This document shows positions 1-55,474 of a stretch of 55,474 nt of DNA, piece by piece (positions within the stretch are counted from its first letter, which is position 1; each line of letters starts with the position of its first letter). This DNA is from Burkholderiales bacterium (GTDB lineage: Bacteria; Pseudomonadota; Gammaproteobacteria; Burkholderiales; SG8-41). The stretch is taken from the NCBI GenBank assembly GCA_050741115.1, contig JBOIEM010000018.1, forward strand, positions 1-55,474, read 5' to 3'. The position numbers were made by a program, and so were the translations under genes. The notes below the pieces were generated by a model. It did not search any database, was not told the origin of the DNA, and worked only from the letters and a program-made list of their open reading frames with translations.

Positions 1-11
1 CGGCTGGCAGC

Positions 12-845
12 GTGGCTCGCCGCTCGCCGCAGGCCGCGGCGCGCCGCATGAGACGCGCCCCGGGGACGCGGCCCGTCAGGCGCCACGTTCCCCGCAAGCG
101 CTTCGGACAGAACTTCCTCACCGACGAGGCGGTGATCGCCGCCATCGTCTCCGCCATCGCGCCGCAGCCGCGCGATCGCATGGTGGAAATCGGGCCGGGA
201 CTCGGCGCGCTCACGCGGCCGCTCGCGAGCCGGCTCGAGCACCTCCACCTGATCGAGATCGACCGCGACATCGTCGCGCGCCTGCGCGCCGCCTTTCCCC
301 CCGGGCGCGTCACCGTCCACGAGGGCGACGCCCTGCGCTTCGATTTCAGCGCGCTCGGGCCGCGGCTGCGCGTCGTGGGCAACCTGCCCTACAACATATC
401 CACGCCGCTGCTGTTCCATCTCGCCCGGCACGTCGCGGCCATAGAGGATATCCACGTCATGCTTCAGAAGGAGGTCGTGGAGCGCATGGTGGCGACACCC
501 TCGACCTCCGAGTACGGGCGGCTCTCGGTCATGCTGCAGTACCGCTTCCGGATGGAGCCCGTCCTCACTGCGCCCGCCGGCGCGTTCCGGCCGGTTCCCA
601 GGGTCGAGTCGGCGGTGGTGCGCATGGTGCCGTTTACGCCCCTGCCGCATCCTGCGGCCGACGAAGCCGCTCTCGCGAAAATCGTGGCGGCCGCCTTCGC
701 GCGGCGCCGCAAGACCCTGCGCAACGCGCTGCGGGCCTTCTTCGGGGACGGGGACTTCGAGCGGCTCGCCGTGGACAAGGGACTGCGCGCCCAGGACCTG
801 GCGGTCGAGGATTTCGTCCGCCTCGCGAACGCCGCCGGCAGCTAG
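12..845 (+). CDS. rsmA: 16S rRNA (adenine-N6,N6)-dimethyltransferase RsmA/KsgA
   Basis: ORF track 12..845. Motifs [20 protein letters not shown] (SAM site), [10 protein letters not shown] and QKEVVERM are colinear with E. coli KsgA. GTG at 12; an alternative ATG at 48 is equally plausible. Confidence 0.93.
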
Positions 846-1231
846 CCGGTCTTGCGCTGGATGAACTCGATCTTGTAGCCGTCGGGATCCTCGACGAAGG
901 CGATCACGGTGGTGCCGTGCTTCATCGGCCCGGCCGCGCGCGTGACCTTGCCGCCGCGCCGCTTCACCTCCTCGCATGCCCGATAGGCATCGTCGACTTC
1001 GATCGCCACATGCCCGTACCCGGTGCCGAGGTCATAGGAGGCGGTGTCCCAGTTGTGGGTGAGCTCCAGCACCGCGGTCCTCGACTCCTCGTCGTAGCCG
1101 ACGAAGGCATTGGTGAAGCGCCCGCCGGGGTAGTCGGTCTTGCGCAGCACCTTCATGCCCAGCACCTGCGTGTAGAAATCGAGTGAGCGCTGCAGGTCGC
1201 CGACGCGAATCATGGTGTGCAGGATTCTCAC
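842..1231 (-). CDS. gloA: lactoylglutathione lyase (glyoxalase I)
   Basis: [30 protein letters not shown]...[17 protein letters not shown] aligns end to end with E. coli GloA ([20 protein letters not shown]...). I trimmed the start from the ORF-track 1279 to the GTG at 1231, which overlaps the rubredoxin stop (GTGA). Confidence 0.92.
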
Positions 1232-1416
1232 AGCTCCACCATCTCGAAGTCCTCCTTGCGCGCCCCGCACTCCGGGCACGTCCAGTTCACCGGCACGTCC
1301 TCCCAGCGGGTGCCGGGCGCGATGCCCTCATCGGGCAGTCCCGCGCGCTCATCGTAGACAAAACCGCAGATGAGGCACATGTAGGTCTTGTAGATTCGCG
1401 TCTCGGCGGTGGTCAT
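1228..1416 (-). CDS. rubredoxin
   Basis: 62-aa ORF with the two rubredoxin Cys pairs (CLICGFVYD and [13 protein letters not shown]). Confidence 0.9.
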
Positions 1417-1499
1417 GCAGGCGAGCGGTTTTAAGTTAGAATCGAATTCTATCGAATCGTCCTGCCGCGACCAAACGCGCGGGCGTCTCCGCCTTCCCC

Positions 1500-2336
1500 A
1501 TGGCCGACCTTCCTCCCATCGTCCTCGTATTCGCGGCGACCGATCCGAGCGGAGGGGCGGGTTTGCAGTCCGATATCATGACGCTCTCCAGCATGGGCTG
1601 CCACCCGCTGTCGGTGGTGACCGCCATCACGATCCAGGACACCATGGGCGTCGACGACGTCAGTCCGATCGACGCGGAATGGGTCGCCGACCAGGCACGC
1701 TGCGTGCTGGAGGACATGCCGGTCGCGGCGTTCAAGATCGGCCTGCTCGGAAACCTCGAGCAGATCGCGGTGATCGCGGAGGTGGTGTCCGACTATCCGG
1801 AGGTTCCGCTGGTGCTCGACCCGGTGCTCGCCTCCGGGCGCGGCGACGAGCTCGTCTCCGAGGAGATGGTGGGCGCGTTGAAGGAGCTGCTCATTCCGCA
1901 GACCACCATCCTCACCCCCAACAGCCTGGAGGCGCGGCGGCTGGCGGGCGAGGAGCACGAAGAGGGCGCGGGTCTCGACCTCGCCGAATGCGCAAAGCGC
2001 ATCATCGCGACCGGCTGTGAGTACGTGCTCGTGACCGGCACCCACGAGAACACCTCCCAGGTCGTGAATACCCTCTACGGCCAGAACGGCGTGGTGCGCA
2101 GCGACAGCTGGCCGCGCCTGCCGGGCTCGTACCACGGATCGGGCTGCACGCTCGCCGCCGCCGTCGCCGCAACCGTCGCCAACGGTCTGGAAGTGAGCGA
2201 CGCGGTCAAGGATGCGCAGGAGTACACCTGGCAGACGCTCAAGGCGGCGTTTCGTCCCGGCATGGGCCAGCACATACCGGACCGGTTGTTCTGGGCGCGC
2301 GACGAAAGGGAGCCGGGTGGCGGGGGTCAGAGGTAG
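1500..2336 (+). CDS. thiD: hydroxymethylpyrimidine/phosphomethylpyrimidine kinase
   Basis: N-terminus [19 protein letters not shown] and the C-terminal [12 protein letters not shown] motif are typical of ThiD. It is followed directly by thiE. Confidence 0.9.
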
Positions 2337-2339
2337 GAC

Positions 2340-2987
2340 GTGAAGCACCCGATTTCCGGGCTCTACGCCGTCACACCTGACCGCGCTGACACCTCAAGCC
2401 TGATCGCCGCGGTGGAAGCGGCGCTCGCGGGCGGGGCGCGCCTGGTGCAGTACCGCAACAAATCGGCCGATCCGGTATTGAGACTCGCCCAGGCGCGCGC
2501 ACTGCTCGCGCTGTGCCGGAAGTTCCGGGCCCCCCTCATCGTCAACGACCATCTCGATCTCGCCCTGGCCGTGGAGGCCGACGGCCTGCACCTCGGCGCG
2601 GGGGACGGCTCGCTCGCGGCCGCGCGCGAGCGGCTCGGGCGGGCAGGTATCCTCGGGGCCTCCTGTTACGACCGGCTCGAGCTCGCGCTCGAGGCCGAGC
2701 GTCTCGGCGCCGATTATGTCGCGTTCGGCAGCTTTTACCCCTCCAGCGTGAAGCCGGGCGCGGTGCGCGCGCCTCTCGCCCTGCTGCGCGACGCCAAGCG
2801 CCGCCTGTCGGTGCCGGTGGTGGCGATTGGCGGCATCACGCTGGAAAACGCTCCGCAGATCATCGCCGCCGGCGCCGATTGCGTCGCCGTGGTTTCCGCG
2901 CTGTTCGGCGCGGGCGACGTCGGGCTCGCGGCGCGCCGCTTCAGCGGGCTGTTTGCCCGGAGCGAGCGGGCAACGCCTCATGCGTAA
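2340..2987 (+). CDS. thiE: thiamine-phosphate synthase
   Basis: GLYAVTPD, LVQYRNK, LIVNDHLDLA, DGLHLG and VAIGGI motifs of ThiE. GTG start 4 nt after the thiD stop. Confidence 0.9.
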   Translation: MKHPISGLYAVTPDRADTSSLIAAVEAALAGGARLVQYRNKSADPVLRLAQARALLALCRKFRAPLIVNDHLDLALAVEADGLHLGAGDGSLAAARERLGRAGILGASCYDRLELALEAERLGADYVAFGSFYPSSVKPGAVRAPLALLRDAKRRLSVPVVAIGGITLENAPQIIAAGADCVAVVSALFGAGDVGLAARRFSGLFARSERATPHA

Positions 2988-2996
2988 GCGAACGAG

Positions 2997-4280
2997 ATGA
3001 AACGCAGCCAGAAACTGTTCCAGCGCGCGCAGCTCGTCATTCCGGCCGGCGTCAACTCGCCGGTGCGCGCGTTCGGCTCGGTCGGCGGCACCCCGCCGTT
3101 CATTCAGCGCGGCCGGGGCGCGCAGGTGTGGGACGCCGACGGCCGGACCTATGTCGATTACGTTGGCTCGTGGGGCCCGCTCATCGTCGGCCACGCCCAT
3201 CCCGAGGTGGTGAGCGCCGCGCAGCAGGCAGCGGAGCGCGGGCTGTCCTTCGGGGCGCCCACGGAGCAGGAGGTCGAACTGGCGGAGCTGCTCTGCCGGC
3301 TCGTGCCCTCCCTCGCGCAGGTGCGGCTCACGAGTTCCGGCACCGAGGCGACCATGAGCGCGATCCGCCTCGCGCGGGGACACACCGGCAGGCACAAAAT
3401 CATCAAGTTCGAGGGCTGCTATCACGGCCACGTCGACGCGCTGCTGGTGAAGGCGGGATCCGGCGCGCTCACCTTCGGGCAGCCGACCTCGGCGGGCGTG
3501 CCTCCTGCAACCGCCGCCGACACCCTGGTCCTGGAATACAACGACGAGAGCGCCCTGGAGCATGCGTTCGAGCGGGAGGGGGCCACGATCGCAGCCGTCA
3601 TCGTGGAACCGGTCGCCGGCAACATGAATCTCGTGGCACCGCGCCCCGGTTTCCTCGAGTCATTGCGCAGGCTCTGCACGCGCCACGGAGCCGTGTTGAT
3701 CTTCGACGAGGTGATGACCGGCTTTCGCGTCGCGCTCGGGGGCGCGCAGGCGCTCTACGGCGTCAGTCCCGACCTGACCACGCTCGGCAAGGTCATCGGC
3801 GGAGGGCTGCCGGTCGGCGCCTTTGGCGGGCGCCGCGACATCATGCAGGCGATTGCGCCGCTCGGGCCGGTGTACCAGGCGGGCACTCTCTCCGGCAACC
3901 CGGTCGCGGTCGCTGCGGGCCTCGCGACGCTCAAACTGGTTCAGGCGCCCGGGTTCTATGACCGGCTCGCGGCAACTGCGCATGCGCTATGCGAAGGCCT
4001 TGCCATCACAGCACACGAGCACGGCGTGCCGTTCTCGGCGGCGAGCGTCGGCGGCATGTTCGGCATCTACTTCCGCGCCACCCCACCGGCGCGTTTCGTG
4101 GAGGTCCTCCAATGCGACCGGGAAGCGTTCAACCGCTTCTTCCACGCCATGCTCGAGGCCGGAATCTTTCTGGCGCCCTCGCCGTACGAGGCGGGATTCG
4201 TGTCGTCCGCTCACGGCGAGGCGGAGATCGGCCGCACCATCAGCGCCGCGAGAGCGGTCTTTGCGGGCGCGCGTTCCTGA
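2997..4280 (+). CDS. hemL: glutamate-1-semialdehyde 2,1-aminomutase
   Basis: 427 aa. [43 protein letters not shown] and the [18 protein letters not shown]-lysine region. Confidence 0.95.
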
Positions 4281-4315
4281 CCATCCTCCGTCGCCATCGG
4301 GGGCGCGGGATGGGA

Positions 4316-4951
4316 TCAGCGCAATCCGGTAATGTACTCGGCAACCGCCGCGATTTCCCGGTCCGACAGCTTCTCCGCCACGGCGCGCATCATGCGATTC
4401 GGATCGTTGGCGCGCTCGCCGTCGCGAAACGCCCGCAGCTGGGCGGCGGTGTACTCCGCGAACTGCCCCGCCAGCCGCGGAAACTGGGCCGGGATGCCGC
4501 TGCCGGTCGGTCCGTGGCAGGCGGTGCAGGCCGCCACGTTCTTCGCGGTGATACCGCCCCGGTAGATCGCCTGACCGACTCGGGCGAGTTCCCGGTCGCG
4601 CGCCGCGCGGGGCAGGGGTTTCTGGATTTCGAAGTAGGCTGCGAGACTGCGCAGCTCGTCGACTGAGAGATTCGCGACCATCCCCGCCATCACGGCATTG
4701 CGCCGCTCCGCGCGCTTGCCATCCCGCGGACCGAAGTTCATGAGCTGCTTCAAGGTGTAATCCGCATGCTGGCCGGCCAGCACCGGGTTGGCGGGGAGCA
4801 CGCTGTTGCCGTCCTCAGCGTGACAGGATGCGCACACCTGCGACACGATCGCGCGCGCCTTTGCGGAATCCGCCAGGGGCGGCTGCTGGGGGAGCGCGAC
4901 CACAGGGACGAGTACACCCGCGCCGAGCGCAAGCAGCCACAGGGATTTCAT
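4316..4951 (-). CDS. di-haem cytochrome c4
   Basis: Signal peptide plus two CxxCH haem motifs (CASCH, CTACH), with the c4-type duplicated domain layout (QFPRLAGQ). Confidence 0.88.
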   Translation of the reverse strand: MKSLWLLALGAGVLVPVVALPQQPPLADSAKARAIVSQVCASCHAEDGNSVLPANPVLAGQHADYTLKQLMNFGPRDGKRAERRNAVMAGMVANLSVDELRSLAAYFEIQKPLPRAARDRELARVGQAIYRGGITAKNVAACTACHGPTGSGIPAQFPRLAGQFAEYTAAQLRAFRDGERANDPNRMMRAVAEKLSDREIAAVAEYITGLR

Positions 4952-5133
4952 GCAGGGTCCTTCGTTTACCGCGTATTTTCGAGCGCGGCGCTATTCTACA
5001 GCACGCCACGGCGGGCGCGCCAGTTTCGGGCACGATAACAATGACCTAGACGATTTTTTCGAGGCTGGTACCGAGCCCCACAAGGGGCGCCCGTCCCGGG
5101 GGCGGGCGCGCCAACGCGTCGCGCAAGGGGCCC

Positions 5134-5171
5134 ATAAAAAACCCCCGGTTAAAGGGGAGTAAAACCGGGGG
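5134..5171 (-). terminator. intrinsic-terminator-like hairpin (orphan, minus strand)
   Basis: 9-bp GC-rich stem CCCCCGGTT (5142-5150) / AACCGGGGG (5163-5171) with a 12-nt loop. On the minus strand it is followed by a T6 run (A-run 5136-5141 on the plus strand). No gene ends here. Confidence 0.65.
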
Positions 5172-6326
<1,155 letters not shown>

Positions 6327-6346
6327 TACTGCCGCCGCGTTCTCGA

Positions 6347-6949
6347 TCAGGTCTCCAACAATAATTGCTGGACCGCGGGCAACTTGGCGCGCTCGATGCT
6401 CTTGCCGTCCGGGCTCGCACGGAGCGGCGCGCGCAGATCGAGGGTCGAGAGCACCGTCAGCTCGACGTCGGTGCCGTGGTCGCTCACGGTGTAGACCGGC
6501 ACCGTGCGCATTTCCTCCCCCGAGTACAGGCGGGTCTGCGCCGTCCGGTACGGAATCCCCCGGTCGATCAGATAGAGCTCTACCGCCTTCTCGTTGTCGG
6601 TGAAAAGCTGCAGATTGATGTCGGCGTACCGGCCGGCATTGCCGTTCAGGACCGAACCCGTCAGGTGCGGATTGAACCGGGCAAGATCCCGCATCGCCCG
6701 CACCGCAGCCTCGCGCAGCGCGCGCAACCGGTCGCGATGCTCTTCGCGGTGATAGATCTGCTGGTAGGCGCGCAACGCCTCGTCGATCTCATCGTTTGCC
6801 GGCAGCTCGCGCGTCTCCGGCGCGCCGGCCTGGCGTGCCGCCTTGCGCTTGGCGAGCGCGTAATCCTCGATCCCGTCCTCGGCCATCAGCCGCGCCGCCA
6901 GATAGGCGATGCGGCTGCGATGGTCGTTGCGGCCGGTGTCCCTGGGCAT
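6347..6949 (-). CDS. conserved hypothetical protein downstream of mrcA
   Basis: ORF track 6347..7087. I trimmed to the ATG at 6949 (MPRDTG...), 17 nt after the mrcA stop. Composition is protein-like and not low-complexity. I do not recognise a family. Confidence 0.6.
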   Translation of the reverse strand: MPRDTGRNDHRSRIAYLAARLMAEDGIEDYALAKRKAARQAGAPETRELPANDEIDEALRAYQQIYHREEHRDRLRALREAAVRAMRDLARFNPHLTGSVLNGNAGRYADINLQLFTDNEKAVELYLIDRGIPYRTAQTRLYSGEEMRTVPVYTVSDHGTDVELTVLSTLDLRAPLRASPDGKSIERAKLPAVQQLLLET

Positions 6950-6965
6950 CGCCGGTCCAGTAGGT

Positions 6966-9293
6966 TCAGAACAGCTGGTTGCGGACCTCTTCCGGGCGCT
7001 CGCCACCGAGCACGCCGCCAATGAGAGTCTCCTGCGCCGGTGGCGGGAATTCCTGGTAGAAATAATCGACAACGCCGCCCTGCGCATCGGCTATTCGCAG
7101 CCCCGTGGACGGGTTGACGTGCAATGCAACCACCCCTTTGGGCGGCGCAAGCGGCTGCTCCGGGACGCGGTCGAGCACCGTTCCCATGTAGGCCATCCAC
7201 ATCGGCAGCGCGGCCTGGGCGCCGGTCTCGTTGCGCCCGAGCGTGTGCGGGCTGTCGAAGCCGATCCAGGCCACCGACACCAGTTCGGGGACATAACCGC
7301 ACAACCACGCGTCCACGAACTCGTTGGTCGTGCCGGTCTTGCCCGCAAGGTCGTCGCGCCCGAGCTTCAGGGCGCGCGCGCCGGTGCCCGTGCGCATGAC
7401 ATCCCGCAGGATGGTCGTCATGATGAAGGCGTTGCGCGCGTCGATGACGCGTTCCGCCCCCGCTCCCGCCGCCGCCGGCTGCGCCGCCATCAGCACGTTG
7501 CCCTTGGCGTCCTCCACCCGCTCGATGAAGTACGGCGCCACGCGGTAGCCGCCGTTCGCGAACACCCCATAGGCGGTGATCATCTGCAGCGGGGTTGCAT
7601 TGCCGGCGCCCAGCGCCATGGTGAGATACGGCGGATGCAGCTTGGGATCGAACCCGAAACGGGCGACGTAGTCCTGCGCGTACTGCGGCGAGATCGCCTG
7701 GAGGATGCGTACCGAAACCAGGTTCTTCGACTTGGCAAGCGCCGTGCGCAGCCGCATCGGCCCCTCGAACTTGCCGTCGAAGTTCTTCGGCTCCCACGGC
7801 TCCGAGCCGGTCTGCGCAGCGGTAAACGTGAGCGGCGCGTCGTTGATGACCGTCGCCACGGTGAATCCCCTCTCGAGGGCAGCGGAGTAGATGAAGGGCT
7901 TGAAGCTCGACCCCGGCTGCCGCATTGCCTGGGTGACGTGGTTGTACTGGCTGCGGCCAAAATCGAAGCCTCCGACCAGCGCCCGTACCGCCCCGTCGCG
8001 CGGGTCCATGGAAACGAGAGAGGCCTCGACCGCGGGCAGCTGGGTGATTTGCCAGCGCCCCTTATCGTCCCTCTGCACGCGGATGATGGCGCCGCGGCGG
8101 ATGCGCTGGCCGGGGCTCACCTTCTCACCCAGCAGGCGTGAAGCTGCGAATTTCAATCCTTCCTCCCGGATTTCCACCCATTCACCGCCCCTGCGATACG
8201 CCCGCACCCGCTTGGGGCTCGCTTCAGCCACGATCGCAGCGTAGATATCATCGCTGTCGGTGGTCTCCTGCAACGCGTCCTCGAGCGCTTCTTCGGTCGG
8301 CCGGTCCGGCAGCTCGGCGTAGCCCTCCGGCCCGCGGTAGCCGTGGCGCCGGTCATACTCCATGACGCCGTAGCGCACCGCCGCGTACGCCGCCTCCTGG
8401 TGGTGGGTACGCAGCGTGGTGTAGACGCGGAGGCCCCTGGCATAGGTGTCTTCCTGGTAGCGCTCATAGAGGACCTGACGCACCATCTCCGCGAAATGTT
8501 CGGCGTGAACGGGGTACTCGTTGACCTCTTTCTTCACCGCGATCGCCTGCTGGTCGGCGGCCGTGAATTCCTCCTCCGAGATCCATTGCAGATCGCGCAT
8601 CCGGCGCAGCACGTACTGCTGCCTGATCTTGGCGCGCTTGAAGTTCGCGATCGGGTTGTAGCGCGAGGGTGCCTTCGGCAGGCCGGCGAGCATCGCCGAC
8701 TCCGCGAGAGTCAGCGCGCCGAGCGGCTTGCCAAAATACGTCTGCGCGGCGGCGGCGAAGCCGTAGGTGCGCTGGCCGAGATAGATCTGGTTGACATAAA
8801 GCTCGAGGATCTGGTCCTTGCTGAGATCGGACTCGATCTTGAATGCGAGCAACATTTCATTGAACTTGCGGGCGAGCGTTCTTTCCTTCGACAGGAAAAA
8901 GTTCCGCGCGACCTGCATGGTGATGGTGGAGGCCCCCTGGCGCACGCCACCGGAAATGAAATTGGAGAGCGCGGCGCGCGCCACGCCGACGTAGTCCACA
9001 CCGCTGTGCTGGTAGAAGCGCTCGTCCTCGGCGGCGAGGATCGCGTGGATCATCGGCTGGGGAACGTCCCCGATTCTTGCCAGGGCCCGGCGCTCCTCCC
9101 CAAACTCCGCGATCAGCTTGCCGTCGGCGCTGTAGACCCGCAGCGGGATCTTGGGCTGATAGTCGGTCAGCGCTTCAAGCGACGGCAGGCCCGGATAGAT
9201 GATCGCGGCGGCGAACGCGACCAGCATCACGGCCACCAGCCCGGCCGACATGGCTACCAGAAAGGAAATAGTCCACCAGCGTTTGGACATCAA
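6966..9293 (-). CDS. mrcA: penicillin-binding protein 1A (bifunctional glycosyltransferase/transpeptidase)
   Basis: 775 aa. Has an N-terminal TM segment, GT51 motifs (EDERFYQHSGVD, GASTITMQ, RKFNEMLLA), and transpeptidase motifs SSFKP, SKN and KTGTTN. It is divergent from pilM, as in many proteobacteria. Confidence 0.95.
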   Translation of the reverse strand: MMSKRWWTISFLVAMSAGLVAVMLVAFAAAIIYPGLPSLEALTDYQPKIPLRVYSADGKLIAEFGEERRALARIGDVPQPMIHAILAAEDERFYQHSGVDYVGVARAALSNFISGGVRQGASTITMQVARNFFLSKERTLARKFNEMLLAFKIESDLSKDQILELYVNQIYLGQRTYGFAAAAQTYFGKPLGALTLAESAMLAGLPKAPSRYNPIANFKRAKIRQQYVLRRMRDLQWISEEEFTAADQQAIAVKKEVNEYPVHAEHFAEMVRQVLYERYQEDTYARGLRVYTTLRTHHQEAAYAAVRYGVMEYDRRHGYRGPEGYAELPDRPTEEALEDALQETTDSDDIYAAIVAEASPKRVRAYRRGGEWVEIREEGLKFAASRLLGEKVSPGQRIRRGAIIRVQRDDKGRWQITQLPAVEASLVSMDPRDGAVRALVGGFDFGRSQYNHVTQAMRQPGSSFKPFIYSAALERGFTVATVINDAPLTFTAAQTGSEPWEPKNFDGKFEGPMRLRTALAKSKNLVSVRILQAISPQYAQDYVARFGFDPKLHPPYLTMALGAGNATPLQMITAYGVFANGGYRVAPYFIERVEDAKGNVLMAAQPAAAGAGAERVIDARNAFIMTTILRDVMRTGTGARALKLGRDDLAGKTGTTNEFVDAWLCGYVPELVSVAWIGFDSPHTLGRNETGAQAALPMWMAYMGTVLDRVPEQPLAPPKGVVALHVNPSTGLRIADAQGGVVDYFYQEFPPPAQETLIGGVLGGERPEEVRNQLF

Positions 9294-9527
9294 GATAAAA
9301 AGCCCAAATTAAGGCTGTTGCGAAATTGCAACATCAGCGAAGTTATCAAATCGACTGGTGAAACCTGCCACATTGCCGGGACTTGGTGCGGTGTAAGCTA
9401 TGTTCATTGTCCACGCATTATAGGCAGGGTTCCCTGCCGAGGGGAGAAAGAGGCCAAAACGCTTTACAGCCAAAGCAGTTGTTGTTAGCATCTAATGTAA
9501 ACTGTGGGATTGTGTCCCCATTAACTT

Positions 9528-10634
9528 ATGTTCAAAGGAAATTTCAGCTTCAACCTCGCTGCGCTCGAGGGCCTGTTCAAGGCCAAGATGCCGCCTTTGA
9601 TCGGGGTCGACATCAGTTCTTCGGCCATCAAGATGGTCGAGATCAGCGAACCCGGCAAGGACCTCTACCGCGTTGAGCGTTACGCCATCGAGCCCCTGCC
9701 CAAGGACTCGCTGCTGGAAGGCAACATCAACAACCTCGACGCGGTGAGCGATGCGCTCAAGCGCTGCCACAAGCGCCTCGGGAGCAACATCAAGAATCTC
9801 GCGCTGGCACTGCCCAACGCAGCCGTCATCAGCAAGAAGATCATGGTGCCCGCCGGCCAGACCGAGGACGAGCTCGAGCTGCAGGTCGAAACCGAGGCGA
9901 ACCAGTACATTCCGTTCGCCCTCGACGAGGTCAACCTGGATTTCCAGGTGCTCGGCCCCGCGCCGAACAATCCGGATGATATCGAAGTCCTGATCGCGGC
10001 CTCGCGCAAGGAGAAGATCATCGACCGCATGGCGGTGGCGGAGTCGGCCGGACTCACGGCGACGGTGATGGACGTGGACGTATTCGCCGCCCAGACCGCC
10101 TTCGAGCTGATCGAAGGCCAGTTTCCGGACCGGGGCAGGGACCAGAACATCGCGGTGGTGGACATCGGCTCGAGCATCATGGCCGTCAACGTCCTGCGCA
10201 ACCAGCAGTCGATCTACCTGCGCGAGCAGCCCTTCGGCGGCAACCAGCTGACGCAGGAAATCCAGAACAAGTTCGGCCTGTCTCCGGAAGAAGCGGAGGC
10301 GGCGAAGCGCGCCGGGGGACTGCCGGAGAACTACGAGTCCGACGTGCTGCAGCCGTTCATGGACATGATGGGTTTGGAGGTCGCCCGTGCGTTGCAGTTC
10401 TTCTTCACCTCGACCCAGCACAACCAGATCCACCACATCGTGCTCTCCGGCGGCTGCGCGGCGATCCCCGGAGCCGACGAGACGGTCGGCAAGCGCGTCC
10501 AGGTCAATACCATCATCGCCAACCCCTTCGTCAACATGACGCTGTCCTCGAAGATCCGCCCCAAGAGCCTGACCCAGGACGCGCCCTCGCTCATGGTGGC
10601 GTGCGGTCTGGCCATGCGGAGATTTGATCCATGA
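9528..10634 (+). CDS. pilM: type IV pilus assembly ATPase-like protein PilM
   Basis: IGVDISSSAIKMVEI, actin-like fold motifs, and colinear with P. aeruginosa PilM to the ...MVACGLAMRRFD C-terminus. First gene of pilMNOPQ. Confidence 0.92.
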   Translation: MFKGNFSFNLAALEGLFKAKMPPLIGVDISSSAIKMVEISEPGKDLYRVERYAIEPLPKDSLLEGNINNLDAVSDALKRCHKRLGSNIKNLALALPNAAVISKKIMVPAGQTEDELELQVETEANQYIPFALDEVNLDFQVLGPAPNNPDDIEVLIAASRKEKIIDRMAVAESAGLTATVMDVDVFAAQTAFELIEGQFPDRGRDQNIAVVDIGSSIMAVNVLRNQQSIYLREQPFGGNQLTQEIQNKFGLSPEEAEAAKRAGGLPENYESDVLQPFMDMMGLEVARALQFFFTSTQHNQIHHIVLSGGCAAIPGADETVGKRVQVNTIIANPFVNMTLSSKIRPKSLTQDAPSLMVACGLAMRRFDP

Positions 10635-11224
10635 TCCGCATCAACCTGCTGCCGCACCGCGAGGAGCGGCGCAAGCAGCAGCAGCAGCAGTTCTTCATCC
10701 TGCTCGCCTTCGTGATCGTGGTCGGCGGGGCTGTGTGGTTCTCCGTGCGTACCTATCTCGACGAGCAGTTCCAGACGCAGCAGGGCCGCAACCAGTACCT
10801 CCAGCAGGAGATCGTCAAGCTCGACAAGCAGATCGCCGAGATCCAGAAGCTCAAGGAGCAGACCGCGGCGCTGCTCGCGCGGAAAAGAGTGGTGGAAACG
10901 CTGCAGAGCAACCGCTCCGAGGTGGTGCACCTGCTCGATCAACTGGTGCGGCAACTGCCCGACGGCGTCTACCTGAAGGCCGTGAAGCAGACCGGCACTC
11001 GCGTCACCATTACCGGCCTCACCGAGTCGCAGGCGCGGGTGTCCACGCTGATGCGCAACCTCGAGTCCTCGCCGCACCTGGAGAACCCCGGGCTGGTGGA
11101 GATCAAGGCGGTGCAGCAGGGCAGGCTGCGCGCCAATGAGTTCATCTTGAACATCAGCATCACGCGCACCAAGATCGAGGAGCCCGCCGGCAAGGCGGCG
11201 CCGAAGCCGCCAGCGAAGGGATGA
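10631..11224 (+). CDS. pilN: type IV pilus inner-membrane component PilN
   Basis: MIRINLLPHREERR N-terminus (PilN signature), one TM segment, and a 4-nt overlap with pilM. Confidence 0.9.
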   Translation: MIRINLLPHREERRKQQQQQFFILLAFVIVVGGAVWFSVRTYLDEQFQTQQGRNQYLQQEIVKLDKQIAEIQKLKEQTAALLARKRVVETLQSNRSEVVHLLDQLVRQLPDGVYLKAVKQTGTRVTITGLTESQARVSTLMRNLESSPHLENPGLVEIKAVQQGRLRANEFILNISITRTKIEEPAGKAAPKPPAKG

Positions 11225-11230
11225 CGCGCC

Positions 11231-11881
11231 ATGGCCATGACACTTAGTGATCTGCGCCGGCTCGATCCGAAAAAGATCGGCAGCTGGCCCATGCTGCCCA
11301 AGTTGGGGGTGCTGCTCATCACGCTCGTCCTGATCGTTCTGGCGAGCTACTGGTTCGACTGGCAGCACCAGATCGCGGGCATCAACCAGGAGAAGGAGAG
11401 GGAAGAAGGGCTGCGCAAGACGTTCCTTACCAAGAAGAGCGAGGCGATCAACCTGCCGGCCTACCAGAAGCAGCTGGAAGACATCGAAAAGCAGTTCGGG
11501 GCGCTACTCAAGCAGTTGCCGGGCAGGTCCGAGATGGACGCGCTGCTGACCGACATCAACCAGGCCGGCCTGGGACGCGGCCTTCAGTTCGAGCTGTTCA
11601 AGCCCGCCGCCCAGGAGACGCGGCGGGACTTCTACGCCGAGCTGCCGATCTCGATCAAGGTCACCGGGAACTATCACGATATCGGCGCGTTCGCGAGCGA
11701 TATCGGCAAGCTCTCGCGGATCGTCACGCTGGAAAATATCGCGCTCGCCTCGGTGGGCAAGGCGGGCAAGGGCGGCGGTCTGGTGCTGGACGCAGTGGCC
11801 AAGACCTTCCGCTATCTCGATGACGAGGAGCTGGCGCAGCAGAGAAGGGCCGTAGCTGTCAAGAAAGGCGGCAAGAAATGA
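11231..11881 (+). CDS. pilO: type IV pilus inner-membrane component PilO
   Basis: Position in the pilMNOPQ cluster, a TM segment followed by a coiled-coil, and the YHDIGAFASDIGKLSRIVTL motif. Confidence 0.88.
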   Translation: MAMTLSDLRRLDPKKIGSWPMLPKLGVLLITLVLIVLASYWFDWQHQIAGINQEKEREEGLRKTFLTKKSEAINLPAYQKQLEDIEKQFGALLKQLPGRSEMDALLTDINQAGLGRGLQFELFKPAAQETRRDFYAELPISIKVTGNYHDIGAFASDIGKLSRIVTLENIALASVGKAGKGGGLVLDAVAKTFRYLDDEELAQQRRAVAVKKGGKK

Positions 11882-12414
11882 CTCAGCGTCGTATCCTCGT
11901 CGGCGCGCTCGCCTGTTTTGCGCTCGTGTCGTGCGGCGGCGAGCAGCATTCGGATCTGCGACAGTTCGTCAGGGATTCGGAGAACATGCCGCGCGGACGC
12001 ATCCCCCCGCTGCCGGAAGTAAGGCCCTACGAACCGTTCGAGTACGCGGCATTCGATCTCCTCGACCCATTCGTGCCGCGCAAGATCGAGCCGACCAGGA
12101 CTGCCGGCAAGCGGCACCCCTTGCTGCCTCCCGAGGACCGACGCAAGGGGCCGCTCGAGGCGTTTCCGCTGGAAAACCTCAAGATGGTGGGATCGCTCTC
12201 CCAGAAGAAGGAGTTCTTCGCGCTGATCAAGACACCGGACAACAACCTGTACCGGGTCAAGATGGGGGACTTCATGGGACAGAACTTCGGCCGCGTGATT
12301 GACATCACCGAGTCTGCAGTAAAGCTGAAGGAGCTGATCCAGGACAGCGGCAACGACTGGAAAGAGGAAGAGCGCTTGCTGCTGCTGCAGGACGAACAGG
12401 AGGCGAGAAAATGA
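11878..12414 (+). CDS. pilP: type IV pilus lipoprotein PilP
   Basis: Lipoprotein signal (ALVSC), the pilP position, and overlaps of 4 nt at both ends. Confidence 0.85.
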   Translation: MTQRRILVGALACFALVSCGGEQHSDLRQFVRDSENMPRGRIPPLPEVRPYEPFEYAAFDLLDPFVPRKIEPTRTAGKRHPLLPPEDRRKGPLEAFPLENLKMVGSLSQKKEFFALIKTPDNNLYRVKMGDFMGQNFGRVIDITESAVKLKELIQDSGNDWKEEERLLLLQDEQEARK

Positions 12415-14537
12415 AGCTGAACACGTTGTTCCGTTCGTGGGCCCTTCACGGGATGCTGGCGCTCGCGCTCGCGTGCGCGAGCCTCGCCGCGCGCGCGCAG
12501 GCGAACAGCATCGAGTCGATCAACGTTTCGCCCGCGAGCGCCGGCAAGGTGGTCATCCGCGTGACGCTGAAGGAACCGCCGGCGAGCCCGCCTGCCGGTT
12601 TCACCGTCAGCAACCCGCCGCGCATCGCGTTCGACTTCCCCAATACCACCAGCGCGCTCGGCCGCGGCACCCAGGAAGCGACGGAAGGGGACTTGCGCAG
12701 CTACAACGTCGTGCAGGCGGGCGACCGCACGCGGCTGGTCCTCAACCTCTCCCGCGCCTCCGGCTACGACACGCAGATCGAGGGCCGGACGCTGCTGATC
12801 ACGCTCCAGGGCGCCGCCGCCGTGGCGAGCCCCGCGGGCGCGATCACTCATTTTGCCGAGGCGCGGCTGGGCGACCGGCGCCATGCGCTGCGCGACGTCG
12901 ACTTCCGGCGCGGAGCTGCCGGCGAGGGGCGCGTCGTGATCGATCTGTCGGACAGCGCCGTCGGCATTGACCTGAAGCTCCAGGGCAGGACCATCATCGT
13001 CGACTTCATCAATACCGCGCTGCCGAAGAGCCTCCAGCGGCGCCTCGACGTTACGGACTTCGGCACGCTGGTGCAGACGATCGACGCCTTCCCGCAGGGT
13101 GCCAACACCCGGCTGGTGATCGAGCCGCGCGGGGCCTGGGAGCATACCGCCTACCAGACCGACACCCGCTTCATCGTGGAAGTCAAGCGGCAGGCCGAGG
13201 ACCAGGGCCGGGCGACGGTGCGCGGCGGGCCCTACAAGGGCGAGAAACTGTCGCTTAATTTCCAGAACGTCGAAGTGCGCGCCGTGCTCCAGGTGATCGC
13301 CGACTTCACCGAGAAGAACATTATCACCAGCGACACGGTGGGCGGCAACCTGACGCTGAGGCTGAAGGACGTGCCGTGGGACCAGGCGCTCGACATCATC
13401 CTGCAGGCGAAGGGCCTGGACATGCGCAAGACCGGCAACGTCGTGTGGATCGCGCCGCGCGACGAACTCGCCACGCGCGAGAAGCTGGCGCTCGAGGCGC
13501 AGCAGCAGATCGTCGACCTCGAGCCCACGCGCACCGAGAGCTTCCAGCTGAACTACCAGAAGGGAGCCGATCTGCAGAAGCTGCTCGCCGATCCGCAGCA
13601 GCGGGTGCTCTCCAAGCGCGGCAGCGCCGTGGTCGATCCGCGCACCAACACGATATTCGTGCAGGACACGCCGACACGGCTGGAGGAAGTGCGGAAGCTC
13701 ATTCGCAAGGTCGACGTGCCGGTGCGCCAGGTCATGATCGAATCGCGCATCGTGGAGGCGAGCGACACCTTCGGCCGCAACCTCGGCGTGCGACTCGGCT
13801 ATCACGACCAGACGGGACAGGGCACCAAGCTCGGGAGCCAGAGCGGCACCCCGGTGCGCGCAGTGCCGGGCGGTCAGCTCACCGACCCGGGCTTTCATAC
13901 CGGCCAGATCGCCACCGCGCCGCCGTTCAACGACTCGCTGTCCGTGAATCTGCCGGTACCAGGAATCGCCGGCGCCAACCCCGGCGCGTTCTCGCTGGCG
14001 CTGTTCCGGGAAGGCTCGCAGAAATTCCTCAACTTGGAGCTCACCGCGCTGCAGGCGGACGGCAAGGGCAAGATCATCTCGAGCCCGCGCGTCATCACCG
14101 CCGACCAGGTGGAAGCCACCATCGAGCAGGGCACCGAAATCCCCTACCAGCAGGCGACCTCGAGCGGCGCCACCAGTGTTTCCTTCAAGAAGGCGACGCT
14201 CTCGCTGAAGGTCAAGCCCCAAGTCACGCCCGATGACAACGTGATCATGAATCTCAACATCCACAAGGACAGCGTGGGCCAGAACACGCTCGCCGGCCCG
14301 TCGATCGACACCAAGCAGATCGTGACCGAAGTGCTGGTGGAGAACGGCGGCACGGTGGTGATCGGCGGCATCTACCAGCAGACCGAGAACAACCAGACCA
14401 ACAAGGTCCCAGTGCTCGGCGATCTGCCGTTCGTGGGCTGGATGTTCAAGCAGAACCTAAGGACGGACAACCGCAACGAGCTGCTGATCTTCATCACGCC
14501 GCGCATCCTCAAGGACGGCCTGACGCTGCGGCAATAA
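12411..14537 (+). CDS. pilQ: type IV pilus secretin PilQ
   Basis: 708 aa with a signal peptide, AMIN-type N-terminal repeats, and a secretin C-domain (VPVLGDLPFVGWMFK, ELLIFITPRIL). Confidence 0.95.
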   Translation: MKLNTLFRSWALHGMLALALACASLAARAQANSIESINVSPASAGKVVIRVTLKEPPASPPAGFTVSNPPRIAFDFPNTTSALGRGTQEATEGDLRSYNVVQAGDRTRLVLNLSRASGYDTQIEGRTLLITLQGAAAVASPAGAITHFAEARLGDRRHALRDVDFRRGAAGEGRVVIDLSDSAVGIDLKLQGRTIIVDFINTALPKSLQRRLDVTDFGTLVQTIDAFPQGANTRLVIEPRGAWEHTAYQTDTRFIVEVKRQAEDQGRATVRGGPYKGEKLSLNFQNVEVRAVLQVIADFTEKNIITSDTVGGNLTLRLKDVPWDQALDIILQAKGLDMRKTGNVVWIAPRDELATREKLALEAQQQIVDLEPTRTESFQLNYQKGADLQKLLADPQQRVLSKRGSAVVDPRTNTIFVQDTPTRLEEVRKLIRKVDVPVRQVMIESRIVEASDTFGRNLGVRLGYHDQTGQGTKLGSQSGTPVRAVPGGQLTDPGFHTGQIATAPPFNDSLSVNLPVPGIAGANPGAFSLALFREGSQKFLNLELTALQADGKGKIISSPRVITADQVEATIEQGTEIPYQQATSSGATSVSFKKATLSLKVKPQVTPDDNVIMNLNIHKDSVGQNTLAGPSIDTKQIVTEVLVENGGTVVIGGIYQQTENNQTNKVPVLGDLPFVGWMFKQNLRTDNRNELLIFITPRILKDGLTLRQ

Positions 14538-14559
14538 ACGGACGCTCGAGCGTCTCCCG

Positions 14560-14590
14560 AAAAAGGCGGCCCGCGGGCCGCCTTTTTATT
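14560..14590 (+). terminator. intrinsic terminator after pilQ
   Basis: GGCGGCCC/GGGCCGCC stem (14565-14582) flanked by an A5 run and TTTTTATT. It could act in both directions. Confidence 0.75.
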
Positions 14591-14652
14591 CGCCGGTCCC
14601 TCCGGGGAACGCGCGTTAGGCACCACCTGGCCGTTCCGCTAGAATCGTCTTC

Positions 14653-15231
14653 ATGGGCAGCGTGCAGAGACCGGCGGAGCGGCACGGACGCATTCCCGGC
14701 AACATTTTCCTGGTGGGCCTGATGGGCGCGGGCAAGACCTCGGTGGGCAGGCGCCTCGCCAGACGGCTCGGCAAGACCTTCTACGACTGCGACGAGGAGA
14801 TCGAGCGCACGACCGGCGTGAAGATCCCGGTGATCTTCGACATCGAAGGCGAGGCCGGTTTCCGCGCGCGCGAGGCGAGGACGCTGGCGGAACTCGCTCA
14901 CCGCAGCGACATCGTGCTCGCGACCGGCGGCGGCGCCGTGCTGTCCGCGGAAAACCGCCGGCTGCTGGCCGAAAACGGCGTGGTGGTCTACCTGCGCGCG
15001 GTCGCGAAGGACCTGTGGGCGCGCACGCGCCATGACCGGAACCGGCCGTTATTGAGGACCGATGAGCCCCTCGCCAGGCTCGAGGAGCTCTATGCCGAGC
15101 GCGATCCGCTCTATCGCAGCATCGCCGACATCGTCGTCGACACCGGCAGCCAGAGCCTGGGCAGCCTTGCCCACAAGCTGGAGCAGCGGCTGATCGAGCA
15201 CCAGTCCGCTGCCGCCGAGAGCGCCGGCTGA
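14653..15231 (+). CDS. aroK: shikimate kinase
   Basis: [21 protein letters not shown]-loop and a DCDEEIE motif. It follows pilQ, as in Pseudomonas and Neisseria. Confidence 0.93.
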
Positions 15232-15252
15232 GCGGCGCCGACCGAACCCGTC

Positions 15253-16344
15253 ATGCATACTCTGAGTGTCGCGCTGGGCGCCCGCAGCTACCCGATTTAC
15301 ATCGGAGCGGGCCTCCTCGCCCGCCCCGGGCTGATCGTGGAGAAGCTGCCGCAGAAGGACGCCGCGATCATCACCAACGCCACCATCGCGCCGCTCTACC
15401 TTGCGCAGCTGGTGAGCGCGCTCGAATCGCACGGGGTGAGGGTGGTGAGCATCACGGTGCCGGATGGCGAGGAGTACAAGACGTGGGAGACGTTGAACCG
15501 CATCTTCGACGCGCTGCTCGAGCATCATTGCGAACGCGGCACCGCCCTCATCGCGCTGGGAGGGGGGGTCGTCGGCGATCTCGCCGGATTCGCCGCCGCG
15601 GTTTACCAGCGCGGCGTGCCTTACATCCAGGTACCGACCACGCTGCTCGCGCAAGTCGATTCGGCGGTCGGGGGCAAGACCGCGATCAACCACCCCCTCG
15701 GCAAGAACATGATCGGAGCATTCTACCAGCCGCTCGCCGTGGTCTCCGACACCGACACACTCGTCACGCTGCCCCCGCGCGAGCTGGCGGCCGGGCTCGC
15801 GGAGGTCATCAAATACGGGTTGATCCGCGACGCACCGTTCTTCGAGTGGCTCGAAGCCAACATCGCCCGGCTCGCCCGGCGCGAGCCCGAGGCGCTTTCC
15901 TACGCCATCGAGCGCTCTTGCGCCAACAAGGCCGAGGTGGTTGCCCAGGACGAGCTGGAACGCGGACCGCGCGCGCTGCTCAACCTCGGGCACACGTTCG
16001 GCCACGCGATCGAGGCCGGCGCCGGCTACGGTGCGTGGCTCCACGGCGAAGCGGTCGCCGCCGGCATGCTGCTGGCGGCGAAGCTCTCGCAGCGGCTCGG
16101 TCTCCTCGGCGCCCGGGACGTGCGCCGCCTCGGCGCGCTTCTCGGGAATGCGGGCCTGCCGCTCGATCCGCCCAAGCTGGGCGTGGAGCGCTACCTCGAG
16201 CTGATGGGCCACGACAAGAAGGTGGCAGGCGGCCGCATCCACTTCGTGCTGGTGAAGCGCATCGGGGAGGCGTACGTCTCGGGCGAGGTGCCGCGCGATG
16301 CGCTCGCGGACGTGCTCGACGCCGCCGTGCATGCCCGGGCTTGA
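15253..16344 (+). CDS. aroB: 3-dehydroquinate synthase
   Basis: 363 aa. [32 protein letters not shown] and [11 protein letters not shown] motifs. Confidence 0.95.
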
Positions 16345-17458
16345 CCTCGCCCCCTACGCGGCGCGACCGGAGCGCTCCCGAGGCCGCCGCCACCGCGAGG
16401 CCCCGCCCCGCGGCAGGAGCGAATACCAGCGCGATCGCGACCGCATCGTCCATTCCACCGCCTTCCGGCGCCTCGAGTACAAGACCCAGGTCTTCGTCAA
16501 CCATGAGGGCGATCTGTTCCGCACCCGCCTCACCCACAGCCTCGAGGTGGCGCAGATCGCGCGGTCGGTCGCGCGCAGCCTCCGGCTCGACGAAGATTTG
16601 ACCGAGGCGGTCGCTCTCGCGCACGACCTTGGCCATACTCCCTTCGGCCATACCGGCCAGGATTCCCTCAACGCGTGCATGCGGCCCTATGGTGGCTTCG
16701 AGCACAACCTCCAGAGCCTGCGCGTCGTGGACGTCCTCGAGCAGCGCTACGCCGCCTTCGATGGCTTGAATCTCACCTTCGAGACGCGCGAGGGAATTCT
16801 GAAGCATTGCTCGCTCCGGAGCGCGCGTGCGCTCGGCGATGTCGGGGAGCGCTTCGTGAAGAAGCGGCGCCCGTCGCTTGAAGCGCAGGTCGCCAACCTC
16901 GCCGACGAGATCGCCTACAACAACCATGACGTGGATGACGGCGTGCGCTCCGGGCTGCTCGACCTGGCGCAGCTCGCGCAGGTGACGATCTTCGCGCGCC
17001 ACATGACGGCGGTGCTGCGCCAGTACCCGCGGCTCGCGCCCCGGCGGCTGCGACACGAAACGGTGCGACGCATGATCGATACGCTGGTCACCGATCTCAT
17101 CCGCACCAGCGCGGAGAACATCCGCCGGTACGCCCCCGCCTCGATCGAGGAGGTGCGGCTCGCGCAGCCGCTGATCGCGTTCAGCGCGCGCATCCGCGAG
17201 GACAACGAGCAGTTGAAGCGCTTTCTGCGCGCGAATCTCTACCGCCACTACCGCGTGGTGCGCATGAGCACCAAGGCCAGCCGCATCGTGACCGAACTCT
17301 TCGCGGCGCTCCTGTCGGATAACCGGCTGCTGCCGCCCGAGTTCCAGGAGCGGGCGGGGCAGGACGCGCCCCGCGCCATCGCCGACTATATCGCCGGCAT
17401 GACCGACCGCTACGCAATCCTCGAGCACCGGCGCCTGTTTGCGATCGAGGAAACGTGA
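16331..17458 (+). CDS. dgt: dGTP triphosphohydrolase-like HD-domain protein
   Basis: [38 protein letters not shown] and [12 protein letters not shown] motifs. The start is uncertain: ATG at 16331 (chosen) or 16298 (ORF track), and both overlap the aroB end. Confidence 0.88.
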
Positions 17459-17624
17459 CGAGGAGCGGGGCCGACCCCCAAGCTGTTGCCGTAAGTGGCT
17501 GATGGCAGTAAACTTCCCCTTCGCGCCTCCGCTTTCAATCTCACTTGTTGCAGCGCAGCAGGGCGAGCGGCAGGCGGTTGAAATCGTTGAGCTCTTGAGG
17601 AAGCGCCGCGTGGATCAACCAGGA

Positions 17625-22271
<4,647 letters not shown>

Positions 22272-22376
22272 CCGGAACCGGGAGGCGCGGGCCCGTTCCG
22301 CGTCAGCGGCGCGTCCTTCCTGCTTCCCGCGCCCCTCCCCAGCACGGTCTGCCGGCGCCAGAAGTGAGCGCTTACC

Positions 22377-23840
22377 ATGGGCAAAATAACGGGATTTCTC
22401 GAGCACGATCGCGTCGAAGAGACGTACGAGCCGAAAGAGGCGCGCAAGAGGCACTACCGCGAGTTCATCCCCCACCTCACGGACGAGGCGGCGGGCATCC
22501 AGGGCGCGCGCTGCATGGACTGCGGCATCCCGTTCTGCATGAGCGGCTGCCCGGTCAACAACATCATTCCCGACTGGAACGATCTCGTGTACCGCCAGGA
22601 CTGGAGGTCCGCGATCGACTCACTGCACTCGACCAACAACTTCCCCGAATTCACGGGCCGGGTGTGCCCGGCGCCGTGCGAGGAGGCCTGCGTGCTGCGC
22701 ATCAACGAGGATCCCGTCGGCATCAAATCGATCGAGCATGCGATCATCGACAGGGCATGGCAGGAAGGCTGGGTCAAGCCGCAACCCCCTGCGCGTAAGA
22801 CCGGCAAGAAAGTCGCGGTCGTGGGCTCCGGGCCCGCCGGGCTCGCCTGCGCGCAGCAGCTCGCGCGCTCCGGCCACGAGGTTGTCGTATTCGAAAAGAC
22901 CGACCGCATAGGGGGCCTGCTGCGTTACGGCATCCCCGATTTCAAGCTCGAGAAATGGCAGATCGACCGACGCGTGGAGCAGATGGCGGCCGAGGGCGTT
23001 TCGTTCCGCACCGGCGTTTGTGTCGGCAACCAGCGCCCCGGCAAAGGCGTTCCTGACTGGTCGAAGGAGCTGATTGCGCCCGGCAAGCTCCTTGCCGAGT
23101 TCGCTGCGGTGGTGCTTGCGGGCGGAGCGGAGCAGTCGCGCGACCTGCCGATCCCGGGCCGGGAGCTCGACGGCGTGCACTTCGCGATGGAGTTCCTGCC
23201 GCTGCAGAACAAGCGCGTCGCGGGCGACGCGGACGTGCCCGACCTGTGGGCGACCGGCAAGCACGTGGTGATCATCGGCGGCGGCGATACCGGGTCCGAC
23301 TGCGTCGGTACATCGAACCGCCATGGGGCCCGCTCCGTCACGCAGCTCGAGCTGCTGCCGATGCCGCCCGACGTGGAGCGCAATCCGGTGTGGCCATACT
23401 GGCCGACGCGGCTGCGCACGTCCTCCTCGCACGAGGAGGGGGTGAGCCGCGACTGGTCGGTCGCCACCAAGGAGTTCGTCGGCGAGGGCGGCAAGGTCAA
23501 GGCGCTCAGGCTGGTGCGGCTGGCGTGGAAGGACGGCAGGATGAGCGAGGTCGCGGGCACGGAGTTCACGCTGCCCGCCGATCTCGTGTTGCTGGCGATG
23601 GGGTTTGTCTCCCCGGTCCAGTTCGTCCTGGACGGCTTCGGCGTGGCAAAGGACGCGCGCGGCAACGCGCAAGCGACCACCGACGGAGCTGGCTGCTACG
23701 CCACCTCGGTGCCCAAAGTATTCGCCGCCGGCGACATGCGGCGCGGGCAATCGCTCGTGGTATGGGCGATACGCGAGGGGCGACAGTGCGCGCGCGCGGT
23801 CGATGAATTCCTGATGGGCCGCTCCGAGCTGCCGCGGTAG
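22377..23840 (+). CDS. gltD: glutamate synthase small subunit
   Basis: 487 aa. Has Fe-S Cys clusters ([18 protein letters not shown]), [14 protein letters not shown] and VFAAGD motifs. Confidence 0.95.
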
Positions 23841-23854
23841 CACTGCGTCCGCCG

Positions 23855-24916
23855 GTGACAAGACCCAAGAACGACATTTTGATCCGCGCGCTGCTGAGGC
23901 AGCCCACGCCCTACACGCCGGTGTGGCTCATGCGCCAGGCGGGCCGCTACCTCCCGGAGTACAACGCCGCCCGCGCGCGGGCCGGCAGCTTTCTCGCCCT
24001 GGCGAGAAGCCCCGGCCTCGCCACCGAGGTCACGTTACAGCCGCTTGCGCGGTTCCCGCTCGATGCCGCCATCGTATTTTCCGACATCCTCACGCTGCCG
24101 GATGCGATGGGCCTGGGATTGAGTTTTGCCGAGGGCGAAGGACCGCGCCTCGAGCGGCCCCTGCGCGAGGAGCGGGAAATACGCAGGCTGCCGGTGCCCG
24201 ACCCGCACGAGCGCCTCGGCTACGTGCTCGATACCATCCGCCAGGTGCGGTCGGCGCTTGGTGGCAGCGTGCCGCTCATCGGGTTCTGCGGAAGCCCGTT
24301 CACGCTGGCGTGCTACATGGTGGAGGGAGGCGCGGGCGCCGACTTCCGCACGGTGAAGTCGATGCTCTATGGCCGGCCCGAGCTCCTGCACCATATCCTG
24401 CAGGTGAACTGCCGCGCCGCGACCGTCTTCCTCAACGCCCAGATCGAGGCGGGGGCCCAGGTCGTCATGATCTTCGACACTTGGGGCGGCACGCTGGGCG
24501 CGGCGGAGTACCGGGAATTTTCGCTCTCCTACATGCAGCGCATCGTGGAAGGCTTAAGGCGCGAGCATGACGGAGAACGGGTCCCGACCATTCTCTTCAC
24601 CAAGGGCGGCGGTGGCTGGCTCGAGGCGCTTGCCGGAAGCGGCTGCGACGCCGTCGGGGTCGACTGGACGGTGGATCTCGCCGCCGCGCGCGAGCGTGTT
24701 GGGCGTCGCGCCGCCCTGCAGGGAAACCTCGACCCGGCCGTGTTGCTCGCGGGACGGCCGGCGATCCGCGCCGGTGTCGCCGCCGTGCTCGCCGCCTACG
24801 GGACCGGTGCGGGCCATGTTTTCAACTTGGGGCATGGCGTCACGCAGTTCACCCCTCCCGATAGCGTCGCCGCCCTGGTGGAGGCGGTTCACGAAATGAG
24901 TCCGGCCTATCACTGA
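23855..24916 (+). CDS. hemE: uroporphyrinogen decarboxylase
   Basis: [15 protein letters not shown] and FSDILT motifs, and NLGHGV near the C-terminus. GTG start. Confidence 0.94.
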
Positions 24917-25123
24917 AAACCCGCGCCAGTGCTGGCTTTGCGGGCAAGCCGGTCGCACTTATGCACACGGAAACCGGCCCCATCCGGTCGCAGACGGGAC
25001 GACGGTTCGACTCCGATGTTTGTCAGTAACCTATTGATGTAGCGATGTTTTATGCTTCTGGTCGATCCACGGCCGGTGGTGAAATCCGATTCGCCTCCCA
25101 TGACCGCCCTCACCGCGCATGCG

Positions 25124-25159
25124 CTATCAACACGGTTATCCACAACATATTGTTGATAA
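25124..25159. promoter_or_regulatory. cluster of three DnaA-box-like 9-mers
   Basis: CTATCAACA (25124-25132), the perfect consensus TTATCCACA (25136-25144), and an inverted TGTTGATAA (25151-25159, reverse complement TTATCAACA). All three fall within 36 bp of the hemE-priA spacer. Confidence 0.55.
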
Positions 25160-25255
25160 CCCCCCACCCGGTCGGTTAGCGTTTGCTCACGAGCCTCGCA
25201 TGGGCGAGAAAGCGCGATACCCGAGCCGCACAGCACGCAAACCGCGGGTAGGCGC

Positions 25256-27250
25256 ATGAACATTATTCGCGTCGCGCTCGACGTCCCGGTGCCCAGGCTG
25301 TTCGATTACCGCGCACCCGATGCCTCGGCCGCCGATGTGGGGCGGCGCGTGCTGGTCCCCTTCAAGCGGAAAAACGCGTTGGGCGTGATCGTCGAGCTCG
25401 GGCACTCCACGGCGGTTCCGGCGGAGCGGCTCAAGGAGGCCGTCCGCATTCTCCGCGACCTGCCGCCGCTCGCGGCGGAGGACCTGCGATTGCTGCGGTT
25501 TTCCGCTGATTACTACCACCACCCGTTGGGCGCGGTGATCATGGGCGCATTGCCGACGCGCCTGCGGCGCGTCGCCGCCCTGCCTCGGCAGCGCGTCATG
25601 CCCCACGAAACCGCCGCGGGCGTGCCCCCCGCGGCCGCAGCGGATCCGGCCCCGGAGCTGACTCCGGAACAGGCGCGGGCCGTGAACGAGATCTGTAGCC
25701 GTCTTGGGGCGTTCCGGCCGTTTCTTCTGCTCGGGGTCACCGGCAGCGGCAAGACCGAGGTCTACCTGCACGCCATCGCCGCAACGCTCGCCGCCGGCCG
25801 GCAGGCGCTGGTGGTGGTGCCCGAGATCGCGCTCACGCCTCAACTGGAAGCCTTGATAAGAGGCCGCTTTCCGGGCACGCCGGCCGTGAGCCTGCACAGC
25901 GGGCTCGCCGAAGCCGAGCGGCTGGAGCATTGGCGGTCGGCTTCCTCCGGGCGGGCCCGCATCGTCCTCGGCACCCGGCTTGCAGTGTTCGCACCGCTGC
26001 CGGATCTCGGCCTCATCATTGTGGACGAGGAACAGGACAGCTCATTCAAGCAGGGGGAGGGTTTCCGCTATTCGGCGCGGGACCTCGCCGTGGTGCGGTC
26101 CCGGCAGCGTGGCGTGCCCGTCGTGCTCGGCTCGGCTACGCCCGCACTCGAAACCTATCACAACGCCGTCAGCGGCCGCTACGCGCTGCTCACGCTCACG
26201 CGGCGCATTGGCGCCCCGCCCCCGCGCATCGCCTGCATCGACACGCGAGGCGACCGATTGAGCGACGGACTTTCGGAGCGCCTCGTCACCGCGCTGCGCG
26301 AGTGCGTCGCGCGCGGCGAGCAGGCGCTCGTGTTCATCAACCGGCGCGGCTACGCCCCGGTGCTGATGTGCCGGTCCTGCGGCTGGATATCCGGCTGCCG
26401 GCGCTGCTCCGCGCGGCTCGTGCTGCACCTGCCGGAACGCCGACTGTGCTGCCACCATTGCGGTCACGTCTCGGCGCCTCCGGCGGCGTGCCCGGGCTGC
26501 GGCAACCCGGATCTCGCGCTGATCGGGCAGGGCACCCAGCGAGTGGAAGAGACGCTGGCGCGCCTCATCCCGCAGGCGCGCATCCTGCGCATCGACCGCG
26601 ACACGACCCGCCGGCGCCGCGCCTGGCACGCGATGCGACTGCGCATACAGGAACGCGATGTCGACGTCCTGGTCGGAACCCAGATCCTAGCCAAGGGCCA
26701 CGATTTTCCCCACCTCAATCTGGTGGGCGTACTCAATGCCGACGGCCAGCTTTACAGCAGCGACTTCCGGGCCGCCGAGCGGCTTTTCGCGCAGCTCACG
26801 CAGGTCGCCGGGCGCGCCGGACGCGGCGGCATCCAGGGGGAGGTGCTGATCCAGACCGAATTCCCGCACCATCCCCTCTACGCCGCATTGCGCAACCAGG
26901 ATTACCGCGCTTTCGCGGATGCCGCGCTCGCCGAGCGCCGGCAGGCCGGCTTCCCTCCGTTCGTCCACCAGGCGCTGCTGCGCGCCGAAGCGCCGAGACT
27001 TGCGACTGCGCTCCAGTTCCTCGGCGAGGCCGCGCGCCGCGCCCAGGCACTCGATGAACAGATCATCGCGTATGAACCCGTGCCGGCCACCCTGCCGCGG
27101 CGGGCCGGCCGCGAGCGCGCGCAATTGCTGGTCCAGTCCGCGTCACGGAGCCGCCTGCGCGGGTTTCTGGAAGCGTGGCATGACGCTTTGGCGAGCTCGG
27201 TTTCCACGCGGGCGCGCTGGTCGATCGACGTCGACCCGCTGGAGTTCTGA
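25256..27250 (+). CDS. priA: primosomal replication-restart helicase PriA
   Basis: VALDVPVPRLFDY N-terminus, GVTGSGKTEVY Walker A, DEEQD, and the Cys-rich zinc region CRSCGW..CRRC..CHHCG..CPGCG. Confidence 0.94.
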   Translation: MNIIRVALDVPVPRLFDYRAPDASAADVGRRVLVPFKRKNALGVIVELGHSTAVPAERLKEAVRILRDLPPLAAEDLRLLRFSADYYHHPLGAVIMGALPTRLRRVAALPRQRVMPHETAAGVPPAAAADPAPELTPEQARAVNEICSRLGAFRPFLLLGVTGSGKTEVYLHAIAATLAAGRQALVVVPEIALTPQLEALIRGRFPGTPAVSLHSGLAEAERLEHWRSASSGRARIVLGTRLAVFAPLPDLGLIIVDEEQDSSFKQGEGFRYSARDLAVVRSRQRGVPVVLGSATPALETYHNAVSGRYALLTLTRRIGAPPPRIACIDTRGDRLSDGLSERLVTALRECVARGEQALVFINRRGYAPVLMCRSCGWISGCRRCSARLVLHLPERRLCCHHCGHVSAPPAACPGCGNPDLALIGQGTQRVEETLARLIPQARILRIDRDTTRRRRAWHAMRLRIQERDVDVLVGTQILAKGHDFPHLNLVGVLNADGQLYSSDFRAAERLFAQLTQVAGRAGRGGIQGEVLIQTEFPHHPLYAALRNQDYRAFADAALAERRQAGFPPFVHQALLRAEAPRLATALQFLGEAARRAQALDEQIIAYEPVPATLPRRAGRERAQLLVQSASRSRLRGFLEAWHDALASSVSTRARWSIDVDPLEF

Positions 27251-27254
27251 CGTC

Positions 27255-27802
27255 AGAGCCTATCTCAATAATAGGCACGTGTGCGACGGAGGCGATGTGG
27301 GATGCAGTCTTAGGAGGATAGCCCGCAGCAATATGTCGATATTGCAAGGGTTCCCGACGACAAGATGCGCCCAGATCGCCCCGTCCCTGCGGGTTGTGGC
27401 CAGGGGCACGCGGAGGGCGGAGCAGTGCCTGCGCCGGTGGCGTAGGTGCGACCCCGGAGCGGGCCGAGCGCGCCGGATTCAATCCGCGTGCCGGTGCACG
27501 CCTTTGCGGTCGCATCCCCGCAAGCGGGCGCGTCGAGGGGCAGAAGAGGGACCCTTCTGGGATCTGACCCCCGGTGACGCGCATGGATCGGCATTCGAAG
27601 CGACGCGCCTCAATCGGCTTAACGGTCGCATCCCCCCAGGGGGCCCCTGCTCCACGTTGCGCCGATCCCTGCTCAACGCTCCGGCGCGCCGTCTGCTTTG
27701 TTGCCCGGCTTGACCCTATCGACATAGGGCCTGCGCCGTGCGCCTCGCATCCATCCCGTCCTGGCCACAACGCATCACGCGCCTATTATTGAGATAGGCT
27801 CT
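27255..27802 (+). repeat. uncharacterised 548-bp inverted-terminal-repeat element, copy A (MITE-like or structured RNA candidate)
   Basis: The termini AGAGCCTATCTCAATAATAGGC (27255-27276) and GCCTATTATTGAGATAGGCTCT (27781-27802) are perfect reverse complements. About 95% identical by hand alignment to the reverse complement of 43112..43522, plus 116-bp and 22-bp extra blocks. It fills the priA-argS spacer. Confidence 0.85.
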
Positions 27803-27832
27803 TATAATCCGCCTTTTTTCTCAGAGTCCCAG

Positions 27833-29572
27833 ATGCCGGCTTCCGTCGTCCCCGACCTGCGCTCACACCTTTCCGCGCTGTTCGAGAAAGCGATTCGGGA
27901 AGTCGCGCCCGTGCCCGTCGCGCCCAGCATCGTGCTGGAGAAGCCGCGGCAGGCCGAACACGGCGACTACGCCTGCAACGTCGCGCTGCAGCTCGCCAAG
28001 TCGCTCAAGCGCGCGCCGCGCGAGATCGCGGACCGGCTGGTGGCGGCGCTGCCGGCTTCGCCTTACCTCGAACGGGCCGAGGTGGCCGGGGCGGGCTTCA
28101 TCAATCTATTCCTCAAGCGCTCGTTCCGGCAGCAGGTCGTCAATCGCATCCTGGAAGCCGGGGCGGGCTACGGAACCTGGCAGCTGGGCGAGCACAAAAA
28201 GGTCCAGGTGGAATTCGTGTCGGCCAATCCCACCGGTCCGCTGCACGTCGGCCACGGGCGCGGCGCCGCCTACGGCGCAAGCCTCGCCAACGTTCTCGCG
28301 GCCGCCGGCTTCGACGTCAGCCGCGAGTTCTACGTCAACGACTTCGGACGGCAGATGGACATCCTGACGCTGTCGACATGGCTGCGGTATCTGGAGTTCG
28401 CCGGCGAGGCCGTATCCTTTCCGGCGAACGCCTACCAGGGGGAGTACGTGCGCTCCATGGCGCGCGCCCTCCACTCCGGGCACGGAGGGCGCTTCGGCCG
28501 CAGCGCCGGCGTCTTCAGCGCGGCGCTCGCCGAGCCCGACGAAGAGCTGCGCGTCGACGCCATGATCGAGGCCGCCAAGCGCGCGCTCGGCGCGGACTAC
28601 GACACCATTCACCGCTTCGCTCTCGAGGTGCAGCTCGCGGACTGCCGCAGCGATCTCGCCGAATTCGGGGTCACGTTCGATAAGTGGTACTCGGAGCGCT
28701 CGCTCTACGATACCGGCCGTGTCGAGCGCGCCCTGAAGCGGCTCGAGGAGCGCGGGCACCTCTACGAGCAGGACGGGGCGAAGTGGTTCCGCTCGAGCCG
28801 CTACGGCGACGAGAAGGACCGCGTGGTGCGGCGCGAGAACGGCCAGTACACCTATTTCGCTTCCGACATTGCCTACCATCTCGACAAGTTCGAGCGCGGC
28901 TTCGACATCGCGATCGACATCTGGGGCGCCGACCATCACGGCTACATGGCGCGCGTGAGGGGCGCGCTCGCGGCGCTCGGGCTCGACCCGCAGCGGCTCA
29001 CCATCGCGCTCGTCCAGTTCGCGGTGCTCTACCGCGGCGGGCAGCGGGTTCCGATGTCAACGCGCTCCGGGGAATTCGTCACGTTGCGGGAGCTGCGAAA
29101 CGAGGTCGGCAACGACGCCGCCCGCTTCTTCTACGTGCTGCGGAAGAGCGATCAGCACCTCGATTTCGATCTCGATCTCGCGAAATCGCAGAGCACCGAC
29201 AACCCGGTCTACTACGTGCAGTACGCACATGCGCGGGTGTGCAGCGTGCTCGAGCAGTGGGGAGGGCGCCCCGCGGAACTCTCCGGAGCCGACGTGTCCG
29301 CGCTCGTCTCGGAGCACGAGACCGCGTTGCTCGCCCGCCTGCTCGAATATCCGGACGCGGTGGAGAACGCGGCGCGCGATCTTGCGCCGCACCTGATCGC
29401 GTTCTACCTGCGGGAGCTCGCCGCGGCGTTCCACAGCTATTACAACGCGACGCGCCTGCTGGTGGAAGACGAGAGCGTGAAACGCGCGCGCCTCGCACTG
29501 GCCGCCGCGGTGCGGCAGGTCCTGCGCAACGGGCTCGCGCTGCTGGGTGTGTCGGCCCCCGATAGAATGTAA
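27833..29572 (+). CDS. argS: arginine--tRNA ligase
   Basis: 579 aa. FVSANPTGPLHVGHGR (HIGH), the MSTRSG (KMSKS-like) region, and a DALR anticodon-binding C-terminus. Confidence 0.95.
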   Translation: MPASVVPDLRSHLSALFEKAIREVAPVPVAPSIVLEKPRQAEHGDYACNVALQLAKSLKRAPREIADRLVAALPASPYLERAEVAGAGFINLFLKRSFRQQVVNRILEAGAGYGTWQLGEHKKVQVEFVSANPTGPLHVGHGRGAAYGASLANVLAAAGFDVSREFYVNDFGRQMDILTLSTWLRYLEFAGEAVSFPANAYQGEYVRSMARALHSGHGGRFGRSAGVFSAALAEPDEELRVDAMIEAAKRALGADYDTIHRFALEVQLADCRSDLAEFGVTFDKWYSERSLYDTGRVERALKRLEERGHLYEQDGAKWFRSSRYGDEKDRVVRRENGQYTYFASDIAYHLDKFERGFDIAIDIWGADHHGYMARVRGALAALGLDPQRLTIALVQFAVLYRGGQRVPMSTRSGEFVTLRELRNEVGNDAARFFYVLRKSDQHLDFDLDLAKSQSTDNPVYYVQYAHARVCSVLEQWGGRPAELSGADVSALVSEHETALLARLLEYPDAVENAARDLAPHLIAFYLRELAAAFHSYYNATRLLVEDESVKRARLALAAAVRQVLRNGLALLGVSAPDRM

Positions 29573-29581
29573 GATATCCGC

Positions 29582-30169
29582 ATGTCGAAGGACTACAAGC
29601 GTTTCGAACCCGAGGTTCGCAGCGGCGGCAGCCAGCTTCTCGTCGGAATCCTGATCGGGCTCGTGCTGGGTCTCGGCATCGCGGTCGGGGTCGCCTGGTA
29701 CATCAACAAGATGCCCAATCCGTTCGTCACCCGCATGCCGCCCGCGAAGCTTGAGCCCGTGAAACCCGCTCCACCCGCTTCGGCGCGAGTCGAGGACAAG
29801 ACGGCCCGCGCGCCCGATGCCAAGCCGAGGTTCGATTTCTACAAGATCCTCCCGGGAACGGAGGAGCCGGTAACGGAGCAGCAGGCCAAGGACGCGAGGA
29901 AGCAGTCAACCGCGGCAGGGAGCGAGAGGTTCTTCCTGCAGGCAGGCGCGTTCCAGAACGCGCGGGATGCAGACACCCTCAGGGCGCGGCTCGCGCTGCT
30001 CGGCATCGAGGCCCGGATCCAGACGGCAACCCTGCCGGACAGGGGCGTGTGGCACCGCGTGCGCGTGGGGCCGTACACCAGCGTCGAGGAACTCGGGCGC
30101 ACGCGCGAGACTCTGAAGCAGAACGGCATCGAAACCGCCCTCATCAAGGTGCGCGATGAGCGCCCCTGA
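29582..30169 (+). CDS. SPOR domain-containing cell-division protein
   Basis: N-terminal TM segment, a low-complexity linker, and a C-terminal SPOR fold signature (FFLQAGAFQNARDADTLRARLALLG...HRVRVGPY). Confidence 0.85.
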   Translation: MSKDYKRFEPEVRSGGSQLLVGILIGLVLGLGIAVGVAWYINKMPNPFVTRMPPAKLEPVKPAPPASARVEDKTARAPDAKPRFDFYKILPGTEEPVTEQQAKDARKQSTAAGSERFFLQAGAFQNARDADTLRARLALLGIEARIQTATLPDRGVWHRVRVGPYTSVEELGRTRETLKQNGIETALIKVRDERP

Positions 30170-30184
30170 ATTCACGGAGCACGA

Positions 30185-30847
30185 ATGAAGCTATTTGGAT
30201 GGTCCCGGCGGCTGGCAGCGTCGCTTATCGCTCTCACCCTGAGCGGCGGCGCGGCGGCGCAGCTCGCGCCGGGCAAGGACTATCAGCTGATCAACCCCGC
30301 CCAGCCCACTACCAGCGGCGCGAAGGTCGAGGTCATCGAGTTCTTCTACTACGGCTGCCCGGGCTGCAACGGCCTGCAGCCGCCGCTCCGGGCCTGGCTC
30401 AAGAAGAAGCCCGCGGACGTCGAATTCCGCCGCGCGCCGGTCGTGTTCCAGGATTCGTGGCTGCCGCTCACGACCGCTTACCATGCATTCGACGCGATGG
30501 GCGTGGTGGACAAGGTGCACTACGAGCTCTTCAGCGCGATCCACGACCAGCGGACCCTCGAGATCAAGGGGCTGATGCGCGATCCGAAGCCGCTCTTCGA
30601 CTGGGTCGAGAAGCAGGGCGTGGACCGGCAGAAGTTCATCGACGTCTTCAATTCCTTCGGCGTGCGCAGCCGGACCAACCGCTCGATCGAGCTGCCGGGA
30701 AACTATCACGTCAGCTCCACCCCGACGCTGGTGGTCGACGGCCGCTACCTCATGACGCCCGCCATGGCCGGGAGCTACCCGCGTTTCCTCGAGGTGCTCG
30801 ACCAGGTGGTCGCCATGGCGCGCAAGGAGCGCGCGGCGAGGAAGTAG
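30185..30847 (+). CDS. dsbA: thiol:disulfide interchange protein DsbA family (CPGC active site)
   Basis: Signal peptide, VIEFFYYGCPGCNGLQP thioredoxin-fold active site, and the TPTLVVDGRY cis-Pro loop region. Confidence 0.88.
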   Translation: MKLFGWSRRLAASLIALTLSGGAAAQLAPGKDYQLINPAQPTTSGAKVEVIEFFYYGCPGCNGLQPPLRAWLKKKPADVEFRRAPVVFQDSWLPLTTAYHAFDAMGVVDKVHYELFSAIHDQRTLEIKGLMRDPKPLFDWVEKQGVDRQKFIDVFNSFGVRSRTNRSIELPGNYHVSSTPTLVVDGRYLMTPAMAGSYPRFLEVLDQVVAMARKERAARK

Positions 30848-30854
30848 GCAGCCC

Positions 30855-31493
30855 GTGCGCGCCGCGCTCGCGCTGCTCGTGCTTGCCTGCGCGGTGGGCG
30901 CTTCCCACGCCCAGGACATCCGCGCCCGCCAGAACATCGAGTACCGCCTGATCGCCCCCCAGGCGATCGAGACCGGCGAGCGGATCGAGGTCATCGACTT
31001 CTTCTGGTACGGCTGTCGGTACTGCAACGAGCTGCAGCCGGCCCTCGAAAGCTGGATCCGGCGCAAGCCCGCCGACGTCGCGCTGCGCCGCGTCCCGGCG
31101 ATCCTCAGGGATTCGTGGGCGCCGCACGCCCGCATCTATTACGCGCTCGAACAGCTGGGCGAGGTCGAGCGCCTGCACCTGAGGGTGTACGAGGGCTATC
31201 ACGTCGAGTTGCTGCGGATGAGCGTGCCCGAAGTGACCGTCGAGTGGGCGGTCAAGCATGGCATTGACCGCAAACGCTGGCTCGATGCCTACCATTCCCC
31301 CGAAGTCGAAGCCAAGGTCGAACGCGCGAGGACACTCTCGGAGGCCTACACCATCGAAGTCACGCCGACGCTCGTGGTCGATGGGCGCTACCTCACGTCG
31401 GGCAGGCACGTGCCGTGCTGCGACGTGCGCGATATCATCCCGATACTCGAGGACGTGATCAGCCTCGCGCGGAAGCAGCGCAGCGCCCGCTGA
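30855..31493 (+). CDS. DsbA-family thiol:disulfide oxidoreductase paralogue (CRYC active site)
   Basis: Signal peptide (…GASHAQD), VIDFFWYGCRYCNELQP, and TPTLVVDGRY. GTG start 8 nt after the first dsbA. Confidence 0.82.
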   Translation: MRAALALLVLACAVGASHAQDIRARQNIEYRLIAPQAIETGERIEVIDFFWYGCRYCNELQPALESWIRRKPADVALRRVPAILRDSWAPHARIYYALEQLGEVERLHLRVYEGYHVELLRMSVPEVTVEWAVKHGIDRKRWLDAYHSPEVEAKVERARTLSEAYTIEVTPTLVVDGRYLTSGRHVPCCDVRDIIPILEDVISLARKQRSAR

Positions 31494-31512
31494 AGCGCGC
31501 CCAAACCGACCG

Positions 31513-33354
31513 TCACTCGACGGTTACCGATTTGGCCAGATTACGCGGCTTGTCAACGTCCGTGCCGCGCAGCACCGCTACGTGGTAGGCGAGGAGCTGC
31601 AGCGGGATGACGTGTAGAACCGGCGAGAGCGGCCCGGCGTGCTCCATGAGCCGGATGACGTGGACGCCATCGCTCGGGGCGATGCGCGCGTCGGCGTCGG
31701 CGAAGACGTAGAGCTCGCCGCCGCGAGCGCGCACTTCCTGCATGTTCGACTTCAGCTTCTCGATCAACTGGTCGTTGGGCGCCACCGTCACCACGGGCAT
31801 GCCGGAGTCCACCAGCGCGAGCGGCCCGTGCTTCAGCTCCCCGGCGGCGTAGGCTTCGGCGTGAATGTAGGAGATCTCCTTCAGCTTCAATGCGCCTTCC
31901 ATCGCGATCGGAAAGTGCGCGCCGCGCCCGAGGAAGAGCGCGTGCTGCTTCCCCTGGAAGCGGCCCGCCCAGCCGCGGACCAGAGGCTCCACTGCGAGCA
32001 CCGTTTCCATCGCGCGCGGCAGGTGGCGCAGCTGCGCAATCAGCTCCTTTTCCCGTTCGGGGGCAAGCCCGTGCCTCAGCTTGGCGAGCACCAGCGTCAG
32101 GACGAACAGGGCGGCGAGCTGCGTCGTAAAGGCCTTGGTGGAAGCCACCCCGATTTCGGGACCGGCGCGGGTGAGAAAGCGCAGGCGCGAAGACCGCATC
32201 AGGGATGATTCGGGGGAATTGCACACGGTGAGCGTGTCGGCAAGGCCCCGTTCCTGGGCGTGCTTCAACGCCGCGATCGTGTCCGCCGTCTCGCCCGATT
32301 GCGATATCGTCACGACCAGCGTTCCCGGCCGCATCACCGGGTCGCGGTAGCGGAACTCGCTCGCGATCTCGACCGCCGCGGGCACACCGGCGATCGCCTC
32401 GAGCCAGTAGCGCGCCACAAGGCCGGCGTGATAGCTCGTGCCGCAGGCGAGCAGCAGCACCTGGTTCGCGCGGGCGAGGACGGCCTCCGCCTCCGCGCCG
32501 AAGAGGTTCGGCTGCAGCGATTGCGCGTTCGCGACCATCTCGAGCGTGTTCGCGACCGCGCCGGGCTGCTCGAAGATCTCCTTCTGCATGTAGTGCGCGT
32601 GGCGGCCCTTCTCGACCGCGTCGGCGGCGAGCTCGCTCCTCGTCGTCGGGCGCTGCGCGGAATGGCCGCCGTGGTCGCGGATGATGACGCCGCCGGGCCG
32701 CACCTCTACGACGTCACCTTCCTCAAGGTAGATCACATCGCGCGTCCGCGCGAGCAGCGCCGCCGCGTCGGAGGCGAGGAAATTCTCGCCCTGCCCAAGC
32801 CCGACGAGCAGCGGCGAGCCCTTGCGCGCGCCGACGACGACACCCGGCTCGCGGCTCGAAATGAATCCGACCGCGTACGCACCCTCCCATTCCCGGCTCG
32901 CCGCCAGGACCGCTTCGAACAGCGGCATGCCGCCGGCAACCAGGGAGTGCACGTGGTGCACCATCACCTCAGTATCCGTTTCCGAGCTGAACACATAGCC
33001 GAGCGCCTTCATCCGCGCGCGTATCGGCTCGTGGTTCTCGACGATTCCGTTGTGGACGATGCCGATCTCGACCCCGCCGCGTGCCGAGAAATGGGGGTGG
33101 GCGTTGGCCTCGGTCGGCGCGCCATGCGTCGCCCACCGCGTGTGCGACAGTCCCGTGCTGGCCTTGAGGCCGCGCTCGCGGGCAAGCTCATCGAGGCGCG
33201 CGACCCGTCCGGTCGATCGCAACCGCTCGAGGTGGCCGTCGGCTATGTAGGCGATACCGGTCGAGTCGTAGCCGCGATACTCGAGCCTGCGGATGCCCTC
33301 GATAAGAAGGTCGACCACGTTGCGCGTGGATGCCGCGCCGACGATGCCGCACAT
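31513..33354 (-). CDS. glmS: glutamine--fructose-6-phosphate aminotransferase
   Basis: MCGIVGA N-terminal nucleophile Cys, SIS domains, and the C-terminus ...[10 protein letters not shown] trimmed the start to the ATG at 33354; the ORF track extends into the heptamer repeat. Confidence 0.95.
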
Positions 33355-33361
33355 AACTTCA

Positions 33362-33393
33362 GGGATGAGGGATGAGGGATGAGGGATGAGGGA
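33362..33393. repeat. heptanucleotide tandem repeat (GGGATGA)x4 plus GGGA
   Basis: Read directly: gggatga gggatga gggatga gggatga ggga. It lies 8 nt upstream of the glmS ATG, so the mRNA strand reads (UCAUCCC)n. Confidence 0.95.
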
Positions 33394-33459
33394 AAACCAC
33401 GGCACGCTGGATCAATGGTCGGCGCGCCCTTACTTGCAACCCTGCCCACCCCGAACCCT

Positions 33460-34839
33460 TCACTCGTCTCCCTTCACTTTCTTCTGAGGCCGCTTCCAGC
33501 CGGGAACGGTGACCTGCCGGGCGCGCGCGACCGTGAGCTCGCCCGCCGGCGCCTCCTTGGTGATGGTGCTGCCCGCGCCAATGGTCGCGCCGCGGCGCAC
33601 GACGACGGGGGCGACCAGCATGGTATCGGAGCCGATGAACACGTCGTCCTCGATGACGGTGCGGTGCTTCGCGCCGCCGTCGTAATTGCACGTGATGGTG
33701 CCCGCGCCGACGTTGACGTCGCGCCCGACGCTGGCGTCGCCGATGTACGTGAGGTGGTTCGCCTTGGAGCCGGCGCCGATCTCGGACGCCTTCACCTCGA
33801 CGAAGTTGCCGATGTGCACCTCCTCCGCGAGCCGCGTTCCCGGGCGGAACCGCGCATAGGGTCCGATCCGGCAGTTGGCGCCGATCTTCGCGCCGTCCAC
33901 CGAGGTGAACGGCTCGATCCGCGTGCCCGCCCCGACGGCGGTGTCCTTGAGCATGCAATTCGCCCCGATCTCGACACGGTCCGCGAGTCGCACTTCGCCC
34001 TCGAACACGCAGTTGACGTCAATGCGCACATCGGCGCCGCAGATGAGGCTGCCGCGCACGTCGATGCGCGCCGGGTCCGCGATCGTGACCCCCGCCTCCA
34101 TCAGCTTCGCCGCCTGCTGCCGCTGGTAGATACGCTCGAGCTCGGCAAGCTGCTGCTTGCTGTTGACGCCGAGAATCTCCCATGCCGCGCGCGCCTTGAC
34201 CGTCGCCACCGCCACCTTGTCCGCGAGCGCCAGCGACACGATGTCGGTCAGGTAATACTCGCGCTGGGCGTTGCGTTTGGTGAGTTTCGCGAGCCAGCCC
34301 TCCAGCCGCGCCGTGGGCAGCGCCATGATGCCGGAGTTGATCTCGCGGATGCCCCGCTCCGTCGCGCTGGCGTCGTTCTCCTCGACGATGGACGTAATCG
34401 ACCCGCGGCGATTGCGAACGATGCGACCGTAGCCGGATGGGTCCTCCAGCTCGGCGGTGAGCAGAGTCAGGCGATCCCCGCCTCCGGCGATCATCGCCGC
34501 GAGCGCTTCCTCGCCGACGAGCGGCACGTCACCATACAGGACCAATGTGAGCCCCGAGGCTTTCAGGTGCGGGAGCGCCTGCGCCAGGGCGTGGCCGGTT
34601 CCGAGTTGCGGCTGCTGCTTGACGAGCGTCAGGCCGTCTGCCCGCAGCGCGTGCGGCACCTCCTCTCCGCCGTGGCCGTACACCACGCAGAGGCGCGCAG
34701 GCTTGAGCGTGCGCGCGGTGGCGACAACGTGCTCGATGAGCGGTTTGCCCCCGAGCGGCTGCAGGACCTTGGGCACGCGCGAGCGCATGCGCTTGCCTTG
34801 GCCGGCGGCAAGGATGACGACGTTGAGGCCCGAAGGCAT
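33460..34839 (-). CDS. glmU: bifunctional UDP-N-acetylglucosamine pyrophosphorylase / GlcN-1-P acetyltransferase
   Basis: [15 protein letters not shown]-terminus and left-handed beta-helix hexapeptide repeats in the C-terminal half. I chose the ATG at 34839; the ORF track uses a TTG at 34857. Confidence 0.94.
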
Positions 34840-34860
34840 GTGGAAATTATCGCACAAACA

Positions 34861-36351
34861 TCAACTTACGCGCTGACCCAGATAATGCGCAACGGCTTCG
34901 CGCTGATCCCGATCGAGCTGCAGTCCCGCCTTGGTGCGGCGCCACAGCACGTCCTCGGCGCTCGCCGCCCATTCGTACTCAATCAGGTAATTGATCTCGT
35001 GCTCGTAGAGGTCGGCGCCGAAATTCCTGCCCAACTCCGCAACGGTGGCCGTGATCCCCAGCACGTCGTACGCAAGCGCGCCGTGGCGCCGCGCCAACGC
35101 CCGAAGCAGCGACCGTGGCAGCCGTGGATAGCGCTCTTCGAGGTGCTGCGCGAAGCGCACGCCATTCCCGCGCGGAATCGTGGCGCCGGGCAGGGGCGCC
35201 TCCGCGGTCCAGGCGGGCCCCATGTCAGGGAACCACGGCGCGAATTTCTCGATCGCATGCTCGGCGAGGCGGCGGTACGTCGTGATCTTGCCGCCGAAGA
35301 CCGAAAGCACCGGCGCGGCGTCCTGATCGGCGTCGAGGCGCAAGACGTAATCGCGCGTCACCGCCGACGGGCTTGCCGAGCCGTCATCGTAGAGCGGTCT
35401 CACGCCGGCGTAGCGCCAGAGGACCTCGGCGGGGCTCACGGCGACCCGCAGGTAGCGGTTCGCGGCGCGGCACAGATACTCGACTTCCGCCACGCTCGGC
35501 TCGGGCCGTCCCGGGTCGCCGTCGTGCGCAACGTCGGTGGTGCCGACGAGCGTGTAGCGTTCCTCGTATGGGATCATGAATACCACGCGGCGGTCGTCGT
35601 TCTGCAGGATGAACGCGTGGTCGCCCTCGTAGAGCCGGGGCAGCACGATATGGCTGCCCCTCACCAGGCGGACGTTGTCGCGCGAGGGCTGGCTGAGCCG
35701 CTCGTTGAGCACCACTTTCACCCACGGGCCCGCGGCGTTGACGATCGCGCGCGCGGTGACTTCCAGCCCGCCTTCCCGCCCGCGCAGCCGCGCCCGCCAG
35801 AGGTTGCCTTCGCGCCTGGCCGCGATGCATTCGGTGCGCGTGAGAATTCGCGCCCCGCGCGCCCGCGCATCCCGCGCGTTCGCCACCACCAGCCGCGCGT
35901 CGTCCACGCAGCAGTCGGAATAGATGAAACCGTGGCGGTACTCCGGCTTGAGACCCGCCGAATAGGGCGGGCGGTCGAGCCGCACCGCCTGCGAGCCCGG
36001 CAGCCGCGTCCTGCGCCCGAGGTGGTCGTAGAGAAAAAGTCCGGTGCGGATCATCCAGCGCGGTCGCAGCTGCGGCACGTGCGGCACGATGAAGCGCACC
36101 GGGCGCACGAGGTGCGCCGCGATCCTGAGCAGCACCTCGCGCTCGGCGAGCGATTCGGCGACCAGCCGGAATTCGAGCTGCTCGAGGTAGCGCAGCCCCC
36201 CGTGTATGAGCTTGCTGCTGGCGGAGCTGGTATGCGCGCCGAGGTCGTCCTTCTCCACGAGCAGGACGGAGCGTCCCCGCCCGGCGGCGTCGCGCGCGAT
36301 GCCGGCGCCGTTGATTCCGCCGCCGACTACCAGGAGATCATAGCTGTCCAT
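34861..36351 (-). CDS. glpD: aerobic glycerol-3-phosphate dehydrogenase
   Basis: YDLLVVGGGINGAGIARDAAGRG FAD motif and SSASSKLIHGGLRYLE. 496 aa. Confidence 0.92.
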   Translation of the reverse strand: MDSYDLLVVGGGINGAGIARDAAGRGRSVLLVEKDDLGAHTSSASSKLIHGGLRYLEQLEFRLVAESLAEREVLLRIAAHLVRPVRFIVPHVPQLRPRWMIRTGLFLYDHLGRRTRLPGSQAVRLDRPPYSAGLKPEYRHGFIYSDCCVDDARLVVANARDARARGARILTRTECIAARREGNLWRARLRGREGGLEVTARAIVNAAGPWVKVVLNERLSQPSRDNVRLVRGSHIVLPRLYEGDHAFILQNDDRRVVFMIPYEERYTLVGTTDVAHDGDPGRPEPSVAEVEYLCRAANRYLRVAVSPAEVLWRYAGVRPLYDDGSASPSAVTRDYVLRLDADQDAAPVLSVFGGKITTYRRLAEHAIEKFAPWFPDMGPAWTAEAPLPGATIPRGNGVRFAQHLEERYPRLPRSLLRALARRHGALAYDVLGITATVAELGRNFGADLYEHEINYLIEYEWAASAEDVLWRRTKAGLQLDRDQREAVAHYLGQRVS

Positions 36352-36380
36352 GAATGAAGAAAGGGCAGTCTGCGCTGCCC
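36352..36380 (-). terminator. terminator-like hairpin abutting the glpD start codon
   Basis: GGGCAG (36363-36368) / CTGCCC (36375-36380) stem with a 6-nt loop. On the minus strand it is followed by TTTCTTCATTC, which runs straight into the glpD ATG (36351). This is the best intrinsic-terminator candidate downstream of atpC. Confidence 0.5.
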
Positions 36381-36502
36381 TCTATTCTGCTCCACCGCGA
36401 GTTGAACGGCCCCAGAATTCGGGAGCCGTGGCTCCCGTGCCCTAAGGCGTCCGTTCGAACTCGCGGACGTAAACCGGCATCGAATGACGTCCGGCTTTAC
36501 GG

Positions 36503-36925
36503 CTATTTCTTTTGCCGCAGCTTCCGGATCGCAGCGAGCTGGGCCGCAAGCGTCGCCACTTCGGCTTCCACTGCGGCAACCTCCTGCTTGTCGCGCGCGC
36601 TGCGGCGCGCTTCTTCCGCCTTCTTCAGCGCCTCGTTCGCCTTGGCCTCGTCGAGATCGTGGCCGCGGATCGCGGTATCGGCGAGCACGGTGATCACCTT
36701 CGGCTGCACCTCCAGTATTCCCCCCGCCACGAAGATCAGCTCCTCCTCGCCGCCGCCCGCCGGCTGGATGCGCACGGTTCCCGGCTTGATGCGGGTGATG
36801 AGGGGGGTATGCCGCGGGTAGATGCCGAGCTCGCCCATTTCCCCCGGCAATACCACGAATTCCGCCTCGCCCGAGTAGATGCTCTCCTCGGCGCTGACGA
36901 CGTCGATGTGGATGGTGCTGGCCAT
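36503..36925 (-). CDS. atpC: F0F1 ATP synthase subunit epsilon
   Basis: [40 protein letters not shown] trimmed to the ATG at 36925, 2 nt after the atpD stop. Confidence 0.93.
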
Positions 36926-36927
36926 GA

Positions 36928-39259
<2,332 letters not shown>

Positions 39260-39369
39260 GTCCCGAGTTCCCGCACGCGTTAAACGGCGATCGGCTTTCG
39301 GTTATCGGTTTCCGCGTGATCATCCGCTCGTCCGTTCGAACGCGTGCAGCAGTTTCTGCGCGCAAGCGT

Positions 39370-40920
39370 CTAGAAACTGCCGTTTTTCTTCCAGTCCTTG
39401 ATCGCCTCATGCAGCGCCTGTTCGTCGCCCTTCGGCAGGTCCTTGACGTCCTCCATGCGCTTGACGAGGGCGCCATACTTGTCCTTGATGTAGTCGCGCA
39501 TCGAGCGCTCGGCGGCGAGCGCCTTCTTGACGTCGACGTCGTCGAAATAGCCGTTGTTCACCGCGAACAGCGTGAGCGCCATCTCCCACACCTGGAGCGG
39601 CGCATACTGCGGCTGCTTCATGAGCTCGGTCACCATGCGCCCGCGCTCGAGCTGCTTGCGGGTCGCTTCGTCCAGGTCGGACGCGAACTGGGCGAACGCC
39701 GCCAGCTCGCGGTACTGGGCGAGCGCGAGCCGCACCCCGCCCCCGGTGTCACGGCGCTTCATGATCTTGGTCTGCGCTGCGCCGCCCACCCGCGACACCG
39801 AGATGCCCGCGTTGATCGCGGGCCGGATGCCGGCATTGAAGAGATCGGTCTCGAGGAAGATCTGGCCGTCGGTGATCGAGATCACATTGGTCGGCACGAA
39901 CGCCGTCACGTCGCCTGCCTGCGTCTCGATGATGGGCAGCGCGGTAAGCGAGCCCGTCTTGCCTTTTACCTGGCCTTTGGTGAAGCGCTCGACGTAGTCC
40001 TCGTTCACGCGCGAGGCGCGCTCGAGCAGCCGCGAGTGCAGGTAGAACACGTCGCCCGGGTAGGCCTCGCGGCCCGGCGGACGGCGCAGCAGCAGCGAGA
40101 TCTGCCGATACGCCCACGCCTGCTTGGTGAGGTCGTCGTAGATGATGAGCGCGTCCTGGCCGCGGTCACGAAAGTACTCGCCCATGGTGCAGCCGGAATA
40201 GGGGGCGATGTACTGCATCGCCGCCGACTCGGAGGCCGAAGCCGCGAGCACGATGGTATAGGCCATCGCGCCGTGCTCCTCGAGCTTGCGCACCACGTTG
40301 GCGATGGTGGACGCCTTCTGCCCGATCGCAACGTAGACGCAGATCAGGTCCTTGCCCTTCTGGTTGATGATGGTGTCCACCGCCACCGCGGTCTTACCGG
40401 TCTGGCGGTCGCCGATGATCAACTCGCGCTGCCCGCGGCCGATCGGCACCATCGAGTCGATCGCCTTCAGCCCGGTCTGCACCGGCTGCGAGACCGATTT
40501 TCTCCAGATGACGCCCGGCGCGACCTTCTCGATGACGTCGGTCATCTTGGCGGTGACCGGGCCCCTGCCGTCTATCGGCTGGCCGAGCGAATTCACGACG
40601 CGGCCCAGCAGCTCCGGACCGACCGGCACCGACAGGATCTTGCCGGTGCACTTGACGGTATCGCCCTCGGTAATGTGCTCGTATTCGCCGAGAATCACGG
40701 CTCCCACCGAATCGCGCTCGAGATTCAACGCGAGGCCGAAAGTGTTCTTGGGAAACTCCAGCATTTCGCCCTGCATCACGTCGGACAGACCGTGGATGCG
40801 GCAGATGCCGTCGGTGACCGACACCACCGTGCCCTGGGTGCGGATGTCCGCGGCGAGCGCAAGGTCCTGGATCCGCGAACGGATCAGATCGCTGATCTCG
40901 GAAGGTTTGAGCTGTTGCAT
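39370..40920 (-). CDS. atpA: F0F1 ATP synthase subunit alpha
   Basis: [18 protein letters not shown]-terminus and GDRQTGKT Walker A. I trimmed to the ATG at 40920; the ORF track extends to 41391 through atpH. Confidence 0.96.
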
Positions 40921-40937
40921 GCGTATTCCTTGGTTGC

Positions 40938-41471
40938 CTATTTCGCCAGTGCGACCGCGATCGCTGCGAGCTTGCCGCGCACCGAACCGTCGATGACCTC
41001 GTCGCCCACCTGCACGCGCGCGCCGCCGATGAGGTCCGCGTCGACCTGGACCTGGGGATTGATCTTGCGCCCGAAGCGCCGCTCCAGTTCCGCGACCAGC
41101 GCGGAAAGCTGCCTGCTCTCGAGCGGACGGGCCGAGGTGATCACCGCCTCCATCACGCCCTCGCGCTCGTCCTTGAGATCCTCGTAGATCTCGCGGATCT
41201 CGGGCAGCAACGCGAGCCGGCTGTTCTCGATCAGCACGCGCACGAGGTTCTGCGCCTCGGTGGCGAGATCGCCGCAGGCTCCGGCGAACAGGCCATAGAC
41301 CTGGCTCGCCGAGAGATTGGGGTTGGCAATCGCCGCCCGCAGCTCGGGATTCGCCGCCACCGCCGCCATCACGCCAAGCATCCGCGACCACCGGGCGAGC
41401 GCGCCGCCCGCGTCGGCGAGCGCGAAAATTGCCTCGGCGTAAGGGCGCGCGATCGTGGCGTTTTCAGCCAT
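40938..41471 (-). CDS. atpH: F0F1 ATP synthase subunit delta
   Basis: 177 aa with an [13 protein letters not shown]-terminus, in the position between atpF and atpA. Confidence 0.92.
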
Positions 41472-41944
41472 CAGCGCAGTTCCCGGCGCAACTGCGCGAG
41501 CAGGTCGGCGTGCGTTTTCGCGTCGACCTCCCGGCGCAGGATCTTCTCCGCGCCCGCGACCGCGAGCACGGCGACTTGCTCGCGCAGCGCCTCCCGCGCA
41601 CGCGTTACCTGCTGCTCGATCTCGGCCTGCGCGGCCGCCTTCTCGCGGCTGCCTTCCTCCTTCGCCTGGGCCCGGGCCTCCTCCACCATCTGCGCCGCGC
41701 GCTTCTCCGCCTGCGCGATGAGCTCGGCAGCCCGCTCGCGCCCCTGCTTCACCAGCTCCGCGGCCTGACGGGTCGAGGTCTCGAGCGCGGCCTTGCCCTG
41801 CTCGGCGGCCGCGAGCCCGTCGGCGATCGTCTTCTGGCGCTCTTCGATCGCGCGCAGCAGGTAGGGCCAGACGAACTTGATCGTGAAGCCGATGAAGGCC
41901 GCGAACGTGAGCGCCTGTGCGATCAGCGTGAGATTGATGTTCAT
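41471..41944 (-). CDS. atpF: F0F1 ATP synthase subunit b
   Basis: [31 protein letters not shown] segment followed by a long charged helix. I chose the ATG at 41944. Its stop overlaps the atpH start by 1 nt (ATGA). Confidence 0.92.
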
Positions 41945-41967
41945 GTCGTCCCCTTGCGGGCGCCGGT

Positions 41968-42282
<315 letters not shown>

Positions 42283-43092
42283 CTAGTGGTGCTCGTACGC
42301 CATCGAGATATAGACGATGGTCAGCATCATGAAGATATAGGCCTGCAGCGCGACGATCAGGATGTGGAAGATCGCCCACCCCAGGCCGAAGAGGATTCCG
42401 AAGGCCGTGCCCACCAGGCCGGTGGCGGCCCACATCCACAGCAGGAGGAACAGGATCTCGCCCGCGTACATGTTGCCGAACAGTCGCATCGAGTGTGACA
42501 GCGGCTTCGAAACGTATTCGACGAGGTTGAAGAGAAAATTGGCGGGCCACAGCAGCGGGTGCGAGCCGAACGGCGCGCAGAACAATTCCTGGATCCAGCC
42601 GGCGAGCCCTTTTACCGAGATCGCGAAGTAGACCGACAGCGCCAGCACCGAGAGCGACAGCGCGAACGTCGTGTTGACGTCCGCCGTGGGCACGAGCCGC
42701 CACTCGTGCAGGCCGAGCCAGCCGAGCACCGCCGCCACGATGTCCACGGGCAGGAAATCCATCGCGTTCATCAGGATCACCCACACGAACACCGTGAGCG
42801 CAGCGGGCGCGATGAACCGGTTGCGGTCGCCGTGATGGAAAACGCCCTTCACCTGGTCGTCAACGAAGCCGACCAGTAATTCGACGAAAGCCTGTCGCTT
42901 GTTCGGGACCCCCGAGGTCGCGCCGCGCACCACCCACCAGATGGAGCCGATGCCGACGACGCCAAGCAGAACAGAGGTAACCAGCGAGTCCACGTGCAGC
43001 GTCCAGAAGCCCCCTTCGCCGAGCGGCTTGGAGAAGAACGTGAGGTGATGCTGGATATAGCTGGCGGGAGTGAGTTCGGTGCCTGCGGCCAT
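42283..43092 (-). CDS. atpB: F0F1 ATP synthase subunit a
   Basis: 269 aa, polytopic, with the [15 protein letters not shown] motif containing the essential Arg. Confidence 0.95.
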
Positions 43093-43111
43093 TTCCGGAT
43101 TCTTGCGACTG

Positions 43112-43522
43112 GAGCCTATCTCAGCAATAGGCGCGTGATGCGTTGTGGCCGGGACGGGACGGATGCGAGGCGCACGGCGCAGACCCTATGTCGATAGGGT
43201 CAAGCCGGGCAACAAAGCAGACGGCGCGCCGGAGCGTTGAGCAGGGGCCCCGCTTGCGGGGATGCGACCGCAAAGGCGTGCACCGGCACGCGGATTGAAT
43301 CCGGCGCGCTTGGCCCGCTCCAGGGTCGCACCTACGCCACCGGCGCAGGCACTGCTCCGCCCTCCGCGTGCCCCTGGCTGCAACCCGCAGGGACGGGGCG
43401 ATCTGGGCGCATTTTGTCGTCGGTAGCCCTTGCAATATCGACATATTGCTGCGTGTTCTCCTCCTAAAACTGCATCCCACATCGCCTCCGTCGCACACGT
43501 GCCTATTGCTGAGATAGGCTCT
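43112..43522 (-). repeat. uncharacterised 411-bp inverted-terminal-repeat element, copy B (same family as 27255..27802)
   Basis: The termini GAGCCTATCTCAGCAATAGGC (43112-43132) and GCCTATTGCTGAGATAGGCTCT (43501-43522) are reverse complements. Its reverse complement aligns to copy A with 19 mismatches that I counted by hand. It occupies the whole atpI-atpB spacer and touches the atpI stop codon. Confidence 0.85.
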
Positions 43523-43971
43523 TACTCGCGCACGAAGAACGCCATTGCGAAGATCACCACCGTCACGGCGAACGAGCCGAGGAAAACGAGCACGGCGACG
43601 TCCCTGTAGGTCGCCAGCACGAGCCAGAGCAGGGCAACGATCAAGCCGATCTTGACGGCCTCGGCTCTCAGCACCGCAATGAGCGCCCCTTCCGCGGATT
43701 TCGCCCTGCCCAGCGAGGCTACGACCGCAGACGTCAGTCCGGCGACGATGCTCACTGCGCCACCCAGCGCTGCGGAGAGGGCGCCATGGCCGCCCGCCCA
43801 GGCACCCGCAATGAGCGCCAGCGCGGCGGTGGCCATCAGTTGCCACCGGAGTACGGTGCGGATCGGTCTGCTCAGGTCGCGAAGCACGGCGTTCTGGATC
43901 TCCGCCCCGAGCAAGGCGCGCGTAGTATAGCTTTCGAGGGCAACAAGGGTCAATTTGCTGCGATGCGGCAA
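43522..43971 (-). CDS. atpI: ATP synthase protein I
   Basis: Small hydrophobic protein (four predicted TM stretches) in the canonical position upstream of atpB. The start is uncertain. Confidence 0.75.
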   Translation of the reverse strand: MPHRSKLTLVALESYTTRALLGAEIQNAVLRDLSRPIRTVLRWQLMATAALALIAGAWAGGHGALSAALGGAVSIVAGLTSAVVASLGRAKSAEGALIAVLRAEAVKIGLIVALLWLVLATYRDVAVLVFLGSFAVTVVIFAMAFFVRE

Positions 43972-43989
43972 GGCCCCGATTTCCCTGCC

Positions 43990-44844
43990 TTATTTCTGCC
44001 TCAGCCGGTTGATCAGCGCATCGAGCTCGGCGAGGCTCGAATAGTGGATCACGAGCTTGCCGCTGCCCGGTTTCGCGCCGGTCCGTATGAACACGGTGGT
44101 GCCGAGTTGCCCGCTCAGTTCCTCCTCGAGCCGAGCCACATCGCGGTCGCCCCGCGCACGCGCGCGCGCTGCGGGGCGTGCCGTCAGGCCGGCAACCCGT
44201 TTCTCCACCTGGCGCACGGAGAGCCGCCGCGCGACCGCCTCGCGCGCGAGGTCGATCTGCGTCAGTGCCGGCAGCGCGAGCAGCGCCCGCGCATGCCCCA
44301 TGTCGAGCTTGCCTTCGCGCAACAACTCCTGCACCGGGGGCGCAAGCTCGAGCAGCCGCAGCGCGTTGGTGATCGCCGCGCGCGAGCGGCCGAGGGCCCC
44401 GGCGGCCTCCGCGTGGGTCATGCCGAACTCTCCGGTCAGGCGCCGGACGCCCATCGCCTCGTCCAGCGGATTCAGGTCCTCGCGCTGGAGGTTCTCGATG
44501 AGCGCGATGGCAAGCGCGTTGCGGTCCGGCACATCACGCACCAGCGCGGGCACCGTCGTGAGCCCCGCCATGCGCGCCGCGCGCCAGCGCCGTTCGCCCG
44601 CGACGATCTCGTAGCGGCCCGCGCCGATCGGTCGCGCCAGTATCGGCTGCATCACGCCCTGGGCCTTGATCGACTCGGCCAGCTCGGCGAGGGCTTCCTG
44701 CCCAATGCGCGCGCGGGGCTGGAACCGGCCCGGTTGCAGAGCGTCGATCGCGAGCGAGGCGAGCGCATCGCCGCCGGCGGCGGCCGGCTCGTCGCCGCCG
44801 AGCAGCGCATCGAGTCCGCGCCCCAATCCCTTGATCCTGGCCAT
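43990..44844 (-). CDS. parB: chromosome partitioning protein ParB
   Basis: MARIKGLGRGLDALLG N-terminus, the GERRWRAA arginine patch, and an HTH region. I trimmed to the ATG at 44844. Confidence 0.95.
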   Translation of the reverse strand: MARIKGLGRGLDALLGGDEPAAAGGDALASLAIDALQPGRFQPRARIGQEALAELAESIKAQGVMQPILARPIGAGRYEIVAGERRWRAARMAGLTTVPALVRDVPDRNALAIALIENLQREDLNPLDEAMGVRRLTGEFGMTHAEAAGALGRSRAAITNALRLLELAPPVQELLREGKLDMGHARALLALPALTQIDLAREAVARRLSVRQVEKRVAGLTARPAARARARGDRDVARLEEELSGQLGTTVFIRTGAKPGSGKLVIHYSSLAELDALINRLRQK

Positions 44845-44855
44845 GGCGATCTTCC

Positions 44856-45623
44856 TCAGGTGCCCGCGCGGTTCAACATCTCGCCGGCGAGCGCGAGATA
44901 GGCCTGCGCGCCCTTCGAGTCCCGGTCGAACTTGAGCGCCGGCACGCCGAAGCTCGGGGCCTCCGCCAGCCGCACGTTGCGCGGGATGACCGTGCGGTAG
45001 ACCTTGTCGCCGAAATGCTCGAGCAGTTGCGCCGAGACCTGCTGCGCCAGCGTATTGCGCGGATCGTACATGGTGCGCAGCAAGCCCTCGATCTCGAGCG
45101 TCGGATTCAGGTGCGCGCGCACCTTCTTGATAGTCTGCACGAGGTCGCTTAAGCCCTCCAGCGCGTAGTACTCGCACTGCATGGGGATCATCACCGCGTG
45201 CGCGGCGGTCAGCCCGTTCACCGTGAGGAGATTCAACGCCGGCGGGCAGTCGATCAGGATGAAATCGTACTCCGCTTCGATCGGGGCGAGCGCCTCCTTC
45301 AAGCGCGTCTCGCGGTGCTCGACTTCCACCAGCTCGACCTCGGCGCCCGCCAGCTCGCGGTTGGCCGGCACCAGATCAAACTCGCCGTTTTCTGAACGCG
45401 ACCTGACCTCCGCCATGCTCCGGGTGCCGAGCAACACCTGATAAACCGTCGCGCCGAGATAGCGCTTGTCGACGCCGCTGCCCATGGTCGCGTTGCCCTG
45501 AGGATCGAGATCGACGAGCAGCACGCGCCGGTGCGCCGCGGCGAGGCTCGCGGCGAGATTGACGCCGGTCGTGGTCTTGCCGACGCCCCCCTTCTGGTTC
45601 GTGATGGCGAGTACCCGGGCCAT
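44856..45623 (-). CDS. parA: chromosome partitioning ATPase ParA (Soj)
   Basis: MARVLAITNQKGGVGKTTT deviant Walker A. I trimmed to the ATG at 45623. Confidence 0.95.
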   Translation of the reverse strand: MARVLAITNQKGGVGKTTTGVNLAASLAAAHRRVLLVDLDPQGNATMGSGVDKRYLGATVYQVLLGTRSMAEVRSRSENGEFDLVPANRELAGAEVELVEVEHRETRLKEALAPIEAEYDFILIDCPPALNLLTVNGLTAAHAVMIPMQCEYYALEGLSDLVQTIKKVRAHLNPTLEIEGLLRTMYDPRNTLAQQVSAQLLEHFGDKVYRTVIPRNVRLAEAPSFGVPALKFDRDSKGAQAYLALAGEMLNRAGT

Positions 45624-45625
45624 GA

Positions 45626-46249
45626 TCAGCTGCGGCCAATCGACACCAGGTGACGCTGCGCGCGCACTCCCGGAATCGTCAGCGCTGTCACCTGCAGCAG
45701 CTTCCAGCCTTGCGGCAACTGGGCGATCTCCTCGTGCGGATGGATGCCTTTCATGGCCACGAGCCGCCCGTCCGCGGCGGCATGCCGGCCGGCCAGGGAA
45801 ACGAACTCGGCCAGATCCGAGAATGCGCGCGAGATCACGACCTCGAAGCGCGCCTCCGGTTTCCAGGCCTCCGCCCGCTCGCACACGACCTCGGCGTTCG
45901 CGAGCTTCAACTCCATCACCGCCTGTCTCAGGAACGCCGCCTTCTTGTGATTCGCGTCAAGCAACGTCACCCGCGCATACGGCAGGGCGAGCGTGAGCGG
46001 TATTCCGGGCAAGCCGGCCCCGCTGCCGACGTCGAGGATGCTCCCCGCCGCGACGTGGGGCGCCGCGGCGAGACAATCGAGCAGGTGGTGGCTCACCATG
46101 CGCTTCGATTCGCGCACCGCCGTCAGGTTGTAGACCCGGTTCCACTTTCTCAACAGCTCCAGGTACGCGAGCAGCCGCTGCTCCGCGTCCGCAGGAAGCG
46201 CCAACCCGAGCTCGATCACCCCTCGCGCAAGCTGCTGCGCAAGGGTCAT
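45626..46249 (-). CDS. rsmG: 16S rRNA (guanine527-N7)-methyltransferase RsmG (GidB)
   Basis: WNRVYNLTA and [16 protein letters not shown] motifs. It sits between mnmG and parA and overlaps the mnmG stop by 4 nt. Confidence 0.93.
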
Positions 46250-48183
46250 GCCGTCTTGCCGATCGCCCGGCGGGCGGCACCTGTTGCCGCCTGCGTCGCC
46301 GCCCTGGACGAACTCGTTCTGCGCTTGAGATGGACCAGCAGGACCGAAATCGCCGCCGGCGTGACGCCCGAGATGCGCGACGCCTGGCCAAGCGTTTCGG
46401 GGCGGTGAGCCGCAAGCTTCTGCCGCACCTCCACCGACAATCCGCGCAGGCTGCCGTAATCGAGTTCCTGGGGCAGCTTCAAATTCTCATAATATTCGGC
46501 GCGAGCGACTTCCTCGCGCTGGCGCTCGATGTAGCCTTGGTACTTGGCCTGGATCTCCACCTGTTCGGCCACCTGCTCATCGTCCACCCCTGGTCCGGCG
46601 CCCGGCAGCGCCGTCAATTGCGTGTAACGCATATCCGGACGGCGCAGCAATTCCAGCAGCGAGTATTCCCGCGCGGACGGCTGATCCGGGGCGCCGACGA
46701 CGAAATCAGCCGGCAGCAGCCGGGGATTGACCCGAGTGTCCTTGAGGCGCGCCTGCTCGCGCTCGATCGCCTCGCGCTTGCGCGAGAACGCCTCCCAGCG
46801 CGCGTCATCCACCACGCCCAGCCGGCGCCCGCTCTCGGTGAGCCGCAGGTCGGCGTTGTCCTCGCGCAGGGACAGCCGGTACTCCGCGCGGCTGGTAAAC
46901 ATGCGATAGGGCTCGGATACCCCGCGCGTGACAAGATCATCCACCAGCACACCCAGGTAGGCTTCATTGCGCCGCGGCCACCAGGGCCCGCGTTCCTGCA
47001 CCAGCAGTGCCGCGTTGATGCCGGCGAGCAATCCCTGCGCGGCGGCCTCTTCGTACCCGGTCGTGCCGTTGATCTGCCCGGCAAAGAACAGGCCCGCGAT
47101 CGCCCGCGTCTCGAGCGAGCACTTCAGGCCCCGCGGATCGAAGTAGTCGTACTCGATGGCATAGCCGGGGCGCGTGATGTGAGCGCGCTCGAGTCCGCGG
47201 ATCGATCGCACGAGCTCCTGTTGCGCGTCGTAGGGCAGGCTCGTCGAGATGCCGTTGGGATAGAACTCGTTGAGCGTGAGGCCTTCGGGCTCGAGGAAGA
47301 TCTGGTGCGAAGCCTTGTGCGCGAAGCGCATCACCTTGTCCTCGATCGAGGGGCAATAACGCGGCCCGATGCCCTCGATCACGCCGGTATAGAGCGGCGA
47401 GCGGTCGAGCGCGCCGCGGATGATTTCGTGAGTGCGCGCATTGGTATGCGTGATCCAGCACGGCAGCTGCCGGGGGTGCTGCTCGCGCCTGCCTAGGAAG
47501 GAGAACACCGGAACCGGCACATCGCCGGGCTGTTCCGCCATGACCGAAAATTCGATGCTGCGGCCGTCGATGCGCGGGGGTGTGCCCGTTTTCAGCCGCC
47601 CGACCGGAAGCTTCAGCTCCCGCAGCTTCTGCGCGAGCGCCACCGCGGGCGGATCGCCCGCGCGTCCGCCCTGGTGGTGCTTGAGCCCGACGTGAATCCG
47701 TCCCGCGAGAAATGTTCCGGTGGTGAGCACGACCGCGCGCGCGGAAAACCTGAGCCCGATCTGCGTCACGACGCCGACAATGCGCCCATCTTCGATCAGC
47801 AGGTCGTCCACCGCCTGCTGAAACATGCGTAGCCCGGGCTGACATTCGAGGCGACCCCGGATCGCGCCTTTGTAGAGCACGCGGTCTGCCTGGGCGCGGG
47901 TCGCGCGCACCGCCGGGCCCTTGCGTGCGTTGAGAATGCGGAACTGGATTCCCGCCTCGTCAGCAGCGCCCGCCATCGCACCACCGAGTGCATCTATCTC
48001 CTTGACTAGATGGCCTTTTCCTATACCGCCTATGGAGGGATTGCACGACATCTGTCCCAGGGTATCGAAGCTGTGGGTCAACAGCAGGGTGCTGCAGCCC
48101 ATGCGCGCGGCGGCGAGCGCCGCTTCGGTGCCAGCATGACCTCCACCAATCACTATAATATCATATTTATCAATTAGTTGCAT
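46246..48183 (-). CDS. mnmG: tRNA uridine 5-carboxymethylaminomethyl modification enzyme MnmG (GidA)
   Basis: [26 protein letters not shown] motif; 645 aa and colinear with GidA. Confidence 0.96.
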
Positions 48184-48250
48184 GATACAATCGAATCCCT
48201 GCGAAGGTCAAATGATACCCGAAAAGCAAAAATTGCAGAACAGGTTTCCA

Positions 48251-48266
48251 AGTTTCACGTGGAACC
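48251..48266. other. parS: parS centromere-like site (14/16 to consensus)
   Basis: AGTTTCACGTGGAACC. Its reverse complement GGTTCCACGTGAAACT matches the palindromic consensus TGTTCCACGTGAAACA except at the two outermost bases. Confidence 0.8.
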
Positions 48267-48304
48267 AATCTTTGTTGCGATGCAGCATCGCCGCTTGAGC
48301 CAGA

Positions 48305-48320
48305 TGTTTCACGTGGAACA
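48305..48320. other. parS: parS centromere-like site (16/16 to consensus)
   Basis: TGTTTCACGTGGAACA. Its reverse complement TGTTCCACGTGAAACA is the canonical ParB-binding parS sequence. It lies 15 nt downstream of the mnmE stop. Confidence 0.88.
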
Positions 48321-48334
48321 ACAATTGCGTGCCG

Positions 48335-49678
48335 CTACTTGCCAATACAAAACCGCTTGAATATCTCGCCCAGCAGATCGTCGGACGTAAACTCGCCTGT
48401 AATCGTCCCCAGCGCCTGCTGAGCGAGGCGAAGTTCTTCCGCGAACAGCTCGAGGCTTTCCAACTGGTGCGCCGCCTGCTCCAGATGGGTTTGAGCGAGC
48501 TGCAGGGCGTGAACATGTCGCTCGCGCGCCATGAACAGTCCTTCCGCACCTCCGCCATGCCAGCCGACGGACTCCAGCAATGCCTCGGCCAACAGCTCCA
48601 CCCCGGCTCCCGTCGTCGCTGATAACCATACGGTGGCGCCGTCGCTACCGCGCTCGAGGTTTGGCACACGCCCCAGCAGATCGATTTTGTTCATGACGGT
48701 GAGCCGGGGCAACCCCGCCGGGAGCCTTTGCAGAATTTCCCGGTCCGCCACGCCTTCGCCTTGCGTGGCATCCAGCATGAGAACCACGAGGTCAGCCTGC
48801 TCGATCGCTGCCCAGGTGCGCGCGATCCCGAGCTTCTCCACGGGGTCGCTGGACGGTCGCAAGCCTGCGGTATCGATGACGTGTACCGGAATCCCCCTGA
48901 TGCCGACGGTCTGGCGTATCGCGTCACGCGTCGTGCCCGGGATGTCCGTCACGATAGCCAGCTCCTCGCCAGCAAGGAAATTGAGAAGGCTCGACTTGCC
49001 GACGTTGGGCTGCCCAGCCAGGACAACGCGCAGGCCCTCCCGCAGCAGGCTGCCCTGCTGTGACGCAGCCAAGACATCACGCAACTTGGCCTGGAGCCGC
49101 ACCAGCCGACCGGCTCCGTCGGATTGCCTGACCCACTCCACGTCCTCCTCCGGGAAATCGAGCGCGGCCTCGACCAGTGCGCGCAGCTCGACCAGATCCT
49201 CGAGCAGCTCCTCGATACGCCGGGAAAACGCCCCCTGCAGTGAGCGCACTGCGCTCCGCGCCGCTTCCGTCGTCGCGGCGTCGATCAAGTCCGCGACGCT
49301 TTCCGCCTGTGCCAGATCGATCTTGTCGTTGAGGTAGGCGCGCCGAGTGAATTCGCCCGGCTCCGCGGGGCGCGAACCGAGCTCCACGCAGCGCCGCAGC
49401 AGCAGTTGCATGACCACGGGCCCGCCGTGCCCGTGTAGCTCCAGCACGTCCTCCCCCGTGTAGGAATGCGGCGCCGGGAAGTACAGGACTATGCCCTCGT
49501 CGATCGCCCGGCCCTGCGCGTCGAGGAAATCAGCAAGTGTCGCTCGCCGCGGCGCGGGCGGTTCGCGCAGGATGCCCGCCATGAGCGCCTCAAGCCGCGG
49601 ACCGGAAACCCGCACGACACCGATGCCACCTCGCCCGGGGGCGGTCGAAATGGCGGCGATGATGTCGCTTTCGGTCAT
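48335..49678 (-). CDS. mnmE: tRNA modification GTPase MnmE (TrmE)
   Basis: [21 protein letters not shown]-terminus, [13 protein letters not shown]1 motif, DTAG, and the C-terminal FCIGK. Confidence 0.96.
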
Positions 49679-49729
49679 CGACCTGGGAAAACACGAATGG
49701 GGGCGGCGCCTGCACCGCCCGCGCGGACG

Positions 49730-51385
49730 TCAACTCTTGCGCGGCGCTGCCTCGTGCTCGAGCACCCGCGTGATTTGCCACTGCTGCGCGATCGAGAGCA
49801 CGTTATTGATCAGCCAGTACAGCACCAGGCCCGCGGGGAAGAAGAAAAAGAAGACGCTGAACACGATCGGCATGATCTTCATGACCCGTGCCTGCACCGG
49901 ATCGGGCGGCTCTGGATTGAGCAGAGTCTGCACCCACATCGTCACCGCCATGAGGACCGGCAGGATGAACCATGGATCGGGCGCCGCCAGATCATCGATC
50001 CACAGCATGAAGGGGGCGTGCCGGAGCTCTACGCTCGCCAGAAGAACCCAATAAAGTGCAATAAAAACAGGTATTTGAACAACTATCGGCATGCACCCGC
50101 CGAGCGGATTGATCTTTTCCGTCTTGTAGAGCTCCATCATGGCCTGCTGCAGGCGCTGGCGGTCCTGACCATATTGATCCTTGAGCTTCTGCAGTTTCGG
50201 AGCCAGCACGCGCATCTTGGCCATCGAGCGGTAGCTCGCGGCCGACAACGGGTAGAACAGCACCTTGATGATCACCGTCATGAGGATGATGGCGACTCCC
50301 CAGTTGCCCACCCATTGATTGAGCCAGGCGAGCACCCAGAACAGCGGAACCGCGATCACCGTGAGCCAGCCGTAATCGATTGTGAGATCGAGACCGGGCG
50401 CGATTCTCGCGAGCTTCTCCTGTTCCTCCGGCCCGGCGTACAGCGGCACCGTGATGGTGGCGCTCGCGCCCGGTGCGATCGCGCCGACGGGGACGATCAC
50501 GCCCGCCGCGTAGAGCCCCTCTTCCAGGCGCCGCGCATAAAACTCCCGCGAAATGCCGTTGCGCGGAAGCCAGGCGCTGAAAAAATAGTGCTGCAGCATC
50601 GCGATCCAGCCATCCTCGCTGTTCTTCGGGTACTGCGCCTTGCCTTTCTCGATGTCGGCAAACGCGAGCTTCAGGAATTTGTCCTTGTCCGTGTAGAGCG
50701 CGACTCCCGTAAACGTCGGCAGCATCGCGGAGTCGCCGGCCGGCGCCTTGTCGTCGCGCACTAGCTGGAAATACGCGTACGGCTGTAGGGCCGCGGCACC
50801 CGCGTTGACGATCTCGAAGCTGACATCGATCAGGTAGCTTCCCTGCCGGAAGCGATAGACCTTGCTCACCTGCGCTCCCGCCGCCGCCGGGGCGGTGAGC
50901 CGCACTTCGAGCTCCCCCCGGCCATCGCCGAGCTGGAAGCTGTCGCCCTGCGCGGTGTAGAGCGTGCGATGATTGGGCAAGCCGCTGCCGATCAGCCCGG
51001 CCTGGGCGATGTAGGTGCGCTCCGCGCCGGCCTCGAACAACACGAAGTTCTTGCTGCGATCGAGCGTGTCGCGGTGTTTCTTGAATTGCAGCCGCCGCAG
51101 GTCTCCTCCATGGCTGCTCAACTCCGCAGCGAGCACGTCGGTCTCGACCCGTATCGTCACACCGGTCTCGGGAACGCCCTGCTCCTGCTTCGGGACAGCG
51201 CCCTGGCTTGCCGTAAGCTTCTCGCCCGGCACCGGGGTCTGCGCCGAAGGGGGCAGCGCTTTCTCGTCCTTGCCGGCCACTGCCGCTGGCGGACGCGGCG
51301 GCGGCTGATCACGCTGCCACGCGTCGAGCAGCATGAACACCGAGAAGGAGAAGACGAAGAAGAGAATCAGGCGTTGCGAATCCAT
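49730..51385 (-). CDS. yidC: membrane protein insertase YidC
   Basis: 551 aa. N-terminal TM segment, a large periplasmic domain, and a conserved C-terminal core (NWGVAIILMTVIIK, GCMPIVVQIPVFIALY). Confidence 0.95.
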   Translation of the reverse strand: MDSQRLILFFVFSFSVFMLLDAWQRDQPPPRPPAAVAGKDEKALPPSAQTPVPGEKLTASQGAVPKQEQGVPETGVTIRVETDVLAAELSSHGGDLRRLQFKKHRDTLDRSKNFVLFEAGAERTYIAQAGLIGSGLPNHRTLYTAQGDSFQLGDGRGELEVRLTAPAAAGAQVSKVYRFRQGSYLIDVSFEIVNAGAAALQPYAYFQLVRDDKAPAGDSAMLPTFTGVALYTDKDKFLKLAFADIEKGKAQYPKNSEDGWIAMLQHYFFSAWLPRNGISREFYARRLEEGLYAAGVIVPVGAIAPGASATITVPLYAGPEEQEKLARIAPGLDLTIDYGWLTVIAVPLFWVLAWLNQWVGNWGVAIILMTVIIKVLFYPLSAASYRSMAKMRVLAPKLQKLKDQYGQDRQRLQQAMMELYKTEKINPLGGCMPIVVQIPVFIALYWVLLASVELRHAPFMLWIDDLAAPDPWFILPVLMAVTMWVQTLLNPEPPDPVQARVMKIMPIVFSVFFFFFPAGLVLYWLINNVLSIAQQWQITRVLEHEAAPRKS

Positions 51386-51415
51386 GACCGTGCTTCCGCC
51401 GTGACGACCACGAGC

Positions 51416-51781
51416 TTATTGGCCGCGCGGCGCCGCGGCAAGCTCCAGCAGCATCCGAGTGAGCTCCGCGCGCACCGCCGCGCTGGAACCCCGCGGTGCG
51501 CGGCGCCGCAGCTCGACCACGATATCAACGCCGGCCGGCCGCTCGACCAGGGTGCGAAACACCTCTCTCACCAGGCGCTTCATCCGATTGCGATCGACCG
51601 CGCGCGGCATCACTCGCCGGCTGGCAATGATGCCGATGCGCGCCCGGGAGAGGCCGTTCGGTCTGACGTACAACCTGAAATTGCGCCGCGCCCTTGCCGC
51701 GCCGGCCGCCAGCGTTGCGGCGAACTCCTCGCGGCGATGCAGCCGTGCGCCGGACGGCAGCGCGTGGCTCGTCTCGCTCAG
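51416..51781 (-). CDS. rnpA: ribonuclease P protein component
   Basis: [13 protein letters not shown]...[26 protein letters not shown] (RNR motif). There is no ATG, GTG or TTG upstream of the conserved N-terminus in this frame. The tentative start is a CTG at 51781 overlapping the rpmH stop, with an ATT at 51790 as the alternative. The stop is secure. Confidence 0.8.
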
Positions 51782-51912
51782 GGGCTCAATCGCACCCGCC
51801 CCTTGGCGCGGCGCGCCCGCAGCACACTGCGCCCGCCTCGGGTGCGCATGCGAGCGCGGAATCCGTGCGTGCGCTTGCGGCGCTTCACCGATGGCTGATA
51901 GGTCCGTTTCAT
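51778..51912 (-). CDS. rpmH: 50S ribosomal protein L34
   Basis: Not in the ORF track (under 60 aa). My translation of the minus strand gives [44 protein letters not shown], a textbook L34. Confidence 0.95.
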
Positions 51913-52018
51913 GGGGGTCCGGCCGGCCGCTGAAAAGCGCGCTATTACAACCTCTAACTCTCCGCCGTGTCAACCGCCCCGCTGGCGCCCGCAAATCGCT
52001 GCGCGGGCGCACTCGCGC

Positions 52019-52027
52019 TGTGGATAA
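52019..52027 (-). promoter_or_regulatory. consensus DnaA box upstream of dnaA
   Basis: TGTGGATAA on the plus strand is the reverse complement of TTATCCACA. It lies 80 nt upstream of the dnaA ATG. Confidence 0.7.
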
Positions 52028-52106
52028 CGCTGCGTAAACAGGATAAAATCGAGCGCTGAAAAGCTTCTCCCCAGCGCGCCCGGTTTCGAACAATAACGCC
52101 ATCCCG

Positions 52107-53438
52107 ATGAACAGTTTCTGGCGCTTCTGCCTGGGCCGTTTCGAGAAAGAACTGCCGCCCCAGCAGTACCGCACCTGGATCAAGCCGCTGCGTCCTCAGA
52201 CCGACGCCGACCGGCTGACGCTCGTCGCGCCGAACCGTTTCGTCCTGCAGTGGATACGCGACAAGTTCCTCGCGCGGATCGAGCAGCTGGCGCGGGAGCA
52301 CTTCAAGCGCGACATCGAAGTGCAGGTCGTCCTCGCCGAGAAGGAGCCGCCGGCTCCCCATCCGGCGCCGGTCGCCCCACGCGCTCCGGAGCGCGAGGCC
52401 AAGCCAAGCAGCCGCGAGATCTCCCGGTTGAATCCCGCCTTCACCTTCGAGACCTTCGTCACCGGCAAGGCGAACGAGCTCGCGCGGGCAGCGGCCACGC
52501 AGGTCGCCGAGCGGCCGGGCTCCGCCTACAATCCGCTCTTTATTTATGGCGGCGTGGGCCTCGGCAAGACCCACCTCATACAGGCGATCGGCAACCGCCT
52601 GCGCGAGCAGGCCCCCGAATCCAAGATCCGCTACATCCACGCCGAGCAGTACGTTTCCGACGTCGTGCGTGCCTACCAGCACAAGGCGTTCGACGACTTC
52701 AAGCGCTACTACCACTCCCTCGATCTGCTACTGGTCGACGACATCCAGTTCTTCAGCGGCAAGAGCCGCACCCAGGAGGAATTCTTCTACGCGTTCAACG
52801 CGCTGATCGAGGCGCACAAGCAGGTCGTCATCACCTGCGACACCTATCCGAAGGAGATCGCCGGAATCGAGAACCGCCTGATCTCGCGCTTCGGCTGGGG
52901 CCTCACGGTGGCGGTCGAGCCGCCGGAGCTTGAGATGCGCGTGGCCATTCTCCTCAAGAAAGCGGAAGCCGAAGGCATCAAGCTCGACGAGGCGGTTGCG
53001 TTTTTCCTGGCCAAGCACATCCAGTCGAACGTGCGCGAGCTCGAGGGAGGCTTGAAGCGCGTGATTGCCTACGCGCGGTTCTCGGGGCGGGATTTCTCGG
53101 TCGAGCTTTGCCGCGAGGCTCTGCGCGACCTGCTGGCGATACAGCACCGGCAGGTTTCCATCGAGAACATCCAGAAGACCGTCGCCGACTACTACAAGAT
53201 CAAGGTCTCGGAGATGTACTCGAAGAAGCGCAGCCGGAACATCGCCCGCCCGCGGCAGGTCGCGATGGCGCTCGCCAAGGAGCTGACGCAGTTGAGCCTG
53301 CCGGACATCGGCGACGCGTTCGGCGGTCGCGATCACACCACGGTGCTGCACGCCTGCCGCAAGATTGCGCTGCTCAAGTCCACGAGCAGCGACCTGACCC
53401 GTGACTTCAATTCGCTGCTCAACGTCCTGAGGAGTTGA
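52107..53438 (+). CDS. dnaA: chromosomal replication initiator DnaA
   Basis: [16 protein letters not shown] Walker A, LLVDDIQF, and the domain IV DNA-binding helix ([15 protein letters not shown]). Confidence 0.97.
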
Positions 53439-53602
53439 CTACCGCCGTGTGGTTTGTGGATATCCAGATGCGCTGCCGTGCGATGCGTCGGCTGTTCACA
53501 ATCCTTCCCGGTTCGCTACCAGCTTACGCACAGGGTTATTCCATCCGCCCGATCCAGGTCGCGCGGGTCATTTGCGACTTTTGCACAGCAACCACCGAGC
53601 CC

Positions 53603-53629
53603 TACTAATCTTACTATACCTACTATAGA
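53603..53629. repeat. three in-phase AT-rich 9-mers (TACTAATCT / TACTATACC / TACTATAGA)
   Basis: Read directly. This is the most AT-rich patch of the dnaA-dnaN spacer and ends 18 nt before the dnaN ATG. Confidence 0.8.
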
Positions 53630-53647
53630 TAATTTAGAGCAAAGCCT

Positions 53648-54757
53648 ATGAAGCTCGTTCAACTCGAACGCGATGCATTGCTCAAGCCATTGCAGGCGGT
53701 AACCGGCATCGTCGAAAAGCGTCATACGCTCCCGATCCTCTCGAACGTCCTCGTCGAGCGCAAGTCGGGCACCCTGCTGATGATGGCGACTGACCTCGAG
53801 ATCCAGGTGGCGGCGCGTACTGAACTCGGGAAGGGCCAGGGTGAGGACGCGGGCCTCACGGTATCGGCACGCAAGCTCCAGGAAATCCTGCGGGCCCTGC
53901 CGGAGGGGACCGAGGCCACGCTCGACGTGCAGAACAACCGGCTGCAGGTGCGTTCGGGCAAGAGCCGCTTCAACCTTCAGACGCTGCCGGTGGCGGATTT
54001 CCCGTCGATGGCCGATCCCGGGGCGGCGCAGGCGACGGTTACCATGCCGCAGAAGGCGCTGCGGGAGCTGCTGCTGCTGGTGCAGTACGCGATGGCGCAG
54101 CAGGACATACGCTATTACCTGAACGGGCTGCTGCTGGTGCTCGAGGGCGGACAGGTCAAGGTCATCGCCACCGACGGCCACCGGTTGAGCTACGCCGCGC
54201 GGCCGCTGGGGCAACAGCAGGAGAAGCGCGAAGTGATACTGCCGCGCAAGGCGGTGCTTGAGCTCGCGCGCCTGCTCGCCGACAGCGATGACGCGGTCAC
54301 GATCGAGATCTTCGCAAACATGGTGCGGTTCGGATTCGGCAGCACGGTGCTCACCACCAAGATCATCGACGGCAAGTTTCCGGACTACACGCGGGTCGTG
54401 CCCACGAACTACCAGAAGCGCTTCTCCGTCAAGCGGCAGGAGCTGCTGCAATCGCTGCAGCGGGCGGGAATCCTCTCCAACGAGAAATTCCGCGGCGTGC
54501 GCTGGACGGTATCGGCCGGGAGCCTGCGCATCTCCTGCACCAACAACGAGCAGGAGGAGGCGCAGGAGGAGCTGGAGATTTCGTACGCGGGCGAGGCGCT
54601 CGATATCGGGTTCAACATCACCTATGTCCTGGACGTGCTGAACAACGTCCACAGCGAGGCGGTCGAGTGCTCGTTCGGGGACGCCAACAGCAGCATGCTG
54701 GTCACGGTGCCGGACAACCGGGAGTTCCGCTACGTGGTCATGCCGATGCGCATCTAG
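53648..54757 (+). CDS. dnaN: DNA polymerase III beta sliding clamp
   Basis: 369 aa. LLKPLQAVTGIVEKRHTLPILSNVL N-terminus and the ...YVVMPMRI C-terminus. Confidence 0.96.
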   Translation: MKLVQLERDALLKPLQAVTGIVEKRHTLPILSNVLVERKSGTLLMMATDLEIQVAARTELGKGQGEDAGLTVSARKLQEILRALPEGTEATLDVQNNRLQVRSGKSRFNLQTLPVADFPSMADPGAAQATVTMPQKALRELLLLVQYAMAQQDIRYYLNGLLLVLEGGQVKVIATDGHRLSYAARPLGQQQEKREVILPRKAVLELARLLADSDDAVTIEIFANMVRFGFGSTVLTTKIIDGKFPDYTRVVPTNYQKRFSVKRQELLQSLQRAGILSNEKFRGVRWTVSAGSLRISCTNNEQEEAQEELEISYAGEALDIGFNITYVLDVLNNVHSEAVECSFGDANSSMLVTVPDNREFRYVVMPMRI

Positions 54758-54766
54758 AGGCAAGGA

Positions 54767-55474
54767 ATGACGATACCGATACCGGAAGGCGAACCCGAGC
54801 AGCAGCGGGCCGGCGAGGAATACGACGCCAGCAGCATCAAGGTCCTGAAGGGCCTGGAGGCCGTGCGCAAGCGGCCGGGGATGTACATCGGCGACACCAG
54901 CGATGGCACCGGGCTCCACCACATGGCGTTCGAGGTGGTGGACAACGCAGTGGACGAGGCGCTTGCCGGCTTCTGCGACGAGATCACCGTCACGATCCAC
55001 CTGGACAACTCGGTGAGCGTGGTCGACAACGGCCGCGGCATCCCGACGGAGGCCCAGCCGGAGGACGAGGAAGGCCGCTCGAGCGCGGAGGTGGTGATGA
55101 CGGAACTCCACGCCGGCGGCAAGTTCGACAACAATTCCTACAAGATCGCGGGCGGCCTCCACGGGGTGGGCGTGTCGGTGGTGAACGCGCTGTCGGAGTG
55201 GCTGCGGCTCTCGATCCGGCGCGAGGGCAAGCTCCACCAGATGGAGTTCCGCATGGGCGAAACCGTCGCGCCGCTCAAGGTCACGGGGAAGACGGAGCGT
55301 CGCGGGACCGAAGTGCATTTCATGCCGGCGAAGGAGATCTTCGGGCGCGTCGAGTTTCACTACGAAATACTGGCGAAGCGCCTGCGCGAGCTGGCCTTCC
55401 TCAACAGCGGGCTGCGGATCGTTCTCGTCGACCAGCGCAGCGGGAAGGAGGAGACCTTTTCCTTCACCGGCGGC
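54767..55474 (+). CDS. gyrB: DNA gyrase subunit B (5' partial, runs off the window)
   Basis: Open frame from the ATG at 54767 to the window end. [26 protein letters not shown] and [19 protein letters not shown] ATPase motifs. Confidence 0.93.

Follow-up and report, generated by a model that had tools for sequence, protein, structure and literature searches.

A family of gene-less, palindromic mobile DNA elements with REP-like termini at gene ends of uncultured Burkholderiales

Two copies of a hairpin-dense non-coding element, A and B, were found in the window, the whole stretch of 55,474 nucleotides that was analysed (a contig of a Burkholderiales bacterium). They belong to a previously undescribed family of gene-less mobile DNA repeats that is widespread in one uncultured soil and groundwater group of Burkholderiales. 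With a probability of roughly 0.55, the two copies are non-autonomous palindromic mobile DNA, each a giant doublet of the BIME/REPIN type that moves as single-stranded DNA with the help of a putative HUH/Y1 enzyme. The repeat is a new family, its size and architecture are new within the REP/BIME/REPIN kind and its biology falls into categories already known.

In a global alignment, copy A and the reverse-complemented copy B agreed at 393 positions and differed at 19 (95.4% identity), with a single block present in A only, 136 nt at 27529-27666. The copy coordinates given in an earlier note, made from the letters of the window, were confirmed, and its hand count of 19 mismatches agrees exactly with this alignment. 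The terminal 22-mers of copy A, AGAGCCTATCTCAATAATAGGC and GCCTATTATTGAGATAGGCTCT, are exact reverse complements, and copy B carries GC in place of AT at both ends in matched fashion, as the note had described. The variable dinucleotide is part of the 7-nt loop in both terminal hairpins (GCCTAT-CTCA[AT]A-ATAGGC), and the local folding of each end as a GCCTAT hairpin was borne out as well. On the atpB side the outermost base of copy B is mismatched (GGAGCC at 43111), which places the bounds of this copy at 43111/43112-43522. The terminal motif occurs four times in the window against 0.00 occurrences expected from shuffles, and a repeat scan of the whole 55 kb revealed no third copy and no other substantial repeat; the description of the element as two-copy holds inside the window and fails beyond it, where the family is dispersed over many genomes. 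The interior hairpins reported earlier are present in the copies, with the restriction that CCCCGCAAGCGGGG is perfect in copy B only, and the long-range 12-nt complement GTTGTGGCCAGG/CCTGGCCACAAC is, again as claimed, perfect in copy A (27393-27404 / 27760-27771) and broken in copy B. Copy A is flanked by the genes for PriA and ArgS and copy B by those for AtpI and the ATP synthase A chain. The priA stop codon occupies 27248-27250 and the argS ATG is at 27833, while the atpI stop codon overlaps the first base of copy B and the atpB ATG lies 19 nt beyond the copy; the gene distances given previously agree with these codon positions. Each copy is placed between co-oriented genes, within transcription units. 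Among ~5.8 billion proteins, the ArgS closest to that of the window was 89% identical, which marks the source as a species of this lineage that has not been sampled before. The features of both copies are collected in Table 1.

Table 1. Features of copies A and B of the element, in positions of the window.
Feature	Position	Strand	Remarks
Copy A, 548-bp long form	27255..27802	+	Between the priA stop codon and a TATAAT box upstream of argS; orthologous spacers in L142-L146 are empty
Copy A, left terminal REP-like hairpin, AGAGCCTAT-CTCAATA-ATAGGC, loop variant AT	27255..27276	+	The same 21-mer ends elements in at least 140 loci
Copy A, right terminal hairpin, exact reverse complement of the left one	27781..27802	-	Inverted-repeat comparison
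Arm 1 of the predicted Y-shaped core, tip GCAATAT-GTCG-ATATTGC	27290..27384	+	From the fold; family-wide covariation at stem positions 65/99, 67/97 and 69/95
5' basal strand of arm 2, GTTGTGGCCAGG	27393..27404	+	Pairs with 27760-27771; helix 7 in the covariation set
Optional central module inserted into arm 2	27405..27689	+	Absent from the modal 266-bp form; alignments and module BLAST
Nested second repeat, module M3, bounded by GGTCGCATCCCC-hairpin units	27529..27666	+	Block missing from copy B; stands alone at L016:3875-4010 and L040:10982-11117
Rest of arm 2, tip CCCTAT-CGAC-ATAGGG	27690..27771	+	Weak inverted homologue of arm 1; covarying pair 540/551
Copy A, target tetranucleotide, TAAG on the bottom strand (CTTA on top)	27801..27804	-	Unit 5'-AGCC...GGCTCT-3' directly 3'; comparison of empty and occupied sites
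Copy B, 412 bp, loop variant GC at both ends	43111..43522	-	At the atpI stop codon, 19 nt upstream of atpB; empty orthologues L151-L155, occupied orthologue L093
Copy B, left-type terminal hairpin, AGAGCCTATCTCAGCAATAGGC	43501..43522	-	Its first A completes the TAA stop codon of atpI
Copy B, right-type terminal hairpin, GGAGCCTATCTCAGCAATAGGC on the + strand	43111..43132	+	Motif comparison
Copy B, target tetranucleotide, CTGG	43109..43112	+	L093, the occupied orthologue, and the empty sites have CTAG

Loci of the family were gathered by exact match to the terminus. An exact-pattern scan of one GTDB genome per species placed the terminus in 21 loci, nearly all of them in metagenome-assembled genomes (MAGs) of uncultured Burkholderiales or Betaproteobacteria and often as inverted pairs, and at least 120 further metagenome loci came from soil, sediment and groundwater samples. 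AT-rich matches in unrelated phyla (e.g. L001) were set aside as chance hairpins; for 19 specified bases, ~4 hits by chance alone should occur across the genomes scanned. At least 57 inverted terminus pairs, with total lengths of 41-616 bp, were recorded, and both ends were present at no fewer than 38 distinct insertion sites, ~32 of them independent after removal of duplicate flanks. The modal form of ~265-268 bp, found at 19 sites, corresponds to positions 1-150 plus 436-548 of copy A. Other lengths were 77, 85, 332-338, 410-413, 482, ~546-548 (copy A) and 614 bp, and back-to-back doublets of termini measured 41-50 bp. The longer forms contain an extra 72-nt module in arm 1 and/or the central module, and the variable parts occupy fixed positions in the elements. 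The 136-nt difference between copies A and B represents the long versus the short form of a second small repeat, which a BLAST of the modules also found standing alone at two loci (Table 1). The terminus itself occurs as a solo palindrome of 25 nt, AGAGCCTAT-CTCAAYA-ATAGGCTCT, with a stem of 9 bp; within full elements this stem has 6-7 bp. A fragmented MAG carries 1-5 loci, compared with two copies in 55 kb in the window, and contigs often end at the element.

No coding parent was present among the at least 140 loci with the terminus that were listed; wherever a terminus was not followed by the usual interior, it proved to be a solo hairpin of 22-25 bp beside ordinary genes. The Rfam comparison proposed in the earlier note was run and gave no match over the element at the gathering threshold or at E<=1. 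Similarly, plasmids, phages and viral contigs contained no match to the element, and the terminal 19-mers were absent from the published literature searched.

Comparison with orthologous sites lacking the element resolved the insertion of both window copies to the nucleotide. The priA-argS spacer is empty in five relatives (L142-L146), where it measures 24-38 nt and where ArgS is 78-89% identical. It reads TGACG(TC)G^CTTATAAT when empty (the caret marks the junction) and TGACGTC[AGAGCC...GGCT]CTTATAAT in the window, giving the parse CG^CTTATAAT to C[AGAGCC..GGCT]CTTATAAT; it was this comparison with element-free spacers, also suggested earlier, that defined the junctions. At atpI-atpB the spacer is empty in five contigs (L151-L155), with ...GAGTA^CTAG... 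or ...GAGTACTAA..., and the occupied site in the window and in L093 reads ...GAGTA[AGAGCC...GGCT]C(T/C)AG.... Neither boundary can slide, which leaves a single parse for atpI. Read on the opposite strand, the two sites show a tetranucleotide, CTAG at atpI and TAAG at priA-argS, followed directly by the unit 5'-AGCC...GGCTCT-3' and then by the flank. Zero bases are duplicated and zero deleted at either site, according to parses that rest on related genomes and not on true ancestors. At atpI the last codon was lost upon insertion and the element supplies the A of the new TAA stop codon. A target-site duplication, which had not been noticed in the window before, was likewise found at none of the ~32 independent sites and at neither of the two sites with empty orthologues. 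A duplication of TA or YTAR is at odds with the flanks and the unoccupied sites and was rejected, and insertion of the IS110 type, with a CT core at both junctions, was ruled out by a left junction without CT.

The flanks revealed a clear target preference. In 24 of the 32 sites AGCC follows NTAG on one side or both, in 3 more it follows TAAG, and 8/32 have no NTAG on either side. Conservation of the four flanking positions was 72-78% for Y, 55-58% for T, 86% for A and 100% for G, and GTAG itself was seen at 5/64 ends. The 58% T at the second position, against a background of ~17%, is the frequency expected from a one-sided target, and a weaker two-sided preference is compatible with it as well; judged from the flanks, the first two bases of the tetranucleotide appear to be derived from the target. 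In most tandem-gene contexts the element ends within 6 nt (0-6) of a stop codon, and divergent, promoter-bearing spacers are favoured over convergent ones by 10 to 1. Both tendencies can be attributed to the YTAG preference, because TA words cluster at these places in a genome of 66% G+C. Regarding orientation, ~13 elements are co-oriented with the genes and 5 are anti-oriented, which is not significant; a fixed orientation relative to transcription was therefore rejected, and the earlier observation of co-orientation is valid for both window copies and is not a rule of the family. Targeting of the lagging strand found no support either, the window copies being on opposite strands relative to the direction of replication: if oriC is placed to the right of dnaA, the unit strand of copy A is the lagging-strand template and that of copy B the leading-strand template (n=2).

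The priA-argS junction is occupied in further genomes. L060 and L079 carry the element at this junction (...GGCTCN^TATAAT) in flipped orientation, with arm 1 toward argS. Together with L140 they form a clade in which the argS genes are 92-97% identical to each other at the DNA level and 84% identical to that of the window, whereas the window argS is nearer (86-88%) to genomes with an empty site. Two histories would account for this: one nucleotide position received two insertions, in opposite orientations, or an ancestral copy was inverted and precisely lost several times. Both speak for high target specificity or precise excision.

Several orthologous sites hold forms of different size. In L140, whose argS is 97% identical to that of L079, the priA-argS site contains a 49-bp doublet of two termini, so that the size series at this site runs from 548 bp down to 49 bp. 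Forms of 338, 265 and 85 bp share one orthologous site, forms of 266 and 482 bp another, and the solo 25-bp palindrome of L004 occupies the same site as a 46-bp doublet in L063. At atpI-atpB, copy B of the window is GC/GC with ~410-412 bp and the element of L093 is AT/AT with 482 bp. From these comparisons the element seems to shrink in place to doublets and solo palindromes, a direction of change that is suggested by the size series. As short-read metagenome contigs can be chimeric across copies, length comparisons were trusted only where several contigs agreed. Possible chimeric contigs weaken the comparisons of in-situ lengths and of discordant ends.

These data bear on the alternative of an ordinary MITE, which we regard as unlikely. 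According to it, the element arose by deletion from an insertion sequence with a DDE transposase that binds terminal inverted repeats of 22-27 bp, and the AT, AC and GC ends stem from different master copies. The perfect terminal inverted repeats, the 41-616-bp deletion derivatives that always keep their ends, the dispersal with insertion polymorphism and the TA-rich target preference, reminiscent of IS630 or IS5 targets, all speak in its favour. Against it are the zero target duplication at ~32 sites and at the two with empty orthologues, and the lack of a coding parent among the at least 140 terminus loci listed and in plasmids, phages and viral contigs. Moreover, separate recognition of the two ends by a protein leaves the matched end changes and the compensatory changes in the arms, described below, unexplained. 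The explanation by transposase-recognised ends of subfamilies, put forward in the earlier note, thus survives in part: a mobile element is supported by the empty orthologous sites, at least 38 insertion sites, the deletion derivatives that keep the ends and the loop subfamilies AT, AC and GC, while the ordinary DDE-type MITE does not agree with the absent target duplication. Likewise, the search for copies in relatives yielded dispersed copies, empty sites and loop subfamilies, and no transposase-bearing parent.

The 268-nt core is predicted to fold into a Y shape, with a closing stem of ~35 bp between the ends and two arms of ~95 nt. Its folding energy is -161 and -165 kcal/mol on the two strands (z ~ -12), and arm 2 shows weak inverted homology to arm 1 (z ~5). 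Across 36 elements of the family, 96.1% of the cells were paired. Ten pairs changed on both sides, compared with 5.9+-1.0 in shuffles and 0-4 with the partners slid, and two-sided changes were present in 51 cells, where shuffles gave 18. A single member supplied the structure, which makes the slid control generous to it, and the shuffle control ignores relatedness. Among the covarying pairs are the two terminal loop positions and the outermost pair, as well as four pairs within arm 1 and the arm-2 tip. In addition, the first hairpin of the 72-nt module exists in two compensated versions. The arm-1 stem of copy A is a mismatched hybrid; the loop is unflipped, and an inverted arm-1 hairpin was therefore rejected as the origin of the hybrid stems of copies A and B.

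The end loops vary in concert. AT/AT was found in 24 elements, AC/AC in 9 and GC/GC in 1, with 4 discordant cases, so that 34/38 are concordant where independent variation of the ends would give ~20 of 38. Discordant end states were seen in several contigs at one site. Hence the matched change at the ends of copy B is part of a family-wide, strand-symmetric covariation and not a unique event. Departures from pairing were not strand-biased, with sporadic A.C in ~24 pairs and G.T in ~16, and the choice of an RNA strand from G.U versus A.C departures was rejected for lack of bias. With unbiased departures and occurrence in both gene orientations, the constraint looks strand-symmetric, as for DNA hairpins and not for a specific transcript, and points to DNA rather than RNA.

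It is accordingly improbable that the element is primarily a functional structured RNA, either a cis-acting mRNA element or a processed small RNA, with its fold kept by selection on the transcript and its spread secondary. Such a role would be in line with the very stable fold and the covariation of several helices, with the position of both window copies in transcription units between co-oriented genes, with the slight excess of co-orientation (~13 to 5) and with modules that vary at fixed positions, as in many large RNAs. Nevertheless, Rfam gave no match at E<=1, both strands fold equally well, G.U is not preferred over A.C, both orientations occur at one site and relative to genes, and close relatives differ in whether they have the element, which shrinks quickly to a doublet of 49 bp. 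Among the three options of the earlier note, RNA function is thus unsupported as the primary explanation by reason of strand symmetry, both orientations, quick decay and the lack of an Rfam match. Its suggestion of a closing helix retains value insofar as the pairing of ends and arms covaries, and foldback conversion between the ends, the third option, would account well for the concerted end changes. Very improbable is a recombinase core site, a 25-bp palindrome with 9-bp arms and an asymmetric 7-nt spacer, in which the segment between inverted sites flips and identical spacers are needed: the arm-spacer-arm layout of solo sites, the spacer variants matched at two ends and the opposite interior orientations at the same junction in related genomes would fit, but integration by such enzymes leaves direct and not inverted site repeats, no recombinase gene was near any copy examined, dozens of dispersed gene-end sites are unlike known invertible switches and the arm covariation is left unexplained.

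Under the favoured reading of a giant, non-autonomous BIME/REPIN-type doublet, each end would be a REP-like unit, an AGCCTAT-N7-ATAGGCT palindrome following a YTAG-like tetranucleotide. Two such units in inverted orientation would enclose a long, modular and self-complementary linker with optional nested modules, one of them a separate repeat. The unit 5'-AGCC...GGCTCT-3' enters exactly 3' of CTAG or TAAG with either orientation of the interior, often within a short spacer at a stop codon or promoter box that contains TA. Movement would proceed through single-stranded DNA, and a putative trans-acting HUH/Y1 enzyme of the RAYT or IS200/IS605 type may recognise the terminal hairpins. Folding of the strand back on itself could give rise to the matched AT, AC and GC end changes and to the compensatory changes in the arms, with the two sides kept complementary by selection for the fold or by mismatch or template-switch correction across the stem. 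Effects on read-through mRNAs are probably secondary. More tentatively, the elements might constitute a new class of large modular 'mega-REPINs', with a 268-nt Y-shaped fold in single-stranded DNA, two REP-like hairpin caps, nested small repeats, precise insertion 3' of YTAG at gene ends, re-targeting of the same nucleotide across lineages and a putative HUH-type enzyme. Should this narrower proposal be true, the concerted changes would reflect that the two ends must pair with each other in the transposition intermediate.

Homology and motif screens of 0.94 Mb of fetched loci revealed no Y1/RAYT gene flanked by the terminal hairpins. A tblastn search with approximate transposase queries returned a single match, a false one inside a TRAP-type binding protein. 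The motif screen of the same 0.94 Mb identified one RAYT-like Y1 gene (L092:8712-9401), which matches Pfam Y1_Tnp and scores 65 bits with the NCBIfam model of the REP-associated tyrosine transposase, where the cut-off is 80 bits. This gene lies beside comM in four genomes, L092 and, in synteny, L147-L149, and is flanked by its own conserved AAATTGTGTGCGTCCCAATTT hairpins, which are not dispersed and are unlike the terminus of the element. Owing to these flanking hairpins and the fixed position, the comM-linked gene is not established as the partner of the family; it proves only that such enzymes with a layout of hairpin, cargo and inverted hairpin exist in the lineage.

If the favoured reading is true, the REP/REPIN type extends to several-fold larger and more elaborate elements in a lineage seen only in metagenomes. 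The junctions provide pairs of sequences before and after insertion at nucleotide resolution, with CTAG or TAAG adjacency, no duplication and one site occupied in two clades in both orientations; these junction data and the scale of the element are the informative parts of the finding, which is not a new kind of biology. The essential operons atpI-atpB and priA-argS carry the element, with a changed stop codon and displaced promoter-proximal sequence. Furthermore, the element breaks short-read assemblies, which would fit the many atpI homologues on contigs of ~1 kb, and it could be of consequence for binning, for annotation and for the expression of genes in these abundant bacteria of soil and groundwater.

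REPs are palindromes of 20-50 nt that follow a conserved tetranucleotide, usually GTAG, with bases 3 and 4 being the most critical, and BIMEs join a REP and an inverted REP through a variable linker (PMC8266576). REPINs are hairpin-forming doublets in which compensatory changes are common and of which singlets are remnants (PMC3116915). All of these are mobilised by RAYTs (TnpA-REP), which are Y1 transposases (PMC8266576, PMC3116915, PMC3333891), and the spread of REP-type repeats is still poorly understood (PMC8266576). The earlier statement that the element matches no known family is correct at the level of sequence and not for its architecture, which fits the REP/BIME/REPIN type. Like these repeats, the family has a perfect short palindrome after xTAG with the last two bases most conserved, a unit of 25 nt within the size range of REPs, two inverted units with a variable linker that together form a hairpin, compensatory changes across this hairpin and solo units that may be remnants; it is also extragenic and without target duplication. 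In contrast to them, its linker of 6 to ~570 nt is itself a conserved modular Y-shaped structure, and the element is 3-6 times longer than REPINs, described as ~70-110 nt. The tetranucleotide is YTAG instead of GTAG, and a cognate single-copy RAYT flanked by the same REPs was not found in the fetched loci. REPs number tens to hundreds per genome; the counts for the family are 1-5 loci per fragmented MAG and two copies in the 55-kb window.

The insertion point of IS200/IS605-family elements always lies 3' of a tetra- or pentanucleotide that is specific to the element, and they excise precisely and move as single strands (PMC5027513). The placement of the unit exactly 3' of a tetranucleotide with nothing duplicated is shared with them and with the gene-less PATEs (PMC5027513, PMC7290912), as are hairpins at both ends, and the intact empty sites would fit precise excision. 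The ends of IS200/IS605 elements, however, are distinct imperfect subterminal hairpins on one strand, while those of our family are perfect inverted repeats of 22-27 bp; furthermore, no TnpA or TnpB parent was found for the family, and the two window copies show no lagging-strand bias. ERIC/IRU elements of enterobacteria and Correia elements of Neisseria are imperfect palindromes of 100-170 bp in transcribed intergenic DNA that occur in either orientation, carry insertions at fixed positions, duplicate a TA target and likely influence the mRNAs containing them. Intergenic palindromes found in both orientations, and size variants that arise where insertions enter the interior at fixed points, are common to them and our family, which differs in the absence of duplication and of sequence similarity and in its REP-like hairpin termini. 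In quasipalindrome correction, known from E. coli mutagenesis, a change in one arm is copied to the other by template switching. This offers a selection-free route to strand-symmetric compensatory changes and might have acted on the family, although it is a mutational process and not an element family. On the best reading, the element family most resembles the REP/REPIN class with IS200/IS605-like insertion, rather than a functional RNA.

Of 36 aligned members of this gene-less mobile repeat family, just two, copy A (between priA and argS) and copy B (between atpI and atpB), carry mismatches in the stem of arm 1 at the covarying pairs 65/99 and 67/97. The two are reciprocal hybrids in this stem, A reading GATAGCCC...GGGTTCC and B GAGAACAC...GGGCTAC, a pattern which suggests that some exchange has occurred between them. 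Even so, the termini of each copy are still internally concordant. Both copies are located in origin-proximal core operons; the chromosomal origin neighbourhood lies within the window and GC skew is negative throughout the region to the left of dnaA.

Coordinates of the features discussed (window positions unless a fetched locus, L, is named)
Feature	Position	Strand	Remark
Arm-1 segment, copy A	27319-27353		family alignment
Arm-1 segment, copy B	43424-43458		family alignment
Second small dispersed repeat	27529-27666		nested in copy A
Stand-alone occurrence of second repeat	L016:3875-4010
Stand-alone occurrence of second repeat	L040:10982-11117
Promoter-like site	27762-27789		directed toward argS
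TATAAT	27803-27808		directly outside copy A
RAYT-like Y1 transposase	L092:8676-9427		229 aa; span includes the flanking hairpins
Anti-hemB sRNA	5134-5223	-	RF02837, 79 bits
hemB (ALAD)	5259-6326
Origin neighbourhood	49730-54757
yidC, mnmE, gidA, parA, atp operon		-	origin neighbourhood
dnaA	52107-53438	+
dnaN	53648-54757	+

The right end of copy A holds a promoter-like site (TGGCCA-16 nt-TATTAT) directed out of the element. Its -10 box falls in the right terminal loop, and the GC loop variant of copy B abolishes this box (TATTGC). The perfect TATAAT adjoining copy A is kept in empty orthologous spacers. At the other site, most of the closest AtpI homologues in the match list were found on contigs only about 1-2 kb long; on one reading, many related populations would carry an element in the atpI-atpB spacer, and short-read assemblies would break there.

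Copy A also contains a second repeat, bounded by GGTCGCATCCCC-hairpin units and found on its own in two fetched loci; small palindromic repeats that insert into each other appear to be plentiful in this lineage. A RAYT-like Y1 transposase gene, present in L092 and also in the fetched loci L096, L147, L148 and L149, stands between two perfect inverted hairpins of 23 bp (AAATTG-TGTGCGTCC-CAATTT) and is constantly positioned directly downstream of a comM/Mg-chelatase-like gene. No dispersed repeats matching these hairpins were detected in the fetched DNA. The gene gives the impression of a domesticated transposase that is inherited vertically as a single copy.

The complete 25-nt terminal palindrome with loop variants was also encountered in AT-rich contigs of unrelated organisms (L001, L076, L107, L035, L098, L069 and L110), one carrier being a Candidatus Falkowbacteria MAG. 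These matches were treated as chance hairpins, but in about 4 of 10 such matches the stem runs on past the searched pattern. A 338-bp copy resides in L017 (CAZCGD010000070.1), which has been placed in an 'uncultured Streptomycetaceae' MAG, at an insertion site orthologous to that in the Burkholderiales metagenome contigs L027 and L054; this contig is probably mis-binned.

The sole Rfam match in the window is an anti-hemB sRNA, directly upstream of hemB and oriented antisense to it. The anti-hemB RNA family was described from Burkholderia, and the match indicates that it is present in this uncultured lineage too.
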